Source: a virus
Taxonomy: Duplodnaviria > Heunggongvirae > Uroviricota > Caudoviricetes
DNA: 38,573 nt
Reading direction: 5' to 3' (one strand)
Virus record (IMG/VR): IMGVR_UViG_2706794695_000013
Part shown: positions 1-38,573 of the stretch, one piece after another
How positions within the stretch are numbered: position 1 is the first letter of the stretch
How the letters are laid out: each line of letters starts with the position of its first letter
The notes under the pieces: model-generated
What the model saw: the letters and a program-made list of their open reading frames with translations, nothing else
The model's database searches: none
Told to the model about the DNA's origin: nothing
Program-made: the position numbers and the translations under genes

Positions 1-2918
1 TTTAATGCCGTCCTGTTCCTGAGACAATACGGCCCGACCACTGGCAGGTTTGCCCTTAATCGTCCAGCCACGCATATCAGGGATCACACCTGACGGATAA
101 ACGGCTGCAAGTTTCGGGTAAGCAGATTTGTCAAAAGTCTGTCCCTGCATCAGGGCATAACCAGACGGAACGGTATCTGATGGCCACGGGATTGGTGCAC
201 CGACTGGGTAGCTTTCTGGTGGAAGATTTTTCGAGGTATAAACTTCTGCCCAGTCTTCCTCAAAACCATAACCGTCTCTTGAAGAACGGTAGAACAGACC
301 ACCATTTCTGTAATGCGCCTTCATCTGCAAGGTCCGGCAACTTCCGACTCCGGTATAGAAGTTAACCAGAATATAGCTGTTGCCAGAGCGGGTGACATTG
401 TAAGCGCCTGATTCGGCATTCCATGGAACGCCACCATCCGCATCGGCATATGTATCCGTTGCCCTTCTGGCAAAAGCAGCCACATGCGCGGCGGTTAAAG
501 TAATATCTTTGGAACCATCAAACTCAACACCAGAAACCAGTCTTGGCGTTTGCAGCTTTGTTGCTGTCAATGCGTTACCGTTCAGACTTGCAGACAGTTT
601 GGTTCCAATAACCAGTTCGCCGGTTGCGTTATCAATAACAAACGGTCTTAATGTATTCCAGCCACCATAAACATCACCTTGATTGGTAAGCAGCAGGTAA
701 GTTTTAGCGCCATCATTACGCCATAATGCACCATACTCCCCACCTATCATTCGAATCTGATTACCACCACGCGCTACAATTTCGTCTGTGGCAAAAAGTT
801 TTTTGCACGACAAGTTATCGTTAACGATTAACGAATGAGACTCATAAAAACCACGCCCACTCTTAAAATCAAGGATAACGTCCGCCGCGATACATTCAGT
901 CGCCGGATTTGTTGCCCCAAACTTATAGGTCGTATCATTAACAACGAGATCAGCACCAGGTGCGGATATTGACAGGCCATCTTCGAGAAACGCAAAAACA
1001 GGGAAAGCAGCGCCATCAACATAGAACACAGAGCGCAAATCATCGCCCTTATTACTCATCATTATTGAGTGGATGGCTCGTTCATTGTTTTGATATTGCC
1101 AGAACATTCCATAAGCATAACGCCCCCTGTCAGTCCAGCCACCAGGCATAACAAATCCGTTAAACTCGCAGTTATTCATCGGATCGCCTGCGATTCGCGT
1201 TGCCGTGGTGATAATGACCCTTGATGCCAGTTCGCTTACTGAGCCAGCAGAACGCATAACAACAACAGGGTAATATTTTCCAGATGTTGCACCTGCAGGA
1301 GCGTTAACCCGCACATAACGCATACCACGCTTATCAGCAAAGTCTGTTTTACTGACCGCGTTAATGTTGTTCAGGAAGCGTCCCTTATCGGGTATATCAG
1401 CGCCGTTCTGGTCTTTCTGCAGACGTTTCTCAGCATTGTCATTGNNNNNNNNNNNNNNNNNNNNNNNNNNNNNNNNNNNNNNNNNNNNNNNNNNNNNNNN
1501 NNNNNNNNNNNNNNNNNNNNNNNNNNNNNNNNNNNNNNNNNNNNNNNNNNNNNNNNNNNNNNNNNNNNNNNNNNNNNNNNNNNNNNNNNNNNNNNNNNNN
1601 NNNNNNNNNNNNNNNNNNNNNNNNNNNNNNNNNNNNNNNNNNNNNNNNNNNNNNNNNNNNNNNNNNNNNNNNNNNNNNNNNNNNNNNNNNNNNNCTTCGC
1701 TGCGGACGCTTGTCTGGTCGCCTCATCTTTTGAAGCAGACGCCGATGATGCCGATGACGCCGCCGAACTGGCGGACGATGCGGCAGCCGTTTTTGAGGAT
1801 TCTGCGCTGGTCTCCGACGCTTTCGCGTTCGTCTCCGATGTCTTCGCTGCGGAAGCAGACCTCGCTGCTGCACTGGCCTGTTCAGTGGCTTCGCCAGCCT
1901 TCGTTGTGGCTGTTGAAGCGGACGATGCGGCGCTTTCTGCCGATTTTCCGGCGGCGCTAGCACTGGCTGAGGCCTGCCCGGCACTTGTTGACGCTGCACT
2001 GGCAGACGACGCAGCCGCTGTTTTTGAGCCTGCTGCTGCGGAGGCACTCTGTGCTGCTGCCGTTTCAGAGGACTTAGCGTTTGTCTCAGACGTCTTTGCC
2101 GCCTTCGCGGAATTTCCTGCCGCCGTTGCCGAGGAAGCGGCATTACTGGCGCTCGAAGCTGCGCTCGTTTCTGATAATTTTGCCGCCTCTTTTGAAGCCG
2201 ACGCATCTCTGGCTGAGGTGGCTGCTTCTGACGCTTTCGTGGTCGCGGTGGATGCAGAAGTGGCAGCTGATTGTTGTGACGCTGCCGCATTCGTTTCTGA
2301 CGTTTTCGCCGCACCGGCACTGGTGGCCGCCGCGCTTTTTGAGGACTCTGCAGCGGCAGCACTTTTTGATGCTTCAGTGGCCTTTGCTGATGCCGTTCCT
2401 GCGCTGGAAGACGCAGACTGAGCCGACGAAGCGGCCTGTCCGGCTGACGTGCTGGCTGCTCGTGCTGAGCCTGCAGCATCAGTCGCACGGGTTGCCGCCT
2501 CACGGGCTGATGTGCTGGCATCGCTGGCTGATTTCTTCGCGGCTGCCGTGTTCTGTGCCACCGCGGACGCGTTACGCGCCACCTCTTCCACCATCAGTTC
2601 AAAGCGGCGCAGTGCCTCAGGACGGGCATCATCCTCCGTCATGGCACCGAGAAAATCATTCAGCGTACCGGGTCGGGAATCTTCATACACGGTGATGGTC
2701 CCGGCATGTGACGGCGGGAATCCTTCCACCAACAGAATAACGCTGTACTGACCGTACTCAACGTCCATGCTGTAACGCCCGGCTTCATCCGGATTTTCTG
2801 AGGCCAGCGTGTTCACCACCACCGTGGTGCTGTTACGTTTTGCTTTCAGCTGGATTGTGCAGTTCTGTACCGGTTTTCCTGTGCCGTCTTTCAGTACACC
2901 TGAAATCTTTACTGCCAT
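1..2918 (-). CDS. stf: Side tail fiber protein, lambda Stf-like; partial (C-terminus beyond window start), interrupted by N gap 1445-1694
   Basis: N-terminus [26 protein letters not shown] matches lambda Stf; ATG at 2918 (track ORF starts at GTG 2924); my manual translation of minus strand 1-1444 is open throughout and ends ...[44 protein letters not shown], a tail-fiber motif. Confidence 0.85.
1445..1694. other. Assembly gap (250 N) inside stf
   Basis: Run of N in the sequence; reading frame is not preserved across it. Confidence 0.95.
1695..2600 (-). repeat. Ala/Ser/Thr-rich low-complexity repeat region within stf
   Basis: Translation is dominated by reiterated short motifs ([18 protein letters not shown]); DNA is GC-rich and repetitive, which produces long spurious ORFs in other frames. 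Confidence 0.6.
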
Positions 2919-2929
2919 ATTCACCCCAC

Positions 2930-2955
2930 AAAAAAGCCCGCCTGAACCGGCGGGC
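2930..2955 (-). terminator. Rho-independent terminator between lom and stf
   Basis: Stem gcccgcc / ggcgggc with loop tgaacc, A-run on plus strand giving a T-run on the minus strand. Confidence 0.55.
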
Positions 2956-2982
2956 TGTCATAACACTGTGTTACCTGGCTAA

Positions 2983-3582
2983 TCAGAATTTATAACCGAC
3001 ACCCACGATGAAACCGTCAGTGCGCCAGTCGCCACTGCCGGAGCCTTCATAAGCAATATCAATGGCCACGGATTCGGTCGGGTTAAACTGCACGCCAGCT
3101 CCCCACGCCAGAGACGTGTTGCTGTGGCGACCGTCATCACTTCCGGTCAGCACATCGTGCGTTTTCCCCTTGTTGTCAGTTACGCGAAGATAATCCCCGG
3201 AGAAAGTCGACACACGGCTGTAAGCCACACCCGCCATCGCATACGCGCTGAACCATTCATTCACGCGCACAGACGGCCCCGCCATTACGCTGAACCAGCG
3301 GTTACGAACGGAATCTTCATGCCAGCGGGTATCGCTGTAACGGGTCAGCTGGCGATTCTTGTCTCCTGCATAGCTGAATGACGTCACCAGCCCCAGTGTG
3401 TCCGTAAACTCATAACGGTATTTCACGTTAATCCCGTTCAGATCATCACTGCCGGGGACGTTCGTCGAGGCATGAAGATACCCCGCGCTCAGCGTGGACT
3501 GATGTTCAGACGCCCATGCAGGCGCACCGGATACGGCCAGACAAATGGCTGCGGACAAAATTGCTGCACAAACTTTACGCAT
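2983..3582 (-). CDS. lom: Outer membrane protein Lom (Ail/Lom family), lysogenic-conversion gene
   Basis: 199 aa; MRKVCAAILSAAICLAVSGAPAWASEHQSTLSAGYLHA... closely matches lambda Lom, including the signal peptide. Confidence 0.9.
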   Translation of the reverse strand: MRKVCAAILSAAICLAVSGAPAWASEHQSTLSAGYLHASTNVPGSDDLNGINVKYRYEFTDTLGLVTSFSYAGDKNRQLTRYSDTRWHEDSVRNRWFSVMAGPSVRVNEWFSAYAMAGVAYSRVSTFSGDYLRVTDNKGKTHDVLTGSDDGRHSNTSLAWGAGVQFNPTESVAIDIAYEGSGSGDWRTDGFIVGVGYKF

Positions 3583-3603
3583 AATTACCTCTCGCTTTTC
3601 TGC

Positions 3604-3632
3604 AATAAAAAAGGCGTCATTCCTGACGCCCT
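3604..3632 (-). terminator. Rho-independent terminator between J and lom
   Basis: Stem ggcgtca / tgacgcc with loop ttcc, followed on the minus strand by TTTTTTATT. Confidence 0.5.
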
Positions 3633-3652
3633 TTATTGGGGTTATAAATATT

Positions 3653-6600
3653 TCAACGAATACTGATGCCGGAAGCGGCTTTTTTGGTCACAATCACCGT
3701 ACAGTCGGTGATATTGCCTGCCCCCTGATTGCCTTTCTGGAAAATCTTAAACTCCAGAGTGACGCTTCCCCTGCCACTCGGCATATCAATAACTGCACTG
3801 TAACTACCGGGAATGGCCCCTTTAGTTTCTCTGGATGCGATTAATACGCCGTTTTTGCGAACTTCAAAACCATAACCCGTGTATCGCGTGCCTCCTGGGT
3901 TATTTCCGCTCCCCGGATCGTCATACGCTATACCGTTAAAAATAATGGGCGGAATAATAATCTGGCGGTCAAAGTTATGATCATCGCTGATGGTGACTGT
4001 AACCGTACCGTTTGGTGTTTCCGTGTTACCCCACGTACCGACTTTTTTCGGGAAGGCTTTTGATACAGCTTTAACGAAATCCCCTCTGACCTGGGTCGCC
4101 TCCAGCATGCCCTTAATCGTACAGTTCTGGTTAATCGTGACATTGTTGAGCGTCCCTGAATTTGCATTCACATTACCGCTGATATCCGCATTTTTAGCGG
4201 TCAGCTTTCCGTCTGGTGTCAGGGAAAATGCCGGCGGATTTCCACCGCTGGTAATGGTGGGAGCCGTCAGGCGTTTCAGGAACACGTCATTCATGAATAT
4301 CTGGTTGCCCTGCGCCACAAACATCGGCGTTTCATTCCCGTTTGCCGGGTCAATAAACGCGATACGGTTAGCGGCAACCAGAAACTGGCTCAGTTTGCCT
4401 TCCTCCGTGTCCTCCATGCTGAGGCCAATACCCGCGACATAATGTTTGCCGTCTTTGGTCTGCTCAATTTTGACGCCCCACATGGCATTCCACTTATCGT
4501 TGGCGTCCTTCCACTCTTTCGAAAACTCCTCCAGTCTGCTGGCGTTATCCTCCGTCAGGTCGACTTTTTCCAGCAGCTCCTGGCCGAGATGGGATTCGGT
4601 TATCTGGCCTTTGAAAAAATCCAGGTAACCTTCCGCATCATCGCTCGCCCGACCGACAGCCTCCACGAATGCTGATTTGCCGACGGTGTTCACACTGCGG
4701 ATATAAAAGTAATAATCATGGCCCGGCTTAATATTGATACTGGCGGCTATCCAGTACAGCCCCGTGCCAAGGTAGCGGGCTGTGGTTTCAACCTGCCTGA
4801 TATCCGCAATCCGTTTTTCCGAGAACCAGAACTCAAACTGTACCGTCGGGTCATAAACCGCAAGATGCGGCGTGGCGGTTATCTGAAAATAGCCCGGCGT
4901 CAGCTCAATCCGCGACGGCGCTGCCGGTGCGGCAATCCGGAACGATACCGACGCCGGATCGCCCTGCTGCCCCCACGCATTTACTGCCCGGACTGTCAGC
5001 CTGTAGTTCCCCAGAGCCAGTTGTGTGAAGCGGTAAGTGGTTTCCGTCGTCCGGGCCGTGCTGACCAGCCGCTCACGGCCGTCATCCGCTGCCACGGTCA
5101 GGCGAAGCAGGAAGCTCACGCCCTTCACCACCTTCGGCGTGTCCCAGCGGGCCAGCACCTGGTATTCCCCGCTGTCTGCGGTGACTTCTGCGGTCAGGTG
5201 CTGCACCGCTGGCGGCGTGACACCATTTACCGTGCCGCTCTGGTCGCCGTCAAAGTGCGCCCCGTTATCCACGATGGCCTCTTTTTCCGGTACATGCTGC
5301 ACGGCAGTGATGGCATACGTGCCGTCGTCGTTCTCACGGATACTCACGCAGCGGAACAGGCGCTGGCGCAGCGTCGGCAGCTTCAGCCCCCATACGCTGT
5401 ATTCAGCAACGCCGTCAGGAACACGGCTCACTTTCACCTTCACGCCGTCGGTGACGGACTGAACCTCCACGCTGACCGGACTCCCCTGCCCGTCAACCAG
5501 GCTTATCAGCGTGGTGCCGGAAGATGGCAGCGTGATTTCACGGTCGAGCGTCAGCGTCCGGGTCTGGCTGTTTACCGCCAGCACGCGCCCGCCGGTGCGG
5601 ATACCGGCATAGTCATCATCGCAGATTTCAATGACATCGCCCGGTACATGGCGAAGCCCTTCGGCACCCACGCTGAAGTCCACGGTCTGCGTTTCCAGCA
5701 GTTCTGTTTTAATCAGCCACAGCCCGGCGCGGTGTGCCTGCCCCCGGCTGGTACAGCCAAAAGCATCCATCTTCGTGACGTTACGACCGTAACGGGCAAT
5801 GGCCTGCGTGTCCTCCACAAGCTCTGTCGCCGTCTCCCAGCCGTTATTCGGGTCAATCCAGTTCACCTCAACGGCATTATGGCGGTCTTTCAGGGCGCTG
5901 AAGCTGTAGCGGAACGGCGCACCATCATCCGGCATCACCACATTACTGCGGTTATAGGTCCACACCTTATCCGACGGTCGGTCCTGCACGAACGTCAGCG
6001 TCTGCCCGTTCCATACCGGCATACAGCGCATCGCCGAGCAGAAATCACTGAGCACATCCCACGCCTTGCGCTGTGTGGTCAGGTACGCATTACAGGTGAT
6101 GCGCGGCTCCGTGCCGCCAAAACCGTCCGGCACCGACTGATCGCAATGCTGGCCGATGACATACAGCGCCCATTTGTCCACATCCGCCGCACCAAGACGT
6201 TTCCCCATGCCGTAGCGCGGATGGGTCAGCATATCCCACAGACACCAGGCCATGTTGTTGCTGTATGCTGGCTTAAACGTTCCGTCCCAGATACCGCTGT
6301 ATTGCCGCGTCTGCGGGTTATAGCTCGACGGCACCTGCAGAATGCGCCCGCGCAGATGATAATTACGGCTCACCTGCTGGCTGCCGAACTGCTCCGAATC
6401 CACCTGCACGCCGACCAGTGCCGTGTTCGGGTAGCACTGTTTCACATCGATGATTTCGGTGTATGACGACCAGAGCGTTTTGTTCTGCAGCTGGTCTGTG
6501 GTGCTGTCCGGCGTCATCCTGCGCATCCGTATATTGAACGGGCGCGGCGGCAGGTTACCCACCACCACCGAGGCCAGATACTGCGAGGTGGTTTTGCCCT

Positions 6601-7066
6601 TAATGGTGATGTCTTTTTCCGTCACCCAGCCACCATTACGTTGTATCTGAACCAGCAGGCGGACTTCCGACGGATTCCTGTCCCCCTTTGAGGTGGTTTC
6701 CACCAGTGCCTGCACACCGAAGGTAAAGCGCAGACGGTCAATGTTTGCCGACGTGATGGTCCGGGTGATCGGCGTGTCGTATTTCACTTCCGTACCCAGT
6801 ACCGTCTCGGAACCTGATGATTCAAATCCCTCCGGCGGTGTCTGTTCCTGCTCACCTGCCCGGAACACCACCGTGACACCAGAGATGTTGGTATTCCCCT
6901 CACTGTCCAGCACCGGTGTACTGTTCAGCAGCACGCTTTTTAATCCATCCACCGGACCTTCAACCGGCCCTTCGCTGATGGTATCGATCACACTCAGCAA
7001 CTGCGTGGACTTCAGGTTGTCCTTTGCTTCGCGCGGGGTATGCCCCTTACTGCTGCCTTTACCCAT
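3653..7066 (-). CDS. J: Tail tip host-specificity protein J
   Basis: 1137 aa; N-terminus [28 protein letters not shown]... as in lambda J; lies between I and lom as in lambda. Confidence 0.95.
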
Positions 7067-7126
7067 TCCTCACGCTCCATAAACGACAAAACCGCCCGGA
7101 GGCGGTTTCACATAAAACATTTTGCA

Positions 7127-7774
7127 TCAGCGACCAATCACCACAACCTGACCACCATCCCCTTCGTCTGCCGTGCTGATCTCCTGAGAAACCACACGTG
7201 ACCCCACGCGCATTTCACCGTACAGAACAGGCAGAACATTGCCCTGGGCAACCATGTTATCCAGTGAGGAGAAATAGGTGTTCTGTTTGCCGTTATCTGT
7301 ACTGGCTGCCGTGGGCGTCCTGGCTTTCGGTGCCAGCATCTGCGCCACTCCGCCCAGGATCATACTGGCCCCTGCCGCATACATGCCCGATACAGCCGCG
7401 GCCCCCAGCCAGCCCACAGGGTTCCACCATGCCACCGCAATCAGCGCCGCCCCAAGCACCACCTGAAACACACCGCCACTTTTAGCTCCCGCCAGACGCG
7501 GCACGATGTGGATCACGGCACCATTTGCCAGCGGCTCATTAAGACGGGCAGATAATTCATTTTCGCCTGCATCACGCCCGGCAATGCGCACCTGATACCA
7601 GCCCTCATTCAGTTTCTGACGAAACGCCGGGATCTGCATGGCCAGCGCCCGGATGGCTTCGGACCCCGTTTTCACTCGAAGGTCGATGCGGCGGCCAAAT
7701 CGTTGTAAATCCCCGTAAAGGCAGATGCGTGCCATGCCCGGTGACGCCAGAGGGAGTGTGTGCGTCGCTGCCAT
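7127..7774 (-). CDS. I: Tail tip assembly protein I
   Basis: 215 aa; MAATHTLPLASPGMARICLYGDLQRFGRRIDLRVKTG... matches lambda I. Confidence 0.9.
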   Translation of the reverse strand: MAATHTLPLASPGMARICLYGDLQRFGRRIDLRVKTGSEAIRALAMQIPAFRQKLNEGWYQVRIAGRDAGENELSARLNEPLANGAVIHIVPRLAGAKSGGVFQVVLGAALIAVAWWNPVGWLGAAAVSGMYAAGASMILGGVAQMLAPKARTPTAASTDNGKQNTYFSSLDNMVAQGNVLPVLYGEMRVGSRVVSQEISTADEGDGGQVVVIGR

Positions 7775-8415
7775 TTGTCGGTATACCTCTCTCGTTTGCT
7801 CAGTTGTTCAGGAATATGGTGCAGCAGCTCGCCGTCACCACAGTAAATGGCGGCATGATTCGGCACCGATGAACCAAAACAGCACAGCAGCACATCGCCC
7901 GGCTGCGCCGCTGACAACGGCACCTGATACAGCCCTGTAGCCTCCAGATTATCCAGATAGAGATTCTGACCGTGACGCCACCAGTCATCCCCGCGATGAA
8001 AATCCGGCATCTCAATCCCCGCCAGATGGTAAGCATCCCGGAACAGCGTGTAACAGTCCGTCACCCCGTGCTCAAAGCGCCGCCCGGTAAGATGTGGCAC
8101 ACAGCGGAACTTGTGAATCGCCCCCCGGCAGACCAGCCACCACGGCAAATCACTCTGCACCTGCAGCCGCCGGTCGGCCTCACTCAGCCAGGGCAGACCA
8201 CCGGGGTGGCTGTGGACCAGCGCCACAATCTCACCCTGCATCTCTGCCCGCAGCCAGTCCTCCGGCGACATCCGGAAATACTCCTCCGGCTCACCGGAGA
8301 TATTCACGCAGGGAAAATATCTTTCCCCCTCCGGTGTTCTCACCACGAAGCCGCACGACTCCGCTGGCGCACATCGCCGGGCGTGCGCCAGAATCGCTGA
8401 TTCTGTCTCTGTCAT
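7672..8415 (-). CDS. K: Tail tip assembly protein K (MPN/JAMM plus NlpC/P60-like); alternative start near 8271
   Basis: MTETESAILAHARRCAPAESCGFVV... with HSHP motif; 3-prime end overlaps I by about 100 nt in another frame. Confidence 0.85.
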   Translation of the reverse strand: MTETESAILAHARRCAPAESCGFVVRTPEGERYFPCVNISGEPEEYFRMSPEDWLRAEMQGEIVALVHSHPGGLPWLSEADRRLQVQSDLPWWLVCRGAIHKFRCVPHLTGRRFEHGVTDCYTLFRDAYHLAGIEMPDFHRGDDWWRHGQNLYLDNLEATGLYQVPLSAAQPGDVLLCCFGSSVPNHAAIYCGDGELLHHIPEQLSKRERYTDKWQRRTHSLWRHRAWHASAFTGIYNDLAAASTFE

Positions 8416-8420
8416 GGGAT

Positions 8421-8910
8421 TTACTGCGAAAGTTTGTTAATGGAAAGGAAGCCGCCAAAGTTGCCGACGTTATTGCGAAACTTACAGCCGCTCAGGCATT
8501 TGCTGCATTTATCCTTCGTGATATCGGACGTCGGCTGATCATATTCATCCGCGACCGCCGGACCGTGATAACCGCACTCATCGCCGCGATAGGTCCAGGT
8601 GCAGGTGTTGGCCAGCATGATACGTCCCGGAAAAACGGCACCGTCCGTTTCCGTCGGCGTGNNNNNNNNNNNNNNNNNNNNNNNNNNNNNNNNNNNNNNN
8701 NNNNNNNNNNNNNNNNNNNNNNCCCTGAATGGGATACGCCTGATACTGTCGCCCCTGCCAGGTGACCGGCTCACCTTTTTCGTTCTGCTCATTACAGAAA
8801 AAATAACGTTCTCCACCGACCTCTGTCAGATCGATTTCCCAGAGCACCACCTGGGCTGACTGAGTGAGGCGTGTCGTCTCATGATGTGTTTCCTGTGGAA
8901 TATCCTGCAT
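8421..8910 (-). CDS. L: Tail tip protein L, interrupted and shortened by N gap 8662-8722
   Basis: N-terminal piece MQDIPQETHHETTRLTQSAQVVLWEIDLTEVGGERYFFCNEQNEKGEPVTWQGRQYQ and C-terminal piece ...RIMLANTCTWTYRGDECGY...GGFLSINKLSQ both match lambda L; total span is shorter than a 232-aa L gene. Confidence 0.8.
8662..8722. other. Assembly gap (61 N) inside L
   Basis: Run of N; part of the L coding sequence is missing. Confidence 0.95.
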
Positions 8911-8919
8911 CAGAGACTC

Positions 8920-9249
8920 CTATGCCACGACCTGTTCAAAATCTGCCGTTATGGTTACCCACAACGCCCCCACGCTTGCCGACCATTTACGACAAACCAC
9001 CCTGATCGGCTTCCAGTCATAAGGTGGCGTCCACTGAAATGCGCGGACGCCACCGTGCCGTTCCAGAAAGGCTTTTAAAGATGGGTGTTCACATTTACGA
9101 ACACGTATCGTCACGCTGTAAGTCGACAACTGGTTATTCAGTCCCGCCGCACGACGCTGTTCATAACCATCGCCCAGCTTCACTGTCACCACTTTCGGCT
9201 CTGATACCACATTCATATCCGGGCGCACTTTCCAGTGAAACGTCTCCAT
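8920..9249 (-). CDS. M: Tail tip assembly protein M
   Basis: 109 aa; METFHWKVRPDMNVVSEPKVVTVKLGDGYEQRRAAGLN... matches lambda M. Confidence 0.9.
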   Translation of the reverse strand: METFHWKVRPDMNVVSEPKVVTVKLGDGYEQRRAAGLNNQLSTYSVTIRVRKCEHPSLKAFLERHGGVRAFQWTPPYDWKPIRVVCRKWSASVGALWVTITADFEQVVA

Positions 9250-12200
9250 TACCGATATGCTCCACTTAACCGACCACCATCACGGGCCTGCTGTTGCATA
9301 AAGTCCGCTGCCGCTTTTTTCCCAAGGTCATAAACCACCTTCAGGGCAGCCGGACCTATCTGCCCGTTCGTGCCATCGTTATTGATCTCGATGTTGTACT
9401 GCGGGGCAAACATCGCCATACCTGAACCACCAATATCCGCCACAACCCCCAGCTTACCGTCAGCACCACGACGCAGTGGCAGAATGGCTTCAGGTCCCGC
9501 TTCCCCCATCACACCCGCGCCTTTTGCAAAAGCAAAAAACGTCGGACGGTTAACCACCGTGCCACTGTAACGACTCAAATCAGCAGACTGATAAATCCCC
9601 CCATTGGCATTCAGGGAAAGGCTGCTGAGATCAAATCCCAGTACACTGCCAATCCCTTTTATCGATTTCATCATGGTTGCCTGCGCCAGGATTTTCGCCA
9701 TATCTGACAGCACAGAAGAGGTGAAGGATTTGAAATTGAGTTTGCCGGTAGTGACAAAAGTTGCCAGGCCATTTCCCATGTTGCTGAAGGCTGACGAGAA
9801 CACCTGTTCTGCTGTTCCTGCCGTATTATCTGCATCCACGGTAAAATCCTGAAATGCACGCAGGACTCCGTTTTTCCAGTTACCCTGCACAACTTCAAGC
9901 TGTTGCCAGTAACGGCGATTCTCATTCAGTTGTCGGTTCAGGCTCTCCGTCAGCGCCTGCTCGGCCTTTCTGTAGTCATCCGTGTTATATGTTCCTTTCT
10001 GCTCACTATCCCGCCTCAACTGCTCCAGCTGTTGCTGGTATTTCTGGCGAAGACTCAGTTGTACCTGATATCGCTGCCGCTGCTGATCACCCATACCCAC
10101 CGTGGCGATATCCAGGTCATGTTGCTGACGCTGAGCGCGCTCTTCTTCAGCCAGTTGACTGGTCAGCTGAATTGTTTTTTTCTTCAGCTCGTTGAGTGCC
10201 GTCTGTTTCTGAAGCTCCTGCTGTTTTACATCCAGCAGCGTCAGTGCCTGAATCAGTTCATCTTTACGGGCCAGCACACTCTTTTCATCTGCCGTCAGTT
10301 TTTTCCCGTCCAGGTCGCTGATGCGCTGCTGCAGAGCCAGAAGCTGTTTATGCGCTTCTGTCATCCTTTCCGTGGCAATGCCTGCTGACTGTCTGGCAGC
10401 AGCAATCTGTCCTTCCACCTGTGCCTGTTGCTGACTGTACTGCAGCAATAACCGGGTGGCCTCATCATTACGGGGTTCGCGTGTTTTTTTCTTACCGGAT
10501 GCCAGGGCTTTCTCGTAACGTTCATTTTCACGTTGTATCGCCGCATCCCTGACAGCCTGATCGGCGTACTGCATGGAATTAATACGCGCAATTTCACGCT
10601 GATGTCGTGCTGCTTCCGTTTCATTCATCCGGTTCAGTGCAGCATTTTCAGCATTACGGCGTTTCTGTTGCTCCTGATAATTCCGCTCTGCCTGCTCTTT
10701 TGCATCCTGCAAATCCTTCTGGCGTTTTTTCTCCTGAAGCTCGTTAAGACGCTGCTGATCGTACTCAACCTGAGAAGATGATGCCGTCCAGGGGAGTCTT
10801 TTCGCCCGCGACACTTTCTCCTGTAAAGCGGAAATCTGTTCATCCAGCGAGTCTTCACGACCAATATTCATGGCCGCATCCCAGAAACGACTCCATAAAT
10901 CAGACAGATACTTCAGCGTACTGCCCAGCGCATTGAGGTTATTATCAATATCCGCAGTACGCCGACCGGTTTCCTCTGCCAGTGCAGACATGGCTATCCG
11001 TGCCGCATCACTGGACCGCCCCTGTTCCCCAAGGACGCGTATCTGCTCAAGCTGAGTGGCAGTAAGAAAATGCAGCTCATTGTCCAGAGCCTTCGCGGCA
11101 TTTACAGGATCATCCTTCAGCCGCTTAAACTGATTTATGGTATCGCTGACCGACTGGCCAACCGATCGCTCCATCTGTGCGGCAGCTCTCGCCACCATAC
11201 CGATATCGTTTCCACGAAATGCACCACTCCCCACCACCTGAGCCAGCGCACCGGCTGCAGCATGTTGCGTAATACCATTCCCGGAAATAGCACGACTGAG
11301 CGTCCACAGCTGCCCGGCAGTGACTCCGGCATAATGCCCCGTCAGCGACAACTGGCGGTTAAATTCTTCCCCCTCCTTCTGACCGTCATACCAGGCTTTA
11401 CCCAGACCATAGACAGCCGCGGCAATACCGCCAATAACCCCGCCCAGCATCATGCCTTTCGGTGACATCAGTGTGTCTATCCATCCGGCACGGTTAGCCA
11501 GCGTTATTCCGGACCCCCTCAGCGCCCCTAAATTGCCGCGGGCCAGTTCACCTATCAGAACGCCTATCTCCTGGCGGGCTGCTGCACTTTTCAGACCCAG
11601 CGAATGCGTGGCTTTTCCTGCCTGCTCCATTTTGCGGATATACACTTCTGCAGCACTGCTTACCCCCAGCTGGGCAGCCTTAGCACGAAGCAACTCAGAA
11701 GATGAAAGATTCTGGCGGGTTGCCTGCTCTTTAAGCTGACGGATAAACGCCACTTTCTGTCGGGTAGCCTCTTCCTCAGCCTGTGTAAGAACACGGGTTT
11801 TCGCCGTAACCTCAGAAATCAGCGCCAGATAATCCTGCTGACCAATCCCGCCACTGTTTCTGGCCTGTCGGATCTGCTGCTGAATACGCTGTAATTCCTG
11901 CAGCCCCGCACTGGCCTGTTTCACACTGTCAATCTGACGATAAAACGCAGCAGCCGCTTTATCCTGAGCCTCCGCCAGAGCCATGGCCTGCGCCTGTTCC
12001 TCGCGCATTTTCTGGCTCAGTGCCTCCATGCGCTGGCGGGTTTTCTCCACCTCGCGGGACATGCGTTCATGAGCCTGTGCGTTCTTCTCCACCGTCTGCG
12101 CATGGACGGATGCGGCTGTTGCAGCCGAAGAAGCCGCCTGCGTTGTCTGCCGGGCGGCCTGAGTCTGACGCTCCATAAAACGCTGCATACGGGCAGAAGA

Positions 12201-12314
12201 CCGTTCTGCATCGCTGGCTGCACCATTCAGAAGGTTTTTGATACGGGGAATTTCATTTTTAAACTCTGCCGCATCAATCCCCAAATCAATGACCAGGTTG
12301 GCTATCTGGTCCAT
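9249..12314 (-). CDS. H: Tail tape measure protein H (about 1021 aa from ATG 12314)
   Basis: C-terminus ...INNDGTNGQIGPAALKVVYDLGKK... matches lambda H; coiled-coil-rich centre; GGAGG 8 nt upstream of ATG 12314. Confidence 0.9.
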   Translation of the reverse strand: MDQIANLVIDLGIDAAEFKNEIPRIKNLLNGAASDAERSSARMQRFMERQTQAARQTTQAASSAATAASVHAQTVEKNAQAHERMSREVEKTRQRMEALSQKMREEQAQAMALAEAQDKAAAAFYRQIDSVKQASAGLQELQRIQQQIRQARNSGGIGQQDYLALISEVTAKTRVLTQAEEEATRQKVAFIRQLKEQATRQNLSSSELLRAKAAQLGVSSAAEVYIRKMEQAGKATHSLGLKSAAARQEIGVLIGELARGNLGALRGSGITLANRAGWIDTLMSPKGMMLGGVIGGIAAAVYGLGKAWYDGQKEGEEFNRQLSLTGHYAGVTAGQLWTLSRAISGNGITQHAAAGALAQVVGSGAFRGNDIGMVARAAAQMERSVGQSVSDTINQFKRLKDDPVNAAKALDNELHFLTATQLEQIRVLGEQGRSSDAARIAMSALAEETGRRTADIDNNLNALGSTLKYLSDLWSRFWDAAMNIGREDSLDEQISALQEKVSRAKRLPWTASSSQVEYDQQRLNELQEKKRQKDLQDAKEQAERNYQEQQKRRNAENAALNRMNETEAARHQREIARINSMQYADQAVRDAAIQRENERYEKALASGKKKTREPRNDEATRLLLQYSQQQAQVEGQIAAARQSAGIATERMTEAHKQLLALQQRISDLDGKKLTADEKSVLARKDELIQALTLLDVKQQELQKQTALNELKKKTIQLTSQLAEEERAQRQQHDLDIATVGMGDQQRQRYQVQLSLRQKYQQQLEQLRRDSEQKGTYNTDDYRKAEQALTESLNRQLNENRRYWQQLEVVQGNWKNGVLRAFQDFTVDADNTAGTAEQVFSSAFSNMGNGLATFVTTGKLNFKSFTSSVLSDMAKILAQATMMKSIKGIGSVLGFDLSSLSLNANGGIYQSADLSRYSGTVVNRPTFFAFAKGAGVMGEAGPEAILPLRRGADGKLGVVADIGGSGMAMFAPQYNIEINNDGTNGQIGPAALKVVYDLGKKAAADFMQQQARDGGRLSGAYR

Positions 12315-12615
12315 AACGCACACCTCCGGAAATACCTTCCCCAAGATGCATCAGTTCTTCGTCCGTTCGCTCCGGTATCCCGTTCTCTTCCGGTAAAAGG
12401 CTGAAATCAGCCACCGCAGCATCACTGCTGCCGGACACCATTCTCACGATCAATGCCTTCAGCGAGGCAAACTGCGCATCCATCCACACATCACTGAAGC
12501 TCTGCATCCGGAAATAATCGCCCCACTGACCAAGCTCAGTGGCCGACATTTCCGACAGCATCCGCCGCCAGTCTGCCCGCCGGAACTCCCGGGCAAGCCG
12601 CATGACAAACTGCAT
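12286..12615 (-). CDS. T: T segment of a G-T tail assembly chaperone (expressed by -1 frameshift from G)
   Basis: ORF in the -1 frame relative to G, starting just past the G stop and overlapping the H start, as in lambda. Confidence 0.6.
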   Translation of the reverse strand: MQFVMRLAREFRRADWRRMLSEMSATELGQWGDYFRMQSFSDVWMDAQFASLKALIVRMVSGSSDAAVADFSLLPEENGIPERTDEELMHLGEGISGGVRYGPDSQPGH

Positions 12616-12623
12616 TTCCCGCG

Positions 12624-13013
12624 TCAGGACTTTTCCGGCGTCAGCCCCTCATGCTCCAAATCCCCGGCATTATCAATGGCCCCCATACCGCTCAGCGACA
12701 GAACCATCTCCGCCCCCGCACCCAGGGCATCATACGACCATGTTGTAATAACGGATGCGTAAAGCGTCTCAACATCCTGAGACTGTTCCGCATTCCACAG
12801 TGAGCGGGAAACCAGCCAGGCATTGATATCCATCCCCATCCGCAGAAAAGCAATCTGTCGTTCAGCCTCCGGCAGTTCTCCCTCCCCGGCATCAAACTTT
12901 GCCGTTCGCTGCTGAACAAACGTCAGATATTCAATTCTCTGCAGCCCGGACAGCTCACTGAGCACCACGGACTGTTTTTCATAATTAAACGTGTCCTGTT
13001 TCAGAAACATCAT
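12624..13013 (-). CDS. G: Tail assembly chaperone G
   Basis: MMFLKQDTFNYEKQSVVLSELSGLQRIEYL... resembles lambda G (VTLSELSALQRIEHL); position between V and T/H. Confidence 0.75.
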   Translation of the reverse strand: MMFLKQDTFNYEKQSVVLSELSGLQRIEYLTFVQQRTAKFDAGEGELPEAERQIAFLRMGMDINAWLVSRSLWNAEQSQDVETLYASVITTWSYDALGAGAEMVLSLSGMGAIDNAGDLEHEGLTPEKS

Positions 13014-13070
13014 GTTCTCCACCTGTAAAAAAGCCCCGAATAACCGGGGCAAATGATGAGTATCGTCCTG

Positions 13071-13814
13071 TTAACCTGCTGCGCTGACAGTCACCGTAGC
13101 CACTGCCACAAAATTCCCGTCAGCGGTCATGCCCACAATGCTGACACTGCCCTGCTTCACGCCTTTCACCGTGGCCACAAGCCCGTTCAGGGTCACCGTG
13201 GCAGTCTGTGGATCTGTCGAATGCACACTGATCGCTTTGTCACTGGCTCCGTCAGGTTTTACTGTAAAGGTCAGCGTGGTGGTTGCTCCCACTTTTACAC
13301 TGGCAGATGCCGGTGCCACCGTCAGCCCGGTAACGCTCACTGTTTCAGTGCCTTCCTCTGCCAGATACGGACGCCCCACACCGCTGATTTTCACTGTGCG
13401 GGTCATCACGTCTTTTGAGGCAATGGTTTTACCCAGTGAACTCAGCCAGCCACGGAAAACATCAACAGTACCGTTGGGATATTTGATACGAAACGCGCAG
13501 ACTTCACCGGAGTCGAACAACTGAACCAGTTTTTTCTGCCCGCTGTCACCCGGACGCCAGGCCAGCGTCGCCGAAGTATCACCAACGGATTTCTGCCCCT
13601 GGGTTGTCGTTTTCCAGTCTGCATCTTCATCATCGAGATAAGTGTCATCTTCTGCATCAGCGGTCATTTCGCCAGGTTGCAGATCCTTCACCATCGCAAG
13701 ACGCAGCCAGTCAGTGTCCGATAAAGGGTTCGCAAACGCATCGCCCTTGCCGGTATACATCCAGAACGTCGTTCCCGCACCTTTCGTTTTTGCCAGTGGA
13801 TTTGGTGTGGTCAT
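13071..13814 (-). CDS. V: Major tail tube protein V with C-terminal Ig-like domain
   Basis: From internal ATG: MTTPNPLAKTKGAGTTFWMYTGKGDAFANPLSDTDWLRLAMVKDLQPGE... matches lambda V. Confidence 0.9.
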   Translation of the reverse strand: MTTPNPLAKTKGAGTTFWMYTGKGDAFANPLSDTDWLRLAMVKDLQPGEMTADAEDDTYLDDEDADWKTTTQGQKSVGDTSATLAWRPGDSGQKKLVQLFDSGEVCAFRIKYPNGTVDVFRGWLSSLGKTIASKDVMTRTVKISGVGRPYLAEEGTETVSVTGLTVAPASASVKVGATTTLTFTVKPDGASDKAISVHSTDPQTATVTLNGLVATVKGVKQGSVSIVGMTADGNFVAVATVTVSAAG

Positions 13815-13824
13815 TACCACCTCC

Positions 13825-14238
13825 TTAATTCGTGTACGTGATCTGGTACGTGATTTCCGCCATCGCCCAGGTGGCCATCTCATTATCACGTTGATAGTTA
13901 AAACCGAGTGGGATCAGGGTGTCGATGAGTCCGGAAAGTGCTGGTACATCATTCAAGGCCGGGAAAATGGTGCTCTCCATCCACATATCCAGCTCTGAAT
14001 CCGGTGCCTGTGCCCGGATGAAGACAGCAATATGCAGAACAGCCTGCCAGTCATCTTCATCCGTCATTTTTCCGGTGTACTGAGCATCACTCAGCCACAC
14101 CGCCACGGCAGGCAGTTCCTGCGCATCAACAAATGCCGGAAGCCCGTCAAAAAACGTGGCGCTGTCTCCACACTGTTCCCGAAGGCGTGCCAGTACGACC
14201 TGGCGGATTTGTGTATGTCGGTTCATCGGGTCAGCCAT
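13825..14238 (-). CDS. U: Tail terminator protein U
   Basis: 137 aa; ...ATFFDGLPAFVDAQELPAVAVWLSDAQYTG...PDSELDMWMES... matches lambda U. Confidence 0.85.
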   Translation of the reverse strand: MADPMNRHTQIRQVVLARLREQCGDSATFFDGLPAFVDAQELPAVAVWLSDAQYTGKMTDEDDWQAVLHIAVFIRAQAPDSELDMWMESTIFPALNDVPALSGLIDTLIPLGFNYQRDNEMATWAMAEITYQITYTN

Positions 14239-14801
14239 AACCTCAGTTGTTGTTTCAGTGCATACCCCAGCTGTTTCGGCATTTCCGCAGCAATGATGCG
14301 GTCGCGGGCATCTTCAAATGCCTGTGTCAGCGGTCCGGACAGCGGGATTTTCACCACATCAATGGGGTAACGATTTTTGCCATCAATACGCCGCATCACA
14401 TGCCAGCGACCATTCGCCAGTTGCTGAATAAACGCATCCCGGAAAAGATATTTACCCACCTTCAGCACACTGCCACGGTACTGCAGTTTTCCACCACGCC
14501 GGGCCAGTCTGACCCGGGCTGTCCCCAGCTTAATGGCGGGCAGATTGCCCCGGTTAACGCGGATCCTGGCCGTCATTTTTCCTGACGGACTGGCTTTAAA
14601 CACCCGGACACGCTGACGTACCAGTTTCAGGGGGATCCCTTTCACCTGGTTATCTCCCGCAACGGTATTCCCGGCAACCTGCCGGGTGGCAACCGAGACC
14701 GCTTTCTGTGCCACACGGTTTATCGCCCATGCGCTGGCCTGTGGCACCATACGGGTATCAAGGCTGTTCAGATTGCGGATGGCATTCTCAAGCCCCTTCA
14801 T
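14223..14801 (-). CDS. Z: Tail completion protein Z
   Basis: 192 aa; MKGLENAIRNLNSLDTRMVPQASAWAINRVA... matches lambda Z. Confidence 0.85.
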   Translation of the reverse strand: MKGLENAIRNLNSLDTRMVPQASAWAINRVAQKAVSVATRQVAGNTVAGDNQVKGIPLKLVRQRVRVFKASPSGKMTARIRVNRGNLPAIKLGTARVRLARRGGKLQYRGSVLKVGKYLFRDAFIQQLANGRWHVMRRIDGKNRYPIDVVKIPLSGPLTQAFEDARDRIIAAEMPKQLGYALKQQLRLWLTR

Positions 14802-14812
14802 CCCACACCTCT

Positions 14813-15088
14813 TTACTCAATAAAGATCATTGGCTTACCGTTAAAGCGTTCATGCCGTGTGACCGTCCATTGTTGTCCGTCATAAACAACGCGATCCCCG
14901 CGCCGTGGGCGGTATCCCGAAGAAAACACCACCAGAGAGACCGCAGGTCCGGACAGAGCATTCAGCTCTGCCAGTGTTTCTCCCGGGATCACAGTCATAT
15001 CGACATCATTAATCGAGGCTGTCTTTCCCATCTTTCTGACCGTGATCGCATCCATACGCGCTGCCAGCCGGGAAAAGGGATCAGACAT
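14813..15088 (-). CDS. Head-tail joining protein (FII-like position), 91 aa
   Basis: Small ORF between the head gene and Z; weak resemblance to gpFII-type connector proteins; call rests on synteny. Confidence 0.45.
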   Translation of the reverse strand: MSDPFSRLAARMDAITVRKMGKTASINDVDMTVIPGETLAELNALSGPAVSLVVFSSGYRPRRGDRVVYDGQQWTVTRHERFNGKPMIFIE

Positions 15089-15404
15089 TGAGTTTTACCG
15101 GCACTTCTTCTGCACTGGTTCCGGCATCTGCCCAGACAACCCCGACCAGCGGATCAGAGCCGCTGTTAGTCAGCTGAACTTTTCCGGACTTCAGATAAAC
15201 CTTCTTACCCGTTTTCATGTCATCCGTTTTCAGCTTAGGCAGCATAAACACACCTTCGGTCAGGCCGTCGCCTGTTTCACCCTGTGGAATATCGGTCAGT
15301 GCCACCGCAAAAACATCACCCACCTGCACCAGATCTCCGCTGCTGATGGCTGCACTGGCAACAATCGCCACCGTTTTTCCTTCTTCTACAAAATTCTTTG
15401 CCAT
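15081..15404 (-). CDS. Small head-associated protein (DUF2190-like, possible decoration/adaptor)
   Basis: ATG at 15404 (MAKNFVEEGKTVAIV...) preceded by GGAG; sits directly after the capsid gene. Confidence 0.4.
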   Translation of the reverse strand: MAKNFVEEGKTVAIVASAAISSGDLVQVGDVFAVALTDIPQGETGDGLTEGVFMLPKLKTDDMKTGKKVYLKSGKVQLTNSGSDPLVGVVWADAGTSAEEVPVKLNV

Positions 15405-15490
15405 AACTGTCTCCGCACAGCCCCGTTCAGGGGCTGATTTCAGGTACAAAAAAAGCCCTTACGGGCCATCAGAGTTGTTGTCTGCGACGT

Positions 15491-17449
15491 TTACGCCGTA
15501 CATTTCACCAGACCGCGGTGATCAACTGGCGCGACACCGGCGTCAATACGCACTTTCGTTGTCACGCCATCCACACTGAAGCCCTCCATCTGATCAATAT
15601 ATGGCGTATCCACACCGTTGAGATAAGCCACTTCAATCGTATCGGAGCCTTTTGACGCAGCCAGGTAGAAGGTGGTCTGGCTGTTATCATCAAGACGAGG
15701 CTCTGCAATAACGGTCGCAAAATCTTTCACCGGGTTAATAATACCGGCGTTAATGTCGGCCCCCTTGACACTTGAGGAGCGAATGACCTGGTTAGCAACA
15801 GACTCCATCGCCGTCGGTACCAGTACGAACGCAGGACGAATATTCAGATGACGCTCCCCCTCTTTCTGAACGCGCATCAACTGGCGGGCTTTATCCAGCG
15901 ATGCCACGTCCATTGCAGCGCTATCCAGTACGTTTGCATGTTTCGCTTTATCGAACAGACTTACATTATCTGTGGAGATTTTCGGGTTAGACGTCAGAAT
16001 GGCATAAACCAGATCGGCAATAGTGGATTTCGCCGCACGGCCCAGTTTCATCGGGACATCGGTCAGCATATTCAGATCATCATTGATAATGGCCTGACGG
16101 GTGATACTGAACAGCTCGCCATAGGTCGCCAGTGCAATAGTGGCCTGTTTATCTCCGGTGGTGACGTATTTATATTCCGCCCCTTCACGCACCTGACGCA
16201 GAGCACTGAAGCCCCCCATACCCACACGATGGGCAATTTTAAAATCAGACAACTGACCTTTCCGCGTCCACTGTTCATAGGTTTCAGGGGCATCTTCCCA
16301 GCCCTGCAGAATGGCTTTGTTCGCAACATCCAGCAGAATATTACCGAAGTCAGACGTACTGTGTGTGAACGCCGCACCGACCATCTGCATCGGGTTATAA
16401 CTGGAAACCCCAATACCCCGTTCAGTCAGTGACATACGGGCATATTCACGCAGGGTCATCCCGTTGTAGACATTATCACGTTCGGTTTTTTCAAATCCGG
16501 CACGCGCCATCAGCGCCTGGCGGATCCCGTCCCCCACAAAATTACCGTTTCCGGCATAAATATGAGCCGGGGTATTTTTATTGGATGGCGTGGACTCGCG
16601 CCCCATCTCGTTCAACAGCTTTTCGCGGGCCTGCTCCAGCGAACATTCAGGATCGGCAAGACACTGAGCCTGCAGCGTCTGATAACGCCCGCCAAACATG
16701 GCAAACAGATCATTAATACCGTTTACACGCGCTTTTTGCTCTGCCAGTACCTGCGCACGGATACTGTTTTCATCCACCACGGGTGCTGCTGCCTGCACTG
16801 GCGTCCGGGAGGCTGCAGGTTCATCATCCTGTACGCGTGGAGCACTGTTGCGTGGCGGAGTAATCATGTTTCGAATGGATTCCGGCATCTTTTTAAATTC
16901 CTCTGTACGTTTTGACTGAATACATGCCATTGCCTTAACGGCTGGCGTCACCTGATCAGCAAATCCCTGTGCCAGACATTCGGCACCGGACATCCAGGTC
17001 TCATCCGCCAGCATGGCAGCAATTTCATCGGTGGTTTTCCCGGTTTTCTGTGCATAAGCGGGTAACAGAACCGCCTCAACCTTATCGAGCAGGTCGGCAT
17101 AGGTGCGCATGTCCTCCGCATCACCGCCCGTAAAGCCAAATGGTTTATGAATCATCATGAAGGTGTTTTCCGGCATAATGACCGGGTTTCCCACCATCGC
17201 AATGACCGACGCCATTGACGCCGCCACACCGTCGACATAAACGGTAATGGACGCACCATGTGTTTTCAGCGCATTAAAAATGGCGATGCCTTCAAAGACA
17301 TCGCCACCCGGTGAATTAATATGGAGATTAATGTGGGTGATATCGCCCAGTGCATTCAGATCACTGATAAACTGCTTCGCTGTAACACCCCAGAAACCAA
17401 TCTCGTCATAAATATAAATATCCGCGTCACTCTGGTGACCAGCCTGCAT
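15491..17449 (-). CDS. Prohead protease (ClpP/S49-like) fused to HK97-fold major capsid protein
   Basis: From ATG 17449: MQAGHQSDADIYIYDEIGFWGV...INSPGGDVFEG... is a ClpP-type protease signature, followed by a long C-terminal capsid-like domain; lies directly after the portal gene. Confidence 0.8.
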   Translation of the reverse strand: MQAGHQSDADIYIYDEIGFWGVTAKQFISDLNALGDITHINLHINSPGGDVFEGIAIFNALKTHGASITVYVDGVAASMASVIAMVGNPVIMPENTFMMIHKPFGFTGGDAEDMRTYADLLDKVEAVLLPAYAQKTGKTTDEIAAMLADETWMSGAECLAQGFADQVTPAVKAMACIQSKRTEEFKKMPESIRNMITPPRNSAPRVQDDEPAASRTPVQAAAPVVDENSIRAQVLAEQKARVNGINDLFAMFGGRYQTLQAQCLADPECSLEQAREKLLNEMGRESTPSNKNTPAHIYAGNGNFVGDGIRQALMARAGFEKTERDNVYNGMTLREYARMSLTERGIGVSSYNPMQMVGAAFTHSTSDFGNILLDVANKAILQGWEDAPETYEQWTRKGQLSDFKIAHRVGMGGFSALRQVREGAEYKYVTTGDKQATIALATYGELFSITRQAIINDDLNMLTDVPMKLGRAAKSTIADLVYAILTSNPKISTDNVSLFDKAKHANVLDSAAMDVASLDKARQLMRVQKEGERHLNIRPAFVLVPTAMESVANQVIRSSSVKGADINAGIINPVKDFATVIAEPRLDDNSQTTFYLAASKGSDTIEVAYLNGVDTPYIDQMEGFSVDGVTTKVRIDAGVAPVDHRGLVKCTA

Positions 17450-17462
17450 CCTGAACCAGGAA

Positions 17463-18971
17463 TTATTCTTCGGACTGGTCGTCGGTGTGCTGCGGCTCCT
17501 GTCGTTTCGTTGCGGCACTGCTGCCTCCTTTATCACTGGCCGGATCGGTATCAAATACCAGATCCAGCTTGCGGTTTTCATCAATTTCGGCCTTGCGCCG
17601 ACGTTTGACATCATCCGGATTACGACCACCTGCACGTACCCAGTCTGATTCTGTCGCCGCTCCACCACGAATCTGGATTTTCCAGGCCTCAGCCTCCTTA
17701 ACAGGGTCAATCCACGGCATCACCGGTCCGGAATACACCGCGGTATACAGTGAAGAACGGTCAAGATCGCGGGGTAGCCTGATAACACCGGATGCCACAG
17801 CCTGTTTCAGCCATGCACGATACATCGGGCGGGTGACGGCACCAATAAACCAGTCCTGCAGGATCAGGTAGCCATCAGTAGATTCAACCAGCTCCTGACG
17901 CTGGGCGCTGTAAGTGCCGTTATAGTTGCGCGCTGTACTGGAAAAACTCAGACGACTGCCCGCCGCCACGGCACGCAACTGACCATTACGAAAAGTTTCA
18001 AGGTTAGGATTGGGGCGATCCGACTTCACCATTCCGATTTCTTCGCCGGGTTTCAGATCGTCGTAAATAATGCCTGGCTGAATGGTAAGCTCGCGTTCCT
18101 TATCCTTGCTGCCATTACCATCCGGTTCATAGCTCTGCCCGTCGCCTTTGCGGATGTACATCCCCAGAGCAGCGGCGATCCTTGCTGCAGTCAGCTCATA
18201 ATCTTCATAATCTTTCAGGGCACTGAGGCGGATCAGCACACCGGACAACAAAGACGTCCCGCGCATCTGGTGCAGACGGCGAACAAATTTAAGATGCAGC
18301 ATTCGCTCTGCATCCACTTCTTTGGTTTCCATCTGCCGTCCGGATACGGGACGGCTTTTATACACCAGATATTTTTCGGGACGCCCCCAGTCATCAACAA
18401 ACACGCCCTGATTCAGCCTGTTGCTCTCATCACTGGTCATGGGAATAAAGTCCGGCTCGAGCGCCTCCAGCCAGAAATGAACACCGGCAGAAGGCGTCAG
18501 GCTGTTTATGCGCCCGGAAACCATCTGGGCAAACACCTCACCATCGCGCAGCCAGGTACGCAGCATCAGACGTTCCAGCATCGGACGGGTAAACTGCCCG
18601 GTGACTTCCGGGCTGACAGACCATTCACTCCATCGGGTGCGAATCTCCGCAGCCAGGTCACGGGCAATGGCCCCATTGCGTAATACCGGATGTGGCTCGA
18701 CAATAATCCCGTTTTTCCCCACCACCCGTTCTTCCAGCTTGTCAAATACACCAATAACCAGATCGTGGTTGTTATCAAGGTAACGGGCCTGCTCACGTAA
18801 CGACACGGCCCCGTACTGGCTTAACTGGTCGGCAGTTCGGTTTTCCCGCCGGCCTTTGTGTGTCCGCGTCGTTTTTACGGCCTCATAAGCCTGGATCACC
18901 GCACGGGAACGCAGCCTTGCCGCTTTCCATCCTGGTGAAAAAACGCCAATCACATCATCAAGAATTGCCAT
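17463..18971 (-). CDS. B: Portal protein (lambda B family)
   Basis: From ATG 18971: MAILDDVIGVFSPGWKAARLRSRAVIQAYEA...; between W and the protease-capsid gene; start overlaps the W stop (TGATG). Confidence 0.9.
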   Translation of the reverse strand: MAILDDVIGVFSPGWKAARLRSRAVIQAYEAVKTTRTHKGRRENRTADQLSQYGAVSLREQARYLDNNHDLVIGVFDKLEERVVGKNGIIVEPHPVLRNGAIARDLAAEIRTRWSEWSVSPEVTGQFTRPMLERLMLRTWLRDGEVFAQMVSGRINSLTPSAGVHFWLEALEPDFIPMTSDESNRLNQGVFVDDWGRPEKYLVYKSRPVSGRQMETKEVDAERMLHLKFVRRLHQMRGTSLLSGVLIRLSALKDYEDYELTAARIAAALGMYIRKGDGQSYEPDGNGSKDKERELTIQPGIIYDDLKPGEEIGMVKSDRPNPNLETFRNGQLRAVAAGSRLSFSSTARNYNGTYSAQRQELVESTDGYLILQDWFIGAVTRPMYRAWLKQAVASGVIRLPRDLDRSSLYTAVYSGPVMPWIDPVKEAEAWKIQIRGGAATESDWVRAGGRNPDDVKRRRKAEIDENRKLDLVFDTDPASDKGGSSAATKRQEPQHTDDQSEE

Positions 18972-19189
18972 CAGAACCTCGCCAGCCGGTACCCGGGATG
19001 CCCCCGTCGTCGTGTAATCAGAGCCGCAAGGCGGCGCTCCCACTCCTGCCGTCCCTGCCGGATCTCAGATAAGTTTTCCATGGTCATCTGCTGACCATTA
19101 AAGGTGACGGATTTTCCGTCCAGCACCGCCATTTCAGCTTCCGTATAACGCTGAATCATGGCTTCAATATCATTCTGGTTCATAACCAT
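18971..19189 (-). CDS. W: Head-tail joining protein W
   Basis: 72 aa; C-terminus ...ITRRRGHPGYRLARF resembles lambda W (...QRRRGPAGFYV); between terminase A and portal. Confidence 0.75.
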   Translation of the reverse strand: MVMNQNDIEAMIQRYTEAEMAVLDGKSVTFNGQQMTMENLSEIRQGRQEWERRLAALITRRRGHPGYRLARF

Positions 19190-21282
19190 CCTCCGGAAGT
19201 CAGCCAGGGGTTAACATCGTCAGTTACTGTTTTCTTCCGTTTTTGTTTTTTAACAGGCGTGGATACCGGTTCCGGTGAGGGTGACGGTTCGGTACTGTCC
19301 GGGACACACTCCAGCCAGGTTTCCCGGCTCGCCCACTCCGGTGCATCCGGCCAGCGGATCTTTTCGTATCCATGCAGAATGACCAGAGCCTCGGCATACA
19401 CCATCAGGTCAAAAGCTTCGTTGGCACCGCGACCCGGCTTACTCCATTTCCCGTCACTGCTCCGCTCTTCATACGTCAGTTCGTCGTAAAACCAGCTCCC
19501 CAGCCAGTCAGGGAAATGCACATAGCCGGGACCTGGCGAGTCACGCCATAACGCGTTATTCACCCGGTCTTTCAGTGCATCCGTCTGAAGAAGCCAGAGC
19601 GGCACATCACCTGCGGCCTGCGCCCGTCGGCCCGTTCGTCCGGTGTTATCAGGGAATGTACGGGTGATCAGTTTTGCGCGCCGGATGCTGTCGCCCTTAA
19701 ACAGGTAAATACGTTTACCAAGGCCATCACGACGGCAACGACGCCAGAATTTATAGGCATTATCAGTGACCCCGTCTTCACCGCCGGAGTCCACCGCCAT
19801 TGCCATCAGTCGCATTTGTTGAGAAGGATCGGAGGCCAGCGGCCAGCTTTTATGAAAAACATCCGTCAGCAGGACATCCCAGTCTTCCGGATAGCTGGCC
19901 GGATCAATTCGCTGGCTCTCCCCGTCGCTGTCACCGCGCAATGACTGCGTGATGTTGTAACGATCAATAATCCAGCGTTCGCCACGGCTGCCATAGCCCG
20001 TTACCTGAACCACAAAACGGCGATGACGTCCCGCCTGCACATCCACTGTCGCCACAAGGAAATTAACGCCATCCGGCACACTGCGGGAAGGAACTGGCTC
20101 TGCCCGCTGCTCAAGCAGTTCACTTTTTCGTTGCTCCATGCTGGCGCGGGGAAGATAAGGTAATCCCCAGTCGGTATTGATAACCGTCTTGAGTGTTTCT
20201 TCACTTCCGGTTGTCTCGTATTCCTGTTCTGCAGTAAGCAGTTTGTAAACGAGTTGCGAGAGTGTCTGGTAAGCAGCTGCCGGACCCTCCATCCAGAATG
20301 ACGCAATACGTGAGCGTCGGGGATCACCATAACGACTGCCATCCGCATTGATGGATTCACCATCCCGCAACCAGACCCCACGTCCGTTCAGCTCACGTTT
20401 GTGTTCAGGCATAATCCGTCCTGAACAGGAAGGACACTGAATATAAGCCGCCTCACTTGCCAGCACGGGATCGGCAATATCACGGAAACCAGCAACCACA
20501 TCGCCGCAGGGCTGAAAATACTCACCACAGTGTGGACAGGGCCAGTACCAGCGACGGCGATCGCCACGGTTATAGAGCGACAGTATCCCCGTGGTTGGTG
20601 GAGCCTCATGCGGTGAAGTCCGTCGCCATTTCACATCCTTCACATCCCTGCCGGGGGAACTCTCCACAAGCGTCATACCACTGGACATAAATGTTGTGGT
20701 ACGTTTTGAGGCAAGAGAGAAAGCATCCCCCTCGCCATCAATATCTTCCGGAAAACGGTCATAATCCGTCAGCGCGACGCATTTATAATCTGATGAGGAC
20801 ATGATATTGACTGACGGCCAGCCGATTTTCAGGTAGTTACCAGCAAGGAATGTTCTGTCATAAACGTTGTTGTCATTTTTGTTCGGACTCAGGCGACTGA
20901 CCACTTCCGGGCTGACGCGAAACGTTCTGGCGAGTCGTTTTTTGGAGTGTTCGCGGGCTTTTTCCTCCGTCATCTGAATGATCAGCATATCAGCAGGATC
21001 GCAAATCACGTTGTAAATCACCCAGCCGTCAATCAGGCCGATAGTCTTGCCGGTTCGTGCCGGGCCAACAAATATCACTGCGTCGTATTCACGCGAGGCC
21101 AGGCAGTTCATCGGCTCAATAACATACGGTGCCACCAGCGGATCCCACGGGACTGAGTTCCCTGCCCCCATGGGCACCCGCATATACTGAGCAACGGCAT
21201 CAGCAACCCGCATTCGTCTCGGTGCGCGAAGGATATAACCTGAATCGGTTCGTGCTGCCTTTGCGGTTTCCTGATTCAGCAT
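19180..21282 (-). CDS. A: Terminase large subunit (GpA family)
   Basis: 700 aa; contains CPHCGEYFQ zinc-ribbon-like motif comparable to lambda A (CPHCGEEQ); follows the small subunit. Confidence 0.9.
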   Translation of the reverse strand: MLNQETAKAARTDSGYILRAPRRMRVADAVAQYMRVPMGAGNSVPWDPLVAPYVIEPMNCLASREYDAVIFVGPARTGKTIGLIDGWVIYNVICDPADMLIIQMTEEKAREHSKKRLARTFRVSPEVVSRLSPNKNDNNVYDRTFLAGNYLKIGWPSVNIMSSSDYKCVALTDYDRFPEDIDGEGDAFSLASKRTTTFMSSGMTLVESSPGRDVKDVKWRRTSPHEAPPTTGILSLYNRGDRRRWYWPCPHCGEYFQPCGDVVAGFRDIADPVLASEAAYIQCPSCSGRIMPEHKRELNGRGVWLRDGESINADGSRYGDPRRSRIASFWMEGPAAAYQTLSQLVYKLLTAEQEYETTGSEETLKTVINTDWGLPYLPRASMEQRKSELLEQRAEPVPSRSVPDGVNFLVATVDVQAGRHRRFVVQVTGYGSRGERWIIDRYNITQSLRGDSDGESQRIDPASYPEDWDVLLTDVFHKSWPLASDPSQQMRLMAMAVDSGGEDGVTDNAYKFWRRCRRDGLGKRIYLFKGDSIRRAKLITRTFPDNTGRTGRRAQAAGDVPLWLLQTDALKDRVNNALWRDSPGPGYVHFPDWLGSWFYDELTYEERSSDGKWSKPGRGANEAFDLMVYAEALVILHGYEKIRWPDAPEWASRETWLECVPDSTEPSPSPEPVSTPVKKQKRKKTVTDDVNPWLTSGGWL

Positions 21283-21776
21283 TACTCCTCCTGCTGTAAT
21301 TCCTCCTCATCATCCGCACCTGCTTCAGTCACCCGCAGGGCTATCTGATCGCGCAGATCATCAATAATGGACTGAACACGGCTCACAGCGGCAGGCTGCA
21401 GACCGCAGTCACGTTCCAGAATATCCGGTAATGTCTCCAGCACCTGCACGACCGCTTTTGCCCAGATGGCAAACTCCCGTCTGACATCACTGGCCGGAAT
21501 GAGTTGTGCCGTTTCCTGTTCGAACTTAAGACGCTCACGTTCAGACTGATACCAGGCTTTGCGCTCATGCGCGTCCATTTCGCCTTCTGCAACCGGCGGT
21601 GGCAATGCCAGAAATGCCGACACAATATCAACCACCCGATAAAGCTTGAGGTTGCTTTCATGCCCCCCTGCAACGGGTAGATTTTGCAGCCTTGCCGCAG
21701 CAGTCTGGCGATGTACACCTGACAGTGCCGCCAGTTGACTGATATTCAGCGTCAGATTTTTTAACTCTCGATCCAT
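21282..21776 (-). CDS. Terminase small subunit (Nu1-like)
   Basis: 164 aa with N-terminal HTH-like segment (LNISQLAALSGVHRQTAAARL) and acidic C-terminus; immediately upstream of A and about 185 nt downstream of the cos-like site. Confidence 0.7.
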   Translation of the reverse strand: MDRELKNLTLNISQLAALSGVHRQTAAARLQNLPVAGGHESNLKLYRVVDIVSAFLALPPPVAEGEMDAHERKAWYQSERERLKFEQETAQLIPASDVRREFAIWAKAVVQVLETLPDILERDCGLQPAAVSRVQSIIDDLRDQIALRVTEAGADDEEELQQEE

Positions 21777-21879
21777 ACCCGCTCCAGAATGTTTTAAACA
21801 TGCATCTCGCGAACAACTTTAGGCAAACGGTGTTAGTGATGAACAAAAAACAATCAAAATCGACACCATAAAAACAAAA

Positions 21880-21907
21880 CCACTGTAATATCAATCTATT
21901 ACAGTGG
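21880..21907. repeat. Perfect 11-bp inverted repeat in the cos region (possible cosB / terminase binding element)
   Basis: ccactgtaata tcaatc tattacagtgg. Confidence 0.4.
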
Positions 21908-21942
21908 TGGTGATGACGAATGAAATTTCAAAAACTAGCCTT

Positions 21943-21970
21943 TTTCCGCGACGCTCCCGCCCCGTGGCAG
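21943..21970 (-). other. cos-like cohesive end site (cosN candidate)
   Basis: Minus strand reads GGGGCGGGAGCGTCGCGG, resembling the lambda left end GGGCGGCGACCTCGCGGG, about 185 nt upstream of the Nu1-like start. Confidence 0.4.
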
Positions 21971-22591
21971 GCCACTCCACCGGGAGGACCCGTCAGCCTG
22001 ACAGACATGACGAACGTCTGATACAGCGCCTTGCATGAATGGCATCGGGATAATCCAGAAAGGAATAGCATCGTGCCCACAAGAATCTGTGTGAGTATCC
22101 TGTTTCTTCCACCCCCGCACAGGACTGGCGAGCATGAGGGACAAACCCGCGAACCATAAACGCGGTAAAAACCCGGTGTGCATCGTTTTTGATTATTCCC
22201 GCACACTCTCGCAGAAGGAGTTCCCCGTCGGGCTACGGTCTCTGTTAATACGGGAATACGGCGACGATACAGCGCATGATGTGTCAGGCTTGAATACCTT
22301 TATCCGTTAAAAGGGATATCAGTTAAGTTATCCCGTGTAGGGTATAAGCCATTATCAAAGCCACTCTGTAGGGAGTGGCTTTTGTAATGGCAATAAAAAG
22401 CCCCGCGAATGCGAGGCTAAATCCAGGTATTTTTAATGACTGGCTCTTATTTCAACGCAGCCCCTTACCGCGCGCCAGATGCTCAACTTCAAGCATCAGC
22501 AATGAGATGTTTAATCTGGATTCACTCCAGAAGTGATCACCACCCTGTCTACAGAGCCAAATGTGAAGGATGATGAGTAAAATTATCGCTA

Positions 22592-23074
22592 TCATCGAAG
22601 GCATTGCGTCCTGATATATTCCTGAAGCGTTCTCAGTGCTGTCTGGTCTCTGATGATTCCGTCCCGGATACCGAGAACGTTTCGTCCAGCAACTGGAGAG
22701 AGTTCGACGGTGGCATCATTGCCCATGCCGGAGGCGCTGGAGGTTTCGGCTGAGGATGGCACAGAGCATTTTCCTTTGACGAGCACCCGACCACCATTAT
22801 CAAGCTTGCGCCGAAGAGCATCATTTTCAGCTTTCGCATCAGCCAACTCCTTCGTGTATTTAGCATCGAGTACATCAGCAGCACGCTGGCGTTGCTGCAT
22901 GTCAGTAATGGTGGCGGTCGCCTGCTTCAGCTCACTGACTTTTTTATCACGCTGTTCTTTGTAGGCGATGGCGTTATCACGGTAATGATTGACCGCCCAC
23001 GACAGGCAGACGATGATGCAGATAACCAGAGCATAAATAATCGCGGCGACTCTGCTCACTGATCTATCCCCCAA
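22592..23074 (-). CDS. Rz: Spanin inner-membrane subunit Rz
   Basis: ...[35 protein letters not shown]...[15 protein letters not shown]... matches lambda Rz. Confidence 0.9.
22633..22839 (-). CDS. Rz1: Spanin outer-membrane lipoprotein Rz1 (embedded in Rz, +1 frame)
   Basis: [21 protein letters not shown]...[14 protein letters not shown]: lipobox followed by a Pro-rich segment, as in lambda Rz1. Confidence 0.8.
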
Positions 23075-23589
23075 CAGGCTAATGCGCTTTCCTGGTCACG
23101 ACGAATAACCTGTCCATAGCAGTTATTTGAACGTATGCGGCAATCGCGCCCACCATCTTTTATCCACCAGCGAATCGCCTCGCATGCACCTTTACGATCA
23201 CCAGCATTCAGCCGCTTATAAAACGTCGACGGAAAACACTTACCGGGGCCAATGTTATAGGGACAAAATGACGCGATACCCGCTTTTTGTGGCTCGGTCA
23301 GTGGTACTTTAATATTGCGCTCCACCCATGCCAGCGCCTTATCACGCTCAATGGCGTTGACCTGGTCGCATTTTTCCTTCGACAGTTTCATACCGGGAAA
23401 AACGGGTTTTCCATCCACCATCGTGGCACCCCGACAGATGGTCCAGATGCCGGACCCATCGCGGTATGCCGTTGTGTGGTTACCTTCTTTTTCATCCAGA
23501 AACTGGTCGAGAATATCAGGCGCGGGCGCACCGACGGCAATCAGTGCCAGAACGGCAGCCGACAGGCCGTATCTGATTTTTGCGTTCAT
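23056..23589 (-). CDS. R: Endolysin, T4-lysozyme-like (GH24) with N-terminal signal-arrest-release (SAR) segment
   Basis: N-terminal Ala/Gly-rich hydrophobic stretch [16 protein letters not shown]; catalytic E-x8-D-x5-T spacing in [16 protein letters not shown]. Confidence 0.85.
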
Positions 23590-23728
23590 GGATATTTATC
23601 AGGATTTATCGGTTTCTGCCCACGGACAGGTTTATCTGTTCCGGTCAGTGACTTAAGGTTGTGATTCCGGAGGAGTCTTCAGAGAACCAGTAATTCTTCC
23701 TGGTAGCTTTCCTTTGTAGGTTATCCAA

Positions 23729-23739
23729 NNNNNNNNNNN
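23729..23739. other. Assembly gap (11 N) inside the holin gene
   Basis: Run of N. Confidence 0.95.
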
Positions 23740-23811
23740 AAACCAGTACCCGGCACTACCTGCTGAGGTGCCATAGGCGACACCCGTTGTTAACTTATCC
23801 ATGGATTTCAT
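23740..23811 (-). CDS. S: Pinholin (phage 21 S21-type class II holin), N-terminal 24 codons only; remainder lost in N gap
   Basis: [24 protein letters not shown] matches S21/EssD-type holin N-terminus; sequence after the gap does not continue the holin. Confidence 0.7.
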
Positions 23812-23878
23812 AACCCCACCTCGCAGATGCGGGTGCTGTGTAATGGAAATAAAAAGGCCACCTGACGTGGCCACCAGA

Positions 23879-24931
23879 TTATTTCCCCACCAGCTCGTTT
23901 ATCTCTTTCACTGTCTGATTAAACCGCTCTGACTCAAGCTCAACACCTAAGGCCCGACGCCCCAGCGCCATTGCTGCTTTTATTGTGGAACCGGATCCCA
24001 TAAAAAAATCAGCAACCAGATCACCTGGTCGACTACTGGCATTGATTATTTGCCTGAGCATATCCGCCGGTTTCTCACACGGATGTTTCCCCGGGTAGAA
24101 CTGAACGGGTTTATGCATCCAGACATCGGTATAAGGCACGGAGACTGATACGGAGAAATAGCGCCGGAGAGATTTAAACTCATCCAGCAATTCAGAATAT
24201 TTACGATTCAGTGAATCATAAGATGCCACCAGCTGGTGGTGTGGTTGTTCCAGTTGTTGTTCCTGAAACTTCTCTGCCGCTATACGGGAAAACAGTGCCT
24301 GTAACTTCCGATAGTCAGCCTCATTCGGCAACTGCCACTGACTGGCACCAAACCAGTGGGAAACCATATTTTTCTTACCTGTGGCTTCGGCAATTTGTTT
24401 TGCCGTTATACCCAGTTCGGCACGAGCATCCCTGAAATACGATATCAGCGGTGCCATTATGTGCTGTTTGAGTTCCCTTTCTTTTGCCGCATAGCCGTCA
24501 CTTTTGCCGCGATATGGCCCCTGGTAATGTTCAGCAAACAGAACGCGCTCTGTGGCAGGAAAATATGCGCGCAGACTTTCTTTATTACACCCATTCCAAC
24601 GTCCGGACGGCTTCGCCCAGATGATATGGTTAAGCACGTTGAAACGTTCACGCATCATGATCTCAATATCAGATGCCAGGCGATGCCCACAGAACAGGTA
24701 AAGGCTTCCGGCAGGTTTCAACACCCGCCAGAACTGGGCCAGACAGTGGTCCAGCCACTTAAGGTAATCTTCGTCCCCTTTCCACTGATTGTCCCAACCG
24801 TTGGGTTTCACCTTGAAGTAAGGCGGATCGGTAACAATCAGGTCAATGGAATCATCAGGCAGGGACTGAATAAAATGCAGGCAATCAGCGTTGATTAAAT
24901 CAACACTGTTTATTTTTACAGTATTTTTCAT
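23879..24931 (-). CDS. DNA methyltransferase, beta-class N6-adenine/N4-cytosine type (orphan; no cognate nuclease seen)
   Basis: 350 aa; N-terminal DPPY motif (IVTDPPYF) and C-terminal AdoMet-binding FFMGSGST; directly upstream of the holin. Confidence 0.85.
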
Positions 24932-25081
24932 GGATCAGTAAGCGTAACTCTGGTAGGCTCACTCTGCTTTTGCGCTAAAGCAGTGGGCCGTGGTTCGCTT
25001 GTGACCAGTAAGCATGAGCGAATGGCTGGCAGGTGCTACCAACACCCACCAGCCGCCCATTTTCACAGCAGGAAACCGCCA

Positions 25082-25285
25082 TTACTGGCAGCGTCTGAAT
25101 TTATTCCCGTACCCGCCGTTATCCTTCGCCAGACCCGCCAGAACTAACTGAGTCAGTATTAACTGGCACCGGGCTTCGCTTACTCCGGTAGTTCTCGTCA
25201 TCATGCGTGGCGTTACCCACTTGTCAGCAGGTAAGAAATGAAGGACTGCGGCGGCGGTTTCTGTCATATCTTGCTGTTTTAGCAT
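25082..25285 (-). CDS. Hypothetical small protein (67 aa from ATG 25285)
   Basis: ORF between the methylase and the duplicated terminator; GAAGGG-type SD before the internal ATG; no recognisable family. Confidence 0.3.
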   Translation of the reverse strand: MLKQQDMTETAAAVLHFLPADKWVTPRMMTRTTGVSEARCQLILTQLVLAGLAKDNGGYGNKFRRCQ

Positions 25286-25406
25286 GTCTTTTTCCCTTCT
25301 GGTTAACATGACATACCAATAACTCTTGTCTAAAAAGCCAGCAAGATAAAAAGTCAGTATTCACGACCACCAGCGTGTTTACTGTACTGCACCAAGTTTA
25401 CGGGTA

Positions 25407-25431
25407 CAAAAAACCCGCTCAGTGGCGGGTT
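25407..25431 (-). terminator. Terminator-like hairpin, copy 1 of a duplicated element
   Basis: aaaaaacccgc tcagtg gcgggtt; near-identical to the copy at 26085-26111. Confidence 0.5.
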
Positions 25432-25508
25432 GCTATCACAGCTATATATTTACTTATTATGCCGTTACTAACATTTATCTTCGACATATAATCGAAAACA
25501 AGGTTTGC

Positions 25509-25934
25509 TTAAAACTCTGCTTTCATTTTATCCGGGAATTTTTTATTTGCAGCATAATAACTACCAAGTACATAAGCGTTCATTTGCTGCTCTACATCAA
25601 CCCGACATGCCGCACTAGAACAAGCTCCACTGATAAGCCCAAAAGAACTCCCTTTAGCAGAGAGATCAGCTTTGATTTCCTCTACAGTGTTTTTCCCCAT
25701 AGCAACTACACACCCTGTCACAATATATCTAGCTTTCACATCATCCATGCTAAGGATAGTAGTTTTCGCAATTTTGCTGTATCCATCATTTTTATAAACA
25801 TCCATGGCAAACGCACGGCAATCTGTATAATACGGACTTGCTTTAACTTGCGAATACTCAGGTAATTTCATACCTGCACAACCAACTAAACAAAAACCTA
25901 TCGCTGCTATTAATACCTTTTTCATTACAGTCAT
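25509..25934 (-). CDS. Lipoprotein of unknown function (AT-rich moron)
   Basis: Signal peptide with lipobox (MKKVLIAAIGFCLVGC); local GC content clearly below the flanking phage genes. Confidence 0.7.
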   Translation of the reverse strand: MTVMKKVLIAAIGFCLVGCAGMKLPEYSQVKASPYYTDCRAFAMDVYKNDGYSKIAKTTILSMDDVKARYIVTGCVVAMGKNTVEEIKADLSAKGSSFGLISGACSSAACRVDVEQQMNAYVLGSYYAANKKFPDKMKAEF

Positions 25935-26084
25935 AACCTAGAAGCATCATTGAAACTAATTTATTAAATAACCATCGAGTTTCTGGAATACAGACGTTAA
26001 CCATCTCTCCAAAATCTAAAAGATAATAAGAAAAAATGTTTAACGCACCAATCCATTTCATAGTTTCATGAGACATCAGGCACA

Positions 26085-26111
26085 AAAAACCCGCTCAGCG
26101 GCGGGTTTTTG
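26085..26111 (-). terminator. Bidirectional rho-independent terminator, candidate tR-prime downstream of Q
   Basis: aaaaaacccgc tcagcg gcgggttttt: GC stem flanked by A-run and T-run. Confidence 0.6.
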
Positions 26112-26153
26112 ACATTTACCAACGGTAGACATACAAGGCCCATCGTTGAGAAA

Positions 26154-26182
26154 ATCTTATCCATATTTTTTGAAAAATGCAA
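26154..26182 (-). promoter_or_regulatory. Candidate late promoter (PR-prime-like) between Q and the terminator
   Basis: On the minus strand TTGCAT, 17-nt spacer, TAAGAT; position is as expected for a lambdoid late promoter/qut region. Confidence 0.25.
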
Positions 26183-26213
26183 GTATCACGTCGACATCTT
26201 CGGCGAAAATTAT

Positions 26214-26966
26214 CTATCTTGTCACTTTTCTCAATTGCGATTCAGCATACGCTTCTTCCTGCCAGCACTTTGTAACCAGTTTATTAATAACGTCTGCATA
26301 TCCTTTGTACCACTGATAATCCGTCAGGTCCGGTACCAGTTTCTGGACATGATGCCGCGCCAGTGTGGTTGGTAAACGGCTAAACCGGTTGCCATTGCAA
26401 CGCCCACAAATCTTATAAACAGGCACACCATGAAGCCGGGTTCTTTTTTCATCCAGGACAATACCTTTACCCTTACACCCTCTGCACGCTGTGCTGACTT
26501 CTCCCTTACCATGGCAATGCTGACATAGTTCCTTCACCCACTCTTCCTTGATAACAGATTCCCCGCTTCTGGAGTGTTTCACCACTTCGCGCAATACATT
26601 ATGAAATCCAGTACCAGCACAATGCTCACAGCGAGCCTTACTTGCCGCAGACCTGGAATAATCAGCAAAGGCAAAATTCACAAGGTAAGGGATGATCTGT
26701 AACCGGGTTTCTTCACTCAATTTGTTCAATGTCGGGTTATCCAGTGCCATCGCGTAATTGAGCAGACCTTCAATCGCAAATTGAGGATCCTGAACACCAA
26801 CTTTTGCCAGGAATAAGGCAAACCCAAGCGGTGCTTTCGACTGCACCATCCCCTGCGCAGCCATCACATCCGTAATCGTTAAACCACCTGAGCCTGTCGC
26901 CGGTGCGTCATCGCTCAATTTTGGAGATTTTGGGGAGTAATATTTTGGTAAGGCTTCAAGGTTCAT
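26214..26966 (-). CDS. Late-gene antiterminator Q-like protein with DnaJ-type Cys-rich zinc finger
   Basis: From ATG 26966 (GGAG SD): MNLEALPKYYSPKSPK...; four CxxCxGxG-type repeats (CEHCAGTG, CQHCHGKG, CRGCKGKG, CGRCNGNR); last gene of the nin-type region before the late promoter and lysis genes. Confidence 0.55.
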   Translation of the reverse strand: MNLEALPKYYSPKSPKLSDDAPATGSGGLTITDVMAAQGMVQSKAPLGFALFLAKVGVQDPQFAIEGLLNYAMALDNPTLNKLSEETRLQIIPYLVNFAFADYSRSAASKARCEHCAGTGFHNVLREVVKHSRSGESVIKEEWVKELCQHCHGKGEVSTACRGCKGKGIVLDEKRTRLHGVPVYKICGRCNGNRFSRLPTTLARHHVQKLVPDLTDYQWYKGYADVINKLVTKCWQEEAYAESQLRKVTR

Positions 26967-26979
26967 GCTCGTTCTCCAC

Positions 26980-27975
26980 TTACGCCAATACGCCAATTGC
27001 CAGCGCACGATCGATAAAACGAAATATCAGCTCCAGCTGGGAGCCATACTTCTCTTCAAATGCCACGGTATCCGCATGCAGCTCGTCGTGATGCTTTCTG
27101 CACAAAGGCAACACAAAGAGGTCATGCGCTTTTGTACCCATTCCACCCTGACCGTGGCCTATCAGGTGGTGGGGATCATCAGCAGGCTTTCCACAACATG
27201 CACACGGCTGTGTCTTAACCCAGCGCGTGTACTTTTCATTAACCCAGCGGCGGCGTTTTGGGCGTAACATAAAAGACTCCGGCGACTCCGGATCCACTTT
27301 CAGCGCCAGCACCTTTTTTGCCTTATCCTGGATGATGCTGGTGGCAGGAACCGAAGGCACAAGGTCACTTTCCCGGGTGACAGACGGCACAACAGGCTTT
27401 GGTAATCTCAGTGCCTTACGGGCTGCACTTTCCGGTAAGGCATCCGCCAGGTCATTACGAATCAGCCACCAGCACAGTTCCGGCATTGTCACAACGTGAC
27501 TATCATCAAAACCGAGATCCCGACGCACAACAGACAACACCCAGCGGGCACAGTTATCCGTTGCCATTGATTCCAGCCGTTCCGTGAACTGATCGCGCAG
27601 CTGGTTATCGCAGTGCCAGCACAGACGGATTGCGCCCGGAGCGTGTCGCATTGTGGTCATGTTCTCGCTGTGCCAGTCGGAATGAGGCCACTGGCAGCCT
27701 TTTTCACGAAGTAACCAGCTTTCAAGACATTCCACGCCACCAGCACGACGGATCACTGCCTCATTGCGGAACACGGCCCGAACGGCAGGATCATCCGCCA
27801 GCGGTTGTGATGCCGCCGGAACGGCACCACTGGCGAAAGATGAATAACGTTCCGGCTCAGGCTCCAGCAGAACACGCCCCTGCATAAACAGGGGCATCAG
27901 CTCTGAACCTGGCCTGAACAATACGATCCCCATACGCGGGGCAATTTCAGGGGTCAGTAGTGCTCTCACGGTCAC
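26980..27975 (-). CDS. DUF968-type nin-region protein with C-terminal HNH-like Cys/His motif
   Basis: 331 aa; C-terminus PCACCGKPADDPHHLIGHG...CRKHHDELH. Confidence 0.55.
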   Translation of the reverse strand: MTVRALLTPEIAPRMGIVLFRPGSELMPLFMQGRVLLEPEPERYSSFASGAVPAASQPLADDPAVRAVFRNEAVIRRAGGVECLESWLLREKGCQWPHSDWHSENMTTMRHAPGAIRLCWHCDNQLRDQFTERLESMATDNCARWVLSVVRRDLGFDDSHVVTMPELCWWLIRNDLADALPESAARKALRLPKPVVPSVTRESDLVPSVPATSIIQDKAKKVLALKVDPESPESFMLRPKRRRWVNEKYTRWVKTQPCACCGKPADDPHHLIGHGQGGMGTKAHDLFVLPLCRKHHDELHADTVAFEEKYGSQLELIFRFIDRALAIGVLA

Positions 27976-27976
27976 C

Positions 27977-28786
27977 TCAATGAACGGTATCGAGCAGCTT
28001 TAACAGCTCAGGGAATCGGGATTCGAAGAAATGCGGCTGCGTCTCGCGCGGATTTGCAGGACTGGTGATGTTCTTGCCGAACATGCAGCCTTTCGCCGTC
28101 AGCGACCAGAATTTTTTGATGTTGTTAATCGCGGTACGGCTGTATCGTTCGCGTTGTTCAACGATCCCCAGCTTCACCATCTGGTGATATGCCTGATTAG
28201 CCGTCAGGCGGATACCATACTGCTTCAGCAGTGCACTCAGCGACAGCGTGGGGCGACTTGAGCCATCAGGCGCGTCAGCAGGAGCATCAATGGCATAGCG
28301 CGGTGCCAGATTCGGTAAGCCAACAGCCTCCTGAAGCTTCTGACAGGCTCCAAGCACTGATGAGTTAGACAGATTTAATTCCCGGCGCATAAAGTCCAGC
28401 AGGATCACGCCAGCCTGCATCTTGTCAGCAGCCTGTCCGGATAATTTTTCCGGTGCGCTGGTTACCATGTCGAAAGTACGGATCACCTTCAGATGGAATG
28501 ACGGGCTGATCCACATTGCATAGGCATACACCAGTTCTTTGCAGACATACGTCCCCTGGTTATTTCCGCCATTAATGACGCTAACTGGTTGATTTTGTTC
28601 CAGAGGCGGAATTCCACCCTCGGTGAAAAGTTGTTCAATCAATTCACAGGTTTGCTTATTGGAGAGCCAGTATTTCGGGCGGTTTTTTTGTTCTCCCCCG
28701 GCTGCCCTGTGCAGATCGTTCAGGCTGTAACGCCCATAAGCATCACGACGAACTTCAATACCATCAATGACCATCAGATTATTCAT
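27977..28786 (-). CDS. KilA-N domain protein (antirepressor-like)
   Basis: From ATG 28786 (AGGAG SD): MNNLMVIDGIEVRRDAYGRYSLNDLHRAAGGE... typical KilA-N N-terminus. Confidence 0.65.
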   Translation of the reverse strand: MNNLMVIDGIEVRRDAYGRYSLNDLHRAAGGEQKNRPKYWLSNKQTCELIEQLFTEGGIPPLEQNQPVSVINGGNNQGTYVCKELVYAYAMWISPSFHLKVIRTFDMVTSAPEKLSGQAADKMQAGVILLDFMRRELNLSNSSVLGACQKLQEAVGLPNLAPRYAIDAPADAPDGSSRPTLSLSALLKQYGIRLTANQAYHQMVKLGIVEQRERYSRTAINNIKKFWSLTAKGCMFGKNITSPANPRETQPHFFESRFPELLKLLDTVH

Positions 28787-28805
28787 ACTTCGTTTCTCCT
28801 CTTGA

Positions 28806-29195
28806 TCAGGCGGCTGCACCCGCCGGTTTCTCATACTTACTGATAGTGATCTCGACCTTCCCTTTCTGGATAACCGGTCCCCACTCCACCAGCATTCTTT
28901 TCACCTGGCTGTCGTCTTCCCACACCCCCGCGTGGGTCAGGGCGTCAAACAGCGCCTTGTTATAGTTGTCCAGATCGCGGATCCGGTTATCCGGAGGAAA
29001 CAACACGATCTCCACTGAAGCAGGTGCCGACGTTGGTTTTGGCAGACGACGTAACTGCTCAACTATTGCTGCGCACGCCGCGCTCTGAAATTTTCGCCCC
29101 GCCGCGCTTATCAGGCTCTTACCAGCAAATGCCCCTTTGTTGGGGTGTCGCCAGTACGTGTTCACGCTGGGCGGGAAAGGCAGGATCAGCTTCAT
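28806..29195 (-). CDS. rusA: Holliday junction resolvase RusA
   Basis: 129 aa; ...PPSVNTYWRH...DLDNYNKALFDALTHAGVWEDDSQV... matches the RusA family. Confidence 0.85.
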   Translation of the reverse strand: MKLILPFPPSVNTYWRHPNKGAFAGKSLISAAGRKFQSAACAAIVEQLRRLPKPTSAPASVEIVLFPPDNRIRDLDNYNKALFDALTHAGVWEDDSQVKRMLVEWGPVIQKGKVEITISKYEKPAGAAA

Positions 29196-29518
29196 ACTTT
29201 CAGGCCTCTCTCATGTAACCAGTGGGTTGCACGCAGCCTGGCGTTTTCCTCACCGGCAAGCAGTGAGCGGATAATCCCGACCGCCTCGCTGTCGTCGTCC
29301 TTCACCGCGGTATGAAGAGTGATACCCCGGGCCATGCCACGCTTTATCGTGATGACGCCTTTTTTCTCCAGTGCGCGAAGATGTTCCACCGCTGCATTCA
29401 CTGAACGGTATCCCAGCATGGTTGCCACCTCCTGATTGGTTGGCGGGAAGCCACGTTCTTTCTGGTAAGAAATCAGCATATCCAGCACCTGCTGCTGGCA
29501 TTGAGTTAACGTCGTCAT
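29192..29518 (-). CDS. LexA-type winged-helix DNA-binding protein (DNA-binding domain only)
   Basis: 108 aa; LTQCQQQVLDMLISYQKERGFPPTNQEVATMLGYRSVNAAVEHLRALEKKGVI resembles the LexA N-terminal domain. Confidence 0.55.
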   Translation of the reverse strand: MTTLTQCQQQVLDMLISYQKERGFPPTNQEVATMLGYRSVNAAVEHLRALEKKGVITIKRGMARGITLHTAVKDDDSEAVGIIRSLLAGEENARLRATHWLHERGLKV

Positions 29519-30168
29519 GCCGCCATCTCCCTGACCAGTTTTTCCGCCTGCTGGCGAACCTGCGCCAGAAACGCCTCACCACATGCCTCAAGTTCATCGC
29601 GCCCGATGTAGCTGATTGCCGGTCCCTTCCAGGTCTTGTCGAAAACAGCAATAGCACCAGCGAAGAAAGCGCCTGTCGGCACCTGCTTCTCGTCCTTCGG
29701 GATAAACCAGGCAGGCAGTTCAAAACCAATACGCCCGCGAATAAAAGCAATATGATCTGCATCTTCCGGCCACCACACTTCGCTGGTGGCAGCTTTGATC
29801 AGGAAAACATAGCGTCCGCCCTTATCACGCATGGCACTGGCATGTTTCATGATGTAACGCATGCCGGTGATGTATTGCCCTTCATGCTGACTGGCGCGGC
29901 TGTACGGGGGATTACCAAAGGCAGCACCTTTAAGCTCCGCAAGACGTTCAGACCAGTCATGCGCCAGCGCGTTGTCTTCCGCAGTGTAATAAGCGGCACA
30001 TTTGGCGTTATCACCATCAGTGAACAGATCCAGAACAAACGGGCCAAACAGGGTGTTAATTCCCCAGAAAATGTTATCCGGCGTGCGCCACTGATCGCCC
30101 ACTTCCTTCAGTTCATGGGCTGGTTTGTTCCGCAGCTCCACCAGCGCCTGGCAATATTTATTACTCAT
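29515..30168 (-). CDS. Phage Dam-type N6-adenine DNA methyltransferase
   Basis: From ATG 30168: MSNKYCQALVEL...; catalytic NPPY motif (AFGNPPYSRA). Confidence 0.8.
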   Translation of the reverse strand: MSNKYCQALVELRNKPAHELKEVGDQWRTPDNIFWGINTLFGPFVLDLFTDGDNAKCAAYYTAEDNALAHDWSERLAELKGAAFGNPPYSRASQHEGQYITGMRYIMKHASAMRDKGGRYVFLIKAATSEVWWPEDADHIAFIRGRIGFELPAWFIPKDEKQVPTGAFFAGAIAVFDKTWKGPAISYIGRDELEACGEAFLAQVRQQAEKLVREMAA

Positions 30169-30662
30169 TAAGCCCCCACGTAATTCCCTGACAGATACCA
30201 CTCTTCACCCGATGCAGCGCGCTTGCTGCTTTTCCGTAAGCACCGCTCACGACGCGCCAGAAAATTGTTTCGTTCTGGCTGGGAGTGGCTTTCACGGAAT
30301 GCCGCCATCCACACCGTTGCAGCACGACGGTATAAGCCCCTGGACTCCAGTTCTTCCGCCTGGCGGGTCAGGCACAAAATCACCCGGGGATCGTTAGTGC
30401 CGACATAGAAATTGCGCACAGGTCTGGTTTCACGAACTGGTTGTGGTTCCGGCTCCTGCGCTCTCTCAGTCAGGCGTGGGAAATGTCTGCGTGTATCTCC
30501 TTCATAACGGTGAGCCACACGCCCACTCTGACGTAACTTGCTTGCTGACTGCAGAACGCGCTGCCGTGAGTAACCTGCAAAAGCATCCGCAATGTCTCCG
30601 GAAGTACACCCCGGATGGGCTTCAATGAATTTCTGAACTTCATTCAAAAGACTCATGATCAC
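30168..30662 (-). CDS. PerC-family (Pch-like) transcriptional regulator with N-terminal extension
   Basis: C-terminal ELESRGLYRRAATVWMAAF fits the PerC signature L-E-x2-G-L-W/Y-R-R-A-A-x2-W; track start is GTG, ATG at about 30656. Confidence 0.5.
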   Translation of the reverse strand: MIMSLLNEVQKFIEAHPGCTSGDIADAFAGYSRQRVLQSASKLRQSGRVAHRYEGDTRRHFPRLTERAQEPEPQPVRETRPVRNFYVGTNDPRVILCLTRQAEELESRGLYRRAATVWMAAFRESHSQPERNNFLARRERCLRKSSKRAASGEEWYLSGNYVGA

Positions 30663-31477
30663 CCCCTGAATCCTGCCGGGATCTGGCTGTAGTCCACGTT
30701 GTCGTAACTGGCTTTGAAGTACGGGTCCTCGCGTCTGGCTGCAGATACCGCAGGAACTTCCCAGAATTCTTCGAAATGACGATCCGGACCAAAGAACGTG
30801 ACAGCCTGTTTCACAAATTGTGTGCCGCTGTTACCCATCGCAGATACCCATCCCGCGTAGCGTTTCACACCTTCCAGCATGGTTTCGGGGTTTACTCCCT
30901 CATTCAAACGGGCTTTCCAGGCTTTGAAGGCTGCAGATTTTGAATTGCCACCAGCACGTTTGGGATATGCCAGCCATGCCTGCTCAAACTCCGGAGAGTA
31001 TTCCGGTCGGTTTGAACGAACTCGCACGGACTCATCAACTGATGCACCAACAGCTATTGGTTCATTGACTGGTTCTTTGACTGGTTCAAAAGAGTGACTG
31101 GTTCTGGGTGAATCTCCTGCACTACCCCCTGGTGCAACTCCTGCACTACCTGGTGAATTTGCTGCACCAGATAGTGAATTATTTGCACTACCCCCTAGTG
31201 AATCTCCTGCACCATCCAGATGAAGGAGATAGATATTACTTGAGTTACCTTTTTCACCTTTCCGGGTGACTTTTTTTACCAGCCCGGACTCACAAAGGGC
31301 CGCAATATGATTCATCACAGAACGTTTGCTAATTTCGCACTGGTCAGCAATATGCTGGTAGCTGGGCCAGCACTCACCCTGATCGCTGGCATTATCAGCC
31401 AGCTTGATCAGAACCAGTTTTCGCAATGGATTACCCACTCGAATTTTCATCGCTTTAACCATCAGCTCCATACTCAT
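30659..31477 (-). CDS. Replication initiator, lambda O-like (HTH N-terminus, iterons inside the gene)
   Basis: 272 aa; central repetitive Gly/Ser/Ala linker is encoded by the iteron array, as in lambda O. Confidence 0.7.
   Translation of the reverse strand: MSMELMVKAMKIRVGNPLRKLVLIKLADNASDQGECWPSYQHIADQCEISKRSVMNHIAALCESGLVKKVTRKGEKGNSSNIYLLHLDGAGDSLGGSANNSLSGAANSPGSAGVAPGGSAGDSPRTSHSFEPVKEPVNEPIAVGASVDESVRVRSNRPEYSPEFEQAWLAYPKRAGGNSKSAAFKAWKARLNEGVNPETMLEGVKRYAGWVSAMGNSGTQFVKQAVTFFGPDRHFEEFWEVPAVSAARREDPYFKASYDNVDYSQIPAGFRG
31107..31217. repeat. Iteron array (candidate origin), about five imperfect ~22-bp direct repeats
   Basis: ggtgaatctcctgcactaccccct / ggtgcaactcctgcactacct / ggtgaatttgctgcaccagata / gtgaattatttgcactaccccct / agtgaatctcctgcaccatcc, followed by an AT-richer stretch. 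Confidence 0.6.
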
Positions 31478-31710
31478 GCTGCACCTCCGAGATGCTTCAT
31501 GTTTTTTCCGGAGCGAAAGGCTATAAGCGGCATACTGACGCGGTAATTACGGCCCAGCGGTTCACAAATCACCTTCTGGCATTCACGGTCAACCAGGCTA
31601 ACACGTAGAACATGCCCTGCAGGCGTGGTGTACCACTGCCCAACTGTAGGAATTGATATTTTTTTACGCTGAAGCAAACGGCAAATATTGAGGATCAACG
31701 GATTAAGCAT
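31474..31710 (-). CDS. Hypothetical protein, 78 aa
   Basis: GGAGG SD 8 nt upstream of the ATG; overlaps both neighbours by a few nt (coupled translation). Confidence 0.45.
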   Translation of the reverse strand: MLNPLILNICRLLQRKKISIPTVGQWYTTPAGHVLRVSLVDRECQKVICEPLGRNYRVSMPLIAFRSGKNMKHLGGAA

Positions 31711-32539
31711 GACGATGCCCTCCGCTGATATTCAGGAGACGGTGAATATGAAAATTAGCCTTATCCGCCAGACGAATACGTTCAGCTTGCAAGTTAAGAA
31801 GGGTTTCTACCAGAACCTGATGTGCCTGCGGATCCGAAAGAGTTACCTTGCGCAGAGCACGTAGTGCAGTTGTTACATAACTGAGTTTATGTAAGTCTTC
31901 ATCATTCAGACGAGTGAGGGCTGGGACAGTAGCCATGATGGCAGCCTCCTTGATCGGTGAAATACTTCCACCACCGGAAACGCCAATTTCGCTGGTGGTG
32001 AACTGAACGGGGTTGGCGTAACCGGTGATCAAGGAAACCGGCGCATCTTTCGATGCCCCCGCCCAGCCCACCATAACTTTGATGTGAGCAAATGCGGACG
32101 ATAAAAAAGACGCTGGCGCGTCATATATCGCCTTGATCAATTCCAGGACGCCAATCCCGGCACCCGCTTTATAAGGTGCCTGAACAGTGTAACGTCCCGG
32201 AATGGCAGAATCAATGTGCTGGTGGTCCTTCACACTCAACAAAATCACGCCTGAATTTCCACAAAGGACTAAAGCACTCATGCGGGTAGTCTTTGCGAAG
32301 ATAGATAACGCGCTGTGTTTCTGGCTCCCAACGAATAACATGAACATAAAGTCCTCTTCCGTCACGAAACCAGCGGTTAAGTTCCTGCACAACTCGCCCC
32401 CCACAGTCAGGTAAAGTTCTCTGTGGTTACTTACAGCCAGGTGATTTGGTAATCTGCATTCATGCCGTAACAACAGGTGTTCAGCGACGCTGACCACCAG
32501 CTGTTGCGACAAACGGTTATTTGCCGTTAAACTGTTCAT
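31703..32539 (-). CDS. Hypothetical protein, 278 aa
   Basis: GGAG SD upstream of the ATG; ATGA-type overlap with the upstream gene; no Walker motif or recognisable family. Confidence 0.5.
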   Translation of the reverse strand: MNSLTANNRLSQQLVVSVAEHLLLRHECRLPNHLAVSNHRELYLTVGGELCRNLTAGFVTEEDFMFMLFVGSQKHSALSIFAKTTRMSALVLCGNSGVILLSVKDHQHIDSAIPGRYTVQAPYKAGAGIGVLELIKAIYDAPASFLSSAFAHIKVMVGWAGASKDAPVSLITGYANPVQFTTSEIGVSGGGSISPIKEAAIMATVPALTRLNDEDLHKLSYVTTALRALRKVTLSDPQAHQVLVETLLNLQAERIRLADKANFHIHRLLNISGGHRHA

Positions 32540-33099
32540 GCGTTAGTTTCTCCACAGACACAAAACGCCACGACGCCCGGAGCTGCACACTCGCGGGCGT
32601 CACTCTTTTCTGGAGCGCAAAAGATTTTGTAGACCAGTGCTGCATGCTCCTGGAGCTTCGAAATTGACAGATACAACTCATCATTAATTGCTGTCTGCTC
32701 GTGTGGCTCCACTACCCCATCTTCGATTGCCGAACGAATCTGCTTTGAGTAACTCCCGATCTGTTCGATGACTTCCAGCAGGCGCTGGTTTATATCGGCG
32801 TTCTCTACTTCCTCAATTTCAGGAAGCGATACAAACACCCCACCAGCAGACTGTGCGACAGCATCCGCAATGTAGTGAGTGCCAGCCGCGCGCTGTAAAA
32901 TCATTGCCCATCCCAGCGGGAAAATCTGATCGCCATCTGCACGAAGGCGGTTGAATAAAGCGTTCTCTGTTACATCCAGCCACTCAGCAGCTTCAGCGTA
33001 ACCCCCCGGCAACGCCGCGATAGTTTTTCTGACAGCTTTCACGTACCACTCAGGCTGTTTTTCTACTTTCCAGTGATGCTTACCCACGGTTAGCCTCAT
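32536..33099 (-). CDS. Hypothetical early protein, 187 aa (possibly a CII/CP76-like regulator)
   Basis: First gene after cro in the early-right operon; acidic C-terminal half; family assignment is from memory only. Confidence 0.45.
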   Translation of the reverse strand: MRLTVGKHHWKVEKQPEWYVKAVRKTIAALPGGYAEAAEWLDVTENALFNRLRADGDQIFPLGWAMILQRAAGTHYIADAVAQSAGGVFVSLPEIEEVENADINQRLLEVIEQIGSYSKQIRSAIEDGVVEPHEQTAINDELYLSISKLQEHAALVYKIFCAPEKSDARECAAPGVVAFCVCGETNA

Positions 33100-33130
33100 C
33101 GTTCTGTGGTTAAAAATTGAAGGTGTTCTG

Positions 33131-33331
33131 TTAATCTTTCGGATAGATATCCGGTCTTAAGTCAGATTTCGTAATTGCACCTGACGTGCATTGCTCAAGT
33201 TTTTTAGCCAGCACAAAACTGGCTTTTTTATAACCATTGAAAACCAGCCGTAAGTAGCCTGGTGTTGAGCCAACTTTTCCGGCCAACTCACCCTGCTGTT
33301 CTTTGGTTAAAGAGTCCCAATACGCTTTCAT
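33131..33331 (-). CDS. Cro-like HTH repressor (66 aa)
   Basis: Internal ATG at 33331 with GGAGG upstream; HTH-like segment GELAGKVGSTPGYLRLVFNGYKK; divergent from the repressor gene. Confidence 0.7.
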   Translation of the reverse strand: MKAYWDSLTKEQQGELAGKVGSTPGYLRLVFNGYKKASFVLAKKLEQCTSGAITKSDLRPDIYPKD

Positions 33332-33334
33332 ACA

Positions 33335-33407
33335 ATATGTACCTCCGGTATACATATTACATGATTGAGATGAACCTTCAAGATACTTGTACCTTATCGG
33401 TACAAAG
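33335..33407. promoter_or_regulatory. OR-like operator region between cro and cI
   Basis: Two near-palindromes sharing the core TGTACC-N(3-5)-GGTACA: atatgtacctccggtatacatat and acttgtaccttatcggtacaaag. Confidence 0.5.
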
Positions 33408-33421
33408 GTTTTAATTTCTTT

Positions 33422-34096
33422 ATGAAAACAGTCCATGACATCCGGCGGTCTAACGCCAGAAAACTGAGAGATGGTGTTGGCGGGAATTCTTCCTTTGCCA
33501 CCATGATTGATCGCGAGCCAACCCAGACCAGCAGGTTTATGGGAGATGGTGCAACTAAAAATATCGGTGACAGCATGGCACGGCACATCGAAAAATGTTT
33601 CGACCTGCCTGTCGGATGGCTTGATCAAGAACACCAGACAACGAACATCACAAAAAAACCTGACGTTTCAATCACTAACAAACAAATAACGTTAGTCCCT
33701 GTCATATCATGGGTACAGGCCGGAGCATGGAAAGAAGTTGGCTATTCTGAGGTTGATTTGAGCACAGCAGAAACTTATCCCTGCCCTGTACCCTGTGGCG
33801 AAATGACTTATATCTTGCGGGTGATTGGTGATTCAATGATTGATGAGTACCGCCCGGGAGACATGATTTTTGTTGATCCTGAAGTCCCTGCCTGCCACGG
33901 TGACGACGTTATTGCATTGATGCACGATACAGGCGAAACCACCTTCAAGCGGTTGATAGAAGATGGAACACAGCGTTATCTCAAAGCATTAAACCCAAAC
34001 TGGCCTGAGCCTTACATTAAGATTAACGGTAATTGCTCTATAATTGGTACAGTGATTTTCTCAGGAAAACCAAGAAGATACATAATAAAGGCCTAA
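33422..34096 (+). CDS. CI-type repressor with C-terminal S24 (LexA-like) autopeptidase domain
   Basis: 224 aa; catalytic Ser in VIGDSM and Lys in TFKRL; N-terminal DNA-binding region; divergent from cro. Confidence 0.85.
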   Translation: MKTVHDIRRSNARKLRDGVGGNSSFATMIDREPTQTSRFMGDGATKNIGDSMARHIEKCFDLPVGWLDQEHQTTNITKKPDVSITNKQITLVPVISWVQAGAWKEVGYSEVDLSTAETYPCPVPCGEMTYILRVIGDSMIDEYRPGDMIFVDPEVPACHGDDVIALMHDTGETTFKRLIEDGTQRYLKALNPNWPEPYIKINGNCSIIGTVIFSGKPRRYIIKA

Positions 34097-34107
34097 TCAA
34101 TATTTAT

Positions 34108-34131
34108 AACCTGCTTCGGCAGGTTTTTTTA
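34108..34131 (+). terminator. Rho-independent terminator after the repressor gene
   Basis: acctgc ttcg gcaggt followed by TTTTTTT. Confidence 0.7.
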
Positions 34132-34134
34132 TAC

Positions 34135-34163
34135 TTGACAATGTACCTTTGGGATACATAATG
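34135..34163 (+). promoter_or_regulatory. PL-like promoter with overlapping OL-like operator
   Basis: TTGACA, 16-nt spacer, CATAAT; the spacer carries atgtacctttgggatacat, the same motif as the OR sites. Confidence 0.5.
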
Positions 34164-34782
34164 TATCTAAAAGAAACACAGCACAGGCAAGATTAAACAA
34201 AATTTGGTTGTAACACGGCGTATGGCACATGCGTCGTTAGCGGTCTGGGGACGTTAAAGGGGACAATCCACTCCTTGCTCGGGCAAACAAACCAGGTAGC
34301 CGGAATGTGCAAGTCAATGATGATGCTGATAAGACGCCTAACCAGCGTGGCGATTCGGTTTGACGCCTGGGAAGAGACCAGGGTGCAACGATGAGGACAT
34401 TTATGGAACCGCGACAAAGTGTGGTGCCGTAACTGGCTAAGTGCTCTCAGCGTTGTGGTGAATGCGCAGGCTGATGCGCGAAAGACATTGCAGCTAATGC
34501 GGAAAAGAGCTGTTCGGCGGGGCAATTAAACGCCCGTGAGAGTCTGAAATAACCGCAAGCCGGAGATCAGCACCGGTCACCACAACAGCCACTGCTTTGG
34601 CGGTACCAGTTTGTACACTTGCTTCCGGCTGGTACCGCTCTTTTTACAAAACAGAGAAGAGCATCACCGGACGACGGGCTCATAACCAAATCCATCCGGG
34701 CGGCTGCCACCGCAGGTGTTCTTCTCTGTTTTGTGGAGAAACCAACCGACCTTGCAGGGTCGATATGATTAGGAGCAGCAAA

Positions 34783-35145
34783 ATGGCTAGCGAACGCAGT
34801 ACTGATGTGCAGGCATTTATTGGGGAGCTGGACGGCGGCGTATTTGAAACCAAAATCGGCGCAGTTCTCAGTGAAGTCGCTTCCGGTGTGATGAACACGA
34901 AAACCAAAGGTAAGGTCTCACTCAACCTGGAAATCGAACCATTTGATGAGAACCGTGTGAAAATCAAACACAAACTCTCATATGTTCGCCCGACTAACCG
35001 CGGGAAAATTTCCGAAGAAGACACCACCGAAACGCCGATGTATGTCAATCGCGGTGGTCGCCTGACTATTCTGCAGGAAGACCAGGGACAATTACTGACT
35101 CTTGCCGGTGAACCTGACGGAAAACTCCGCGCAGCAGGTCATTAA
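34783..35145 (+). CDS. Hypothetical protein, 120 aa (YfdP-like by recollection)
   Basis: ATG at 34783 with AGGAG 7 nt upstream (MASERSTDVQAFIGELDGG...); track ORF starts at an upstream TTG. Confidence 0.55.
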   Translation: MASERSTDVQAFIGELDGGVFETKIGAVLSEVASGVMNTKTKGKVSLNLEIEPFDENRVKIKHKLSYVRPTNRGKISEEDTTETPMYVNRGGRLTILQEDQGQLLTLAGEPDGKLRAAGH

Positions 35146-35210
35146 TATCGTTCTTAATTAACCGATTATTTATCTCATCACTGAATATCTTTATATAGTG
35201 AGGACTTATT

Positions 35211-36035
35211 ATGTCTCAGAACTTAGACGCAACCGCAATTAATCAAATCCATGCCCTTATTTCTGCTCAGGGTGTTAATGAAATTATCAGTAAGATTGGT
35301 GCCGATGCTGTGGCATTGCCTGAGAATTTCCGCATTCATGATCTGGAAAAATTAAATTTAAATCGTTTCCGTTTCCGTGGTGCGCTTTCCACTGCCAGCA
35401 TCGATGACTTTACTCGTTATTCTAAAGATCTTGCAGATGAAGGCACCCGCTGCTTTATCGATGCTGATAATATGCGTGCCGTCAGTGTTCTTAACCTGGG
35501 TACTATTGATGAACCAGGTCACGCAGATAACACCGCCACTCTCAAACTGAAAAAGACAGCTCCGTTCTCTGCTCTGTTGTCTGTTAATGGCGAGCGTAAC
35601 TCCCAGAAGTCACTGGCAGAATGGATTGAAGACTGGGCCGACTACCTTGTGGGCTTTGATGCTAATGGTGACGCCATTCAGGCAACCAAAGCGGCTGCGG
35701 CGATCCGTAAAATCACAATTGAAGCGAACCAGACCGCTGATTTTGAAGATAATGACTTCAGCGGCAAACGCTCCCTGATGGAGTCTGTCGAAGCGAAGAC
35801 CAAAGACATTATGCCAGTGGCATTTGAATTTAAATGCGTTCCGTTTGAAGGTCTGAAAGAACGTCCGTTTAAATTACGCCTCAGCATTATCACTGGCGAT
35901 CGTCCTGTACTGGTTCTGCGCATTATTCAGCTGGAAGCGGTACAGGAAGAAATGGCTAACGAATTTCGTGATCTGCTTGTTGAGAAATTCAAAGACAGCA
36001 AAGTAGAAACCTTTATTGGTACTTTCACCGCCTGA
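35211..36035 (+). CDS. Hypothetical protein, 274 aa (YfdQ-like / DUF2303 by recollection)
   Basis: Complete [24 protein letters not shown]...; co-oriented and adjacent to the 120-aa gene. Confidence 0.55.
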
Positions 36036-36047
36036 TTTCATTACTGC

Positions 36048-36069
36048 AAATGCCCCTGCGGGGGCATTT
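36048..36069 (+). terminator. Strong hairpin after the 274-aa gene (terminator-like)
   Basis: aaatgcccc tgcg ggggcattt, perfect 9-bp stem. Confidence 0.4.
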
Positions 36070-36223
36070 ACGGAAGCGATAATTTTAACTATTGCCGCCC
36101 CTATAAAGAACCATTAAACAATAACGTGACGTAGCTATTGATAGTAAATGAAGCACTTGCAAAATAATTGCATTGCGTATATATACACACATGTGTTGTA
36201 TTACAGCGATAATGGTAAAGCAA

Positions 36224-37006
36224 ATGATTAACTCTGAAGCAATTGAGCAACTAATGTGGCTATGGTCCTTATTTGACATTAAATTCTTATCTATTCTTGC
36301 CGCTGCCTTCACTATATATTTTGGCGTGCAAAAAATATCAAAAAAGGTGACAGTGTCGTATTCAGCAAATGCAAGTAGAATATATGACATGCATATATCA
36401 ACCATAATCCTGAATAATAAAAGAGATAATGCAATTGCTATATCTTCAATCAATATGGAGGTTGAAGGTAAAGGGATACTACAAGTTATTAAATTTGACT
36501 CCCCTCTTCTTTTAAAGAACTATGATTCTTTAAAAGTTGAACCACCAAAATTTAGCAGCCTTTACAATAATGATGGCGTAGTTAAGTTAGATATTTCTGA
36601 TAAGTTTCATTTTTATATAATCACGACATCTGGAGATGAAATTAAATGTATTTCTGAAAATAAATATGTAGCACCAAACATGGAAAACAAAATAGCTACA
36701 GACATAAGAAAATTTAATGGCATTGTCTTAACAAACAGAATGTCTTATATTTTTTTCTATGCAAATGACAACGGAGAGAAATACTGCATAATAGATGTTT
36801 CATTGTTCATAAATGGTGACAACCCATTTCATTTTAATTTTTTAAAAGAAGATGAATTAAGAGATTTTTCTAGCATCCTTATTAGTTACGGATATCACCA
36901 ACAGTTTAAAAGTTATGCATTGTTTAAAATAGACAACCATCTTGCTCCTTCTTTGGTTTTAAATAAATCAATGATAGAAAATAATATTATTGAAATGAAT
37001 AAGTAA
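36224..37006 (+). CDS. Membrane-anchored protein of unknown function, AT-rich cassette (start uncertain, 36173-36224)
   Basis: N-terminal hydrophobic helix LMWLWSLFDIKFLSILAAAFTIYFGV then a soluble domain rich in N/K/I/F; GC far below the neighbours; possible own promoter TTGCAA-17-TATACA near 36157-36185. Confidence 0.6.
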   Translation: MINSEAIEQLMWLWSLFDIKFLSILAAAFTIYFGVQKISKKVTVSYSANASRIYDMHISTIILNNKRDNAIAISSINMEVEGKGILQVIKFDSPLLLKNYDSLKVEPPKFSSLYNNDGVVKLDISDKFHFYIITTSGDEIKCISENKYVAPNMENKIATDIRKFNGIVLTNRMSYIFFYANDNGEKYCIIDVSLFINGDNPFHFNFLKEDELRDFSSILISYGYHQQFKSYALFKIDNHLAPSLVLNKSMIENNIIEMNK

Positions 37007-37042
37007 CTCACCGGGTGCAGCCGGTTATGATGGAGAAATGAT

Positions 37043-37324
37043 ATGAATACCTTGTTTTTACTGATGGCTGAATTCAATACCCCAAACATTGAACTCTCAG
37101 CAGTTAGTCAAAAATACTTTGGTATGAGTCCAGCCACAGCAGAAGCAAAAGCAAACGCTTGTAAGTTGCCTGTACCTACATATCGCATCGGTACATCACA
37201 AAAAGCAAAACGTTGCATCAATATTCAGGATCTTGCGGAATACATAGACAAAAGACGAGAAGAAGGACGTATCGAGTGGGAACAGGTCAGAACAGGCAAA
37301 CAGAAGGGCAAAGAACATCACTAA
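37043..37324 (+). CDS. PrtN-like small DNA-binding protein (regulator or excisionase-like)
   Basis: 93 aa; MNTLFLLMAEFNTPNIELSAVSQKYFGMSPATAEAKANACKLPVPTYRIG... resembles the PrtN / phage regulatory family. Confidence 0.55.
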   Translation: MNTLFLLMAEFNTPNIELSAVSQKYFGMSPATAEAKANACKLPVPTYRIGTSQKAKRCINIQDLAEYIDKRREEGRIEWEQVRTGKQKGKEHH

Positions 37325-37326
37325 AG

Positions 37327-37353
37327 AAAAAACCCGCCTAAAGGCGGGTTTTC
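37327..37353. terminator. Bidirectional rho-independent terminator between convergent genes
   Basis: aaaaaa cccgcc taaa ggcggg tttt. Confidence 0.7.
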
Positions 37354-37371
37354 AAAAAGCACCAGCTATGA

Positions 37372-37545
37372 TCATGCTGCTTTGCGACGACGAAGCTTAC
37401 CCTGCTGCTCTTTACCAGAGACAGTAGCGTGAGTGAACGCATTAGGAGCAGCCTTCATCAGAACTTCAACAGCAGCACCCATACCTGCGAATGCTTTCAT
37501 TGTGTCGAACTTAACCTGTGGCTTGGTTGCTTTTTGATCTTCCAT
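37372..37545 (-). CDS. Small basic protein, 57 aa (below the ORF-track length cutoff)
   Basis: My manual translation: MEDQKATKPQVKFDTMKAFAGMGAAVEVLMKAAPNAFTHATVSGKEQQGKLRRRKAA; GGAG 6 nt upstream; ends at the bidirectional terminator. Confidence 0.4.
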   Translation of the reverse strand: MEDQKATKPQVKFDTMKAFAGMGAAVEVLMKAAPNAFTHATVSGKEQQGKLRRRKAA

Positions 37546-37584
37546 AGAAAACTCCAGAAGCTATACCGAAACAATTCCTGTTGT

Positions 37585-38004
37585 TTACTCATCATCAATA
37601 GATGATACGCAATATTTATTTTTAAATTTAAGGTTCTTTGGCGTAACTTCATCAGATATATCAAAACCGTCCAGAATTCTATTGAATGTAGCTTCTGGCA
37701 TATCATCATGAACGGAAATCTCACCCGATCGCTGCTTTCTAACCATGTTATCCACTCGCCAAATTATAGCTTCAGCGTAAACAACATAACTTGGATGCTT
37801 GATAAAGCGATGATCACCAGAATTCAAGACGCAAGACGGATCGTGGGGGACACCATCCTTGATACTAGAAATATTAACAACTAAAACACAATAACAATCG
37901 TTAACGGGGTAATAAACAGGATCATTACAAATCACATGAAGATGATTGCATGGCCCAGTTGGGGCAAGCACAGTTCCTTTCCTGTATGGCTGATAATCCG
38001 TCAT
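37585..38004 (-). CDS. Hypothetical protein, 139 aa, translationally coupled to the Panacea-like gene (candidate toxin)
   Basis: ATGA overlap with the upstream stop at 38001-38004; Cys/His-containing MTDYQPYRKGTVLAPTGPCNHLHVICNDP...; no recognisable family. Confidence 0.55.
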   Translation of the reverse strand: MTDYQPYRKGTVLAPTGPCNHLHVICNDPVYYPVNDCYCVLVVNISSIKDGVPHDPSCVLNSGDHRFIKHPSYVVYAEAIIWRVDNMVRKQRSGEISVHDDMPEATFNRILDGFDISDEVTPKNLKFKNKYCVSSIDDE

Positions 38005-38573
38005 GATAATTGCAAAGAAAATTCCTTAAGTTTCTGAGATTCTTCCATTTTGCCAATTATACGATTAGCCTCATCCTCGCTTTTACCCTCACTGATCAGC
38101 ATTTCTTTCAGGTCTATAGGCTTACGAGAATTGCCAGGATTGTGCCACTCTGGACAAACGCTTTCTAAATGCGTCATGTTTGCGAGATCAAATCGGTTCA
38201 TATGCCCATACAGAGAATAGATTTCATCTAAAATCCGGATATCTGCACGGCTCAACTCATCAAAGACCTCGTCTGCATCCATTTCCCTCGGATCTGAACG
38301 CAACAACACATCATGCCCGTTCGTCTCTATCAGGTTGTACCAGTAGTCACCAATACCTTCAGCCTTACCACGAATCAAGTTCAGCGTATTCGACATGACT
38401 GGACCAAATTTCATAGAGTAAAGGCTATCTTCGCCGATCATCCTGCCATGCTTCAAAATCGACTTGCGGTTAGACAGATAGAGCAGCTTCATCAATTTCA
38501 GATATGCCATGCGCCCACCTCGCTTAAGAAGTAGGTATGCAGCCATTTGAGCTACTTTTTCTTCGCAAAACAT
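38001..38573 (-). CDS. Panacea-domain (DUF4065, SocA/GepA-like) protein, candidate antitoxin; N-terminus may extend beyond the window
   Basis: VAQMAAYLLLKRGGRMAYLKLMKLLYLSNRK...SMKFGPVMSNTLNLI fits the Panacea pattern (T-x-LKL-x-KLLY ... F-x-A-x2-GPV); ORF begins at the last base of the window. Confidence 0.6.
   Translation of the reverse strand: MFCEEKVAQMAAYLLLKRGGRMAYLKLMKLLYLSNRKSILKHGRMIGEDSLYSMKFGPVMSNTLNLIRGKAEGIGDYWYNLIETNGHDVLLRSDPREMDADEVFDELSRADIRILDEIYSLYGHMNRFDLANMTHLESVCPEWHNPGNSRKPIDLKEMLISEGKSEDEANRIIGKMEESQKLKEFSLQLS

Follow-up and report, generated by a model that had tools for sequence, protein, structure and literature searches.

The window analysed here, 38,573 nucleotides from a virus of the Caudoviricetes (IMG/VR record IMGVR_UViG_2706794695_000013), bears a series of genes on its minus strand (Table 1). 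Read in the direction of these genes, a DNA methyltransferase gene is followed by the first codons of a holin gene, by a run of N, by the 3' end of a ydfR-family gene and by a complete endolysin gene, a 63-nt spacer separating the ydfR-family stop from the endolysin ORF. Rz and the endolysin gene share 4 nt (GTGA), at the start of the former and the stop of the latter, and Rz1 is embedded in Rz. Both spanin genes lie outside the interval of the original prediction, and the cassette is completed by them.

Table 1. Features of the lysis region and other elements of the window (whole-window positions).
Feature	Position	Strand	Basis and remarks
Rz i-spanin, 155 aa	22592..23059	-	GTG start; PF03245, E = 8.1e-29; phrog_13 Rz-like spanin, E = 3.4e-72
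Rz1 o-spanin lipoprotein, 68 aa	22633..22839	-	Inside Rz, +1 frame; PF06085, E = 2.9e-21; phrog_3198, E = 1.2e-26
GH24 (T4-lysozyme-like) endolysin, RrrQ / 933W R type, 177 aa, complete, predicted SAR	23056..23589	-	PF00959, 3HDE, 4ZPU, RrrQ, 933W R
Catalytic triad E35-x8-D44-x5-T50	23440..23487	-	Regular expression; phmmer alignment to 3HDE
Candidate SAR domain, residues 7-24	23518..23571	-	After K4 and R6; composition, hydropathy
ydfR-family gene, 3' end	23653..23728 (76 bases)	-	Last 25 codons and stop, WITYKGKLPGRITGSLKTPPESQP then stop; identical to the C-terminus of WP_001545374.1
Assembly gap, 11 N	23729..23739		Stands for ~423 bp; flanks in NZ_CP016546.1
Holin 5' part, 24 codons	23740..23811	-	PF04971 and S21 identity; class II holin/pinholin, S21 (EssD/EssQ) family
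Dual-start motif Met1-Lys2-Ser3-Met4	23800..23811	-	ATGAAATCCATG; ATG AAA TCC ATG opens the ORF
Terminator-like hairpin and T-run	23856..23872	-	Consensus scan, pattern match only; between methyltransferase and holin start
DNA methyltransferase gene, 350 aa	24931-23879	-	PF01555; upstream of the holin
Rfam RNA matches (C4 antisense RNA, isrK)	31991-32078 and 32103-32179	-	Mutually adjacent; early/immunity part of the prophage
Other N-runs	1445-1694 (250 N); 8662-8722 (61 N)		Three N-runs in total with the 11-N gap

The holin fragment comprises the cytoplasmic N-terminus and most of TMD1; it ends at the gap, inside which the last few residues of TMD1 are located. The 24-aa fragment alone matched PF04971 ("Bacteriophage P21 holin S") with 30.2 bits (E = 4.6e-07), compared with a gathering score of 26, and it shares 21 of its 24 residues with S21 from Escherichia phage 21 (OL657228). 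At the level of sequence, this match to S21 and PF04971 is far above chance. The S21 reference sequence, checked by tblastn, proved 100% identical to the gene of the curated phage 21 genome OL657228, annotated there as "antiholin S21-71 / holin class II S21-68". At the DNA level, the essD loci of complete genomes are 100% identical to the fragment. The residues of the dual-start motif are the same as those of the annotated S21-71 and S21-68 starts in OL657228. Phage 21 makes its S21-71 antiholin and S21-68 holin from the corresponding motif, and by analogy both starts of the MKSM motif would be used here, giving a 71-aa antiholin and a 68-aa holin. Within TMD1 (residues 8-24), 12 of the 17 residues are Gly, Ala, Ser or Thr by hand count, a weakly hydrophobic and SAR-like composition. 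In relatives with identical flanks, the full-length holin is 71 aa long, scores 121 bits on PF04971 and is 85.9% identical to S21, 94.4% to K-12 EssQ and 81.7% to 933W S. TMD2, with its Gly/Ser small-residue face, and the basic C-terminal tail (...KRKAARGE) are kept in the genomes with 100%-identical flanks; in the window, this part is gap. The holin matches PF04971 only, and thus falls outside the lambda-type three-TMD class. In NCBIfam, no model matched the holin, YdfR or Rz1.

The product of the endolysin gene matched PF00959 (Phage_lysozyme; E = 1.4e-24, 87.2 bits for a gathering score of 22.3) and, in the PDB, the lysozymes 3HDE/3HDF (E = 4.2e-16 for 3HDE) and K-12 RrrD (4ZPU), all at E of about 1e-16. 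The entries 3HDE/3HDF, which the PDB table labels only as "Lysozyme", are taken here to be R21. The phmmer alignment placed E35, D44 and T50 in register with E35, D44 and T50 of the 3HDE chain, that is, with T4-lysozyme spacing. Over its whole length, the endolysin is 30.5% identical to R21, 93.8% to RrrQ of the K-12 prophage Qin and 91.5% to 933W R. The candidate SAR stretch consists of 18 charge-free residues, 50% of them Gly, Ala, Ser or Thr, with a mean Kyte-Doolittle value of 1.61; the same metrics give 62% and 1.39 for R21, and 24% and 2.50 for the Rz membrane anchor (same window). Published SAR criteria describe two to three basic residues at the N-terminus, followed by a TMD that lacks charges and has many weakly hydrophobic residues. 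The endolysin N-terminus fits this description, and its prediction as a SAR endolysin is supported in this respect. Its GH24 nature and its hydrophobic N-terminal domain also set it apart from the lambda type, which is defined by the lack of an export signal.

These data bear directly on the original prediction, according to which the holin N-terminus matches the S21 pinholin, the endolysin combines a SAR N-terminus with the triad spacing of T4 lysozyme, and lysis is phage-21-like rather than lambda-like. All three points are borne out, the last one at sequence level, through the pairing of an S21-family holin with a GH24 SAR-type endolysin. Regarding overall likeness to phage 21, the holin family agrees, whereas the distance between endolysin and R21 and a gene order of the Qin type, not a back-to-back S-R pair, do not.

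The endolysin N-terminus could also be read as a cleavable Sec signal peptide, in which case the enzyme would be secreted and under some other control and the holin need not be a trigger of the pinholin type. SAR domains and signal peptides are indeed hard to separate in silico, the hydrophobic stretch here is just 18 residues long, and A-V-G followed by A at residues 18-21 obeys the (-3,-1) rule, with a site after G20. By contrast, two of the remaining candidate sites for cleavage have a Pro directly after them, and the partner holin belongs to the S21 family, an experimentally established pinholin family. Moreover, 933W R, which shares the N-terminal design of the present enzyme, is handled in the Young laboratory as a laboratory-stock "SAR endolysin". 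In a study of phage Mu, the SAR endolysins of phage 21, 933W and Bcep22 alone converted a small fraction of cells into spheres, and co-expression of the Mu releasin led to significantly more spheres for all three of these non-Mu SAR endolysins. This increase with releasin indicates that 933W R behaves as a tethered, not as a freely secreted, enzyme. In addition, about 99% of Stx phages were classed as having a predicted SAR endolysin paired with a pinholin (Pinto et al., 2021). Cleavage of the N-terminus as a signal peptide thus appears unlikely, being disfavoured by the behaviour of 933W R.

With regard to the activation of the predicted SAR endolysin, disulfide regulation as in P1 Lyz and Lyz103, which are controlled by thiol-disulfide isomerisation, was considered and rejected. 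Residues 1-51 contain no Cys and the middle residue of the triad is Asp, so that the Cys characteristic of the P1 Lyz / Lyz103 type is absent. Because of this Cys-free SAR domain and triad Asp, activation is more likely to be conformational, and an R21-like switch would be the most likely mode, although its details may differ in an enzyme with 30% identity to R21 and eight Cys. These cysteines, all in the mature domain (C52, C74, C109, C118, C136, C150, C157 and C172, by hand count), are conserved in RrrQ and 933W R, whereas R21 has three. Their conservation suggests periplasmic disulfides peculiar to the RrrQ/933W R subtype of endolysin.

The run of N which interrupts the holin is exactly 11 long, and is almost certainly an undersized gap hiding about 423 bases. 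In NZ_CP016546.1, the 361 bases upstream and the 1329 bases downstream of the gap are found exactly, and the gap edges lie 423 bp apart. This interval begins with holin codons 25-71 (47 codons) and their stop; after a spacer of 4 nt, codons 1-91 of the 116-aa YdfR-family gene complete it. A megablast search with positions 24100-22400 of the window as query (1,701 bases) against 5,426 complete E. coli genomes retrieved 151 records with at least 80% query coverage, the best of them 99.8-100% identical. In the best 25 of these 151 E. coli records, the query spans 2,112-2,113 record bases, and this is likewise the case in phages PhiR40_1 and PhiR55_1. The sequence past the gap does not continue the holin because its 76 bases are the 3' end of the ydfR-family gene, identical, in complete genomes, to the final 25 codons of that gene with the stop. 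The observation of only 24 holin codons before the gap, and of sequence other than holin beyond it, was therefore accurate in the original prediction, as was the proposal of a gap larger than drawn. The other option offered there, a junction between separate contigs, did not hold, since the whole window (1 to 38573) is collinear, at 97-99% identity, with one lambdoid prophage (L004) of NZ_CP016546.1. On both sides of the gap, the common order is tail fibres, tail, head, terminase, lysis, methyltransferase, Q and immunity region.

A break at this point is not surprising. Of the 5,426 E. coli genomes, 4,204 contain the hidden 423 bp with a coverage of at least 80%; the stretch occupies 5 places in NZ_CP016546.1, and the number of places per E. 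coli genome has a median of 2 and a maximum of 11. In such multi-copy prophage sequence, a break in a short-read assembly is expected, and the 11 N would stand for what the assembler could not resolve. As for the other two N-runs, the 250-N run corresponds to about 253 bp of the NZ_CP016546.1 prophage, in a tail-fibre gene, whereas the 61-N run corresponds to about 270 bp near the point where the genes for the C40 peptidase and minor tail protein L meet. N-run lengths are thus only sometimes realistic, and unreliable in this scaffold.

Truncation of the holin is, with high confidence, a matter of the assembly and not of the organism. A real lesion in holin or ydfR, through IS insertion, deletion or rearrangement, would make the prophage lysis-defective. 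The gap bases of this strain are not in the assembly, E. coli often harbours defective lambdoid prophages, and in the related prophage L004 itself an IS3 element and frameshifted genes occur at other places. Yet such a lesion seems quite improbable, since both contig ends lie within the multi-copy stretch, the usual cause of short-read breaks, the 423-bp interval is intact in all the listed genomes with matching flanks, and the other two N-runs are ordinary sequence in the NZ_CP016546.1 relative. A scaffold misjoin of contigs from two prophages or loci, with holin fragment and endolysin derived from different cassettes, might be imagined in a species with several similar lysis cassettes per genome (median 3 places), but is highly improbable and was rejected, because the flanks on either side of the gap are 100% identical to one and the same locus in three complete genomes and the collinearity of the 38.5-kb window with a single prophage continues past the gap.

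An undersized gap, the reading retained here, has a further consequence. With 11 N in place of 423 bp, a shift of 412 bases brings the YdfR tail into the holin frame, and a chimeric ORF (23653-23874, minus strand) arises in which the holin N-terminus is fused in frame, across the gap, to the 25 C-terminal codons of YdfR. With the real 423 bp, the YdfR tail would be out of frame with the holin. This ORF is artificial and is not to be annotated as a gene.

The YdfR-family gene itself encodes, in full, a protein of 116 aa (WP_001545374.1) that matches PF07041 (DUF1327) with E = 1.4e-42. Its best-scoring PHROG families are families of unassigned function, and a literature search on ydfR and DUF1327 found no functional study. 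In cassettes of the Qin type, YdfR might help to time lysis as an accessory factor, for example by modulating, from the cytoplasm, the triggering of the pinholin or the release of the SAR endolysin. Such a role is rather unlikely; the gene is absent from the cassettes of phage 21 and 933W, which lyse without it. If YdfR did modulate lysis, the gene between pinholin and SAR endolysin would be no passive passenger.

Rz and Rz1 have the features of an embedded two-component spanin, Rz with an N-terminal TMD and Rz1, with the lipobox VVGC, wholly within Rz. The Rz protein is 57.7% identical to phage 21 Rz and bears the RefSeq label "lysis protein". Past Rz, a 50-aa ORF (22452-22604, minus strand) shares 13 nt with the end of Rz; its N-terminus is strongly hydrophobic, and it is hypothetical in RefSeq and matches phrog_11822 (function unassigned) with E = 8.6e-38. 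It is followed by a terminator-like hairpin (22418-22399).

Upstream of the cassette, the hairpin between methyltransferase and holin would presumably be read through by a Q-modified polymerase. The Q antiterminator gene (PF03589) is located at 26214-27008. Between it and the methyltransferase gene, a segment of low GC content (25300-26200, 0.35-0.41 compared with about 0.50 around it) contains an ORF of 141 aa (25509-25934, minus strand) with a lipoprotein-like N-terminus, MTVMKKVLIAAIGFCLVGCAG, for which a Pfam search gave no match. The interval 25432-26983 has no counterpart in the otherwise collinear L004, and looks like a moron or a mosaic swap. Farther away, both RNA matches are above the Rfam gathering score, with 82.3 bits for the C4 antisense RNA and 64.2 bits for the Hfq-binding sRNA isrK. 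Outside the window, past the tail-fibre end, positions 1-1746 of L004 (NZ_CP016546.1 1963846-1965745) carry SLATT-domain and reverse-transcriptase-domain genes, a pair that may constitute a retron-like defence module.

Taken as a whole, the region is very probably the lysis cassette in the late operon of a lambdoid prophage of E. coli, on the minus strand, with pinholin, ydfR, SAR endolysin, and Rz with embedded Rz1. A review presents S21-68 as the paradigm pinholin, whose heptameric channels of about 2 nm depolarise the membrane under the regulation of the S21-71 antiholin made from the upstream start. It was shown experimentally that S21-68 cannot release a cytoplasmic endolysin. SAR endolysins, for their part, are exported by Sec, held inactive by their N-terminal domain, and freed on depolarisation. 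From a functional standpoint, we infer a similar course for the present cassette, by homology with phage 21. The endolysin would be exported by Sec and would wait in an inactive state, its weakly hydrophobic N-terminal SAR helix holding it to the inner membrane, while the pinholin accumulates, its timing being set by the 71-aa and 68-aa dual-start products. Pinholin triggering would open nanometre-scale holes and collapse the proton-motive force. This depolarisation would release the SAR domain, so that the lysozyme refolds and cleaves the peptidoglycan, and the Rz/Rz1 spanin complex would then disrupt the outer membrane and complete lysis.

The main value of these observations lies in annotation hygiene, as the length of the N-run (11) is not the size of the gap (about 423 bp). 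A gene caller could report the chimeric ORF as a novel or truncated holin, and the gap is no ground for scoring the prophage as lysis-defective. In biological terms, the locus adds one more copy of a pinholin/SAR-endolysin cassette which is found in most E. coli genomes and in nearly all Stx phages.

Among well-described systems, phage lambda (S105/S107 - R - Rz/Rz1) offers a general likeness, with a dual-start holin, a muralytic enzyme and a two-component spanin in late-operon position. Lambda S, however, is a class I holin with three TMDs that makes holes on the micron scale, lambda R is a cytoplasmic transglycosylase without an export signal, and both the holin and the endolysin described here lie outside the lambda S and R families. 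Likeness to phage 21 (OL657228) extends from the holin family, with the same MKSM dual start, to a GH24 endolysin with E35, D44 and T50 at the same positions and a basic, then weakly hydrophobic N-terminus, and to an Rz gene with embedded Rz1. The differences are nonetheless clear: the SAR stretch has 18 residues here and 24 in R21, the endolysins share only 30.5% identity, with eight Cys in the present one, and S21 and R21 abut, whereas a ydfR/DUF1327 gene separates holin and endolysin here. Upstream, phage 21 has tRNA genes and pR', in place of which a DNA methyltransferase gene is found in the window.

The K-12 cryptic prophage Qin (essQ - ydfR - rrrQ - rzpQ/rzoQ) presents the same order of holin, ydfR and lysozyme, with high identity of EssQ (94.4%, relative to the full-length holin of the relatives) and RrrQ (93.8%). 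However, YdfR is here the 116-aa variant, 56.9% identical to that of Qin and diverged in its C-terminal third, and the spanins are unrelated (16-20% identity), with a DUF2514-type RzpQ in Qin and Rz/Rz1 of the lambda/21 type here. In the Stx phage 933W, R shares 91.5% identity with the present endolysin and S 81.7% with the full-length holin of the identical-flank relative, but S and R are adjacent, without ydfR, an ant gene lies between R and Rz, and the cassette is downstream of stx2/nanS-p. In mEp460, PhiR40_1 and PhiR55_1, methyltransferase, holin, YdfR, lysozyme and Rz follow each other in the same order as here, with 96.6-97.3% DNA identity; mEp460 differs by a shorter, 104-aa YdfR variant, which makes the interval 44 bp shorter. 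Since these three are isolated, viable phages, this type of cassette is functional. The cassette of the window is a mosaic of already-catalogued modules. It is a standard pinholin-SAR system of the Qin/933W type that is already known.

Follow-up and report, generated by a model that had tools for sequence, protein, structure and literature searches.

Why should a lambdoid prophage carry among its late genes a DNA methyltransferase that has no restriction partner, and under what control would such an enzyme be made? The window, by which we mean the whole stretch of 38,573 nucleotides analysed here (IMG/VR record IMGVR_UViG_2706794695_000013), is a lambdoid prophage; in the surroundings of the methyltransferase gene it matches a prophage of E. 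coli A14 with 100% identity, and long stretches of it are 97-98% identical to the phages PhiR55_1, PhiR40_1, mEp460 and Ayreon. The first-pass annotation, which was made from the letters of the sequence, had placed between the late promoter and the holin a 350-aa methylase with a DPPY and a FFMGSGST motif and with no restriction gene next to it, and had offered three roles for the enzyme, namely protection of the phage DNA, a change of host epigenetics in the lysogen, or the remains of a restriction-modification system. The first of these roles fits what is set out below, and the other two are contradicted, that of host epigenetics by published evidence.

As to the gene itself, the description was exact. 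The ORF at 23879..24931 (-) runs from an ATG to a stop codon and encodes a protein of 350 aa that belongs to the M.EcoGII family. The Pfam profile PF01555 (N6_N4_Mtase) matches residues 29-341 of the product with E=2.2e-42 (145.9 bits against a cut-off of 26.7 bits), and positions 1-220 of the 221 positions of the profile are covered; the PADLOC model MTase_II matches it with E=3e-152, as do DNA methyltransferase families of PHROG. Residue 35 is the first of DPPY and residue 309 the first of FFMGSGST, and in an alignment of 25 homologues both motifs are present and invariant. The order of the motifs (catalytic motif IV N-terminal, AdoMet motif I C-terminal) is that of the beta-class, and the best matches among solved structures, by sequence and by fold, are all beta-class enzymes: M.BceJIV, M.RsrI, M.MboIIA, CcrM and M1.HpyAVI. 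In the AF2 model the core is predicted with confidence and residues 146-255 are helical throughout, but the overall pLDDT is only 69 and that of the linkers below 50, too low for any conclusion on specificity. The fold described for M.EcoGII consists of a Rossmann catalytic core, a flexible linker and a helical recognition domain (PMC11551740).

M.EcoGII is a 349-aa beta-class enzyme encoded in a prophage of E. coli O104:H4 C227-11 (Murray et al., 2018, PMC5778455), which methylates adenine in any context in double-stranded DNA, single-stranded DNA, RNA and RNA:DNA hybrids in vitro, and which was presented as belonging to a family with very many members, carried by E. coli prophages and enterobacterial phages (PMC5778455). 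Over its full length, the window protein shares 281 of 349 residues with M.EcoGII (~81%; the reference was machine-read from a PDF and carries an error of a few residues), while its identity to two reconstructed ancestors of the family, likewise machine-read and with some misreads, is 89% for Anc291 and 70% for SUPREM (Anc284); all three references were taken from Table S1 of the supplement to PMC11551740. A database cluster, P0017, which is 92.6% identical to the printed M.EcoGII and 83% identical to the window protein, gives the same picture as the PDF-read reference. The differences are spread unevenly: the identity to M.EcoGII is 89% in the N-terminal part of the core, 75% in the linker and recognition region and 76% in the C-terminal part of the core, so that of the roughly 66 substitutions 31 fall in the linker and recognition region, which is in turn 86% identical to that of Anc291. 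By these comparisons the ORF product is a member of the M.EcoGII family, and it resembles M.EcoGII and M.EcoGI not only in identity (~81%) but also in the beta-class order of motifs, the length of 349-350 aa, the site in a prophage, the single polypeptide and the predicted helical recognition domain in its centre.

M.EcoGII, Anc291 and SUPREM were all found experimentally to be largely non-site-specific (Ochiai et al., 2024, PMC11551740). The latter two are inferred sequences, not natural proteins, and their site-specificity was profiled on RNA (PMC11551740). Since the window protein is 81%, 89% and 70% identical to these three, respectively, it lies inside the sequence space of tested non-specific enzymes, and most likely it methylates adenine with little or no sequence preference. 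The alternative would be a site-specific orphan, which either guards the phage from a single given restriction system or regulates phage expression or packaging in the manner of Dam or CcrM. Most enzymes of PF01555, including the best solved relatives M.BceJIV, RsrI, MboIIA and CcrM, are indeed site-specific, the nearest characterised site-specific relative of M.EcoGII is M.PflMI (CCANNNNNTGG; PMC11551740), and the recognition region of the window protein differs from that of M.EcoGII by about 25%. On the other hand, the three tested non-site-specific proteins bracket the window protein, and homologues with about 93% amino acid similarity to M.EcoGI and M.EcoGII have already been listed as "nonspecific" and as inactive in lysogens (PMC6602927). 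Moreover, the prophage already has a separate Dam-type methyltransferase at 29515..30168, in the early (nin) region. The latter resembles M.EcoGV and M.EcoVT2Dam, which are orphan adenine methyltransferases of lambdoid and Stx phages as well, but it is a member of another, GATC-specific family (PMC6602927) and lies in the nin region, not in the late operon. Altogether we consider a site-specific enzyme unlikely here, though a reading that deserves some weight.

The gene is by no means rare. It is present in 1255 of 5426 complete genomes of E. coli, and with at least 97% nucleotide identity in the phages SfV, cdtI, mEp460 and Ayreon; Stx2c phages carry it with 86% identity. The copy of SfV is orf48, annotated as "unknown". 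The methyltransferase itself, one natural variant among enzymes that are sold commercially and harbored by about a quarter of the complete E. coli genomes, adds little: it belongs to a known, widespread and biochemically characterised family, stands in its usual genomic place and is ordinary in itself.

The place is the late operon, and here too the position claimed for the gene, between the late promoter and the holin, was borne out. All of the features discussed below are on the minus strand and are given in the direction of transcription. A DUF968/HNH protein (26980..27975, -) is followed by the late-gene antiterminator Q (26214..26966, -; 250 aa; PF03589, Antiterm, E=7e-54; anti-termination protein Q-like in PHROG), the start of which was set at the ATG used by RefSeq for the identical A14 prophage; its homologues in A14 and Ayreon are annotated as antitermination proteins. 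Downstream of Q, the segment 26142..26182 (-) is a candidate late promoter pR', with a -35 hexamer TTGCAT (26182-26177), a 17-nt spacer and a -10 hexamer TAAGAT (26159-26154), after which comes a lambda-like initial transcribed/pause element, AACGATGGG (AACGAT at 26147-26142). What follows the two hexamers reads TTTCTCAACGATGGG, to be compared with TTGACT...TAAATT and TGACTCAACGATGGG at pR' of lambda, and the alignment of 26188-26139 with the pR' region of lambda has 74% identity over 50 nt (E=0.014). A scan with the promoter consensus did not call this site, the -35 hexamer of which matches the consensus at only 3 of 6 positions, and the late-promoter assignment is made because of the similarity to lambda; on this ground the region is probably a late promoter with a promoter-proximal pause element.

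Three intrinsic terminators punctuate the way from this promoter to the holin, two of them upstream of the methyltransferase gene and the third one directly downstream. The first is tR'-like (26080..26110, -; AAAAACCCGCCGCTGAGCGGGTTTTTTGTG), and its equivalent is annotated in Ayreon and SfV; weak matches to Rfam leader-terminator families fall on it. Next comes a gene for a putative lipoprotein of 141 aa (25509..25934, -; PHROG 4748, function unknown), a moron in a segment of low GC content (36-40%) that has one of two almost identical terminators on either side and is missing in SfV; it is co-transcribed with the methyltransferase and lies outside its cassette. The second terminator (25404..25431, -; AACCCGCCACTGAGCGGGTTTTTTGT) was called by the terminator scan and is annotated in Ayreon. 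It is followed by an ORF of 67 aa (25082..25285, -; SfV orf47, PHROG 331), modelled as a winged helix, then by a spacer of 150 nt (24932..25081, -) and by the methyltransferase gene, a few bases past the stop codon of which the third terminator begins (23856..23872, -; GGCCACGTCAGGTGGCC TTTTTATTTC; terminator scan), at the same site as in Ayreon and SfV. An EssD-type holin starts at 23811; only its 5' part (23740..23811, -) is present, for the gene is interrupted by a run of 11 N (23729-23739) that stands for 423 bp of the identical A14 prophage. Lysozyme, Rz and terminase genes lie downstream. The order from Q through the methyltransferase to the holin, as well as the three terminators, is common to Ayreon, A14 and SfV. 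As for a promoter of its own, the consensus scan found 5 sites against 5.3 expected, none of them in the leader of the methyltransferase gene.

The claim that the methyltransferase is an orphan also held, within the window and beyond it. Among its neighbours in the window no restriction endonuclease family is matched in Pfam, PHROG or PADLOC, nor is any nuclease or defence family. For a wider survey, all ORFs that are no shorter than 110 aa and lie up to 3 kb from the gene were clustered over 80 loci from different bacterial species, the methyltransferases of which are relatives with 62-93% identity. The recurrent clusters comprise lysozymes, holins, three kinds of Q, NinG, DUF968, RusA, Rha/Ant and the small terminase subunit, and no restriction endonuclease family is among them. 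With 77 viral loci in which the position between Q and the lysis genes is likewise kept with no endonuclease, the search for a cognate enzyme in related loci covers about 160 of them, and none was found adjacent or recurrent.

These data bear directly on the suggestion that the methyltransferase is the half that survived when a restriction-modification system decayed. It is true that the PADLOC label is that of a type II methyltransferase and that the partner is absent. Nevertheless, across genera from Escherichia to Providencia and Xenorhabdus the gene sits between Q and the lysis genes and has its own conserved leader, none of the families that recur beside it is an endonuclease, and its flanks are the 150-nt leader on one side and the terminator on the other, with no gap of the size of a pseudogene; besides, a non-specific methyltransferase is incompatible with an endonuclease partner matched to it in sequence. 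We therefore regard a decayed system as hardly credible.

For this member of the M.EcoGII family, with its motifs intact, its place in the late operon and no endonuclease beside it, we hold as probable, taken as a whole, the explanation that a non-specific enzyme of the M.EcoGII type is expressed late in dependence on Q and methylates the progeny DNA against restriction. As long as the prophage is resident, transcription from the late promoter would end at the tR'-like terminator and the toxic enzyme would be absent. On induction, RNA polymerase modified by Q would read through the terminators and the methyltransferase would be made, at the time when phage DNA is replicated and packaged; progeny genomes would then leave the cell with many N6-methyladenines, which in the next host would blunt restriction of types I, II and III and give partial protection from those systems that require adenines to be unmethylated. 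The structured leader of the gene, devoid of a Shine-Dalgarno sequence, would keep translation of the methyltransferase low or conditional. In this scheme the non-specificity, the toxicity and the silence of the enzyme in the lysogen are carried over, by analogy, from published close relatives, and the anti-restriction benefit in vivo is what we infer.

[quoted passage not shown] The Q-dependent late position behind terminators offers a simple mechanistic reason for this silence, and because the gene sits in a Q-dependent late transcript, the anti-restriction role is directly testable with induced phage. The same facts weigh on the proposal that the enzyme is a factor of lysogenic conversion, which would rewrite the methylome of the host while the prophage is resident. 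A precedent does exist in M.EcoGIII, a methyltransferase of a Stx prophage that does so (PMC6602927). But M.EcoGI and M.EcoGII are unexpressed in the lysogen and harmful if expressed (PMC5778455), O111 lysogens with homologues show methylation of GATC and CTGCAG only (PMC6602927), and the gene in the window stands behind terminators, with no promoter of its own to be detected. A role in host epigenetics in the lysogen, as offered by the first-pass annotation, is thus contradicted, and lysogenic conversion appears to us very improbable.

As to the substrate, it could be argued that the enzyme acts mainly on RNA or on single-stranded intermediates of replication and packaging, serving phage expression or the shut-off of the host. 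M.EcoGII does act on single-stranded DNA, RNA and RNA:DNA hybrids in vitro (PMC5778455), and its reconstructed ancestors are strongly active on RNA; its preference is, however, by far for DNA (initial velocity 11.1 vs 0.12; PMC11551740), and no in vivo support for such a role was found. This leaves the RNA or single-stranded substrate improbable, and we return to methylation of the progeny DNA, the extent of which would be of consequence. Murray et al. argue that partial methylation should be enough (PMC5778455), and for a plasmid heavily methylated by M.EcoGII they report that transformation drops by 4-5 orders of magnitude, also when the recipient E. coli is non-restricting (PMC5778455). This suggests that heavy methylation could be costly and that its dose would need limiting. 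Our literature search retrieved no report of hypermethylated virion DNA, or of raised plating on restricting hosts, for phages of this kind; a search for papers that tie M.EcoGII to a late promoter, to induction or to the DNA of virions gave only enzyme papers and a review, a lead to helper-embedded satellites having turned out irrelevant and the "orf48" of a preprint on accessory genes being another gene. In the literature on M.EcoGII and M.EcoGI we found no description of the late-operon position, of the leader or of the upstream winged-helix gene.

A functional parallel is provided by Hia5, Hin1523 and Nma1821, which are phage-borne enzymes of promiscuous adenine methylation as well (Drozdz et al., 2012, PMC3299994) and whose genes, in Mu-like prophages, occupy the place of the late anti-restriction gene mom (PMC3299994). 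They differ in being alpha-class enzymes with a reversed order of motifs, unrelated in sequence to M.EcoGII.

The interesting remainder of the locus is regulatory and consists of the leader and the winged-helix gene, no description of either of which was found. The leader (24926..25072, -) is structured, about 140 nt long up to and including the ATG, and is represented by a covariance model that we call R1. It was aligned in 44 sequences from Escherichia, Mixta, Enterobacter, Kosakonia, Buttiauxella, Rosenbergiella, Providencia, Morganella, Yersinia and others, all from related mobile elements, and it is conserved at the nucleotide level, with a mean column identity of 79%. In the window R1 has a single match, at the coordinates just given (160.7 bits); among the 80 genome loci it occurs as one copy in 57, always ending at ATG+6, and nowhere else in the 949 kb searched. 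No match was obtained in 19 loci of Xenorhabdus and Photorhabdus, where the spacer is shorter and different. An exact 21-mer from the leader core was located at 81 sites in viral contigs, with the methyltransferase at the expected distance in 77; two of the remaining sites are at contig ends, and in the other two the leader breaks off at about 50 nt and the place of the methyltransferase is taken by an AraC-like gene.

The case for a conserved RNA structure is made by compensatory changes. The RNAalifold consensus of the leader is a partial structure with a weak covariation term; after it, pairs were counted on alternative structures drawn by hand. Compensatory double changes were counted at 13 of the 30 pairs drawn by hand, a number reached in none of 500 column shuffles, while control structures slid by 1-3 columns contain only 2-5 such pairs. 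Most of the covariation support goes to the hairpin P2 (GGCUGG..CCAGCC) and to the helix P3 (UUCGCU/AGCGAA). The minimum free energy of the leader in the window is -63.6 kcal/mol (z=-4.3 vs shuffles). Of its helices, P1 and P5 cannot form together, and P3 is in competition with that of the start region. The start of the methyltransferase gene has no Shine-Dalgarno sequence and is preceded, 3 nt before the ATG, by an almost invariant GATC. In the ensemble mean over the 44 sequences, positions -4 to -14 are mostly paired with the upstream GGUCA..AAGC, the predicted unpaired probability over this stretch being 0.07-0.3 apart from two bases near 0.6.

Other readings of the leader were considered. 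A small protein gene was rejected, as spurious ORFs appear in three frames depending on the locus and single-base indels are frequent in the core. Mismatches of the A-C type outnumber those of the G-U type in P3 and P4, and the reverse is true for P2, P5 and the start-region helix, a pattern that favours neither strand as the one that folds; an antisense RNA or a terminator on the opposite strand, suggested by the mismatches in P3 and P4, is supported by no promoter and was dropped. Rfam gave for 23600..26400, at E<=1, three matches at chance level, none of them over the leader (24926..25072), and in the literature searched, no paper with the leader core sequence was found, on both strands and as RNA. 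On the evidence of these predicted structures, the leader would be a 5' untranslated region with the role of restricting or gating the translation of a toxic enzyme, and possibly, if this is true, a new RNA family.

The gene of 67 aa that precedes the leader encodes a small protein, putatively binding DNA or RNA, for which AF2 predicts, with a pLDDT of 87, the succession helix-helix-helix-strand-strand. Its fold matches include Z-alpha of ADAR1 (the best, with a TM-score of 0.85), TrmBL2, IclR, NsrR and the mRNA-binding domain of SelB, all with weak E-values of about 5e-3, and its relatives bear at NCBI the name "TrmB family transcriptional regulator", the function of PHROG 331 being unknown. 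By this match at the level of the fold the protein may be a stand-alone winged helix. Identification with Z-alpha in particular was rejected, for, in spite of the best TM-score of ADAR1, the E-value is weak (~5e-3) and many unrelated winged helices score alike. A homologue stands directly upstream of the methyltransferase in 53 of the 80 genome loci, Xenorhabdus and Photorhabdus included, and in 71 of the 77 viral loci; in 22 loci, about a third of those bearing the leader, the leader is kept with no such ORF. The gene is therefore a frequent yet dispensable companion of the methyltransferase.

A similar arrangement is familiar from the com-mom operon of phage Mu, where a short ORF lies upstream of the modification gene and an RNA structure covers the start of the latter; Com belongs to the zinc-finger proteins, and Mom is no methyltransferase. 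The likeness would consist in a modification of DNA that is toxic and kept silent in lysogens, and the places of the elements of com-mom would be filled here by the 67-aa ORF, the structured leader and the start devoid of a Shine-Dalgarno sequence. We treat this as an analogy: the protein predicted here is a winged helix in contrast to the zinc finger of Com, the proteins are unrelated, and the small ORF is absent in about a third of the loci with the leader.

Going further, one could imagine that the winged-helix protein, the leader and the methyltransferase make up one cassette, in which the leader is an undescribed cis-acting RNA that holds the start of a lethal enzyme closed and is opened either in trans by the winged-helix protein, as in com-mom, or by a change in GATC methylation, so that the enzyme would appear in a short late pulse; a trace of the same leader in lambda would then be a relic. 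This extended proposal is tentative, and we think it rather less likely to be true than to be false. Should the leader and the winged-helix gene control translation of the toxic enzyme, they would represent a new example of post-transcriptional gating of a phage counter-defence gene.

The trace in question was seen when the leader model was run on lambda, which has no methyltransferase between Q and S. A weak match was obtained at 45013-45155, just upstream of S (19.7 bits, E of about 5e-4 in 1.8 kb), and judging by this similarity the site may be a relic of a lost methyltransferase cassette. In the lambda match the P2 hairpin is rebuilt from other bases, GGCAGGAGG..CCUCCUGCC.

The ATG of the methyltransferase gene is directly adjoined by a non-coding leader of about 140 nt (24926..25072, minus strand), whose sequence is kept across many genera and whose structure is supported by covariation. 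No Rfam family was found to match this leader, nor was it encountered in our literature search. There is no Shine-Dalgarno sequence in it, and a GATC located 3 nt upstream of the ATG is nearly invariant; the predicted pairing of the leader involves the start region of the methyltransferase gene. In one viral contig (L143) two full copies of the leader are located on the same strand at a distance of about 3 kb (287-432 and 3272-3419), which suggests the presence of two tandem methyltransferase cassettes.

Upstream of the leader lies a gene of a stand-alone winged-helix protein (67 aa, SfV orf47 family; 25082..25285, minus strand), relatives of which are named TrmB family regulators. This gene directly precedes the methyltransferase in 53 of the 80 bacterial genome loci and in 71 of the 77 viral loci, i.e., viral-contig sites having the exact 21-mer of the leader core with the methyltransferase at the expected distance. 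Two further viral contigs, L101 (about 1940-2092) and L139 (about 13060-13210), have the winged-helix gene and, after it, only the initial ~50 nt of the leader sequence; past this point they diverge, and the place of the methyltransferase is occupied by a gene of an AraC-like regulator of about 240 aa. As to phage lambda, the covariance model of the leader produced a weak match (19.7 bits) just upstream of S (45013-45155; positions 1214-1356 of the lambda segment L205), in which the main hairpin is rebuilt through compensatory changes. Since no methyltransferase is present at this leader-like site, the latter may be a relic.

Among the genes located within 3 kb of the methyltransferase in the 80 genome loci, one recurrent cluster matches a Tad2-like domain of Thoeris anti-defence, and another, found in 4 loci, is a C5-cytosine methyltransferase of 615 aa; other counter-defence genes may collect in this interval. 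Just upstream of Q, a gene (26980..27975, minus strand) whose product belongs to DUF968 and has an HNH-like motif at its C-terminus is kept in most of the related loci, and no link between it and the methyltransferase is apparent. Another orphan adenine methyltransferase of this prophage, a phage Dam-type enzyme, is encoded in the nin region (29515..30168, minus strand); it is annotated as 'phage N-6-adenine-methyltransferase' in E. coli A14 and as 'dam' in SfV.

A putative lipoprotein gene (141 aa; 25509..25934, minus strand) of low GC content (36-40%) is flanked by two near-identical terminator hairpins, AACCCGCC(G/A)CTGAGCGGGTTTTTTGT, at 26080..26110 and 25404..25431 on the same strand. SfV has a single terminator and lacks the lipoprotein gene. 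The latter looks like a moron that was inserted along with a duplicated terminator.

The window contains three runs of N (1445..1694, 8662..8722 and 23729..23739). The last of them, 11 N inside the holin gene, stands in place of a 423-bp segment of the A14 prophage, which is otherwise 100% identical; this segment holds the 3' portion of essD and the greater part of a gene of the YdfR family. Therefore, the holin reading frame of the window is a gap artefact.

Follow-up and report, generated by a model that had tools for sequence, protein, structure and literature searches.

The window analysed here, a stretch of 38,573 nucleotides from a lambda-like Escherichia coli prophage, very probably carries a lipoprotein moron cassette in its late operon, directly after the late terminator tR'. 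The cassette would consist of a weak candidate promoter of its own, a lipoprotein gene and a terminator. Three of the properties by which a moron is recognized were found: the segment is present in some collinear relatives and absent from others, its base composition is distinct, and a terminator of its own lies downstream. An earlier note, made from the letters of the sequence, had proposed a moron inserted after the Q-dependent late terminator, and this proposal is borne out by a Q gene (PF03589) and a lambda-like pR' upstream, the foreign composition of the segment and its own terminator. A 951-bp query spanning the cassette (25300-26250) is 100% identical to an E. coli A14 prophage located beside the host genes dusA-zur-lexA.

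Organization of the late region

All genes in this part of the window are found on the minus strand, as are the promoters, hairpins and insert described below. In the direction of transcription the order is Q, pR', a Q-proximal hairpin (hairpin 1, 26110->26085), the lipoprotein gene, a Q-distal hairpin (hairpin 2, 25431->25408), an orf47-like gene, a methylase gene and the holin gene, with the remaining lysis and morphogenesis genes further downstream. The small orf47-like gene (25082..25285, phrog_331) is the first backbone gene past the slot, and in SfV and vB_EcoM-720R4 it directly follows a single hairpin. The methylase, an N6/N4 DNA methyltransferase according to Pfam (N6_N4_Mtase) and annotation (23879..24931), is a backbone late-operon gene upstream of the holin.

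The late-gene antiterminator Q was identified by its match to PF03589 (E 6.9e-54) and by the RefSeq annotation of an identical locus. It is 250 aa long when counted from the ATG used by PGAP (26214..26966), and the mechanically called ORF reaches a GTG at 27008. The protein is related to lambda Q (PDB 7UBM/4MO1, E 3.8e-37) and carries an inserted DnaJ-type zinc-finger motif (CXXCXGXG).

The 100 nt between Q and hairpin 1 align with the lambda pR' region. The candidate late promoter pR' (26142..26182) has a -35 element TTGCAT (26182-26177), a 17-nt spacer and a -10 element TAAGAT (26159-26154), so that TTGCAT-17-TAAGAT stands opposite TTGACT-17-TAAATT of lambda. In both this is followed by an identical CTCAACGATGGG, a segment which we take to be the sigma-dependent pause element of lambda; the lambda-like pause element AACGAT is found at 26147-26142. 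The pR' element is also conserved in SfV and in a Stx1a phage. Its match to the promoter consensus is weak (7/12) and the promoter scan did not flag it. A polymerase leaving pR' would meet hairpin 1 as its first terminator, about 60 nt past the predicted start, and because Q and the lambda-homologous pR' lie upstream of it, it is predicted to be the late terminator tR'. pR' is a constitutive promoter, and in lysogens transcription from it terminates at tR' (PMC7547250).

The duplicated terminator hairpins

A repeat search recovered a 29-nt direct repeat, GGYACAAAAAACCCGCTCAGYGGCGGGTT, in two copies (25403-25431 and 26079-26107) that are identical at 27 of 29 positions (93%) and start 676 nt apart. 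The mismatches are GGTAC/GGCAC and a T/C difference in the loop. The earlier note had described two near-identical hairpins about 680 bp apart; when the copies are aligned, its 24-nt core indeed contains a single mismatch. With up to 3 mismatches allowed, the 20-nt core of the repeat has no match in the 38.5-kb window beyond these 2 copies, compared with 0.00 expected from 100 shuffles. A third "copy" within the methylase gene (66%) was rejected as noise.

Hairpin 1 spans 26079..26110 (repeat copy 26079-26107; stem 26090-26094 / 26101-26105 plus A/T pairs) and hairpin 2 spans 25403..25431 (stem 25414-25418 / 25425-25429). In both, the RNA of the transcribed (minus) strand folds into a G+C-rich stem CCCGC/GCGGG extended by A-U pairs, with a 6-nt loop and a U6 tail; the folding energies are -13.9 kcal/mol for hairpin 1 and -12.0 kcal/mol for hairpin 2. 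Hairpin 2 was flagged by the terminator scan, and with 7 stem pairs, 5 of them G-C, and a U6 tail (25408-25431) it qualifies as a factor-independent terminator. The equivalent of hairpin 1 is annotated as a terminator in SfV and Ayreon, and the Ayreon record annotates both terminators. Rfam returned sub-threshold, terminator-driven matches only.

Composition of the insert and its candidate promoter

Alignment with the empty sites of SfV and 720R4 defines an insert of 676 bp (25432..26107), made up of 647 bp of unique AT-rich DNA and one copy of the 29-nt repeat, within which the boundaries can slide. The GC content is 35.7% between the hairpins, 50.9% in the window as a whole and 47-49% in the flanks, and the GC3 of the lipoprotein gene is 28%.

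In the 230 nt upstream of the gene the best sigma-70-like site is TTGGTG-17-TATTAT (8/12), which falls below the standard scan threshold. This candidate moron promoter (26023..26051) has its -35 element at 26051-26046 and its -10 element at 26028-26023. In the diverged Salmonella cassettes (see below) the best site is TTGGTA-18-TATCAT (9/12), which is just as far from the start codon. Such a shared position hints at a promoter belonging to the cassette itself.

Two other candidate products of the region were rejected. A 75-aa ORF at 26085-25858 (phrog_37626), annotated in some phage records, shares sequence with both hairpin 1 and the 5' end of the lipoprotein gene. It is probably spurious: in the Salmonella cassettes indels disrupt the reading frame at this place, and no counterpart of the ORF is found. 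The sRNA-17 of mEp460-like prophages (PMC7719688) maps to about 34.5 kb and not to this intergenic region.

Empty, filled and otherwise filled sites

Relatives without the insert, which the earlier note had named as the comparison to make, were found both among phages and among bacterial genomes. SfV and vB_EcoM-720R4 share Q, pR', orf47 and the methylase with the window, and have a single hairpin and no insert. Among 5426 complete E. coli genomes, 182 contain the same empty, intact site, as detected with a 201-nt query that is too short to be bridged across an insert. The filled site is present in 214 of the 5426 (genomes covering at least 80% of the filled configuration) and in 20 phage records. 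The cassette carriers include the ST131 strain JJ1886, and the phages with a filled site include mEp460, Ayreon, PhiR47_1, fifteen Stx2c phages and phiSTEC1575-Stx2k.

In the annotated phiSTEC1575-Stx2k the order is Q, hairpin, lipoprotein, hairpin, orf47, tRNAs and stx2AB. In the Stx2c phages, whose records are unannotated, the cassette lies just after Q with the same flanks. The slot is occupied by other DNA as well. In E. coli CUVET19-1704 a different AT-rich ORF of 176 aa, with its own unrelated terminator, is inserted at the tR' stem, and in a Stx1a prophage with a closely related Q and pR', stx1AB comes after a version of the hairpin with an altered loop.

The hairpins coincide with the ends of homology. 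When the window is compared with Ayreon, the Stx2c phages and the Stx2k phage, the two hairpins and everything between them are about 98-100% identical. Just past hairpin 1, in the pR' region, identity is 87.7% in all three comparisons, and just past hairpin 2 it is 64.5% in the Stx2k phage. More than 1000 half-site matches in E. coli genomes stop at the hairpin (query positions 131-141 or 163).

A Salmonella prophage contains a copy of the gene with 76% identity, behind a Q of another Pfam family (PF06530/DUF1133) and before a different holin. Its homology with the window begins at the 5' base of a near-identical hairpin, CCCGCCACTGAGCGGG-U7, spans the upstream region and the gene, and stops about 10 nt past the stop codon. 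A second tR'-like hairpin, AAAACCCGCATTGCGCGGGTTTTT, is found after the gene and is followed by a methylase remnant. The two hairpins flanking the Salmonella cassette are diverged and their loops differ. Taken together with the E. coli findings, this means that late-terminator-type hairpins enclose the cassette in each of two independent Q backgrounds. From these breakpoints we infer that the hairpins may act as short homologies for exchange of the cassette.

The lipoprotein

The lipoprotein gene (25509..25934) encodes 141 aa and was recognized by its ORF, its match to phrog_4748, its conservation and its dN/dS. The protein satisfies the sequence requirements of a bacterial lipoprotein: K5K6 is followed by a hydrophobic stretch (residues 7-21) with the lipobox L16-V17-G18-C19, and cleavage before Cys19 is predicted to leave a mature lipoprotein of about 123 aa. 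The AT-rich segment with a 141-aa lipoprotein and a classic lipobox reported in the earlier note was recovered as described, with a GC content of 35.7% and an LVGC19 whose G18 and C19 are invariant across 8 aligned homologues. Positions +2 and +3 are Ala and Gly; by the E. coli +2 rule, Ala instead of Asp at +2 predicts that the Lol system would carry the protein to the outer membrane. Four further cysteines (C39, C75, C105 and C110) and a VYKNDGYSK motif are likewise invariant among the homologues. The dN/dS against homologues is 0.08-0.19, at saturated dS, and such purifying values indicate that the ORF is a real gene under constraint. The AlphaFold2 model is all-helical (pLDDT 79, pTM 0.75). 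The protein has no second hydrophobic segment, and its last 20 residues have a mean Kyte-Doolittle value of -0.53.

The family to which the protein belongs is very small: nine 90% clusters (from E. coli, Salmonella and one Buttiauxella plasmid) came out of a word-indexed search covering 5.8 billion proteins, and 8 clusters out of a full HMM search of 1.84 billion representative proteins. The exact protein is found on at least 1000 contigs, where it is always named "hypothetical" or "lipoprotein". Its only strong PHROG match is phrog_4748, which has no assigned function. There was no match in Pfam (E<=10, including all 8 aligned relatives), NCBIfam, PADLOC (E<=0.1) or the PDB sequences, and literature searches by protein accession and for moron, Q and lipoprotein found no study of this gene.

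Several known classes were considered and rejected. The earlier note had judged the protein to be unlike Bor and Cor. This assessment agrees with the searches, which gave no Pfam Bor match and no annotated PHROG, NCBIfam or PADLOC family: membership of Bor/Iss is contradicted by the lack of a Lambda_Bor match at E<=10 for the protein or its 8 relatives. For Cor/Llp no sequence similarity was detected, and the gene lies about 19 kb from J and is also found in unrelated phage backbones. A spanin (an Rz1 o-spanin or a T1 gp11-type u-spanin) does not fit a gene located upstream of the holin, outside the lysis cassette; the protein lacks a membrane helix at its C terminus, and an Rz-type lysis gene is already present in the prophage. 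A known anti-phage defence system was rejected in the absence of a PADLOC-DB model match at E<=0.1.

Other homes of the lipoprotein family

Homologues are found in very different surroundings. In Rac-like prophages of Salmonella they are located in the early-left region, beside VapBC. A further 204 plasmids of about 110 kb, mostly non-mobilizable, carry homologues in Klebsiella (194), Cronobacter, Citrobacter and Buttiauxella. Five of these elements were deposited as Klebsiella phages, and we take the group to be SSU5-like phage-plasmids. Their homologue is 54-65% identical to the window protein, has the same lipobox and the same cysteines, and sits among replication genes. In Buttiauxella, one Klebsiella phage and a metagenomic contig, a second lipoprotein of 99 aa (phrog_7666) is encoded 10 nt after the homologue; this partner is present in 5/5 Klebsiella phage records. 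The most distant relative is located among transposases and a reverse transcriptase. Across these settings the family appears consistently as accessory cargo of temperate phages. Against its moron reading the earlier note had set the case of relatives with the same gene, no flanking repeats and phage-like GC. The Rac-like and phage-plasmid homologues do lack hairpins, but they occupy other genomic slots and their GC is likewise low (39-43%), so the case set by the note does not arise.

Origin and expression of the cassette

The direction of change at the site bears on whether the cassette arrived or was lost. It is unlikely that the cassette is an old resident of the Q module and that the SfV-type sites are derived from it by deletion between the 29-nt repeats. 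Recombination or slippage between direct repeats would yield just such a single-hairpin site, and the single-hairpin alleles of 720R4 and SfV each match one of the two copies in the window. However, the GC content of the insert is 15 points lower than that of the backbone (GC3 28%), its gene family occurs in unrelated phage types, the slot holds other cargo elsewhere, and conservation is higher in the cassette than around it, an indication of recent spread. Three features speak for the cassette as incoming DNA: its low GC, the unrelated settings in which its gene family resides, and a conservation above that of its flanks. Some of the empty sites may be secondary deletions between the repeats, and the element would still be a moron in that case.

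A second question is when the gene is expressed. It could be a late-only accessory gene with no promoter of its own, transcribed solely through Q-dependent read-through from pR' and having a lytic role in lysis or at the envelope, with hairpin 2 as a by-product of acquisition. The gene is co-oriented with the late operon directly behind pR' and tR', the Salmonella copy likewise lies between a Q gene and a holin, and the cassette promoter is weak (8/12) and was not flagged by the scan, so that expression solely by Q read-through or by leakage through tR' is conceivable. We regard this as improbable, since homologues occur in non-late contexts (the early-left region beside VapBC, the replication genes of phage-plasmids), and the promoter-like element is found at the same place in cassettes that differ at about 25% of their nucleotides. 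Moreover, a terminator right after the gene would be purposeless for a pure read-through gene, and the prophage already has a complete lysis cassette.

That the insert is a small transposable element (MITE- or IS-like) with the repeats as its target-site duplication is highly improbable. Direct repeats do surround a discrete insert of foreign composition, but 29 bp is much more than an IS usually duplicates at its target, the ORF list showed no transposase, and the repeat search gave no terminal inverted repeats apart from the hairpins themselves. The repeat looks like a working terminator and is there even where the insert is absent, and the Salmonella flanking hairpins differ in their loops. 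The earlier note had called the terminator duplicated. Two tR' hairpins do bracket the insert, and this claim stands; the repeat is probably not a simple target-site duplication. The hairpins probably behave as recombination breakpoints that delimit a portable cassette.

Proposed mechanism and possible function

As a moron cassette with its own promoter, the element would work as follows. In the lysogen, RNA polymerase starting at pR' would stop at hairpin 1, and the cassette promoter would produce a monocistronic lipoprotein mRNA ending at hairpin 2. The stop at hairpin 2 would keep the downstream methylase and lysis genes silent; a moron placed ahead of lysis genes would need such a second terminator in order to restore the insulation provided by tR'. 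After induction, Q-modified polymerase would read through both hairpins, so that the lipoprotein would also be made late. The protein would be exported and receive its lipid at Cys19 before moving to the outer membrane, and two disulfides would form in the periplasm. The two tR' hairpins could serve as short homologies for swapping the cassette between phage backbones, and possibly also for its loss.

The lipoprotein may protect the lysogen at its envelope, for example through superinfection exclusion or by blocking an outer-membrane receptor or an envelope-targeting toxin, and this suggestion is tentative. A role in the phage's own lysis is less likely than envelope protection. Blocking of the phage's own receptor is weakened as a candidate function because the gene, unlike cor and llp, is unlinked to a receptor-binding protein gene and is present in unrelated backbones. 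It is a doubtful but conceivable extension that the protein represents a new phage-borne family of envelope factors, in which a helical, disulfide-bonded outer-membrane lipoprotein protects lysogens and travels on a cassette with tR' copies as both ends, the terminator acting as a portable recombination site for a slot shared with Shiga toxin genes.

The cassette is common in E. coli (214/5426 complete genomes) and lies between Q and the toxin genes in the Stx2k phage. Should the lipoprotein turn out to act in exclusion or protection, the envelope defences encoded by prophages would gain a new protein family. The architecture would exemplify a moron that, placed before lysis genes, brings a terminator that keeps them silent, and a conserved terminator hairpin that serves as a mosaic boundary. 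The tR'-proximal slot is reused for very different cargo: a lipoprotein, a 176-aa ORF and stx1.

Comparison with known systems

The morons of lambdoid phages were reportedly defined by Juhala, Hendrix and colleagues for HK97 and HK022, with lambda bor and lom as examples. Like them, the cassette is an extra gene of deviant composition in the late region, absent from collinear relatives, with its own terminator, probably its own promoter, and an envelope protein as product. The protein is unrelated to the Bor/Iss lipoproteins. Classic lambdoid morons use an unrelated hairpin as terminator, whereas that of the cassette copies the phage's own tR' almost exactly.

The position is the same as that of the cargo slot in the Q-pR'-tR' region of Stx phages, in which stx1AB or stx2AB lies downstream of tR'. 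The cargo there is a toxin and here a lipoprotein. Behind the cassette a terminator is restored, while other elements lie downstream of the stx operons.

Cor (phi80, HK022, N15) and Llp (T5) are superinfection-exclusion lipoproteins that block FhuA. The cassette protein resembles them in being a small phage lipoprotein with disulfide-forming cysteines and a predicted outer-membrane location, and by analogy an exclusion role is plausible. However, it is about twice their size, is predicted to be all-helical, and is not encoded beside a tail-tip or receptor-binding gene.

In the two-lipoprotein operon of the phage-plasmids of Klebsiella, Cronobacter, Citrobacter and Buttiauxella, the first gene is a true homologue. 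That operon has a second lipoprotein gene and no tR'-type hairpins, while the lambdoid cassette contains the first gene only. As a genomic phenomenon the cassette is expected rather than surprising. It is a textbook phage moron, ordinary in kind, whose cargo is an uncharacterised and unstudied lipoprotein that is widespread in the tR'-proximal slot.

Cargo in the tR'-proximal slot

The cargo site next to tR' also holds genes other than the AT-rich lipoprotein cassette. In E. coli CUVET19-1704 (locus L020:1517-2384) it is occupied by a different AT-rich cargo, a 176-aa ORF (WP_000966854.1) without a Pfam match. The insertion point lies directly at the tR' stem, and the cargo has its own unrelated terminator, ACCGCGTTCTCGCGGT-T7, 3' of the ORF. 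The Stx1a prophage of E. coli 2013C-4225 (locus L008:840-2540) carries a closely related Q/pR'. Next to it stands a version of the window's tR' hairpin that differs in the loop (AACCCGCCGATGCGCGGG-T7-GTACC), and stx1AB comes after this hairpin. This order places the Shiga toxin 1 operon in the same tR'-proximal slot.

Between the cassette and the holin, the Salmonella prophage has a methyltransferase remnant (locus L004:5540-5810), which encodes the C-terminal part of the window's DNA methyltransferase. The remnant suggests that the Salmonella late region was derived by deletion from a backbone of the orf47-methylase type.

In phage-plasmids of approximately 110 kb, a conserved second lipoprotein of 99 aa (phrog_7666; L005:5446-5745, L012:751-1050, L016:3431-3730) starts 10 nt past the lipoprotein gene. 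It has an LSGC/LSAC lipobox, and a Pfam search gave no match. Within the phage collection, the second lipoprotein was present only in five Klebsiella phage records, all of which also contain the first lipoprotein gene; the lambdoid cassettes lack it.

A 75-aa ORF on the minus strand (26085-25858) shares sequence with hairpin 1 and, at its other end, with the beginning of the lipoprotein gene. It matches phrog_37626, and some phage records annotate shorter ORFs in this region, upstream of the lipoprotein gene. The Salmonella cassettes do not conserve this ORF, and it is probably not a gene.

Other features of the window

The window contains a further moron of the classical kind, a Lom/Ail-type outer-membrane protein gene on the minus strand (2983-3582). 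Runs of N interrupt the sequence at three places: 1445-1694 (250 nt), within the Ala/Ser-rich side-tail-fibre gene, 8662-8722 (61 nt), and 23729-23739 (11 nt), within the holin gene.

A site at approximately 34450-34640 (minus strand) matches sRNA-17, a 193-nt, ArcA-repressed sRNA of E. coli K1 RS218 from a study in which intergenic regions were defined after removal of 'hypothetical' genes (PMC7719688), so this stretch may be coding. An exact match to the first 30 nt of sRNA-17 lies at 34609-34638; the sequence of the Northern probe falls at 34531-34562. This sRNA has no relation to the lipoprotein locus.

Q and the pR'-tR' leader

The Q protein (26214-26966) aligns to lambda Q at both ends. 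Relative to lambda Q it carries an insertion, a DnaJ-type CXXCXGXG zinc-finger segment at residues 162-207 of the 264-aa ORF.

The pR'-to-tR' interval (26083-26147, minus strand) is a variant leader: it is only 87.7% identical to those of the Ayreon, Stx2c, and Stx2k phages, which carry the same cassette, whereas identity elsewhere is 96-99%. In lysogens, this interval should give rise to a short transcript, made constitutively and only about 60 nt long. It would be the counterpart of both the lambda 6S RNA and StxS, an Hfq-binding sRNA of Stx phages.

Follow-up and report, generated by a model that had tools for sequence, protein, structure and literature searches.

Systems related to the gene considered here include the PerC/Pch regulators and the ANR proteins. 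Pch lowers H-NS occupancy, and without the H-NS/StpA/Hha silencing complex it does not activate LEE1; H-NS was not co-precipitated with PchA (PMC4764244). ANR proteins have three conserved helices (PMC4983702); one of them, Aar, has no domain for DNA binding and interacts directly with AggR and H-NS (PMC4983702, PMC5570504). LEE activation is not a general property of the PerC family, having been demonstrated for PerC and PchA-C only. In a ler::lacZ assay, Pch group 1 activated ler, PchD had no effect and PchE gave less than 2-fold (PMC5931665). LEE1 fusions did not respond to the PICI PerC-like proteins of EDL933 and CFT073 (PMC11773190, citing Porter 2005), and EcCIMP1_025 repressed LEE1 (PMC11773190). 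The gene yfdN, which is deleted in the ler::lacZ reporter strain, was named 'the K12 unique PerC homologue' (PMC5931665); in the K-12 annotation its product is still 'uncharacterized protein YfdN'. In the literature excerpts retrieved, no YfdN-specific experiment was found, and the other mentions were entries in screen or expression tables, including the list from a CFT073 nitric-oxide transcriptome, where yfdN appears among the prophage genes.

The window analysed here (the whole stretch of 38,573 nucleotides, IMG/VR record IMGVR_UViG_2706794695_000013) is a lambdoid prophage whose head and tail genes resemble those of lambda and whose early region resembles that of SfV. The open reading frame at 30168-30662 (minus strand) is a real gene, with a product of 164 aa when counted from the GTG at 30662, the RefSeq start. 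The ATG at 30656 is the likelier start, because a GGGGG run ends five bases before it and the distant relatives all open with MSL or MSI at this point; the resulting protein is 162 aa long (MSLLNEV...; gene at 30168-30656, minus strand). Residue numbers throughout refer to this 162-aa form.

The window protein shared 159/164 residues (97%) with YfdN of K-12 (b2357, CPS-53/KpLE1 cryptic prophage), 96.9% identity with the product of orf40 of Shigella phage SfV ('transcriptional activator') and 68.5% with Sb43 of Salmonella phage ST64B. Genes 95-99% identical to the window yfdN were present in SfII, SfIV, mEp460 and many Stx2c/Stx2a phages. PHROG 1324 ('transcriptional activator') matched residues 1-161, full length (E 1.3e-77); full-length similarity and the same neighbourhood place the gene in the YfdN orthologue group (PHROG 1324; RefSeq 'yfdN'). 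The 2.2-kb region around yfdN was 100% identical at the DNA level in four complete E. coli genomes, where the RefSeq label is 'yfdN: PerC family transcriptional regulator', and was matched in about half of complete E. coli genomes (2731/5426). By these comparisons, the window gene is an ordinary copy of yfdN, a common E. coli prophage gene. The initial annotation had presented it as a discovery; it was already annotated and named, and its PerC assignment is likewise known from RefSeq and from a published paper. As a finding, the gene carries little weight, being already called a PerC-family regulator and lying in a region so widespread.

The C-terminal segment had been assigned to the PerC family, and the alignments bear this out. 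The core concerned (30207-30392, minus strand; aa ~89-150) is of the PerC/ANR three-helix type and contains the motif ELESRGLYRRAATVW at aa 101-115. The Pfam model PerC PF06069 matched the window protein with E 7.6e-9 and 36.2 bits, above the gathering cutoff of 22.6, and it matched each of the 32 proteins of the wider YfdN family too. The match covered aa 98-149, corresponding to profile positions 5-56 of 90, and the C-terminal half of the profile (positions 57-90) was absent from the window protein. The protein also differs from a small single-domain member of that family (~90-105 aa), having 162 aa with a winged helix and a linker.

Reference sequences for pairwise comparison were pchA, pchD and pchE from E. 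coli O157:H7 Sakai and perC from the EPEC plasmid pMAR7 (products of 104, 89, 90 and 89 aa, respectively). Similarity to the window protein over the motif region was significant in every case: BLASTP gave 40% identity over 52 aa with PchE (E 5e-10), 41% over 44 aa with PchA (E 1e-7), 37% over 46 aa with EPEC PerC (E 1e-6) and 33% over 46 aa with PchD (E 1e-5). When the profile of the 32 YfdN proteins was compared with that of PerC/PchA/D/E by hhalign, YfdN positions 98-150 were paired with PerC positions 6-58 (probability 98.3%, E 2.7e-14, 53 columns). Residues A100, L103, E104, G107, R110, R111 and A112, together with W116, R129, R136 and C139, were identical in the window protein, PchA, PchD and PchE. 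Homology of the window protein to the PerC core is, on these alignments, well beyond chance. No counterpart in YfdN of the PerC/Pch region past residue ~55 was found in the alignments.

The same core is related to the ANR proteins. The NCBIfam ANR model NF033650 matched aa 96-142 of the window protein with 23.6 bits, under its cutoff of 32, and the protein (~18 kDa, two domains) also differs from the stand-alone ANR proteins of <10 kDa. The model matched 20 of the 32 YfdN-family members at E <0.01 (best E 4e-9), and matched PerC/PchA/D/E weakly (13.6-18.2 bits). Judged by these profile matches, PerC, Pch, ANR and the YfdN C-terminal domain have one common three-helix core of ~50 residues.

An N-terminal extension of roughly 90 aa had been proposed; it is real, at ~95 aa, and consists of a winged-helix domain (aa 1-58; 30483-30656, minus strand), which would be DNA-binding, followed by a linker (aa ~59-88; 30393-30482, minus strand). 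This assignment was made because the AlphaFold2 topology and the profile matches to solved winged helices agree with it. In the AlphaFold2 model, built from 20 homologues (mean pLDDT 72.9), the N-terminal domain had helices at residues 3-13, 19-25 and 31-44 and then a beta hairpin (pLDDT 83-90), residues 51-83 were of low confidence (pLDDT <50), and the C-terminal domain had three helices at 90-105, 109-122 and 126-149 (pLDDT 90-96) forming a TPR-like core. The first ~60 positions of the family profile matched the solved structures of BlaI (E 1.9e-4), a MarR protein (8.8e-4) and MecI (2.6e-3), and matched weakly a PapI homologue (2htj, 'P fimbrial regulatory protein KS71A', E 0.0045); single family members gave weak Pfam matches to Penicillinase_R, MarR_2 and HTH_24. 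The N-terminal domain has both the features that a winged helix calls for, three helices with a beta-hairpin wing and profile similarity to solved domains. By pLDDT and the alignments, the linker is variable and probably disordered. The C-terminal tail (EWYLSGNYVGA; 30171-30206, minus strand) was modelled with low confidence and is conserved in relatives.

When 1.84 billion representative proteins were searched exhaustively with HMMER, 99 matched at E 0.001 or better, of which ~30 had 138-165 aa and aligned over their full length with 24-48% identity. In the family alignment, the winged helix, the PerC core and the tail were conserved and the linker differed in length and sequence. The tail motif W-x-L-[AS]-G-x-[YF]-x-G was kept in these relatives and was missing from PerC and Pch. 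The alignment indicates purifying selection on both domains and the tail, and because relatives down to 24% identity keep all three, the two-domain architecture of YfdN is old and maintained by selection, rather than the product of a local fusion. The winged-helix nature of the N-terminal domain, the linker, the restriction of the PerC/Pch likeness to an ANR-resembling core of ~50 residues, the YfdN-specific tail and the retention of this architecture and gene setting in distant relatives are new detail beyond the existing annotation. P0202 (462 aa, with six 'PerC-like' stretches), a secreted repeat protein of eukaryote-like character, was set aside as a chance match. When YfdN was scanned with PADLOC, just a meaningless 13-bit match to GajB came up, and a defence role was unsupported.

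Within the window, yfdN follows directly on the replication gene, as the initial annotation had it, and its location between that gene and the Q antiterminator fits the 'nin' placement given there. The replication gene (30659-31477, minus strand) encodes an initiator with HTH_36 (Pfam E 1.8e-11) plus a DnaD-like C-terminal part, matches PHROG 270 ('replication initiation protein', E 2.4e-88), and overlaps the yfdN start region with its stop codon. On the other side, the yfdN stop overlaps by one base (TAATG at 30168) the start of a gene for a Dam-type N6-adenine DNA methyltransferase (29515-30168, minus strand; Pfam Dam PF05869 E 9.7e-46, TIGR01712 E 1.5e-76). The stops and starts of nine minus-strand genes overlap or abut, from a cII-like gene (32536-33099) to a KilA-N gene (27977-28834); these early genes include an ash-family gene, a small ORF, the initiator, yfdN, dam, a gene for a LexA DNA-binding domain only, and rusA. 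No sigma-70-like promoter site was seen upstream of yfdN. From this layout and the lambdoid paradigm, we infer that the cluster is a translationally coupled early-right operon, repressed in the lysogen. Because yfdN lies in a tightly packed operon of this type and has no promoter-like site of its own, YfdN is probably produced when the prophage is induced and not during lysogeny.

Several side observations were made in the same region. Direct-repeat clusters were present inside the initiator gene at 31058-31212, comprising three copies of TGACTGGTTCT and three ~39-nt units with GTGAATCTCCTGCACTACCCCCT; they fall in the part encoding a low-complexity GGSANNS... linker and resemble origin iterons (compare the lambda ori within gene O). 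The LexA-domain gene at 29192-29518 (minus strand) encodes a 108-aa protein with the LexA DNA-binding domain alone (PF01726, E 2e-19) and no S24 peptidase domain; it is labelled 'LexA repressor' in RefSeq, recurs as the second gene downstream of YfdN-like genes in distant relatives, and its product could be a non-cleavable LexA mimic. The SfV and cdtI RefSeq records, like PHROG 33262, call the Dam-type methyltransferase (window 29515-30168, minus strand; L002 5489-6142; L054 4444-5637) a 'phosphoadenosine phosphosulfate reductase'. This label probably spread from fusion proteins, because the PHROG 33262 profile spans 495 positions and Dam makes up its C-terminal part. In some relatives, the Dam proteins have 397-423 aa, with an extra C-terminal region of ~200 residues without a Pfam match.

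A 59-aa DUF4222 ORF (32211-32390, minus strand; MQELNRWFRD...IRWEPETQRVIYL...) overlaps, in another frame, the 5' part of the ash-family ORF at 31703-32539. In RefSeq it is a separate gene and the ash gene is made shorter, SfV has a single 837-nt orf37, and the small ORF is conserved in the distant relatives L008, L061 and L062. The KilA-N protein (27977-28834, minus strand) had a weak match at residues 89-124 (E 1.2e-6) to the PADLOC candidate defence model PDC-S22. In E. coli A14, which carries an identical prophage, a reverse-transcriptase-domain gene lies just past the tail-fibre assembly gene (L090 22871-24001); it falls outside the window, just past its position 1, and could be retron-type cargo at the prophage end.

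Alongside the observed identity of YfdN, its homology to the PerC core, the winged-helix N-terminal domain, the operon position and the conservation of family and context, we propose, at about even odds (probability roughly 0.5), that YfdN is a small two-domain regulator of SfV/CPS-53-type lambdoid prophages, acting via the winged helix and the PerC/ANR module. YfdN would be made from the early-right operon after induction and would be placed on DNA by its N-terminal winged helix. The C-terminal three-helix module would be a probable protein-contact or nucleoid-remodelling surface, with the PerC/ANR core altering a nucleoid-protein or transcription-factor complex at the YfdN-bound site. Transcription would change where YfdN binds, most likely on phage or other horizontally acquired DNA, by analogy with Pch and ANR. 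The putative DNA binding, partner protein, targets and direction of regulation are all drawn from such analogy. The suggested contact with H-NS leans on ANR, because PchA did not co-precipitate H-NS, and the window protein matches ANR below threshold; the behaviour of Pch may not transfer to YfdN, because the C-terminal half of PerC/Pch is missing. Counting against the regulator model, a repeat search around the gene gave no convincing candidate operator repeats beside yfdN.

The setting of yfdN was compared across related loci, collected from IMG/VR via five seed proteins and from GTDB genomes via a degenerate motif. YfdN-like ORFs were located by HMM and their neighbours were classified, giving 80 loci in 19 clusters at 90% identity, a small sample in which one cluster is dominant. 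The degenerate-motif scan of genome contigs contributed 18 loci as fixed 8-kb blocks, many with matches so near the edge that the neighbours were unreadable, and the seeds P0148 and P0187 gave no viral loci. In 14/19 clusters the upstream neighbour was a replication initiator (HTH_36 and/or Phg_2220_C, with several N-terminal types) overlapping the YfdN-like gene; it was RecT in 4/19 clusters (the Kluyvera subgroup) and unassigned in 1/19. The downstream neighbour was a DNA methyltransferase in 56/69 readable loci (10/15 readable clusters), of four kinds: Dam PF05869, D12 class, MT-A70 and a C5+D12 fusion. The remaining downstream neighbours were a LexA-domain gene, a ParB-like gene or DUF7740; the LexA-domain gene followed the YfdN-like gene directly in Shigella flexneri and two viral loci. 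Within one 90% YfdN cluster, the downstream gene was Dam (21 loci), D12 (5) or missing (5), and similar initiators were paired with YfdN alleles only ~30% identical, the reverse being seen as well. Because the methyltransferase kind is swapped within one cluster and the initiators pair with diverged YfdN alleles, the pattern is that of a fixed slot in a mosaic genome and not of a co-evolving pair.

Other settings were also encountered. The Kluyvera loci (L065, L067, L068, L072, L076 and L077) encode divergent YfdN-like proteins of 138-156 aa with weaker HMM scores; because RecT is upstream, these genes are placed in the recombination and not the replication module, and in L072 and L077 the readable downstream gene was DUF7740. 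In Sakai SpLE1 (L004 32944-35147), pchD directly follows ibrA (PAPS-reductase-like) and ibrB (ParB-like), and a Pantoea YfdN-like gene (L070 263-2102) has a ParB-like gene as its downstream neighbour. PerC-core genes may recur beside DNA-modification-type genes in unrelated contexts.

This conserved setting allows a reading in which the YfdN family is part of a lambdoid replication-and-DNA-modification module and not a free-standing transcription factor, serving either as a loader stand-in beside DnaD/Phg_2220_C-type initiators or as a coupler of replication and methyltransferase. We regard it as unlikely; if true, the PerC fold would gain a role outside virulence regulation.

In a rival to the regulator model, YfdN would be an accessory of the phage replication module occupying the helicase-loader slot, aiding the initiator at the origin or in the recruitment of host DnaB/DnaC. 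In other lambdoid phages, the slot after the initiator holds a helicase loader, lambda P or a DnaC-like protein; in two other lambdoid prophages, both of Sakai, the gene right after the initiator encodes a DnaC/IstB-like ATPase (Sp4) or lambda P (Sp8). A scan of the nine early genes showed nothing resembling P, DnaC or DnaB, nor did the RefSeq annotation of the remaining prophage, and the iteron-like repeats within the initiator gene lie ~400-550 bp upstream of yfdN, which itself overlaps the initiator in most clusters. Such a role is nevertheless quite improbable: YfdN carries neither an ATPase nor any known loader domain, recruitment could fall to the DnaD-like/Phg_2220_C domain of the initiator itself, the Kluyvera genes follow RecT instead, initiator and YfdN do not co-vary, and mosaic lambdoid genomes commonly keep a gene position while its alleles are exchanged.

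A further rival, in which YfdN controls the orphan DNA methyltransferase encoded downstream or partners with it, C-protein-like or PapI-like at methylation-sensitive sites, is quite unlikely as well. The frequency of a methyltransferase downstream, of whichever of the four kinds, the overlapping stop and start codons, the weak profile match to the PapI homologue and the adjacency of pchD to ibrA/ibrB are all consistent with it, but the exchange of Dam for D12, or its absence, within a single YfdN cluster argues against a specific partnership, as does the LexA-domain gene that directly follows in Shigella flexneri and the two viral loci. The SfV record, moreover, annotates a separate dam promoter inside orf40, and the counts come from a small locus sample dominated by one cluster.

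That YfdN is a Pch-like LEE/ler activator switching on host type III secretion genes, the prophage-to-host cross-talk suggested in the initial annotation, finds no support here and is very unlikely: the homology to the PerC/Pch core is real, Stx2c and Stx2a phages of O157 carry near-identical copies and Pch group 1 proteins do activate ler, but YfdN is without the C-terminal half of PerC/Pch, the PerC homologues outside group 1 (PchD, PchE and the PICI PerC-like proteins) have little or no activating effect on LEE1 or repress it, the presence of the gene in LEE-less K-12 and of its region in about half of complete E. coli genomes leaves its distribution untied to LEE, and yfdN is expected to be silent in the lysogen. 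During induction, YfdN may have an effect on host genes.

Returning to YfdN as a two-domain prophage regulator, a core common to PerC, Pch, ANR and YfdN, fused in YfdN to a winged helix, could help to explain these poorly understood small regulators. The fixed place of YfdN between an initiator and a swappable methyltransferase, with no recognisable loader, provides a testable hypothesis for a long-uncharacterised y-gene.

Compared with known systems, YfdN resembles PerC and Pch in a core of ~50 residues with the pattern A-x2-L-E-x2-G-x2-R-R-A-x3-W...R...R-x2-C, at 33-41% identity. In PerC and Pch (89-104 aa, single-domain) this core is N-terminal and is followed by a C-terminal part of ~40 residues, whereas in YfdN it is C-terminal, stands behind the winged helix and linker, is followed by a conserved tail of its own and lacks the PerC C-terminal part. 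With the ANR proteins (Aar, Cnr, Rnr), YfdN shares the three-helix module of ~50 residues, the window protein matching profile positions 5-51 of 54. The ANR proteins are stand-alone, <10 kDa, without a DNA-binding domain, and accompany AraC-type virulence regulators; YfdN has two domains and, unlike the ANR loci, no AraC-type gene was found near the window yfdN. The likeness to BlaI/MecI, MarR and PapI concerns the N-terminal ~60 residues (profile E 1.9e-4 to 4.5e-3, with agreeing topology) and is at the fold or superfamily level only, since the dimerisation domains of BlaI/MecI and MarR are absent from YfdN. Closest of all are K-12 YfdN, SfV orf40 and ST64B Sb43, which have the same neighbours, a replication gene upstream and a methyltransferase downstream; the flanking yfdO and yfdM of K-12 are truncated remnants, whereas the window operon is intact, and there is otherwise essentially no difference.

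Follow-up and report, generated by a model that had tools for sequence, protein, structure and literature searches.

A probable C4-type antisense RNA switch within a composite open frame between cro and the replication gene of an SfV-like lambdoid prophage

The immI operon of phages P1 and P7, with its c4 antisense RNA, the division-inhibitor gene icd and the antirepressor genes ant1/2, was reportedly described by Citron and Schuster in 1990 and 1992. In P1, the c4 RNA represses synthesis of Ant, and icd is located in the same operon (PMC8546580, PMC8201110). In the Gifsy-1 isrK-orf45(STnc1160)-anrP operon, transcription is driven by a promoter located directly upstream of isrK (Hershko-Shalev et al., 2016; PMC4825925). 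The orf45 frame, placed inside the C4 region, is translated, and this coupling is needed for anrP expression (PMC4825925). The authors of that work pointed out that IsrK resembles SeqA of P4 and that STnc1160 may act like CI (PMC4825925). In the same source, the CI RNA of P4 is described as processed from the operon leader, pairing with complementary sites on both of its sides (seqA/seqB/seqC) and keeping the replication genes silent in the lysogen via premature transcription termination (PMC4825925).

The window, i.e., the whole stretch of viral DNA analyzed here (38,573 nucleotides; IMGVR_UViG_2706794695_000013), probably holds a self-contained RNA switch of the P1 c4, P4 CI or Gifsy-1 IsrK kind, located before a 77-aa cargo. 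With the same fairly good confidence, the order on the minus strand is ymfL, a DUF4222 gene, the RNA switch, the 77-aa cargo gene, a 78-aa gene and the replication initiator. An earlier note described this interval as an insertion of three translationally coupled protein genes of unknown function, lacking any recognisable catalytic motif, between cro and an O-like replication gene. The insertion was found, with an O-like/DnaD-like replication gene at its end, and so were the three overlapping minus-strand ORFs.

33334..33131, minus strand: cro, upstream of ymfL
33099..32536, minus strand: ORF 1, 187 aa as first listed, ATG 33099
33087..32536, minus strand: ymfL, a CII-like, phage 186 CP76-type regulator, 183 aa, GTG 33087
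32539..31703, minus strand: ORF 2, the 278-aa open frame (SfV orf37, annotated 'immunity region'), kept open
31710..31474, minus strand: ORF 3, the 78-aa ORF (SfV orf38; phrog_1153, E = 5e-42)
31477..30659, minus strand: replication initiator gene, last in the chain of overlapping ORFs

ORF 1 and ORF 2 overlap by 4 nt (ATGA), ORF 2 and ORF 3 by 8 nt, and a further 4 nt are shared by ORF 3 and the replication gene. For the two downstream ORFs, credited in the note with good SD sequences, SD-like sequences are present, GGAG 10 nt 5' of the 278-aa ATG and GGAGGG 7 nt 5' of the 78-aa ATG. The description as three protein genes of unknown function does not hold, as ORF 1 belongs to a known family and ORF 2 is composite; both also match recognised models, YmfL and Phage_CP76 for ORF 1 and Phage_ASH for ORF 2. 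The module is 99% identical to phage SfV and common in E. coli: at a coverage of at least 80%, 439 of 5426 complete genomes of this species carry the arrangement, which is also present in the active phages SfV, Ayreon, 2H10 and Stx2c phages.

The start of ORF 1 is more probably GTG 33087 (183 aa) than ATG 33099; GAGG is located 6 nt 5' of this GTG, and PGAP annotates the same start. Judged by its sequence, the product is a YmfL-family regulator of the phage-186-CII (CP76) type. It matches the NCBIfam YmfL equivalog NF041471 with 169 bits (cut-off 90) and Pfam PF06892 Phage_CP76 with E = 8.5e-15 and 55.3 bits (cut-off 26; model positions 5-141 of 146), and it falls in phrog_101, 'CII-like transcriptional activator'. 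The gene is located immediately downstream of cro in the early-right operon, as are the YmfL and phage 186 CII regulators, and its own frame shows 12 synonymous and 5 non-synonymous differences (12/5; 44/46 against locus L010). The protein is 88% identical to YmfL of the K-12 prophage e14; no solved structure with detectable sequence similarity to YmfL was found. The CII/CP76 profile suggested in the earlier note matched ORF 1, and the YdaT and DUF1376 models proposed with it gave no match at E ≤ 0.1. The lysogeny-decision role suggested there fits the interval, whose first gene is a cII analogue; the defence role suggested beside it found no support, the PADLOC defence models giving no match at E ≤ 0.01 against the five products.

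The 278-aa ORF is composite and not a single protein gene; it arose in annotation or, at most, represents a frame that is translated without constraint. The following features were located along it.

32535..32391, minus strand: leader, 145 nt from the ymfL stop to the DUF4222 start, codons 2-49 of the 278-aa ORF
32390..32211, minus strand: DUF4222 gene, 59 aa, GTG start, in a frame differing from that of the 278-aa ORF; annotated by PGAP
32214..32186, minus strand: candidate isrK promoter (TTGATT, 17 nt, TACACT), matched by eye
32179..32103, minus strand: isrK-type RNA (Rfam RF01394, 64.2 bits, GA 50)
32154..32148, minus strand: a1, upstream target in isrK, UUGGCGU
32139..32131, minus strand: b1, upstream target in isrK, UGAUCAAGG
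32078..31991, minus strand: C4-type antisense RNA (Rfam RF01695, 82.3 bits, GA 45; model 1-87, full length)
32037..32026, minus strand: b', variable recognition loop of C4, UUUCCUUGAUCA
32019..32013, minus strand: a', single-stranded junction of C4, ACGCCAA
31986..31945, minus strand: downstream two-part target, a2 + b2
31986..31980, minus strand: a2, UUGGCGU
31955..31947, minus strand: b2, GAUCAAGGA, overlapping the SD AAGGAGG at 31951..31945
31936..31703, minus strand: 77-aa orphan ORF, the cassette cargo, starting MATVPALTRLNDEDL...; C-terminal third of the 278-aa ORF

Annotations of this DNA differ. PGAP divides the 278-aa ORF into a DUF4222 gene and an 'ash family protein', SfV, Ayreon and mEp460 carry a single CDS or Ash-Rha fusions, and in phi191 the equivalent DNA is annotated as intergenic. 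The DUF4222 product matches Pfam PF13973 (E = 9.5e-14, 51.1 bits, cut-off 27) and phrog_1343 (E = 1e-36), and its own frame shows a synonymous excess (18/19, P = 1e-4). Over the DUF4222 zone, the 278-aa frame gave synonymous to non-synonymous counts of 0/16, 3/27 and 2/38, compared with 12/5, 21/8 and 21/18 for the DUF4222 frame in the same zone; a further comparison of the 278-aa frame gave 7/30. The DUF4222 frame is thus the one under purifying selection in 32390..32211. In the leader before it, no synonymous excess was detected in any frame (7/11 in the 278-aa frame, P = 0.11; 7/14 against L010), and no Pfam or PHROG match was found; the fold z-score of this segment is -1.6.

The next part of the ORF, aa 117-210 (nt 32191..31910), matches Pfam PF10554 Phage_ASH with 67.8 bits (cut-off 26), and the match coincides, on the gene strand, with the Rfam isrK and C4 hits. 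The Ash-zone frame shows neither a synonymous excess (6 synonymous, 14 non-synonymous, P = 0.39) nor codon periodicity, and the Ash/RNA zone is hypervariable, 101 of its 243 positions differing among eight homologues that are otherwise 95-99% identical. In the C4 fold, 13 of 27 pairs show compensatory changes on both sides (RNAalifold, 16 sequences). Phage_ASH was rejected as a protein family here, given that the zone displays RNA-type compensatory changes and no synonymous bias; the match arises because the isrK and C4 RNAs account for the matched DNA. The 'Ash family' at this locus behaves as translated RNA genes, at most as a translated unconstrained frame. Within the 278-aa ORF, the Pfam 'Ash' part and the 'YmfM-like' N-terminus would then be translations of the RNAs and of out-of-frame DUF4222.

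The RNA cassette begins with a putative promoter. The by-eye match TTGATT-17-TACACT shares part of its -35 with the stop codon of DUF4222, and 6 nt separate its end from the 5' end of isrK, although a stricter consensus scan listed no promoter; the zone 32210..32180 is invariant in eight homologues and nearly so in L010 and L011. The isrK-type RNA consists of two hairpins, a linker and an intrinsic terminator at 32122..32103 (hairpin + T6, terminator scan). It is equivalent to the 'a1b1' element, and the Rfam model RF03163, c4-a1b1, matches at the same position in locus L007. The adjacent isrK and C4 pair is present in 16 of 16 other cassette loci tested. The C4 RNA, with a conserved AUG at 32074, is complementary through b' to 9 nt of b2 and 9 nt of b1, and its a' (ACGCCAA) is complementary to the UUGGCGU of both a1 and a2. 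Among 65 distinct cassettes with a 12-nt loop, comprising 12 loop types, the cognate b'/b2 match downstream is 7-10 nt (mean 9.1, versus 4.6 for non-cognate loops) and the cognate b'/b1 match upstream averages 8.2 nt (versus 4.1). In 65 of 65 cassettes, b2 is located at a fixed distance, overlapping GGAG(G) 7-9 nt before ATGGCT. Four loop types occur already among close homologues, all with the 77-aa cargo and with complementarity perfectly kept. The a' and a2 elements also co-vary, as ACGCCAA/UUGGCGU, GUAGCAA/UUGCUAC and ACGCUAA/UUAGCGU (variants in L012 and L007). In the MFE fold of the read-through RNA, b' and a' pair with b2 and a2 in cis and the SD is sequestered (z = -4.8).

The 77-aa ORF is preceded by the SD AAGGAGG, 8 nt before ATG 31936, and its own frame shows a synonymous excess (13/8, P = 3e-4). 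Its relatives over most of the length are all at least 94% identical, apart from one weak partial match, and the product showed no similarity to Rha, Ant or Icd and no family or fold match; the AF2 model is a helical hairpin (pLDDT 84). Among the 65 cassettes, the cargo slot is occupied by the 77-aa type in 21, by Icd-like genes in 24 and by Rha-type antirepressors in 20. Homology to the Rha-type mEp460 locus extends over the first 24 nt of the 77-aa ORF, is then lost and returns within the 78-aa ORF. The 78-aa ORF shares 8 nt with the 77-aa ORF and 4 nt with the replication gene, and all loci in which it was seen have it directly 5' of the replication gene. Its protein represents a narrowly distributed family with no Pfam match, its frame shows a synonymous excess (19/18, P = 3e-4), and its AF2 model comprises one helix and a small β-barrel (pLDDT 81). 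A weak link between the 78-aa and DUF4222 products was also observed (hhalign P = 3e-4; PHROG cross-match E = 0.008). The replication initiator matches Pfam HTH_36 (E = 1.8e-11), DnaD_N and phrog_270, 'replication initiation protein' (E = 2e-88). The 77-aa, 78-aa and DUF4222 ORFs, each with an own-frame synonymous excess, are real genes. Known families cover ORF 1 and, as RNA, the core of ORF 2, but not the 77-aa and 78-aa products. As for the translational coupling that was claimed, the overlaps of the 77-aa ORF, the 78-aa ORF and the replication gene do suggest it.

This design corresponds to that of P1 c4, P4 CI and Gifsy-1 isrK-orf45-anrP, with a different cargo and a location upstream of replication genes. 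The similarity to P1/P7 consists in an Rfam C4 RNA whose a' and b' have complementary partners on both sides, in a1b1 on the upstream and in a2b2 on the downstream one, a downstream target covering the RBS of the next small gene, and specificity types that differ, as P1 does from P7, by a co-varying loop and target; Icd-like genes occur with the same RNA at other E. coli loci. Unlike P1, which is a plasmid prophage, the window is a lambdoid prophage without icd or ant, and its a1b1 element takes the shape of IsrK, complete with a terminator. With P4, the window shares complementary sites upstream and downstream of the RNA and the placement of the cassette directly upstream of the replication module, and the P4-like islands L004-L006 carry the same isrK and C4 pair; however, the primary immunity of the window is a CI/Cro protein switch. 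The order of elements, i.e., a promoter (a candidate one in the window), IsrK with a Rho-independent terminator, a structured RNA and a cargo controlled (in the window putatively) by RNA pairing, is that of Gifsy-1, and in both a conserved AUG, some 106 nt away from the 5' end of IsrK, begins the structured RNA; in close relatives of the window, a Rha-type antirepressor like Gifsy-1 AnrP fills the cargo slot. In contrast to Gifsy-1, the window cargo is a 77-aa orphan and not an antirepressor, and the cassette is placed in the early-right operon, between the cII-like and replication genes, with DUF4222 abutting the putative promoter. Moreover, Gifsy-1 orf45 stops before anrP, whereas the window frame continues into the cargo gene, and the Gifsy-1 model stresses pairing of the IsrK hairpin with the orf45 3' end, whereas the window shows loop/SD pairing.

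By analogy with P1, P4 and Gifsy-1, it is proposed that in the lysogen the cassette's own putative promoter would produce IsrK and a read-through RNA. The C4 RNA, either in cis or, like the RNase P-processed repressor of the P1 type, in trans, would pair with a2/b2 and block initiation at the 77-aa ORF. Such a block could also reduce the output of the replication initiator gene, given the overlaps of 8 nt and 4 nt that join the 77-aa, 78-aa and replication genes. IsrK carries a decoy copy of the target and so, judging by the analogous systems, could titrate C4 and open the switch. A second layer of immunity, made of RNA and specific to type, would thus precede the replication module. The action of C4 may be translational, following P1, may concern termination, following P4 and N15, or may be that of a conformational switch in cis (Gifsy-1); the overlap of the downstream target with the SD, unlike the termination in P4, points to translational control.

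The interval could instead be read as three ordinary coupled protein genes with products of 187, 278 and 78 aa, the second of them a multi-domain 'YmfM-Ash' regulator or antirepressor. In accordance with this, 278 codons are open, with an ATGA overlap to ymfL and GGAG upstream, Phage_ASH matches with 67.8 bits, SfV, Ayreon and mEp460 annotate one CDS or Ash-Rha fusions, and no stop interrupts the frame in 63 of 66 cassettes or across DUF4222. However, the changes in the 278-aa frame are overwhelmingly non-synonymous (0/16, 3/27, 2/38; 7/30; 6/14 in the Ash zone), another frame encodes a bona fide Pfam family under purifying selection, and two RNA families with compensatory pair changes explain the Ash zone. 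A functional-looking intrinsic terminator and a promoter-like site inside the ORF, together with phi191, where the same DNA is left intergenic, likewise speak against three protein genes, which we consider very unlikely. Still less credible is a decayed remnant, in which the Rha-type antirepressor was deleted in the SfV-type lineage, leaving a meaningless 77-aa ORF and a dead RNA relic. The break in mEp460 homology within the 77-aa and 78-aa ORFs, and the orphan status of a 77-aa ORF whose relatives over most of its length are all at least 94% identical, would agree with such decay, but the synonymous excess of this ORF (13/8, P = 3e-4), the perfect loop/target complementarity in four specificity types that carry it, and the presence of the arrangement in those 439 genomes and in active phages do not.

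Somewhat more room, although the reading is on balance unlikely, is left for dual use, in which the RNAs are real and the long frame additionally serves as a translated 'conduit', the order of its amino acids being irrelevant. Ribosomes coupled to ymfL on PR transcripts would melt the isrK terminator and the C4 fold, carrying lytic expression into the 77-aa, 78-aa and replication genes, while transcripts from the isrK promoter, beginning inside the frame, would remain silent. The long frame does stay open beyond chance, without amino-acid constraint upstream of 31936: in those 63 of 66 cassettes it is open over the 81 codons before the 77-aa ATG (P of zero stops in shuffles = 0.06 per sequence), and no +1-frame stops occur across DUF4222 (P ~0.04 for each of three versions). 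In nearly all cassettes, the 278-aa ORF and the 77-aa start share one reading frame, and in four distinct upstream settings the long ORF begins at, or beside, the stop codon of the gene before it. Translation of Gifsy-1 orf45 in the C4 region, needed for anrP expression by coupling, also argues for this reading, as does the conservation of its nucleotide but not its amino-acid sequence; the Ash region is therefore probably not purely non-coding. On the other hand, the clusters behind the openness statistic are related by descent (91 of 293 columns are conserved), the DUF4222 P value is modest, and the starts at a previous stop are partly circular because annotators choose the longest ORF; under dual use, the DUF4222 gene would also have to be translated in both frames. 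The RNA switch in front of the 77-aa gene is the reading that we prefer.

If this RNA switch is correct, the SfV orf37 CDS, annotated for more than 20 years, is largely a translation of two RNAs and an out-of-frame gene, and the 'ash family protein' and Ash-Rha fusion 'antirepressor' entries in many of the E. coli and phage records inspected are affected likewise. Gene calls, pangenome counts and Pfam or PHROG families resting on a CDS of the 278-aa type would be misleading. Lambdoid prophages of the SfV, e14 and Stx types would include, inside the early-right operon, a P1/P4-style type-specific antisense-RNA layer, for which at least 12 exchangeable specificities were found. Immunity to superinfection, cross-talk between prophages and induction in polylysogens, Stx phages included, could all be influenced by it.

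The e14 prophage, which shares with the window a ymfL at the identity given above and a nested DUF4222 ORF, contains no isrK and C4 cassette, no 77-aa gene and no 78-aa gene. Its YmfM, also named SfiC, is annotated as a 'cell division inhibitor' (Ansari et al., bioRxiv 10.1101/2020.11.19.390815), and the homologous e14 DUF4222 ORF is nested, unannotated, in K-12 'ymfM'. The first 98 codons of the 278-aa ORF are 32% identical to YmfM (BLASTP, E = 7e-8) over the DUF4222 overlap, where the comparison with e14 gave 2 synonymous and 38 non-synonymous changes in the ymfM/278-aa frame versus 21/18 in the DUF4222 frame. YmfM as a selected N-terminal domain of the 278-aa ORF was rejected on this 2/38 ratio and the lack of a Pfam family. 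A doubtful, speculative pair of linked readings, judged jointly, is that the Ash frame is deliberately open as a translation-driven bypass of the RNA immunity device and that DUF4222, not the YmfM frame, is the real SOS-era 'SfiC' division inhibitor of e14-like prophages. For K-12 genetics, this raises a testable doubt over which frame encodes the division inhibitor assigned to ymfM; of the 59 codons of DUF4222, 53 are included in the published pBAD-ymfM clone, preceded by a perfect SD, AAGGAG.

The three overlapping ORFs described in the earlier note, between cro and the replication gene, are found at the claimed coordinates and position, as the ORF list and the flanking cro and CI domain matches confirm.

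33422..34096, plus strand: S24-peptidase CI repressor, divergent, beyond cro
33334..33131, minus strand: YdaS/Cro-type gene (cro), upstream flank of ORF 1
33099..32536, minus strand: ORF 1, 187 aa
32539..31703, minus strand: ORF 2, 278 aa
31710..31474, minus strand: ORF 3, 78 aa
31477..30659, minus strand: replication gene, 272 aa, with HTH_36 and DnaD_N domains

From ORF 1 through ORF 2 and ORF 3 to the replication gene, the overlaps are 4, 8, and 4 nt. The observation was real; its interpretation as three protein genes of unknown function needs replacing. The ORFs themselves stand, but ORF 1 falls in a known CII-like family, and ORF 2 is a composite created by annotation, beneath which lie an antisense-RNA cassette, an orphan cargo gene, and a gene of the DUF4222 family. 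The suggested defence or anti-defence role was rejected after a PADLOC search of the locus products, which gave zero matches, and nothing points to a defence system. The DNA of this 1.9-kb interval is ordinary for E. coli: it is 100% identical to several chromosomes, is matched in 3053 of 5426 complete genomes (with at least 80% coverage in 526), and shares 99.1% identity with orf36-orf39 of Shigella phage SfV.

The CII/CP76 model proposed for checking does match ORF 1 (Pfam Phage_CP76, "regulatory protein CII" of the phage 186 type; E = 8.5e-15, positions 5-141 of 146). The NCBIfam equivalog "YmfL family putative regulatory protein" (169 bits, cut-off 90) and phrog_101 "CII-like transcriptional activator" match as well, YmfL of K-12 e14 is 88% identical, and homologues are named cII in several phage records. 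On these profile matches, ORF 1 (ymfL) is a member of the CII-like family. YdaT, DUF1376, and λ-CII identities were rejected, as no model matched at E ≤ 0.1. The ratio of synonymous to non-synonymous changes (syn/non) in its own frame, 12/5 among close homologues and 44/46 against a 79%-identical Salmonella phage, shows that ymfL evolves as a protein. Its start is likely GTG 33087 (183 aa), the PGAP start with GAGG 6 nt upstream, and not ATG 33099 of the 187-aa reading, which is without a Shine-Dalgarno sequence (SD). From family and position, ymfL may act as an activator.

In the RefSeq/PGAP annotation, ORF 2 is replaced by two genes, an "ash family protein" and, in another frame, a "DUF4222 domain-containing protein". 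The elements found within it are as follows.

32535..32391, minus strand: leader, from the ymfL stop to the DUF4222 start, 145 nt
32390..32211, minus strand, in a frame different from that of the 278-aa ORF: DUF4222 gene, 59 aa (Pfam E = 9.5e-14, phrog_1343 E = 1e-36)
32179..32103, minus strand: isrK (Rfam RF01394, 64.2 bits, above gathering threshold)
32154..32148, minus strand: UUGGCGU, copy in IsrK hairpin 2
32078..31991, minus strand: C4 antisense RNA (Rfam RF01695, 82.3 bits, above gathering threshold)
31986..31980, minus strand: UUGGCGU, copy just downstream of C4
from 31936, minus strand: 77-aa ORF, the C-terminal 77 codons of the 278-aa ORF, with AAGGAGG 8 nt upstream

The DUF4222 frame was compared in three diverged homologues (Salmonella phage 118970_sal3, an Stx1 phage, and K-12 e14), giving syn/non of 12/5, 21/8, and 21/18, with differences mostly at third codon positions, whereas the 278-aa frame over the same DNA gives 0/16, 3/27, and 2/38. 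When distinct point differences are tested, the counts are 18/19 (P = 1e-4) for the DUF4222 frame and 7/30 for the 278-aa frame. By its Pfam and phrog_1343 matches, the 59-aa product is a clear member of the DUF4222 family. The leader was rejected as a structured RNA or a small gene, since its fold is not significant (z = -1.6) and the syn/non tests give no coding signal in any frame. A Kluyvera P4-like island (L006) also has a DUF4222 gene (1504..1677; Pfam 84 bits), placed about 0.8 kb ahead of an isrK-C4-Icd cassette, so the association of DUF4222 with the cassette is not confined to lambdoid prophages.

The Pfam Ash match (aa 117-210, nt 32191..31910) sits exactly over the isrK and C4 Rfam matches on the same strand. 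Within specificity types, the Ash frame shows 6 synonymous and 14 non-synonymous changes (P = 0.39). Between the isrK 5' end and the next SD, 101 of 243 positions differ among eight homologues whose identity is 95-99% elsewhere, with no codon periodicity in any frame of this zone. An Ash-protein scan of genome contigs returned five loci only, all P4-like islands, and showed that only the RNA part of the region is conserved. A literature search on the Ash family, c4-a1b1, and SfV orf37 found nothing relevant.

The C4 fold shows compensatory changes in 13 of 27 pairs, and isrK ends 3' in a hairpin and T6 terminator. A candidate isrK promoter, TTGATT-17-TACACT, ends 6 nt before the first base of isrK in a block invariant among homologues; it is absent from the output of a generic promoter scan. 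In Rfam searches, each of the 16 other cassette loci tested has isrK immediately before C4, and e14 has no isrK or C4 match. The C4 hairpin-2 loop, UUUCCUUGAUCA (32037..32026), is complementary to GAUCAAGGA at 31955..31947, overlapping the SD of the 77-aa ORF, and to UGAUCAAGG at 32139..32131 in the IsrK linker. Similarly, both copies of UUGGCGU are complementary to ACGCCAA, the unpaired junction of C4 (32019..32013). Close homologues fall into four specificity types, in which the loop (UCCUUGAUC in type 1, UCCGAUAAC in type 2), the upstream site, and the downstream site change together. A wider sample, obtained by a pattern scan of viral contigs, comprises 65 distinct cassettes with 12 loop types; across it, matches of the cognate loop span 7-10 nt at the downstream site (mean 9.1; non-cognate mean 4.6) and 8.2 nt at the upstream site (non-cognate 4.1). 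The downstream target lies at a constant distance in all 65, over GGAG(G) 7-9 nt before ATGGCT. The junction and its target also co-vary, as GUAGCAA/UUGCUAC in phage phi191 and ACGCUAA/UUAGCGU in a Yersinia element. In the minimum-energy fold of the read-through RNA, both loop and junction pair with their targets in cis and the SD is buried (z = -4.8). The elements of this RNA switch, their complementarity, and their co-variation are established.

The Yersinia aldovae contig (L007) carries two C4 copies (453..537 and 2379..2584), one of them with a match to RF03163, "a1, b1 targets of C4 antisense RNA", over the isrK position; seen in this one locus, the match links the IsrK and a1b1 families. 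Phi191 (L012) has an sRNA-Xcc1 match (3023..3106; RF02221, 79.6 bits) downstream of its isrK-C4 cassette, in the gap that separates the Rha-family gene from the next "anti-repressor" gene; it looks like a second RNA element of the same operon.

The gene starting at the targeted SD always begins with MAT(V/I/T) in the distinct cassettes, and its product varies: Rha-type antirepressors in 20, Icd-like proteins of 62-65 aa in 24, and the 77-aa type of the window in 21. In Rha-type loci such as mEp460, homology ends 24 nt into the 77-aa ORF and restarts within the 78-aa ORF. The 77-aa ORF is real by its own-frame syn/non of 13/8 (P = 3e-4). Its product is an orphan: homologue searches gave relatives over most of its length that are all at least 94% identical, plus one weak partial match, and neither Pfam nor a PDB sequence search gave any match. 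The predicted structure is a helical hairpin (pLDDT 84), for which Foldseek returned generic helical hairpins at E ≥ 0.46 and no fold match. An Icd-like or Rha-like identity was rejected, as the hhalign alignment is limited to the initial 6 residues, encoded by the shared target region.

The architecture of the cassette is as in P1/P7 c4, the P4 CI RNA with seqA/seqC, and Gifsy-1 isrK-orf45(STnc1160)-anrP. In P1/P7, the c4 elements are a1b1, a'b', and a2b2, with the target over the icd ribosome-binding site. The P1 c4 system is documented (PMC8546580; PMC8201110), and the authors of the Gifsy-1 study likened IsrK to SeqA and STnc1160 to CI (PMC4825925). The cassette is a known kind of antisense-RNA immunity system; what is new is its cargo and its location in a lambdoid early operon. 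It is proposed that the cassette's promoter would yield IsrK and a read-through RNA, and that C4, in cis or processed in trans, would cover the SD of the 77-aa ORF. The 8-nt and 4-nt overlaps would relay this control to the 78-aa gene and then to the replication initiator, and IsrK, with the same target, could be a C4 decoy. Control might be exerted on translation (the P1 mode), on termination (the P4 mode), or through a conformational switch of the Gifsy-1 type. The points of interest are the widespread mis-annotation and the 12 exchangeable specificities ahead of replication genes, together with two testable puzzles, the open 278-aa frame and ymfM versus DUF4222.

The first puzzle bears on whether the long frame is purely non-coding. 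In 63 of 66 distinct cassettes (loci L001-L138), the 278-aa/"Ash" frame has zero stops in the 81 codons before the ATG, and nearly all cassettes have the cargo start in this frame. By clusters, the frame is open in 9 of 11; of the remaining two, one is explained by a 1-nt indel and the other is a false positive. Over the same stretch, the two alternative frames have 1.6 and 2.6 stops, and shuffles give zero stops with P = 0.06 per sequence. Across DUF4222, three versions have no stop in the +1 frame, against 2.1 expected from synonymous shuffles (P ~0.04 each). The frame is kept open far beyond chance, yet without amino-acid constraint. In Gifsy-1, the C4-embedded orf45 is translated and required for anrP expression (PMC4825925), and its amino-acid sequence is not conserved. 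Frame openness and orf45 translation make it a live alternative to the purely non-coding reading that the long frame is a conduit, translated but unconstrained.

The second puzzle concerns K-12 e14 (L003), where an unannotated DUF4222 ORF (5002..5181; 59 aa, Pfam 67 bits) is nested out of frame in ymfM (4823..5161). It begins with TTG, which follows AAGGAG by 8 nt, and its stop overlaps the oweE ATG, whereas the annotated YmfM frame matches no Pfam family. The frame conserved by purifying selection is DUF4222, not ymfM. YmfM was named a cell-division inhibitor in a study that used a clone of the entire annotated ORF, and the portion of that study's text searched reports no frame-specific controls (bioRxiv 10.1101/2020.11.19.390815). 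As 53 of the 59 DUF4222 codons are present in the pBAD-ymfM clone, which would express them too, the SfiC phenotype may belong to DUF4222 rather than to the ymfM frame.

ORF 3 encodes a real small protein of narrow distribution that is linked to the replication module. The 78-aa protein (SfV orf38, phrog_1153) is coding by syn/non of 19/18 (P = 3e-4), with 22 variable N-terminal residues and a conserved core, and its gene lies immediately upstream of the replication gene in 77-aa-type and Rha-type loci. The family is tiny: an exhaustive profile search gave 29 matches in 1.84 billion representatives, none informative, and a PDB sequence search gave zero. The model shows a helix and a small β-barrel (pLDDT 81) resembling only uncharacterised small β-barrel phage proteins (best BFVD Foldseek E = 1e-3). 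A distant relationship to DUF4222 is suggested by hhalign (P = 3e-4, probability 39%).

Three further features of the window are worth noticing. Inside cro and antisense to it (33206..33224, plus strand), a terminator-like hairpin with a T-run lies upstream of cI on the strand towards it, as a consensus match only. At 29192..29518 (minus strand), a 108-aa ORF called "LexA repressor" in identical genomes has only a LexA-like DNA-binding N-terminus and is without the S24 peptidase domain; it follows the phage dam methylase in the early operon. The annotation of an identical locus (L001, 12286..13274) places a gene for a Panacea-domain protein next to a small hypothetical gene at the prophage end near the attachment site (about 37585..38573 in the window); the two may form a PanA-type toxin-antitoxin pair.

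Follow-up and report, generated by a model that had tools for sequence, protein, structure and literature searches.

The initiator gene of an SfV-like, Eru6-type Escherichia coli prophage harbors, in the middle of its coding sequence, an array of direct repeats that we read as the prophage's replication origin, laid out as in lambda and P22 and served by an HTH_36-type initiator whose C-terminal tail would dock host DnaC-DnaB; we place the probability of this reading as a whole at about 60%. An iteron origin embedded in the initiator gene is a known kind of replication module, and the loader-less, DnaT-tailed form described here is new.

In the mechanism we propose for this origin, dimers of the 272-aa initiator would bind the five iterons through their N-terminal winged helix, a step suggested by co-variation across the family. 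The resulting nucleoprotein complex would then destabilize or mark an adjoining 37-nt element with GAACCAGTCA repeats, which occupies the position of the AT-rich tract in lambda. The phage has no helicase or loader of its own, and co-variation of gene neighborhoods suggests that the tail would dock host DnaC within the DnaB6-DnaC6 complex, thereby delivering DnaB to the origin. The features involved are listed in the table below; ‘the window’ refers to the whole stretch of DNA analyzed (38,573 nucleotides).

Table. Positions of the replication initiator, its domains, the putative origin elements and the flanking genes within the window.
Feature	Position	Strand	Basis or remark
Replication initiator gene, 272 aa	30659..31477	minus	SfV orf39 homolog; Eru6-type HTH_36 protein
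N-terminal winged-helix DNA-binding domain, aa 1-88	31214..31477	minus	AlphaFold2, Foldseek, conservation
Iteron array, five direct repeats (24, 24, 21, 21, 24 nt)	31108..31222	minus	repeat finding
Conserved 37-nt origin-core element (putative)	31071..31107	minus	directly 3' of last iteron
GAACCAGTCA, three exact copies (31095-31104, 31078-31087, 31066-31075)	31066..31104	minus	overlap the 37-nt element
C-terminal helical domain, aa 147-250	30728..31039	minus	motif EFEQAWxxYPKRxG...TQFVKQAxTFFGPDRHF
C-terminal tail SQIPAGFRG-COOH	30662..30688	minus	putative docking peptide for host DnaC(-DnaB)
Winged-helix + PerC-domain gene (yfdN-like)	30168..30662	minus	downstream of initiator
78-aa ORF (SfV orf38), weakly DUF4222-like	31474..31710	minus	stop overlaps initiator start by 4 nt

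The initiator gene and its internal repeats

The initiator matches the Pfam family HTH_36 (PF13730; cut-off 25) at 44.1 bits and phrog_270, annotated as ‘replication initiation protein’, at 2.4e-88, and the region around it is 98.6% identical in DNA to SfV orf37-dam; it is an HTH_36-family protein of the Eru6 type. The gene had originally been called O-like, but it lies outside the Pfam family Phage_rep_O, which gives no match in a Pfam search; DnaD_N reaches 24.3 bits, under its cut-off of 27. The AlphaFold2 model of the whole protein is moderate (mean pLDDT 58). Residues 1-88 are modeled with a pLDDT of 76-91 as helices 3-11, 17-28, 40-47 and 51-64 and strands 67-73 and 79-85, for which Foldseek returns generic winged-helix matches in the PDB and nothing more specific (the DnaD N-domain 2v79 among them; E of at least 0.009). 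A linker predicted to be disordered separates this domain from a C-terminal one (helices 162-170, 180-192 and 197-214; pLDDT about 70-80), and PHROG matches confined to the C-terminal part are phrog_26426, 3729 and 1701.

The linker, midway through the coding sequence, is where the repeats lie. Direct repeats of about 22 bp had been predicted within the gene, and Tandem Repeats Finder indeed reports a 24-nt unit in 4.6 copies at 31108-31212, with a second repeat search returning the same family; there are five units of 21-24 nt, whose starts on the coding (minus) strand are 31221, 31197, 31173, 31152 and 31131. Each contains a 15-nt core (consensus GTGCAnnAnnTTCAC), the five reading in order GTGCAGGAGATTCAC, GTGCAAATAATTCAC, GTGCAGCAAATTCAC, GTGCAGGAGTTGCAC and again GTGCAGGAGATTCAC, at 31198-31212, 31174-31188, 31153-31167, 31132-31146 and 31108-31122, with a mean pairwise identity of 0.81. 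Allowing at most one mismatch, the 38.6-kb window contains seven matches to GTGCANNANNTTCAC, where 1.2 would be expected; five of these matches form a same-strand cluster at the array. As none of 100 shuffles reaches seven matches, and codon shuffles of the initiator reach the observed repeat count in one case out of 200, chance does not account for the repeats. Their outer dyad arms (GTGmA/TkCAC) pair, and 8 of 15 positions are self-complementary, a modest symmetry; dyads are clearer in other types within the family (CTGTGC...GCACAG, GGGCAG...CTGCCC).

Repeats within a coding sequence might do no more than encode a repetitive, flexible linker rich in Gly, Ser and Ala, without acting in cis, the true origin lying elsewhere. 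Each of the five units has a length divisible by 3 nt, the encoded peptides of 7-8 aa resemble one another (GGSAGDSP etc.), and copy number is polymorphic, ranging from 2 to about 9 units in homologs of 242-302 aa, variation of the slippage kind seen in ordinary coding repeats. The behavior of the repeats across the family nonetheless makes this explanation very improbable. A first locus scan, which recovered only N-domains 99-100% identical to the query, served to establish copy-number polymorphism; for co-variation the scan was rerun with two diverged N-domains as queries. The 237 related genes compared fall into 24 N-domain clusters, and the main clusters each possess a linker repeat of their own, of 21-24 bp, so that repeat sequence and DNA-binding domain vary together: the recognition helix ISKRSVMNHI pairs with the repeat GTGCAGGAGATTCAC, CSKSAVRAHI with CTGTGCCGTCAAAAAGCACAG, VSRSTVKSHI with GGGGCAGGAGCTGCCC, and IGRSTVKVHI with GGGGCAGGAGATAACCC. 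Among 19 cluster representatives, conservation is 0.90 over aa 1-46 and 0.68 over the recognition helix and wing (aa 47-88).

Three further observations bear on the linker explanation. Units of the CTGTGCCGTCAAAAAGCACAG type (type B) are 23-25 nt long and encode dissimilar, non-repeating peptides; the iteron cores are unchanged at the DNA level in Klebsiella and Citrobacter homologs although the proteins are only 67% identical; and the location agrees with that of the proven lambda and P22 origins. In natural recombinants the point of exchange lies just 3' of the repeats, indicating that the iterons travel with the N-domain. From these patterns we infer that the N-terminal winged-helix domain binds the iterons, and that the repeats are DNA signals rather than peptide repeats. 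The proposal that they constitute an origin thus finds support in the co-variation with the N-domain, the type-B peptides, the disordered linker and the lambda/P22/L layout, and the iterons embedded in the initiator's own gene very probably form a functional iteron origin.

The 37-nt element beside the iterons

Adjacent to the last iteron lies a putative origin-core element of 37 nt, which reads CCAGAACCAGTCACTCTTTTGAACCAGTCAAAGAACC on the coding strand and encodes RTSHSFEPVKEP. It is present in 208 of the 237 family genes, independent of N- or C-domain type, and takes 76 distinct forms, in which codon positions 1, 2 and 3 are conserved at 0.97, 0.94 and 0.91; this conservation at synonymous sites is a further argument against a purely protein-coding role for the region. 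The element makes use of the rare codon AGA. Phages of Vibrio, Aeromonas, Stenotrophomonas, Pectobacterium and Aggregatibacter contain it in their replication genes as well, as do the Stx phages 24B and Min27 in their O genes. The three exact copies of GAACCAGTCA all overlap it (see table), and the 12-nt unit (EPVK) is present in one to four copies among relatives.

The original prediction had placed an AT-richer stretch next to the repeats. What remains of it is a mild and weak enrichment that takes in the GAACCAGTCA copies, with a GC content of 0.40-0.45 at 31030-31119 (58-60% AT) against 0.50 for the whole gene and with comparable dips elsewhere in the gene; the composition of the initiator gene reveals no strongly AT-rich tract of the lambda kind beside the iterons. 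No DnaA box is found near the origin, the sole match in the window being at 17049. With neither an AT-rich tract nor a nearby DnaA box, placing the unwinding site at the 37-nt element is a guess.

Helicase loading and the DnaT-like tail

The phage encodes neither a helicase nor a loader. Phmmer searches (E <= 10) with 14 queries, comprising DnaB-like, DnaC-like, lambda-P-like and primase-helicase proteins along with E. coli DnaC and DnaT, identify no helicase, loader or primase gene among the 330 ORFs of at least 50 aa in the window; Pfam finds no helicase or loader domain in the ten ORFs between Q and cII; and the NCBI annotation of a 99.96%-identical complete prophage names no helicase, loader or primase gene. 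The prediction that no recognizable helicase-loader gene lies downstream of the initiator therefore stands, and the next gene was likewise correctly described as PerC-like rather than a homolog of P, DnaC or DnaB: its product matches PF06069 at 36.1 bits (cut-off 22.6; residues 100-151) and phrog_1324, ‘transcriptional activator’, and its N-terminal half is a MarR-like winged helix.

The module might be a decayed remnant, its loader and helicase genes deleted and the prophage incapable of replicating on its own. The closest homologs (in Klebsiella and Citrobacter), with the same C-domain at 67-70% identity and with other tails, are accompanied by DnaC-like and DnaB-like genes in the position held here by the PerC and Dam genes, and the yfdN/yfdO region of CPS-53 in K-12 is a defective copy of the module. 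Against decay, which we regard as scarcely credible, stand an undamaged initiator ORF, a tail preserved across 51 distinct protein variants, and the wide spread of the loader-less module: 3113 of 5426 complete E. coli genomes match it, 701 of them at no less than 80% coverage. It is also present in genomes that were deposited as phage isolates, namely SfV, mEp460, 2H10, Ayreon and Stx2c/Stx2a phages, and its presence in the first four leads us to take the module as replication-competent. Induced SfV probably replicates its DNA and forms plaques without a helper.

A candidate route to host DnaB is provided by the end of the initiator, ...DYSQIPAGFRG, which is flexible and shares eight of nine residues with the SQIPPGFRG of E. 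coli DnaT, at the exact C-terminus of both proteins (tail peptides DNVDYSQIPAGFRG, EPDSQIPPGFRG). IPxGFRG is near-invariant in 120 DnaT orthologs that are 71-100% identical overall. The DNA encoding the tail is identical between initiator and DnaT at 22 of 27 nt, and the differences are mainly synonymous, which points to selection on the peptide. Three further initiator scaffolds end in the motif, and in each case a DnaC-clade gene follows directly: DnaT itself, in dnaT-dnaC; YdaU of the Rac prophage, followed by YdaV (50% identical to DnaC, full length); and an O-like protein of Gifsy-2, followed by a DnaC-like gene (49% identity to DnaC). Where the tail is of another kind, the DnaC-like proteins that accompany it have no more than 27-37% identity to DnaC and lack the N-terminal region of DnaC.

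Beyond the tail, the initiator does not resemble DnaT. YdaU 211-285 is homologous to DnaT 111-179 (40% identity, E 9e-9), whereas the C-domain of the present initiator has no profile similarity to that of DnaT or YdaU (hhalign probability <1%), the 9-residue motif alone being shared. Sequence and profile searches with this domain yield nothing significant in the PDB, Pfam, NCBIfam or DnaT, and Foldseek against the PDB gives no match. The idea that the entire C-terminal half is a DnaT-like domain was consequently abandoned (hhalign 0.4% against DnaT, 0.8% against a YdaU/DnaT profile), and the match is limited to the tail.

Across the family, the tail of the initiator tracks the genes that follow. 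A helicase or loader gene is found in the next three ORFs at none of the 73 loci with an IPxGFRG tail (51 distinct proteins) and beside 117 of the 124 loci with other tails, an association partly confounded by relatedness, most IPxGFRG loci being near-identical SfV-type and only L083 and L084 being independent recombinants. Tails ending ...EGW(E/K)DF(I/L) or ...DDLGGL accompany a lambda-P-like partner gene, ...YVFFDR a Toprim-DnaB primase-helicase gene, and ...NF, ...NW, IAGxGQ or WTKNL both IstB/DnaC-like and DnaB-like genes. The DnaT-like tail may thus be a means of managing without a helicase loader of the phage's own, and we consider the chances about even that it specifically recruits host DnaC/DnaB. 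A broader proposal is more tentative, and falls somewhat short of what we would call probable: IPxGFRG-COOH would be a portable docking peptide for DnaC of the E. coli type (or DnaB6-DnaC6), dnaT-dnaC a domesticated phage module of the ydaU-ydaV type, and the DnaT tail the element that brings DnaB/DnaC to the restart primosome, with SfV/Eru6-type phages having dropped the loader in favor of the host's DnaC.

The tail might instead route the origin into the PriA-PriB restart primosome: the initiator would open the DNA and its tail bind PriA or PriB as DnaT does, after which host DnaT, DnaC and DnaB would assemble. In a cryo-EM preprimosome the C-terminal domain of DnaT docks on PriA and its linker on PriB, and the authors of this 2026 study point to the N-terminal domain of DnaT as a possible recruiter of DnaB/DnaC (PMC13377028); DnaT residues 154-179 contribute to cooperative ssDNA binding (PMC4132743). 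Given the docking of the DnaT C-domain on PriA, the tail, which alone in the initiator resembles DnaT, might have PriA, PriB or ssDNA as its target. Yet the genes found together with the tail in different initiator families are of the DnaC clade, and not priA or priB, and within the present family tails track the type of loader or helicase. Rac and Gifsy-2, moreover, retain the tail despite having a DnaC homolog of their own, for which contact between tail and DnaC is the easier account; we judge the PriA-PriB route rather unlikely.

The origin could also be real and its loading dependent on an unrecognized phage partner, either the product of the 78-aa ORF upstream or, as a weaker candidate, the PerC protein. 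The 78-aa ORF, translationally coupled to the initiator, belongs to phrog_1153; it has no match in Pfam and resembles DUF4222 weakly, with a BLASTP E of 6e-4 to a DUF4222 ORF. An ORF of this w78/DUF4222 type abuts the initiator start at all 108 loader-less loci (81 SfV-type, 25 of the 340-aa Phg_2220_C type, L083 and L114), as opposed to 3 of about 115 loader-encoding ones; within N-type 8 alone, the figures are 27/27 and 2/13. The winged-helix + PerC gene, for its part, is found solely beside IPxGFRG initiators, at 63 of 73 loci. However, the loader-less loci represent a few closely related lineages, so linkage of the upstream flank can account for the DUF4222 association, and a protein of 60-78 aa has neither an ATPase nor a known DnaB-binding motif. 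The PerC gene is absent or deleted at the other 10 of the 73 loci, with 28 codons remaining in L083, and a partner of either kind leaves the DnaT-identical tail unexplained. We therefore think such a partner unlikely, with the 78-aa product a possible accessory factor. As a hidden loader, the PerC protein was rejected: it has no ATPase, it is dispensable at those 10 loci, and in other phages P-like genes are followed by a winged-helix ORF similar to it. Where recourse to host factors or an unrecognized partner had been predicted in general terms, there are now two specific candidates, the DnaT-like tail (acting through host DnaC-DnaB) and the upstream DUF4222-like ORF.

Relation to known replication systems

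Lambda-type origins consist of four to six direct repeats of ∼20 bp with dyad symmetry, located centrally in the initiator gene at a spacing of some two turns of the helix; the N-domain of the initiator binds these iterons, which encode a flexible linker, and the helicase-loading partner is determined by the C-terminal part (PMC7466680, PMC8022706). The present module resembles lambda ori/O (and the Stx phages 933W and P27) in having iterons mid gene, in the linker between N-domain and C-terminal part. In contrast to lambda, the N-domain is HTH_36 rather than Phage_rep_O, there is no P gene, the 37-nt element with GAACCAGTCA takes the place of a strongly AT-rich tract, and the tail is DnaT-like; lambda O ends ...TDWIYGVDL, and relatives end TDWIYGIQL. 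A likeness to P22 gene 18 lies in the iterons and the rep_origin annotated at the corresponding position inside that initiator gene (locus L247, 1841-1985). P22 and L encode a DnaB-type helicase (gene 12), whereas neither helicase nor loader is encoded here, and the Phage_rep_O-type N-domain of P22 gp18 and its C-terminus (...LLRPKVLIAIREGTL) are both unlike those of the present initiator. Iterons in the initiator gene are the established lambda/P22/L layout, each initiator type having its own iteron sequence (PMC8022706).

With Rac YdaU-YdaV, the Gifsy-2 O-like protein and host dnaT-dnaC, the initiator shares the C-terminal ...(D)x(Q/A/T)IPxGFRG-COOH. These three carry a DUF1376, Phage_rep_O or DnaT N-domain in place of HTH_36, and each is followed within 2-6 nt by a DnaC-clade gene, which the present initiator is not. 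Iteron plasmids (RK2 TrfA, pSC101 RepA, R6K pi) also combine a winged-helix initiator and tandem iterons with the use of host DnaB (and DnaC) and no loader of their own; their origins are intergenic and contain DnaA boxes together with an AT-rich element for unwinding, and the Rep proteins have WH1-WH2 folds. The present origin differs in being intragenic, with no DnaA box nearby and an initiator composed of a single winged helix and a DnaT-like tail.

Literature searches returned no report of iterons in SfV, ST64B or HTH_36 phages, and no account of a DnaT-like tail in phage initiators or of a link between ydaU and dnaT. The Eru6 class of Shiga-toxin phages, which has the same HTH_36 initiator gene (PMC8951638; Fagerlund et al. 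2022), had been described in its replication by gene content only; the word ‘iteron’ does not occur in the Eru papers, where the origin and the absence of a loader go unmentioned. The present analysis assigns a concrete origin (iterons, 37-nt core, initiator) to a module found in a great many E. coli prophages, and Stx phages apparently need to replicate if toxin is to be produced effectively (PMC7466680). The tail common to DnaT, YdaU and the Gifsy-2 O-like protein offers a cheap and direct test of how DnaT recruits DnaB/DnaC, a question left by the preprimosome study (PMC13377028). The initiator family itself, some 240 natural variants in which the iteron goes with the recognition helix and wing, and the helicase-loading partner with the last 10-30 residues, amounts to a ready-made set of natural domain swaps.

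The Eru6 reference, Stx2a_WGPS2 (AP012537), is 98.4% identical in DNA over the shared part and matches a 53-nt origin-core query at 100%. Eru6 is defined by a Rha-family gene together with the HTH_36 gene; in this prophage, an Ash-family gene occupies the Rha position.

Probable iterons within the initiator gene

The HTH_36-type replication initiator carries five direct repeats (24, 24, 21, 21 and 24 nt) within its coding region, as the original prediction had placed them; their 15-nt cores read, in order on the coding strand, GTGCAGGAGATTCAC, GTGCAAATAATTCAC, GTGCAGCAAATTCAC, GTGCAGGAGTTGCAC and GTGCAGGAGATTCAC. This repetition exceeds shuffled expectation: a degenerate iteron pattern has seven matches in the window vs 1.2 expected (0 of 100 shuffles reached seven), five of them in the cluster, and only one of 200 codon shuffles of the initiator gene matched the observed repetition. 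The adjacent AT-richer stretch that had also been described is weak, with a GC content of 0.40-0.45 at 31030-31119 vs 0.50 for the whole gene, and a search for DnaA boxes found none near the iterons or the core element that follows them. In an AlphaFold2 model, the iteron-encoded linker (...GAGDSLGGSANNSLSGAANSPGSAGVAPGGSAGDSP...; pLDDT <50 at residues 91-158) joins a confidently predicted winged-helix domain (residues 1-88) to a small helical C-domain.

Features of the window; the early-right operon lies on the minus strand
Feature	Coordinates	Strand	Remarks
yfdP and yfdQ homologues	34597-36035	+	early-left operon
cI	33422-34096	+	first of the early-right region genes
cro/YdaS-like gene			between cI and CII/CP76-like gene
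CII/CP76-like gene	32536-33099	-
Ash-family gene	31703-32539	-	DUF4222 ORF within; counterpart of SfV orf37 (annotated there as a 278-aa ORF)
Ash-family gene, NCBI pipeline	31703-32248		product of split
DUF4222 gene, NCBI pipeline	32211-32390	-	product of split, other frame
78-aa ORF	31474-31710	-	weakly DUF4222-like
Initiator	30659-31477	-	272 aa
Iteron array	31108-31222		five repeats
Core element	31071-31107		CCAGAACCAGTCACTCTTTTGAACCAGTCAAAGAACC; directly 3' of last iteron
Winged-helix + PerC gene	30168-30662	-	next after initiator
Dam, LexA-DNA-binding-only protein, RusA, KilA-N, DUF968, Q			beyond PerC gene, in this order
LexA-DNA-binding-only protein	29192-29518	-	108 aa; PF01726, 69.5 bits; no peptidase domain
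Panacea-domain gene	37585-38573	-	right end, adjoining dusA fragment

Repeats of this kind might instead reflect a repetitive protein linker, a question on which 237 complete homologous genes bear (retrieved from IMG/VR together with flanking DNA in searches with three diverged N-domains; four genome or metagenome loci were added). Grouping residues 1-88 at 88% identity yielded 24 N-domain types, and each of the main types has its own tandem linker repeat of 21-24 bp: GTGCAGGAGATTCAC accompanies the recognition helix ISKRSVMNHI, CTGTGCCGTCAAAAAGCACAG (sub-variants CTATGCCACCAGATGGCA and CTGTGCCATCTGCTGACA) CSKSAVRAHI, GGGGCAGGAGCTGCCC VSRSTVKSHI, and GGGGCAGGAGATAACCC IGRSTVKVHI. The protein varies chiefly at the recognition helix and wing (residues 47-88 conserved at 0.68, residues 1-46 at 0.90). 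In two natural recombinants, P0072 (locus L083) and P0066 (locus L084), a foreign N-domain comes with foreign repeats, and identity to the window protein sets in exactly after the repeats. The repeat units of L083 encode unlike peptides (PVSSESIA, PCAVKKHS, PMPPKSTG...), and the constraint therefore acts on the DNA; GTGCAGGAGATTCAC cores are likewise kept in Klebsiella and Citrobacter homologues of only 67% protein identity. The co-variation of repeats and N-domains across the 237 genes supports the origin interpretation first proposed, and we consider it highly probable (roughly 85%) that the repeat region of the initiator gene is the phage origin. It is a previously undescribed member, with an initiator of the HTH_36 family, of the well-known lambda/P22 kind; in P22 a rep_origin is annotated within gene 18.

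Iteron copy number is polymorphic among near-identical prophages, protein lengths ranging from 242 to 302 aa with whole-array length (examples are loci L003, L013, L026, L032, L036 and L065, and proteins P0001, P0008 and P0028). Within the arrays (window 31058-31222), the 21-nt unit (GSAGVAP) occurs in 1-3 copies and a 12-nt EPVK unit in 1-4; a 250-aa, two-iteron form is found on 64 contigs, and initiators of 294-302 aa arose by whole-array duplication.

The core element, which contains three exact copies of GAACCAGTCA, occurs in 208 of the 237 genes, independent of N- or C-domain, and occupies the position of the AT-rich tract in lambda. Across 76 distinct variants its codon positions 1, 2 and 3 are conserved at 0.97, 0.94 and 0.91, non-synonymous changes are as frequent as synonymous ones, and a rare AGA codon is used. 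BLASTN also places it in replication genes from phages of Vibrio, Aeromonas, Stenotrophomonas, Pectobacterium and Aggregatibacter, and in gene O of the Stx phages 24B and Min27. We infer a putative unwinding or loading site here; alternatively, the element may be a recombination 'linker' sequence preserved through module exchange.

The missing loader and the C-terminal tail

That no helicase-loader gene accompanies the initiator, as first noticed, was confirmed by several approaches. Pfam and PHROGs searches of neighbouring genes returned the PerC gene, regulators, Dam, RusA and the like, with no ATPase; phmmer, with DnaB-like, DnaC-like, lambda-P-like and primase-helicase queries from related loci together with DnaC and DnaT of E. 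coli, matched none of the window's 330 ORFs (>=50 aa) at E <= 10; and the NCBI pipeline annotation of the whole near-identical prophage of strain A14 names neither. A wrecked module was considered and rejected, since genomes deposited for isolated phages contain it too.

Across the family, the final 10-30 residues of the initiator co-vary with the downstream gene (Pfam-checked, next three ORFs). Tails ending ...EGW(E/K)DF(I/L) or ...DDLGGL are followed by a lambda-P-like gene (PF06992), ...YVFFDR by a Toprim + DnaB_C primase-helicase, and ...NF, ...NW, IAGxGQ or WTKNL by IstB/DnaC-like plus DnaB-like genes; lambda-O-like C-domains precede P-like genes and P22-like C-domains DnaB-like genes. 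The window's tail, IPxGFRG, is followed by neither helicase nor loader. Such genes occur in 117 of 124 loci with other tails (one 340-aa class excluded) vs 0 of 73 IPxGFRG loci, which encode 51 distinct proteins and are mostly one closely related lineage plus two independent recombinants. Among relatives with this C-domain but other tails, the closest (P0088 and P0077) have DnaC-like and DnaB-like genes after the initiator.

A tail shared with DnaT

The window initiator (...VDYSQIPAGFRG) and E. coli DnaT (...EPDSQIPPGFRG) agree at 8 of 9 residues at their exact C-termini, and their tail DNA at 22 of 27 nt, the differences being mostly synonymous; the motif is nearly invariant across 120 DnaT orthologues (71-100% overall identity), and comparison found no DnaT likeness in the remaining C-terminal half of the initiator. 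YdaU of the Rac prophage terminates in ...VSLPDSAIPPGFRG, and 6 nt further on begins YdaV, which matches DnaC along the whole length at 50% identity; in Gifsy-2 the O-like protein terminates in ...APDKTIPTGFRG, and the gene after it is DnaC-like, at 49% identity to DnaC. Where other tails occur, the DnaC-like partners show only 27-37% identity to DnaC, whose N-terminal 40-60 residues they do not have. A Klebsiella phage whose DUF1376-type initiator carries the motif (...IPPGFRGGPAP) has no annotated loader either.

All functional assignments here derive from sequence co-variation. Its simplest reading for the tail is that IPxGFRG would be a contact for DnaC-clade loaders, the phage using host DnaC-DnaB. 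The tail might instead bind PriA, PriB or ssDNA: the only role given for DnaT residues 154-179 in the literature searched is a contribution to cooperative ssDNA binding, and the same papers state DnaB/DnaC recruitment by DnaT as unresolved (PMC4132743, PMC13377028). The loader-less, DnaT-tailed initiator suggests a direct test of DnaT-DnaC communication. Our literature search found no paper joining ydaU, dnaT and phage initiator tails. The HTH_36 initiator module is the one listed as 'Eru6' in Stx phages, where neither iterons nor a missing loader are mentioned; its loader-less variant with the DnaT-type tail is new.

YdaU 211-285 (its C-terminus) also resembles DnaT 111-179, the C-terminal domain and tail (40% identity, E 9e-9), and ydaU-ydaV (L248 1620-3230, K-12 Rac) and dnaT-dnaC (L001 1739-3018; dnaC 2 nt after dnaT) share gene order and tight spacing. 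Given this homology, the YdaV/DnaC identity and the shared arrangement, the host dnaT-dnaC operon resembles a phage initiator-loader module that has been domesticated, an origin stated in no paper found in our literature search.

Small upstream ORFs and prophage setting

The 78-aa ORF is translationally coupled to the initiator. A weakly DUF4222-like or true DUF4222 ORF borders or overlaps the start of the initiator in 108/108 loader-less loci (including L083 and L089-L115, with true DUF4222 in other lineages), and in only 3 of ~115 helicase/loader-encoding loci. It is a candidate for the 'unrecognised partner' first envisaged, or for an accessory replication factor, although relatedness also confounds this association and simple linkage could explain it. 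A second loader-less class comprises 340-aa initiators (L089-L113 from IMG/VR, e.g. L090 3501-4523) with a CSKSAVRAHI-type N-domain, iterons of their own and a C-domain that resembles Phg_2220_C (DnaD-type; E 4.9e-6) and terminates in ...AYAMxGxQA; downstream of them come DUF968, RusA and Q.

The prophage is an SfV-like, lambdoid one of E. coli and lies in dusA. Shigella phage SfV (orf37 to dam) matches region 30100-32600 at 98.6% identity; several phages of the Stx2c/Stx2a kind, mEp460, 2H10 and Ayreon match it at 96-98%, and prophages of several E. coli strains at 100%. Matches are present in 3113 of 5426 complete E. coli genomes (701 at >=80% coverage). The strain A14 prophage, integrated at dusA, is 99.96% identical to window 10512-38573; at its far end, which the window does not reach, lie reverse-transcriptase and SLATT genes, DinI and an integrase. 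A Rha-family gene replaces the Ash-family ORF in related phages. Most modules of the SfV type keep the LexA-domain-only protein immediately after Dam; it could be a non-cleavable LexA mimic. The yfdP and yfdQ homologues, whose counterparts lie in K-12 cryptic prophage CPS-53, may bear on phage handling of host replication; the yfdQRST cluster of K-12 is an inhibitor of chromosomal initiation, and its product YfdR binds DnaA (PMC4776307).

Follow-up and report, generated by a model that had tools for sequence, protein, structure and literature searches.

The stretch of DNA analysed here (the window) comprises 38 573 nt of a prophage of the class Caudoviricetes, IMG/VR record IMGVR_UViG_2706794695_000013, and contains two divergent regulatory genes with a 90-bp spacer between them. 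On the minus strand the open reading frame list gives a cro-like gene (33131–33331, 66 aa) whose product is identical to Cro of phage SfV, belongs to the YmfT/CroE type of the e14 prophage and shows weak Pfam matches to YdaS and HTH_3; leftward of it lie a CII (CP76) homologue and an Ash-family protein. A cro homologue occupies the same place in all relatives; RefSeq names the E. coli gene ymfT. On the plus strand a cI-type repressor gene (33422–34096) encodes 224 aa, 222 of which are identical to YmfK/CohE of the e14 prophage of Escherichia coli K-12. The protein is made up of a helix-turn-helix part (residues 1 to about 72), for which a Pfam search with the N-terminal 75 residues matched no family, and an S24 domain (residues 93–212) that matches Pfam Peptidase_S24 over its full length (E 1.5e-26) and resembles the C-terminal domain of lambda CI in the PDB (E about 2e-9). 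Self-cleavage of lambda CI occurs at Ala111-Gly112 and uses Ser149 and Lys192. Reading the repressor sequence at the places of the lambda cleavage site, serine and lysine we find the motifs QAG, GDSM and FKRL, which are predicted to serve as the cleavage motif and to supply the serine and the lysine of S24 self-cleavage, respectively.

Both genes are preceded by promoter-like sequences. For the cro side we infer that PR is formed on the minus strand (33354–33381) by TTGAAG (33381–33376) and TAATAT (33359–33354) with a spacer of 16 bp and a start point predicted near 33346–33349; its score is below the 9/12 threshold of the promoter tool, and an ungapped alignment with relatives shows conservation of its two hexamers. 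PRM on the plus strand (33387–33415) consists of a −35 element TTGTAC (33387–33392), a 17-bp spacer and a −10 element TTTAAT (33410–33415). Its start coincides with the A of the cI ATG (33422), which predicts a leaderless mRNA. In K-12 the e14 ymfK mRNA was found to be leaderless by differential RNA-seq, as one of only five such mRNAs in this strain (PMC4681348), and this fixes the position of PRM. Among relatives, the PRM hexamers are conserved both in sequence and in how far they lie from the ATG; the intervening 6 nt are variable and contain no Shine-Dalgarno sequence. Downstream of cI we find an intrinsic terminator on the plus strand (34108–34132, stem AACCTGC/GCAGGTT followed by a T run), which is conserved in relatives and annotated in SfV and Ayreon, and then a PL-like promoter on the same strand (34135–34162, TTGACA-16-CATAAT) that agrees with the consensus at 11 of 12 positions, carries a promoter annotation in Ayreon and is nearly invariant among the relatives aligned at OL. 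Nothing above threshold came out of Rfam and tRNA scans covering 33000–35300 and the window.

The original prediction placed three related operator sites at this locus, two between cro and cI and one in the spacer of the PL-like promoter. All three exist: an OR1-like site at 33338–33354 (TGTACCTCCGGTATACA) and an OR3-like site at 33388–33404 (TGTACCTTATCGGTACA), both inside the 90-bp spacer, and OL1 at 34142–34158 (TGTACCTTTGGGATACA), which fills the spacer of TTGACA-16-CATAAT right after the cI terminator. All of them fit the 17-bp frame TGTACC-N5-GGTACA, with 2, 0 and 1 mismatches, respectively, the OR3-like site being a perfect palindrome. The proposed core, TGTACC-N(3-5)-GG(T)ACA, is thus shared by the sites, but its variable spacing does not hold up, as relatives have a fixed N5. 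A reading of the first site with three intervening bases (TGTACC-TCC-GGTA) was dropped because it is not conserved and the relatives hold the fixed 17-bp frame. Two weaker sites, each with three mismatches, fit the same frame: an OR2-like site at 33371–33387 (TGAACCTTCAAGATACT) and an OL2-like site at 34162–34178 (TGTATCTAAAAGAAACA).

Searching the whole 38.5-kb window for 17-mers with no more than two mismatches yields 4 matches (0.98 expected), and at least 4 matches occurred in none of 100 shuffled sequences; the fourth match, at 5739, has two mismatches and is of chance quality. The hexamer TGTACC alone is present in 23 copies in the window, so the significance rests in the paired and spaced arrangement. 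To score the sites we used a position weight matrix trained on 41 sites from relatives, with the window and near-identical copies excluded. Its top five positions in the window all lie beside cI: 33388 (score 23.4), 34142 (21.7), 33338 (16.2), 34162 (14.9) and 33371 (9.2). The maxima obtained from 200 shuffles have a mean of 9.9 and reach 19.7 at the highest; the top three scores (16–23) exceed this mean, and only the third of them (16.2) falls below the highest shuffled maximum. The next score in the whole-window scan is 6.1, i.e. below chance level, and no further operators were found elsewhere in the prophage. With 9.2 the OR2-like site scores no higher than the best chance match in shuffled sequence; it is probably an operator nonetheless, a candidate backed by its position and conservation rather than by its score. 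Taking the weak sites into account, the operators probably number five and not three.

Every one of the five sites overlaps a promoter element. The OR1-like site begins with the final base of the PR −10 element, covers the predicted start point and reaches into the cro leader; the cro Shine-Dalgarno sequence (GGAGG, minus strand) falls within the spacer of this site. PR −35 is spanned by the OR2-like site, and PRM −35 together with part of the PRM spacer is overlapped by the OR3-like site. Counted from the PRM start, the perfect site occupies positions −34 to −18, on top of the −35 hexamer, and the centres of the weak OR2-like site and of the first site are at −43 and −76, respectively. At the other end of cI, OL1 fills the PL spacer and the first −10 bases, and the OL2-like site covers the end of the PL −10 element and the start point. 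The centre-to-centre distances are 33 and 17 bp at OR and 20 bp between OL1 and OL2. The OR2-like and OR3-like sites abut with zero bp between them, and at 17 bp apart their centres lie on roughly opposite faces of the helix.

The window DNA is 92.8% identical to e14 over 32503–34192, and the locus is 95–98% identical to the immunity regions of cdtI, Ayreon, 2H10, SfV, SfIV and Stx2c-converting phages. The same region, annotated ymfK and ymfT, is present in 1324 of 5426 complete E. coli genomes. The locus is an e14/SfV-type immunity region with near-identical repressor, Cro and operators. In e14, SfV, SfIV, cdtI, Ayreon and the Stx2c phages five sites are found at positions matching those of the window, and among copies with a CI at least 99% identical (K-12 e14, SfV, cdtI, Ayreon, Stx2c phage) the differences fall mainly in the N5 spacers. 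Two half-sites of the window differ from K-12 e14, namely the right half of OR1 (TATACA vs TGTACA) and the left half of OL2 (TGTATC vs TGTACC). Downstream of 34192 the window no longer matches e14 and SfV; its sequence there resembles that of cdtI and Ayreon. Ayreon (L002), for which E. coli K12 is the listed host, has a CI about 99% identical to that of e14 and the same operators. From this likeness, a K-12 strain carrying e14 would be expected to be immune to Ayreon, and the phage was presumably propagated on an e14-free K-12 derivative.

An immunity region of this kind is already known: it is a textbook lambdoid arrangement, and its operator region had been flagged beforehand in the GenBank record of SfV, where the 'putative operator region' (1738–1806 of L001) runs from the start of the first site to the end of the second. 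CohE control of e14 genes was still termed 'likely' in 2020, and in the searchable literature we found no binding, footprint, ChIP or reporter data for YmfK or YmfT. The functions of e14 are SOS-inducible, and its genes are co-regulated as the 'YmfT iModulon'. In their 2004 study of e14, Mehta, Casjens and Krishnaswamy reportedly identified binding sites for repressor and Cro.

A motif search of the window and of related prophages had been suggested as a check of the original prediction; the motif is enriched in the window, as described above, and recurs at the same OR offsets in related loci. When the N-terminal 81 residues of the repressor were used in a translated search, phage relatives with 31–73% identity were retrieved (phages of Hafnia, Vibrio, Pseudomonas and Ralstonia as well as Stx1 phages), and a scan of one genome per species added 20 loci with 58–99% identity. 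In each of the 25 related loci examined, the motif occupies the same pair of OR offsets; these loci have DNA-binding domains that are 51–99% identical, and they include Escherichia, Hafnia, Pantoea, Klebsiella, Proteus, Rosenbergiella, Vibrio and Pseudomonas; at the Vibrio locus the −84/−85 site is degenerate, with no match within two mismatches. Relative to the cI ATG, the offsets in the relatives are −84/−85, −34/−35 and about +720, the last following the cI terminator. This third position, the OL motif, was not found in three Vibrio/Pseudomonas phage loci and is present in all other related loci.

Across the relatives the half-sites are nearly invariant while the N5 spacers vary freely. At the −34 site the half-site columns of the ungapped alignment hold 1.90 bits and the N5 columns 0.59, compared with a mean of 1.06 for the other intergenic columns. 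Part of the conservation has other sources, i.e. the cro Shine-Dalgarno sequence in the OR1 spacer, PR −35 in the OR2 spacer and PRM −35 in the left half of OR3. The weak sites are also conserved: the OR2-like dyad lies at −51/−50 and reads TGAACCTACAAGGTACT in enterobacteria, AGTTCCTTCAAGGAACT (a perfect palindrome) in Rosenbergiella and TGTACCGTCAAGGTTCT in Pseudomonas, and the OL2-like position reads TGTACCnnnAAGAAACA in relatives, its left half being widely conserved and conservation of its right half being confined to loci with homologous sequence downstream.

The predicted recognition helix, IDRE(P/A)TQ(T/V)SR, is invariant in the motif-bearing loci. The CI of BP-4795 (Stx1/H-19B-type) serves as a heteroimmune control: it belongs to the same N-terminal domain family (41% identity) and has the same cI/cro layout, but its recognition helix reads SPSQLTQV (EPTQTSRF here), and its locus has TTTATCA/TGATAAA repeats in place of a TGTACC-N5-GGTACA site. 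The motif is kept together with the helix and is absent from BP-4795, where the helix is another; thus it tracks the CI DNA-binding domain. The relative in Ralstonia phage RSK1 (41% identity) shows a different recognition helix and one site with two mismatches by the repressor start. As an operator consensus for the CI-type repressor the motif is hence supported by comparison, through conserved offsets and recognition helix. The further claim that it defines immunity specificity holds at the level of the repressor family, across genera, but not as a property unique to this prophage.

Some of the related loci deserve separate mention. In three Pseudomonas loci (L005, L006 and L026) an e14-type N-terminal domain and TGTACC operators occur together with a different, longer C-terminal domain, which points to domain shuffling with putative retention of operator specificity. 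Two decaying prophages have an altered cro, fused to a downstream open reading frame (235 aa) in L007 and cut to 24 aa in L018, with cI and every operator intact despite this. In the Hafnia phage yong2 a tRNA-Gly(CCC) gene (L003, 2367–2440) lies in the PL leader, about 130 bp downstream of OL.

Considering the sequence comparisons as a whole, the palindromes are almost certainly sites bound by the CI-like repressor and Cro of the prophage. That three short palindromes merely resemble each other by chance, which the frequency of TGTACC by itself (23 copies) might suggest, has a negligible probability in view of the 100 shuffles that never reached four 17-mers, the top matrix scores and the positions conserved in 25 loci. 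It is somewhat less remote, yet still very improbable, that the palindromes bind no protein and are conserved merely as promoter hexamers, cro ribosome-binding site or RNA hairpins. The sites are indeed overlapped by a Shine-Dalgarno sequence, PR −35 and PRM −35, and a terminator scan flags a terminator-like stem at 33387–33405 (TTGTACCTTATCGGTACAA followed by AGGTTTTAAT). However, the T run behind this stem is not conserved in relatives and OL1 is untranscribed, and the hairpin or terminator reading of 33387–33405 was rejected on these grounds. OL1 moreover lies in a promoter spacer without consensus requirement, where the 12 half-site positions are nearly invariant and N5 varies; the outer bases of OR1 (TGTA/TACA) fall outside the Shine-Dalgarno sequence; and promoter or ribosome-binding elements do not predict one 6-bp half-site that returns three to five times in a single frame.

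More of a contender, and still unlikely, is binding by one regulator only, e.g. Cro, or by another phage or host factor, with CI acting elsewhere. The strongest site is at OR3, where lambda Cro binds first, and a Cro homologue accompanies the CI N-terminal domain in every locus; since both homologues always co-occur, comparison cannot separate CI from Cro or decide the site preference of each protein. On the other hand, neither the 90-bp OR nor OL contains a further repeated motif that is conserved, OL1 is located downstream of cI and distant from cro, and the motif follows the CI recognition helix. As far as is known, all lambdoid switches that have been characterised use common operators for CI and Cro. 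We therefore favour the reading that the sites are operators of an e14/SfV-type lambdoid immunity region to which both the CI-like and the Cro-like protein would bind, and assign it a probability of roughly 85%.

For the operators of such an immunity region we propose the following scheme. CI-like dimers of the YmfK/CohE type would recognise TGTACC-N5-GGTACA by their helix-turn-helix with the recognition helix ...TQTSR..., and during lytic growth the same 17-bp dyad would be recognised by the Cro-like protein of the YmfT/CroE type. Repressor on OR1, at the PR start point, and on the OR2-like site, at PR −35, would switch off cro and the early-right operon. From the OR2-like site, whose centre lies at −43 relative to the start of the cI transcript, CI may activate the weak PRM, and occupation of the OR3-like site on PRM −35 would lead to negative autoregulation by CI or to a shut-off of cI by Cro. 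CI at OL1 and OL2 would block PL and thereby silence the early-left operon towards xis and int. RecA-stimulated S24 self-cleavage would finally part the DNA-binding from the dimerisation domain and lift repression, a proposed SOS relief that agrees with the SOS-inducible functions of e14 and the 'YmfT iModulon'. We infer actual binding, the role of each site, the order of filling and PRM activation from the arrangement of the sites, and as the OR geometry is not lambda-like, cooperative pairing and PRM activation are assumptions.

In outline the locus resembles lambda. It has the features of a lambdoid switch, with divergent cI and cro genes, a helix-turn-helix repressor with an S24 C-terminal domain of the self-cleaving type, repeated operators over PR and PRM, and an operator at PL. 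As in lambda, 17-bp, partly symmetric operators are common to OR and OL, PR and PRM lie back to back, the cI mRNA is leaderless, an operator is located near −42/−43 of a weak PRM, and a terminator and then PL with operators follow downstream of cI. Lambda OR2 is the position from which CI activates PRM, and it is centred as the weak site here (−43). The details differ. The consensus half-site of lambda is TATCAC, and it is unrelated to TGTACC. Lambda has three evenly spaced sites each at OR and OL, about 23–24 bp from centre to centre, a spacing with which adjacent dimers can bind cooperatively in pairs, whereas here the OR distances are uneven and only two OL sites are seen. Unlike in lambda, it is the OR3 position that carries the closest match to the consensus. 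Cro belongs to the YdaS/HTH type and does not have the lambda Cro fold, and the N-terminal domain of the repressor is not detectably similar to that of lambda CI.

The closest solved relative of this DNA-binding domain is the repressor Rep of Salmonella phage SPC32H (PDB 5D50, profile E 1.1e-10). Only the N-terminal domain aligns; the C-terminal domain differs, being a Peptidase_S24 here and not the Rep-type tetramerisation domain. The recognition-helix residues also differ between the two repressors, so a shared operator is not expected. In the work describing the 5D50 structure, Rep is said to be inactivated by an antirepressor rather than by self-cleavage.

The best consensus match at a PRM-repressing position would be unexpected if affinity simply tracked the match to the consensus. 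This site on PRM −35 is the only perfectly symmetric one at OR and the most conserved there. Given the layout of the OR sites, OR2 and OR3 might never be filled at the same time, or low CI concentrations might suffice for negative autoregulation, with repression of PR depending on longer-range pairing between OR1 and OR2 or between OR and OL. We regard as doubtful the joint reading in which the switch logic differs from that of lambda and e14-type elements may in addition confer cross-immunity. The features not shared with lambda are compatible with a switch logic somewhat unlike that of lambda, but do not count as evidence for it. The idea of cross-immunity derives from the half-site and recognition helix being kept from Escherichia to Pseudomonas and from the expression of the e14 repressor in K-12. 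If it is true, resident elements of the e14 type, which about 24% of complete E. coli genomes contain, may immunise their hosts against SfV, cdtI and Stx2c-converting phages.

The practical gain of the analysis is an operator model based on comparison, TGTACC-N5-GGTACA, with five sites and their assigned promoter overlaps. It covers the repressor of K-12 itself and of roughly a quarter of sequenced E. coli, a repressor that also occurs in serotype-converting phages of Shigella and in phages for the Cdt-I and Stx2c toxins. With this model, the YmfK/YmfT regulon, SOS-induced expression of YmfM (the e14 division inhibitor) and possible cross-immunity between e14 and toxin-converting phages become open to direct testing.

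Several observations concern other parts of the window. The PL leader (34165–34790, roughly 600 nt) contains no convincing open reading frame and folds unusually well as RNA (z −3.97). Within it, a GC-rich hairpin followed by CTTTTT (about 34598–34650) resembles an intrinsic terminator, and a long near-perfect hairpin follows at about 34647–34740; the segment 34597–34767 is 83% identical to e14 DNA within the annotated ymfH gene. We saw no gene for an N-like antiterminator. Further downstream, an open reading frame of 277 aa (36173–37006) with a G/C content of 29–36% and no Pfam match has as its neighbours a gene of the DUF2303/YfdQ family and an excisionase-like gene of the PrtN family (37043–37324), and may be an accessory gene (moron). 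At the end of the prophage, on the minus strand, 38001–38573 encodes a protein with a SocA/Panacea antitoxin domain, and the start of a 139-aa protein without family match (37585–38004, minus strand) overlaps the stop of this gene; together (37585–38573) they make a candidate toxin-antitoxin pair of the Panacea type.

Follow-up and report, generated by a model that had tools for sequence, protein, structure and literature searches.

Modular structured RNAs in the N-less early-left leader of an Escherichia coli lambdoid prophage

What occupies the several hundred nucleotides between the early-left promoter of a lambdoid prophage and its first gene when no N gene is found among them? We addressed this question in a 38,573-nucleotide stretch of viral DNA (hereafter the window; IMG/VR record IMGVR_UViG_2706794695_000013). 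Its source is an Escherichia coli lambdoid prophage whose kin include mEp460, cdtI, SfV and the Stx2c phages. A 701-base stretch of this DNA has copies of 100% identity on several E. coli chromosomes. Of 5426 complete E. coli genomes, 3021 contain parts of it and 796 carry at least 80% of the 701 bases. Leader parts were also found, without annotation, in the model phages P1, SfV and ST64B.

Promoter, operator and coding potential

The left part of the locus contains the following elements:

33422–34096, plus strand: cI-like repressor gene (named ymfK by PGAP)
34108–34132, plus strand: intrinsic terminator of the cI-like gene (7-bp stem with a 4-nt loop at 34108–34125, then a T-run; −10.3 kcal/mol)
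34135–34162, plus strand: PL-like sigma-70 promoter (TTGACA at 34135–34140, 16-nt spacer, CATAAT at 34157–34162)

The PL-like promoter is positioned after the terminator of the cI-like gene and agrees with the consensus at 11 of 12 positions. An operator, TGTACC-N5-GATACA (34142–34158), overlaps it and sits between the two hexamers. Two further copies of this motif lie in the cI-cro intergenic region, and we therefore regard the promoter as a repressor-controlled early-left promoter in the layout of lambda. In phage Ayreon, a promoter and a terminator are annotated at the equivalent position. Transcription probably starts near 34169. PGAP places the ATG of yfdP at 34783 and annotates nothing between this gene and the repressor gene; the leader is therefore about 614 nt long (614–615 nt from the presumed start to yfdP). 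A preliminary description of this DNA had proposed both a strong PL-like promoter and a long leader after it, and both are real.

The same description had reported no plus-strand open reading frame of 60 codons or more between the promoter and the first gene and no N gene, and this was borne out by the ORF list of the leader. It contains plus-strand frames of 39, 36 and 49 aa as well as a version of yfdP lengthened in frame to a TTG at 34597, none of them credible, and nothing resembling N. Among homologues, the frames and stop positions of the small ORFs vary and nucleotide blocks alone persist; a conserved small N-like ORF is absent from the leader. Since frames and stops differ in this way, we take the leader modules to be non-coding. 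The authors of the phage Ayreon record annotated small CDSs in the homologous leader.

Structured modules of the leader

Downstream of the promoter, the leader can be divided as follows:

34203–34388, plus strand: module A, a structured RNA of ~185 nt (blocks conserved in phages, covariation, four helices and two pseudoknots)
34390–34451, plus strand: M3′, a degenerate M3-like hairpin that links A to B (homologous to positions 2169–2246 of the phiV10-like phage L003)
34452–34586, plus strand: module B, a tRNA-shaped RNA (92.9 bits with model R1, covariation)
34600–34645, plus strand: intrinsic terminator T (stem GCGGTACCAG / CTGGTACCGC, long loop, U5 run at 34641–34645)
34641–34739, plus strand: module M3 (~25-bp helix and three-way junction, 99 bits with model R3, covariation)
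34747–34762, plus strand: small hairpin (CGACC-UUGCAG-GGUCG) that separates M3 from the Shine-Dalgarno sequence AGGAG (34771–34775)

When the leader was compared with phages by BLAST, the breakpoints of the matches fell at the borders of these modules. Positions 34202–34458 match alone in P1, phiV10-like phages and others, and so do 34439–34587 in P1, a segment that phages of Klebsiella, Erwinia, Edwardsiella and Cronobacter match through two short conserved ends. The segment 34598–34800 is found alone in SfIV, and 34634–34746 in ST64B and Klebsiella phages. These breakpoints indicate that A, B and M3 are independent modules. They turn up independently of one another in P1, phiV10-like, T1-like and lambdoid phages, in many cases within a tRNA array, and such arrays of virulent phages carry them as well. 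Rfam, searched at gathering thresholds and at E ≤ 10 with the window, the leader, A alone and B alone, returned nothing relevant, so that no family of that database matches the window leader.

Module B is closed by a helix of 34452–34460 with 34578–34586, in which 7 bp are conserved (UGUGGUG/CACCACA) and two extra pairs are optional. The 5′ strand of this helix is followed by an AAU junction and a 5′ hairpin (34464–34479, GCGCA-GGCUGA-UGCGC). Next comes a variable domain (34480–34558), which among copies ranges from ~10 to 150 nt in discrete recurring versions, and then a 3′ hairpin (34559–34577, GCCGG-AGAUCAGCA-CCGGY) that abuts the closing strand. The loops of the two hairpins, GCUGA and UCAGC, could pair with each other. 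B shares with tRNA its 7 + 5 stacked pairs and the order in which its arms follow, and these are the only tRNA features that it retains: it forms no cloverleaf and has no canonical T-loop or D-loop, no anticodon and no encoded CCA end. We had considered that CCA might generally be encoded after B, and dropped the idea when NCCA was found after the stem in only 6 of 79 contexts. ARAGORN predicted 0 tRNA or tmRNA genes in the window, and the Rfam tRNA model had no match in the leader. For the 3′ hairpin, a partial match to rydB (13.7 bits, E = 1.3) was taken as chance, and no meaningful antisense target of the variable domain was found inside the window.

In an alignment of 40 B sequences, 94.8% of cells are paired and 10 pairs have changes on both sides, values reached by 0 of 500 shuffles (slid controls gave 22–55% paired), with the reservation that the search pattern itself had set the 5′ half, so that conservation looks higher than it is. 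Two observations favour B as an RNA of the plus strand. Every one-sided change on the 3′ strand produces G-U, and, with a pattern in which the outer helix was left free, beta-proteobacterial copies read GUUGGUG/CACCAAC and GAUGGUG/CACCAUC. The folding energy of the single sequence is no better than that of shuffles (z = −0.6). Model R1 of B finds a single copy in the window, two or three in the ban operon of P1, depending on the isolate, and none in HK022 or the T4 tRNA cluster. P1 also has two annotated genes, plp and upl, that lie across such RNA units on the other strand and whose annotation may need revision.

The 25-nt 5′ core of B occurs in more than 120 viral contigs. An exact 24-nt core was found in Gamma-, Beta- and Alphaproteobacteria, one Geobacteraceae genome and one Phycisphaerales genome, and in genomes across bacterial phyla compensatory changes in the closing helix stand beside the exact core. 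In a Magnetaquicoccus genome the core lies between repeated units resembling CRISPR repeats, which suggests a spacer. Among 120 viral loci, 22 have tRNAs within 1.5 kb of B, all on the strand of B, which lies 2–13 nt past tRNA 3′ ends and 7–21 nt ahead of the next tRNA. Other copies (L047, L077, L015, L020 and more) are stand-alone genes that consist of a −10 box ~7 nt before the closing helix, B, and a terminator 10–60 nt after it. The B copy of Klebsiella phage RCIP0108 runs antisense to the genes on both sides; in Enterobacter phage CobraSix B follows Q and a tRNA and precedes the lysis genes; and in several lambda-like phages it caps the long hairpin of the N leader, which lies between nutL and an N gene.

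The 14-bp inverted repeat of the preliminary description (34647–34660 and 34720–34733) does exist, and its region is much more stable when folded than shuffles of it are (z = −6.5, equalled by 0 of 200 shuffles). It is, however, just part of the ~25-bp helix of M3 (34641–34665 with 34715–34739), which takes in the U-run of T, and what had been called the GC-rich loop of the repeat is a conserved three-way junction. Arm 1 of the junction (34667–34699) contains GGG-CUCAUAA-CCA at 34676–34688, a near-copy of the anticodon stem-loop of initiator tRNA: M3 reads CGACGGGCTCATAACCCAATC and the E. coli initiator tRNA reads CGTCGGGCTCATAACCCGAAG. The tRNA sequence used here was verified to be that of the four-copy E. 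coli tRNA-Met gene, which encodes the initiator tRNA (tRNA-fMet). The stem of this arm is a covarying 5-bp helix around GGG-CUCAUAA-CCC, variants keep a NUCAUAN loop, and in the window copy CCA replaces CCC. Arm 2 (34700–34713) is a variable hairpin.

Twelve M3 sequences from at least 6 genera (E. coli, Salmonella ST64B, Klebsiella, Citrobacter, Kosakonia, Superficieibacter, Phytobacter) have 91.6% of cells paired and 10 pairs changed on both sides, counts made on the same 12 sequences from which the structure was drawn; the covariation score was reached by 0 of 500 shuffles. Model R3 gives 99 bits on the plus strand vs 43 bits on the minus strand. The motif is present in more than 120 viral contigs and, among 106 distinct contexts, 62 have the gene-proximal long-helix form and 27 have B next. 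Shorter versions have a base of 10–12 bp, GGTAAGAGCAT with AGTGCTCTTTCC, and in P1 and CobraSix such a short M3 lies three bases 5′ of B. M3′ of the window, in which we recognised by eye a pairing of GATGAGGACAT with AAGTGCTCTCAGC, is undetected by the M3 model at E ≤ 1; its L003 homologue, directly before tRNA-Arg, is a weak match (15 bits, E = 0.05). Relatives of the small hairpin that follows M3 keep its U(U/G)GCAG loop on varying stems (GGCGG/CCGCC, GCGCC/GGCGC). T, M3 and a hairpin with this loop stand before different first genes in different prophages, and the repeat flagged earlier is a conserved 5′UTR module.

Module A comprises a hairpin (34215–34237), a helix of 34240–34248 with 34292–34300 around a variable insert, a second hairpin (34334–34348) and a last one (34366–34382). 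Its two pseudoknots pair 34225–34229 with 34306–34310 and the loop 34340–34343 with 34357–34360. The blocks of A recur in P1 (directly after trnI and before ban), in phiV10-like phages (directly before tRNA-Arg) and in Klebsiella phage SopranoGao, and in more than 120 viral contigs overall. In an alignment of only ten sequences, from which the structure was also drawn, 96.5% of cells are paired and 8 pairs have double changes, with a covariation score reached by 0 of 500 shuffles; one of the double changes swaps C-G to A-U in the loop-to-downstream pairing. The folding energy of the single sequence does not exceed that of shuffles (z = −0.4), and A has no Rfam match. Taken together, the covariation, the G-U-only changes on the 3′ strand of B and the strand scores of M3 indicate that all three modules are real RNA structures of the plus strand. 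The structure conservation that the preliminary description had proposed to look for is therefore present.

boxA-like words and known RNA families

The preliminary description had placed a boxA-like motif near 34631 and had suggested a nut-like element. The word in question, CGCTCTTTTTA (34636–34646), was rejected as boxA: it is the 3′ arm of T plus its U-run. In T, 34600–34609 pairs with 34629–34638 (−21.2 kcal/mol as folded with flanking bases). The stem varies by compensation in relatives (CGCCCTTTTT or CGCCCATTTT) and the T-run is kept, which identifies 34600–34645 as an intrinsic terminator, with the GC-rich stem, U-run and compensation expected of one. A second boxA-like word, AGTGCTCTCAGC (34440–34451), corresponds to the 3′ strand of a helix conserved in related elements. 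A similar situation is met elsewhere: AGTGCTCTTTCC lies upstream of B in about half of the contexts and was first read as boxA, a reading dropped once its partner strand GGTAAGAGCAT, which is conserved too, and the apex of M3 had been recognised. As the two form the base of the short M3, the boxA-like word before many B copies is explained as a helix strand. The leader contains no lambda-type nut site (a single-stranded boxA like CGCTCTTTA, then a boxB hairpin, with N downstream), and with no N gene and both boxA-like words in helices a nut-like element is not supported.

The closest known counterpart of B and T is STnc100 (RF02076). STnc100 and the related PasD have been described as Hfq-associated sRNAs of prophages, the functions of which are not established (bioRxiv 10.64898/2026.05.13.724894; PMC12370729). 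The STnc100 consensus runs gcaUGGUGAAU, hairpin, variable region, CCGGGAGGCACCCGG-CACCAugc, spacer and terminator. It thus shares with B a UGGUG/CACCA closing helix with its AAU junction and, on either side of a variable middle, a 5′ and a 3′ hairpin, the latter abutting the closing strand; a spacer and an intrinsic terminator come next. B together with T has this whole architecture (UGGUGAAU...CACCA helix, two hairpins, variable middle, terminator), and the order of B, short spacer and terminator is common to the window, the stand-alone B genes and the STnc100 consensus. Both RNAs are carried by enterobacterial prophages. They differ in their hairpin sequences (GCGCAGGCUGAUGCGC and GCCGGAGAUCAGCACCGGC in B vs CCCCCUGUGCGGAGGGG and CCGGGAGGCACCCGG in STnc100) and in taxonomic range, which is far wider for the B core. 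Against the STnc100 model, window B gives no match at E ≤ 10 and so lies below its gathering score. B-like variants in P1, SfV and ST64B score 33.4, 39.5 and 35.1 bits (gathering score 47), and the same segments score 29–35 bits with R1. Given the shared architecture and these sub-threshold relatives, B plus T (34452–34645) is best filed as a divergent relative of the STnc100 family rather than a member. The suggestion that the leader encodes an sRNA or acts as a regulatory leader is supported in this way, mostly by evidence from outside the flagged repeat, namely the architecture of B with T and the stand-alone B genes; the repeat itself adds to it as a conserved 5′UTR module.

Another suggestion was a put-like element. 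As in HK022, an untranslated structured RNA lies directly past PL in an N-less lambdoid phage, with terminators next; A begins ~35 nt after the presumed start, T follows at 34600–34645 and no N ORF is present. Moreover, A and put have words in common in the same order (ACGGCG, CATGCGTCG and CAGG.AG.CGG.AATG, aligned by eye), because of which the 5′ half of A was at first thought to be put-like. Membership of the put family was not supported by model R2, built from 8 put RNAs (HK022 putL and putR plus six more). With this model putL reaches 98 bits and putR 65 bits, but at E ≤ 10 with filters off there is no match in window positions 34135–34782 or in any copy of A, so that the likeness to put comes down to a few short words. 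There is also no BLAST similarity to HK022. The put RNA is a 74-nt V-shaped molecule of two hairpins with a triplex (PMC9378689), whereas A has ~185 nt, two pseudoknots and a variable insert, and leader modules are also found outside early leaders. CobraSix has a true putL at PL and carries M3-B elsewhere.

Like the RNase III hairpin of the lambda N leader, M3 is a long helix placed just ahead of the ribosome-binding site that serves the first PL gene, and in some lambda-like phages that hairpin, which lies between nutL and N, ends in a B module. M3 differs in its apex, a conserved three-way junction with an initiator-tRNA-like arm; in addition, the window leader has neither N nor nutL. The T4 species 1 and 2 RNAs and YrlA, which is Y-RNA-like, are comparable with B as stable non-tRNA RNAs of tRNA arrays with partial tRNA mimicry. 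T4 rnaC, however, has a canonical GGTTCGAATCC T-arm that B lacks. The T4 RNAs were dropped as homologues of B, R1 being blank on the T4 tRNA cluster, and YrlA has no match in the window.

Two kinds of RNA were known before, the STnc100/PasD type of prophage sRNA and the stable tRNA-like RNAs that phages carry in their tRNA arrays. What is new is the link between the two, the fold and range of B, and modules A and M3, which appear to be undescribed RNA families. In a literature search of limited scope, we found no prior description of A, M3, the fold and range of B or the link between STnc100 and tRNA-array RNAs, and the core sequences are absent from the papers in that search.

Possible roles of the leader RNAs

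What the leader RNAs do we infer from their structures and contexts. With a probability of about 45%, we read the leader as a repressor-controlled early cassette of RNAs that mimic tRNA and probably act in trans, accompanied by an attenuator and by a hairpin that controls processing and translation. In order, the cassette would consist of A, the degenerate M3′, B with its own terminator T, and then M3 with the small hairpin as the 5′UTR of yfdP, and it would be transcribed first from PL upon induction or infection. RNA polymerase starting at PL would mostly end at T and yield a ~480-nt transcript, from which the enzymes responsible for processing tRNA arrays may release A and B as stable RNAs; this type of processing is proposed because modules sit 2–13 nt from tRNA ends in other phages. 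The released RNAs would act in trans, B imitating the acceptor/T/D shape of tRNA and carrying an exchangeable variable domain. M3 would imitate the anticodon arm of initiator tRNA. From this mimicry, host or defence factors that read tRNA shape are the likely targets; alternatively, the targets may be Hfq-dependent mRNAs, as proposed for the STnc100/PasD sRNAs. Polymerases that read through T would make the mRNA of the yfdP operon, so that T would attenuate entry into it, and the 25-bp helix of M3 beside the ribosome-binding site would be a plausible element of RNase III processing and translation control, comparable to the lambda N-leader hairpin.

The main rival, and a serious one even if we hold it to be somewhat improbable, is cis-acting processive antitermination of the HK022 put type, in which one or more nascent modules would bind the polymerase and replace N by allowing read-through of T and later terminators. 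In an operon with no N gene and a strong intrinsic terminator between PL and yfdP, something must let the polymerase through. The homologous leaders of ST64B and SfV, also N-less, have two terminators (the window leader has one), and a terminator that separates PL from the operon's only protein genes is the layout expected of a cis-acting antiterminator. Its position ~35 nt after the start, where putL would lie, makes A the likeliest candidate, and the ordered words that A shares with put point the same way. The near-invariant core of B would fit binding to a conserved host machine, and B and M3 also occur in late leaders past Q and in a lambda-like N leader. Against this stand the silence of the put covariance model on the leader and on every copy of A, and a topology of A unlike the two-hairpin V shape of put (PMC9378689). 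Action in trans is argued for by the stand-alone promoter-B-terminator genes and by the copies of B that are antisense to their neighbours. Modules within tRNA arrays of virulent phages, B downstream of nutL in phages that encode N, and the separate putL of CobraSix do not favour antitermination either. A naive analysis of the orientation of flanking ORFs was too noisy to separate cis from trans action.

Two further explanations seem to us less probable. The modules could be decayed or selfish passengers, that is, remnants or derivatives of tRNA arrays spread by phage recombination with no function beyond spacing. Their mosaic distribution, the recombination joints at module borders and their association with tRNA genes would suit such an origin, as would the degenerate M3′ and the weakened anticodon-like stem of the window M3. 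We nevertheless consider it quite unlikely, given that compensatory substitutions keep the helices across genera and phyla, the B core is exact in distant taxa, and dedicated promoters and terminators flank some copies. Still harder to sustain is a lambda-type nut site served by an unrecognised N-like protein, or translation of leader mini-ORFs of 36–49 codons. A boxA-like word with several hairpins and the small CDSs annotated in Ayreon can be cited for it, but the boxA-like words are helix strands, there is no N-like ORF, and the small ORFs, whose frames and stops are not conserved, are not annotated by PGAP; we therefore regard this as very improbable.

The preferred reading, that of a cassette of trans-acting tRNA mimics, can be extended to a broader proposal, which we put forward as speculation and think unlikely as it stands. 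B and M3 would belong to a class of phage RNAs that spans bacterial phyla, mimics parts of tRNA and serves as decoys or hijackers of tRNA-reading machinery. In that class, B may be the acceptor/T/D-shaped scaffold with swappable domains and M3 the anticodon arm of initiator tRNA. If this is true, such RNAs would be made first on infection and could, for example, blunt defence toxins that cleave initiator tRNA or anticodons, or manipulate translation initiation, and the class would include STnc100 and PasD as one branch in enterobacteria.

Through the link to B, the poorly understood STnc100/PasD sRNAs are defined in structural terms and placed in a much larger family. A copy of the initiator-tRNA anticodon arm beside a ribosome-binding site suggests a connection with translation initiation or with tRNA-targeting immunity. 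Finally, the arrangement of PL, structured RNAs, one or more terminators and then genes, without N, bears on how the early-left genes are expressed in a large group of lambdoid prophages.

B and M3 in CobraSix, lambda-like phages and ST64B

Enterobacter phage CobraSix (L131 / L316) carries both a put-like RNA and the modules M3 (the long helix) and B (the tRNA-shaped RNA). The put-like RNA lies directly after PL and shares 82% identity with HK022 putL, while M3 and B are found past Q. Downstream of Q and before the lysis genes, the phage contains:

isrJ match
tRNA-Arg
2876-2965, M3
2959-3032, B

In five lambda-like viral contigs (L025, L039, L067, L081 and L105), B forms the tip of a long hairpin, CTTTGGGGT...ACCACCAAAG, which is located between nutL and an N gene. 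The proteins encoded there have the C-terminal end ...GKSIPLI. Lambda has the same hairpin base with a different tip.

The N-less design of the window recurs in Salmonella phage ST64B (L312, 1127-1943, about 815 nt). Its elements follow in the order cI, a terminator, PL, an unassigned stretch of about 230 nt, a second terminator (1487-1528), a B-like RNA, the intrinsic terminator T, M3, the small hairpin and, last, the yfdP-like gene sb37. The first ~230 nt after the ST64B PL gave no match to module A or put.

Leader details and flanking genes in the window

The arm of the window's M3 at 34676-34688 reads GGG-CUCAUAA-CCA, where nearly all relatives have CCC in place of CCA. Therefore, the initiator-tRNA-like stem is one pair weaker in this prophage. 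A small hairpin follows M3 and precedes the Shine-Dalgarno sequence of yfdP:

34747-34762, small hairpin

Its U(U/G)GCAG loop is kept across genera and its stem differs; it is possibly a protein-binding site or a translational operator. The 3′ hairpin of B (34559-34576) matches part of rydB, an E. coli sRNA family, but the match is weak (13.7 bits, E = 1.3) and probably due to chance.

The PR side of the prophage has an immunity-type arrangement, in which a 278-aa ORF adjoins matches to C4 antisense RNA and isrK:

31703-32539, minus strand, 278-aa ORF
31991-32179, minus strand, C4 antisense RNA (82 bits) and isrK (64 bits)

This is the layout of the P1 immI-like or SfV "immunity region". At the right end of the window there are two overlapping ORFs that look like a pair of accessory genes:

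37585-38573, minus strand, one ORF of 139 aa and one of 190 aa or more

M3-B units in P1 and a B core in an apparent CRISPR array

At 963-1740 of the P1 sequence L004 (AF234172), two M3-B units on the plus strand overlap the annotated minus-strand genes plp and upl and the promoters predicted for them:

1218-1315, plus strand, M3 of unit 1
1308-1409, plus strand, B of unit 1
1495-1575, plus strand, M3 of unit 2
1569-1692, plus strand, B-like RNA of unit 2

Both genes are absent from a newer P1 annotation and may be misannotations.

The invariant 5′ core of B was also found in Candidatus Magnetaquicoccus inordinatus (L306, ~2363-2386). There it is flanked by repeated GTTCTCTTGGCCGCCTACGCGGCGGTGAAC units and therefore seems to be a CRISPR spacer that targets this conserved phage RNA gene.
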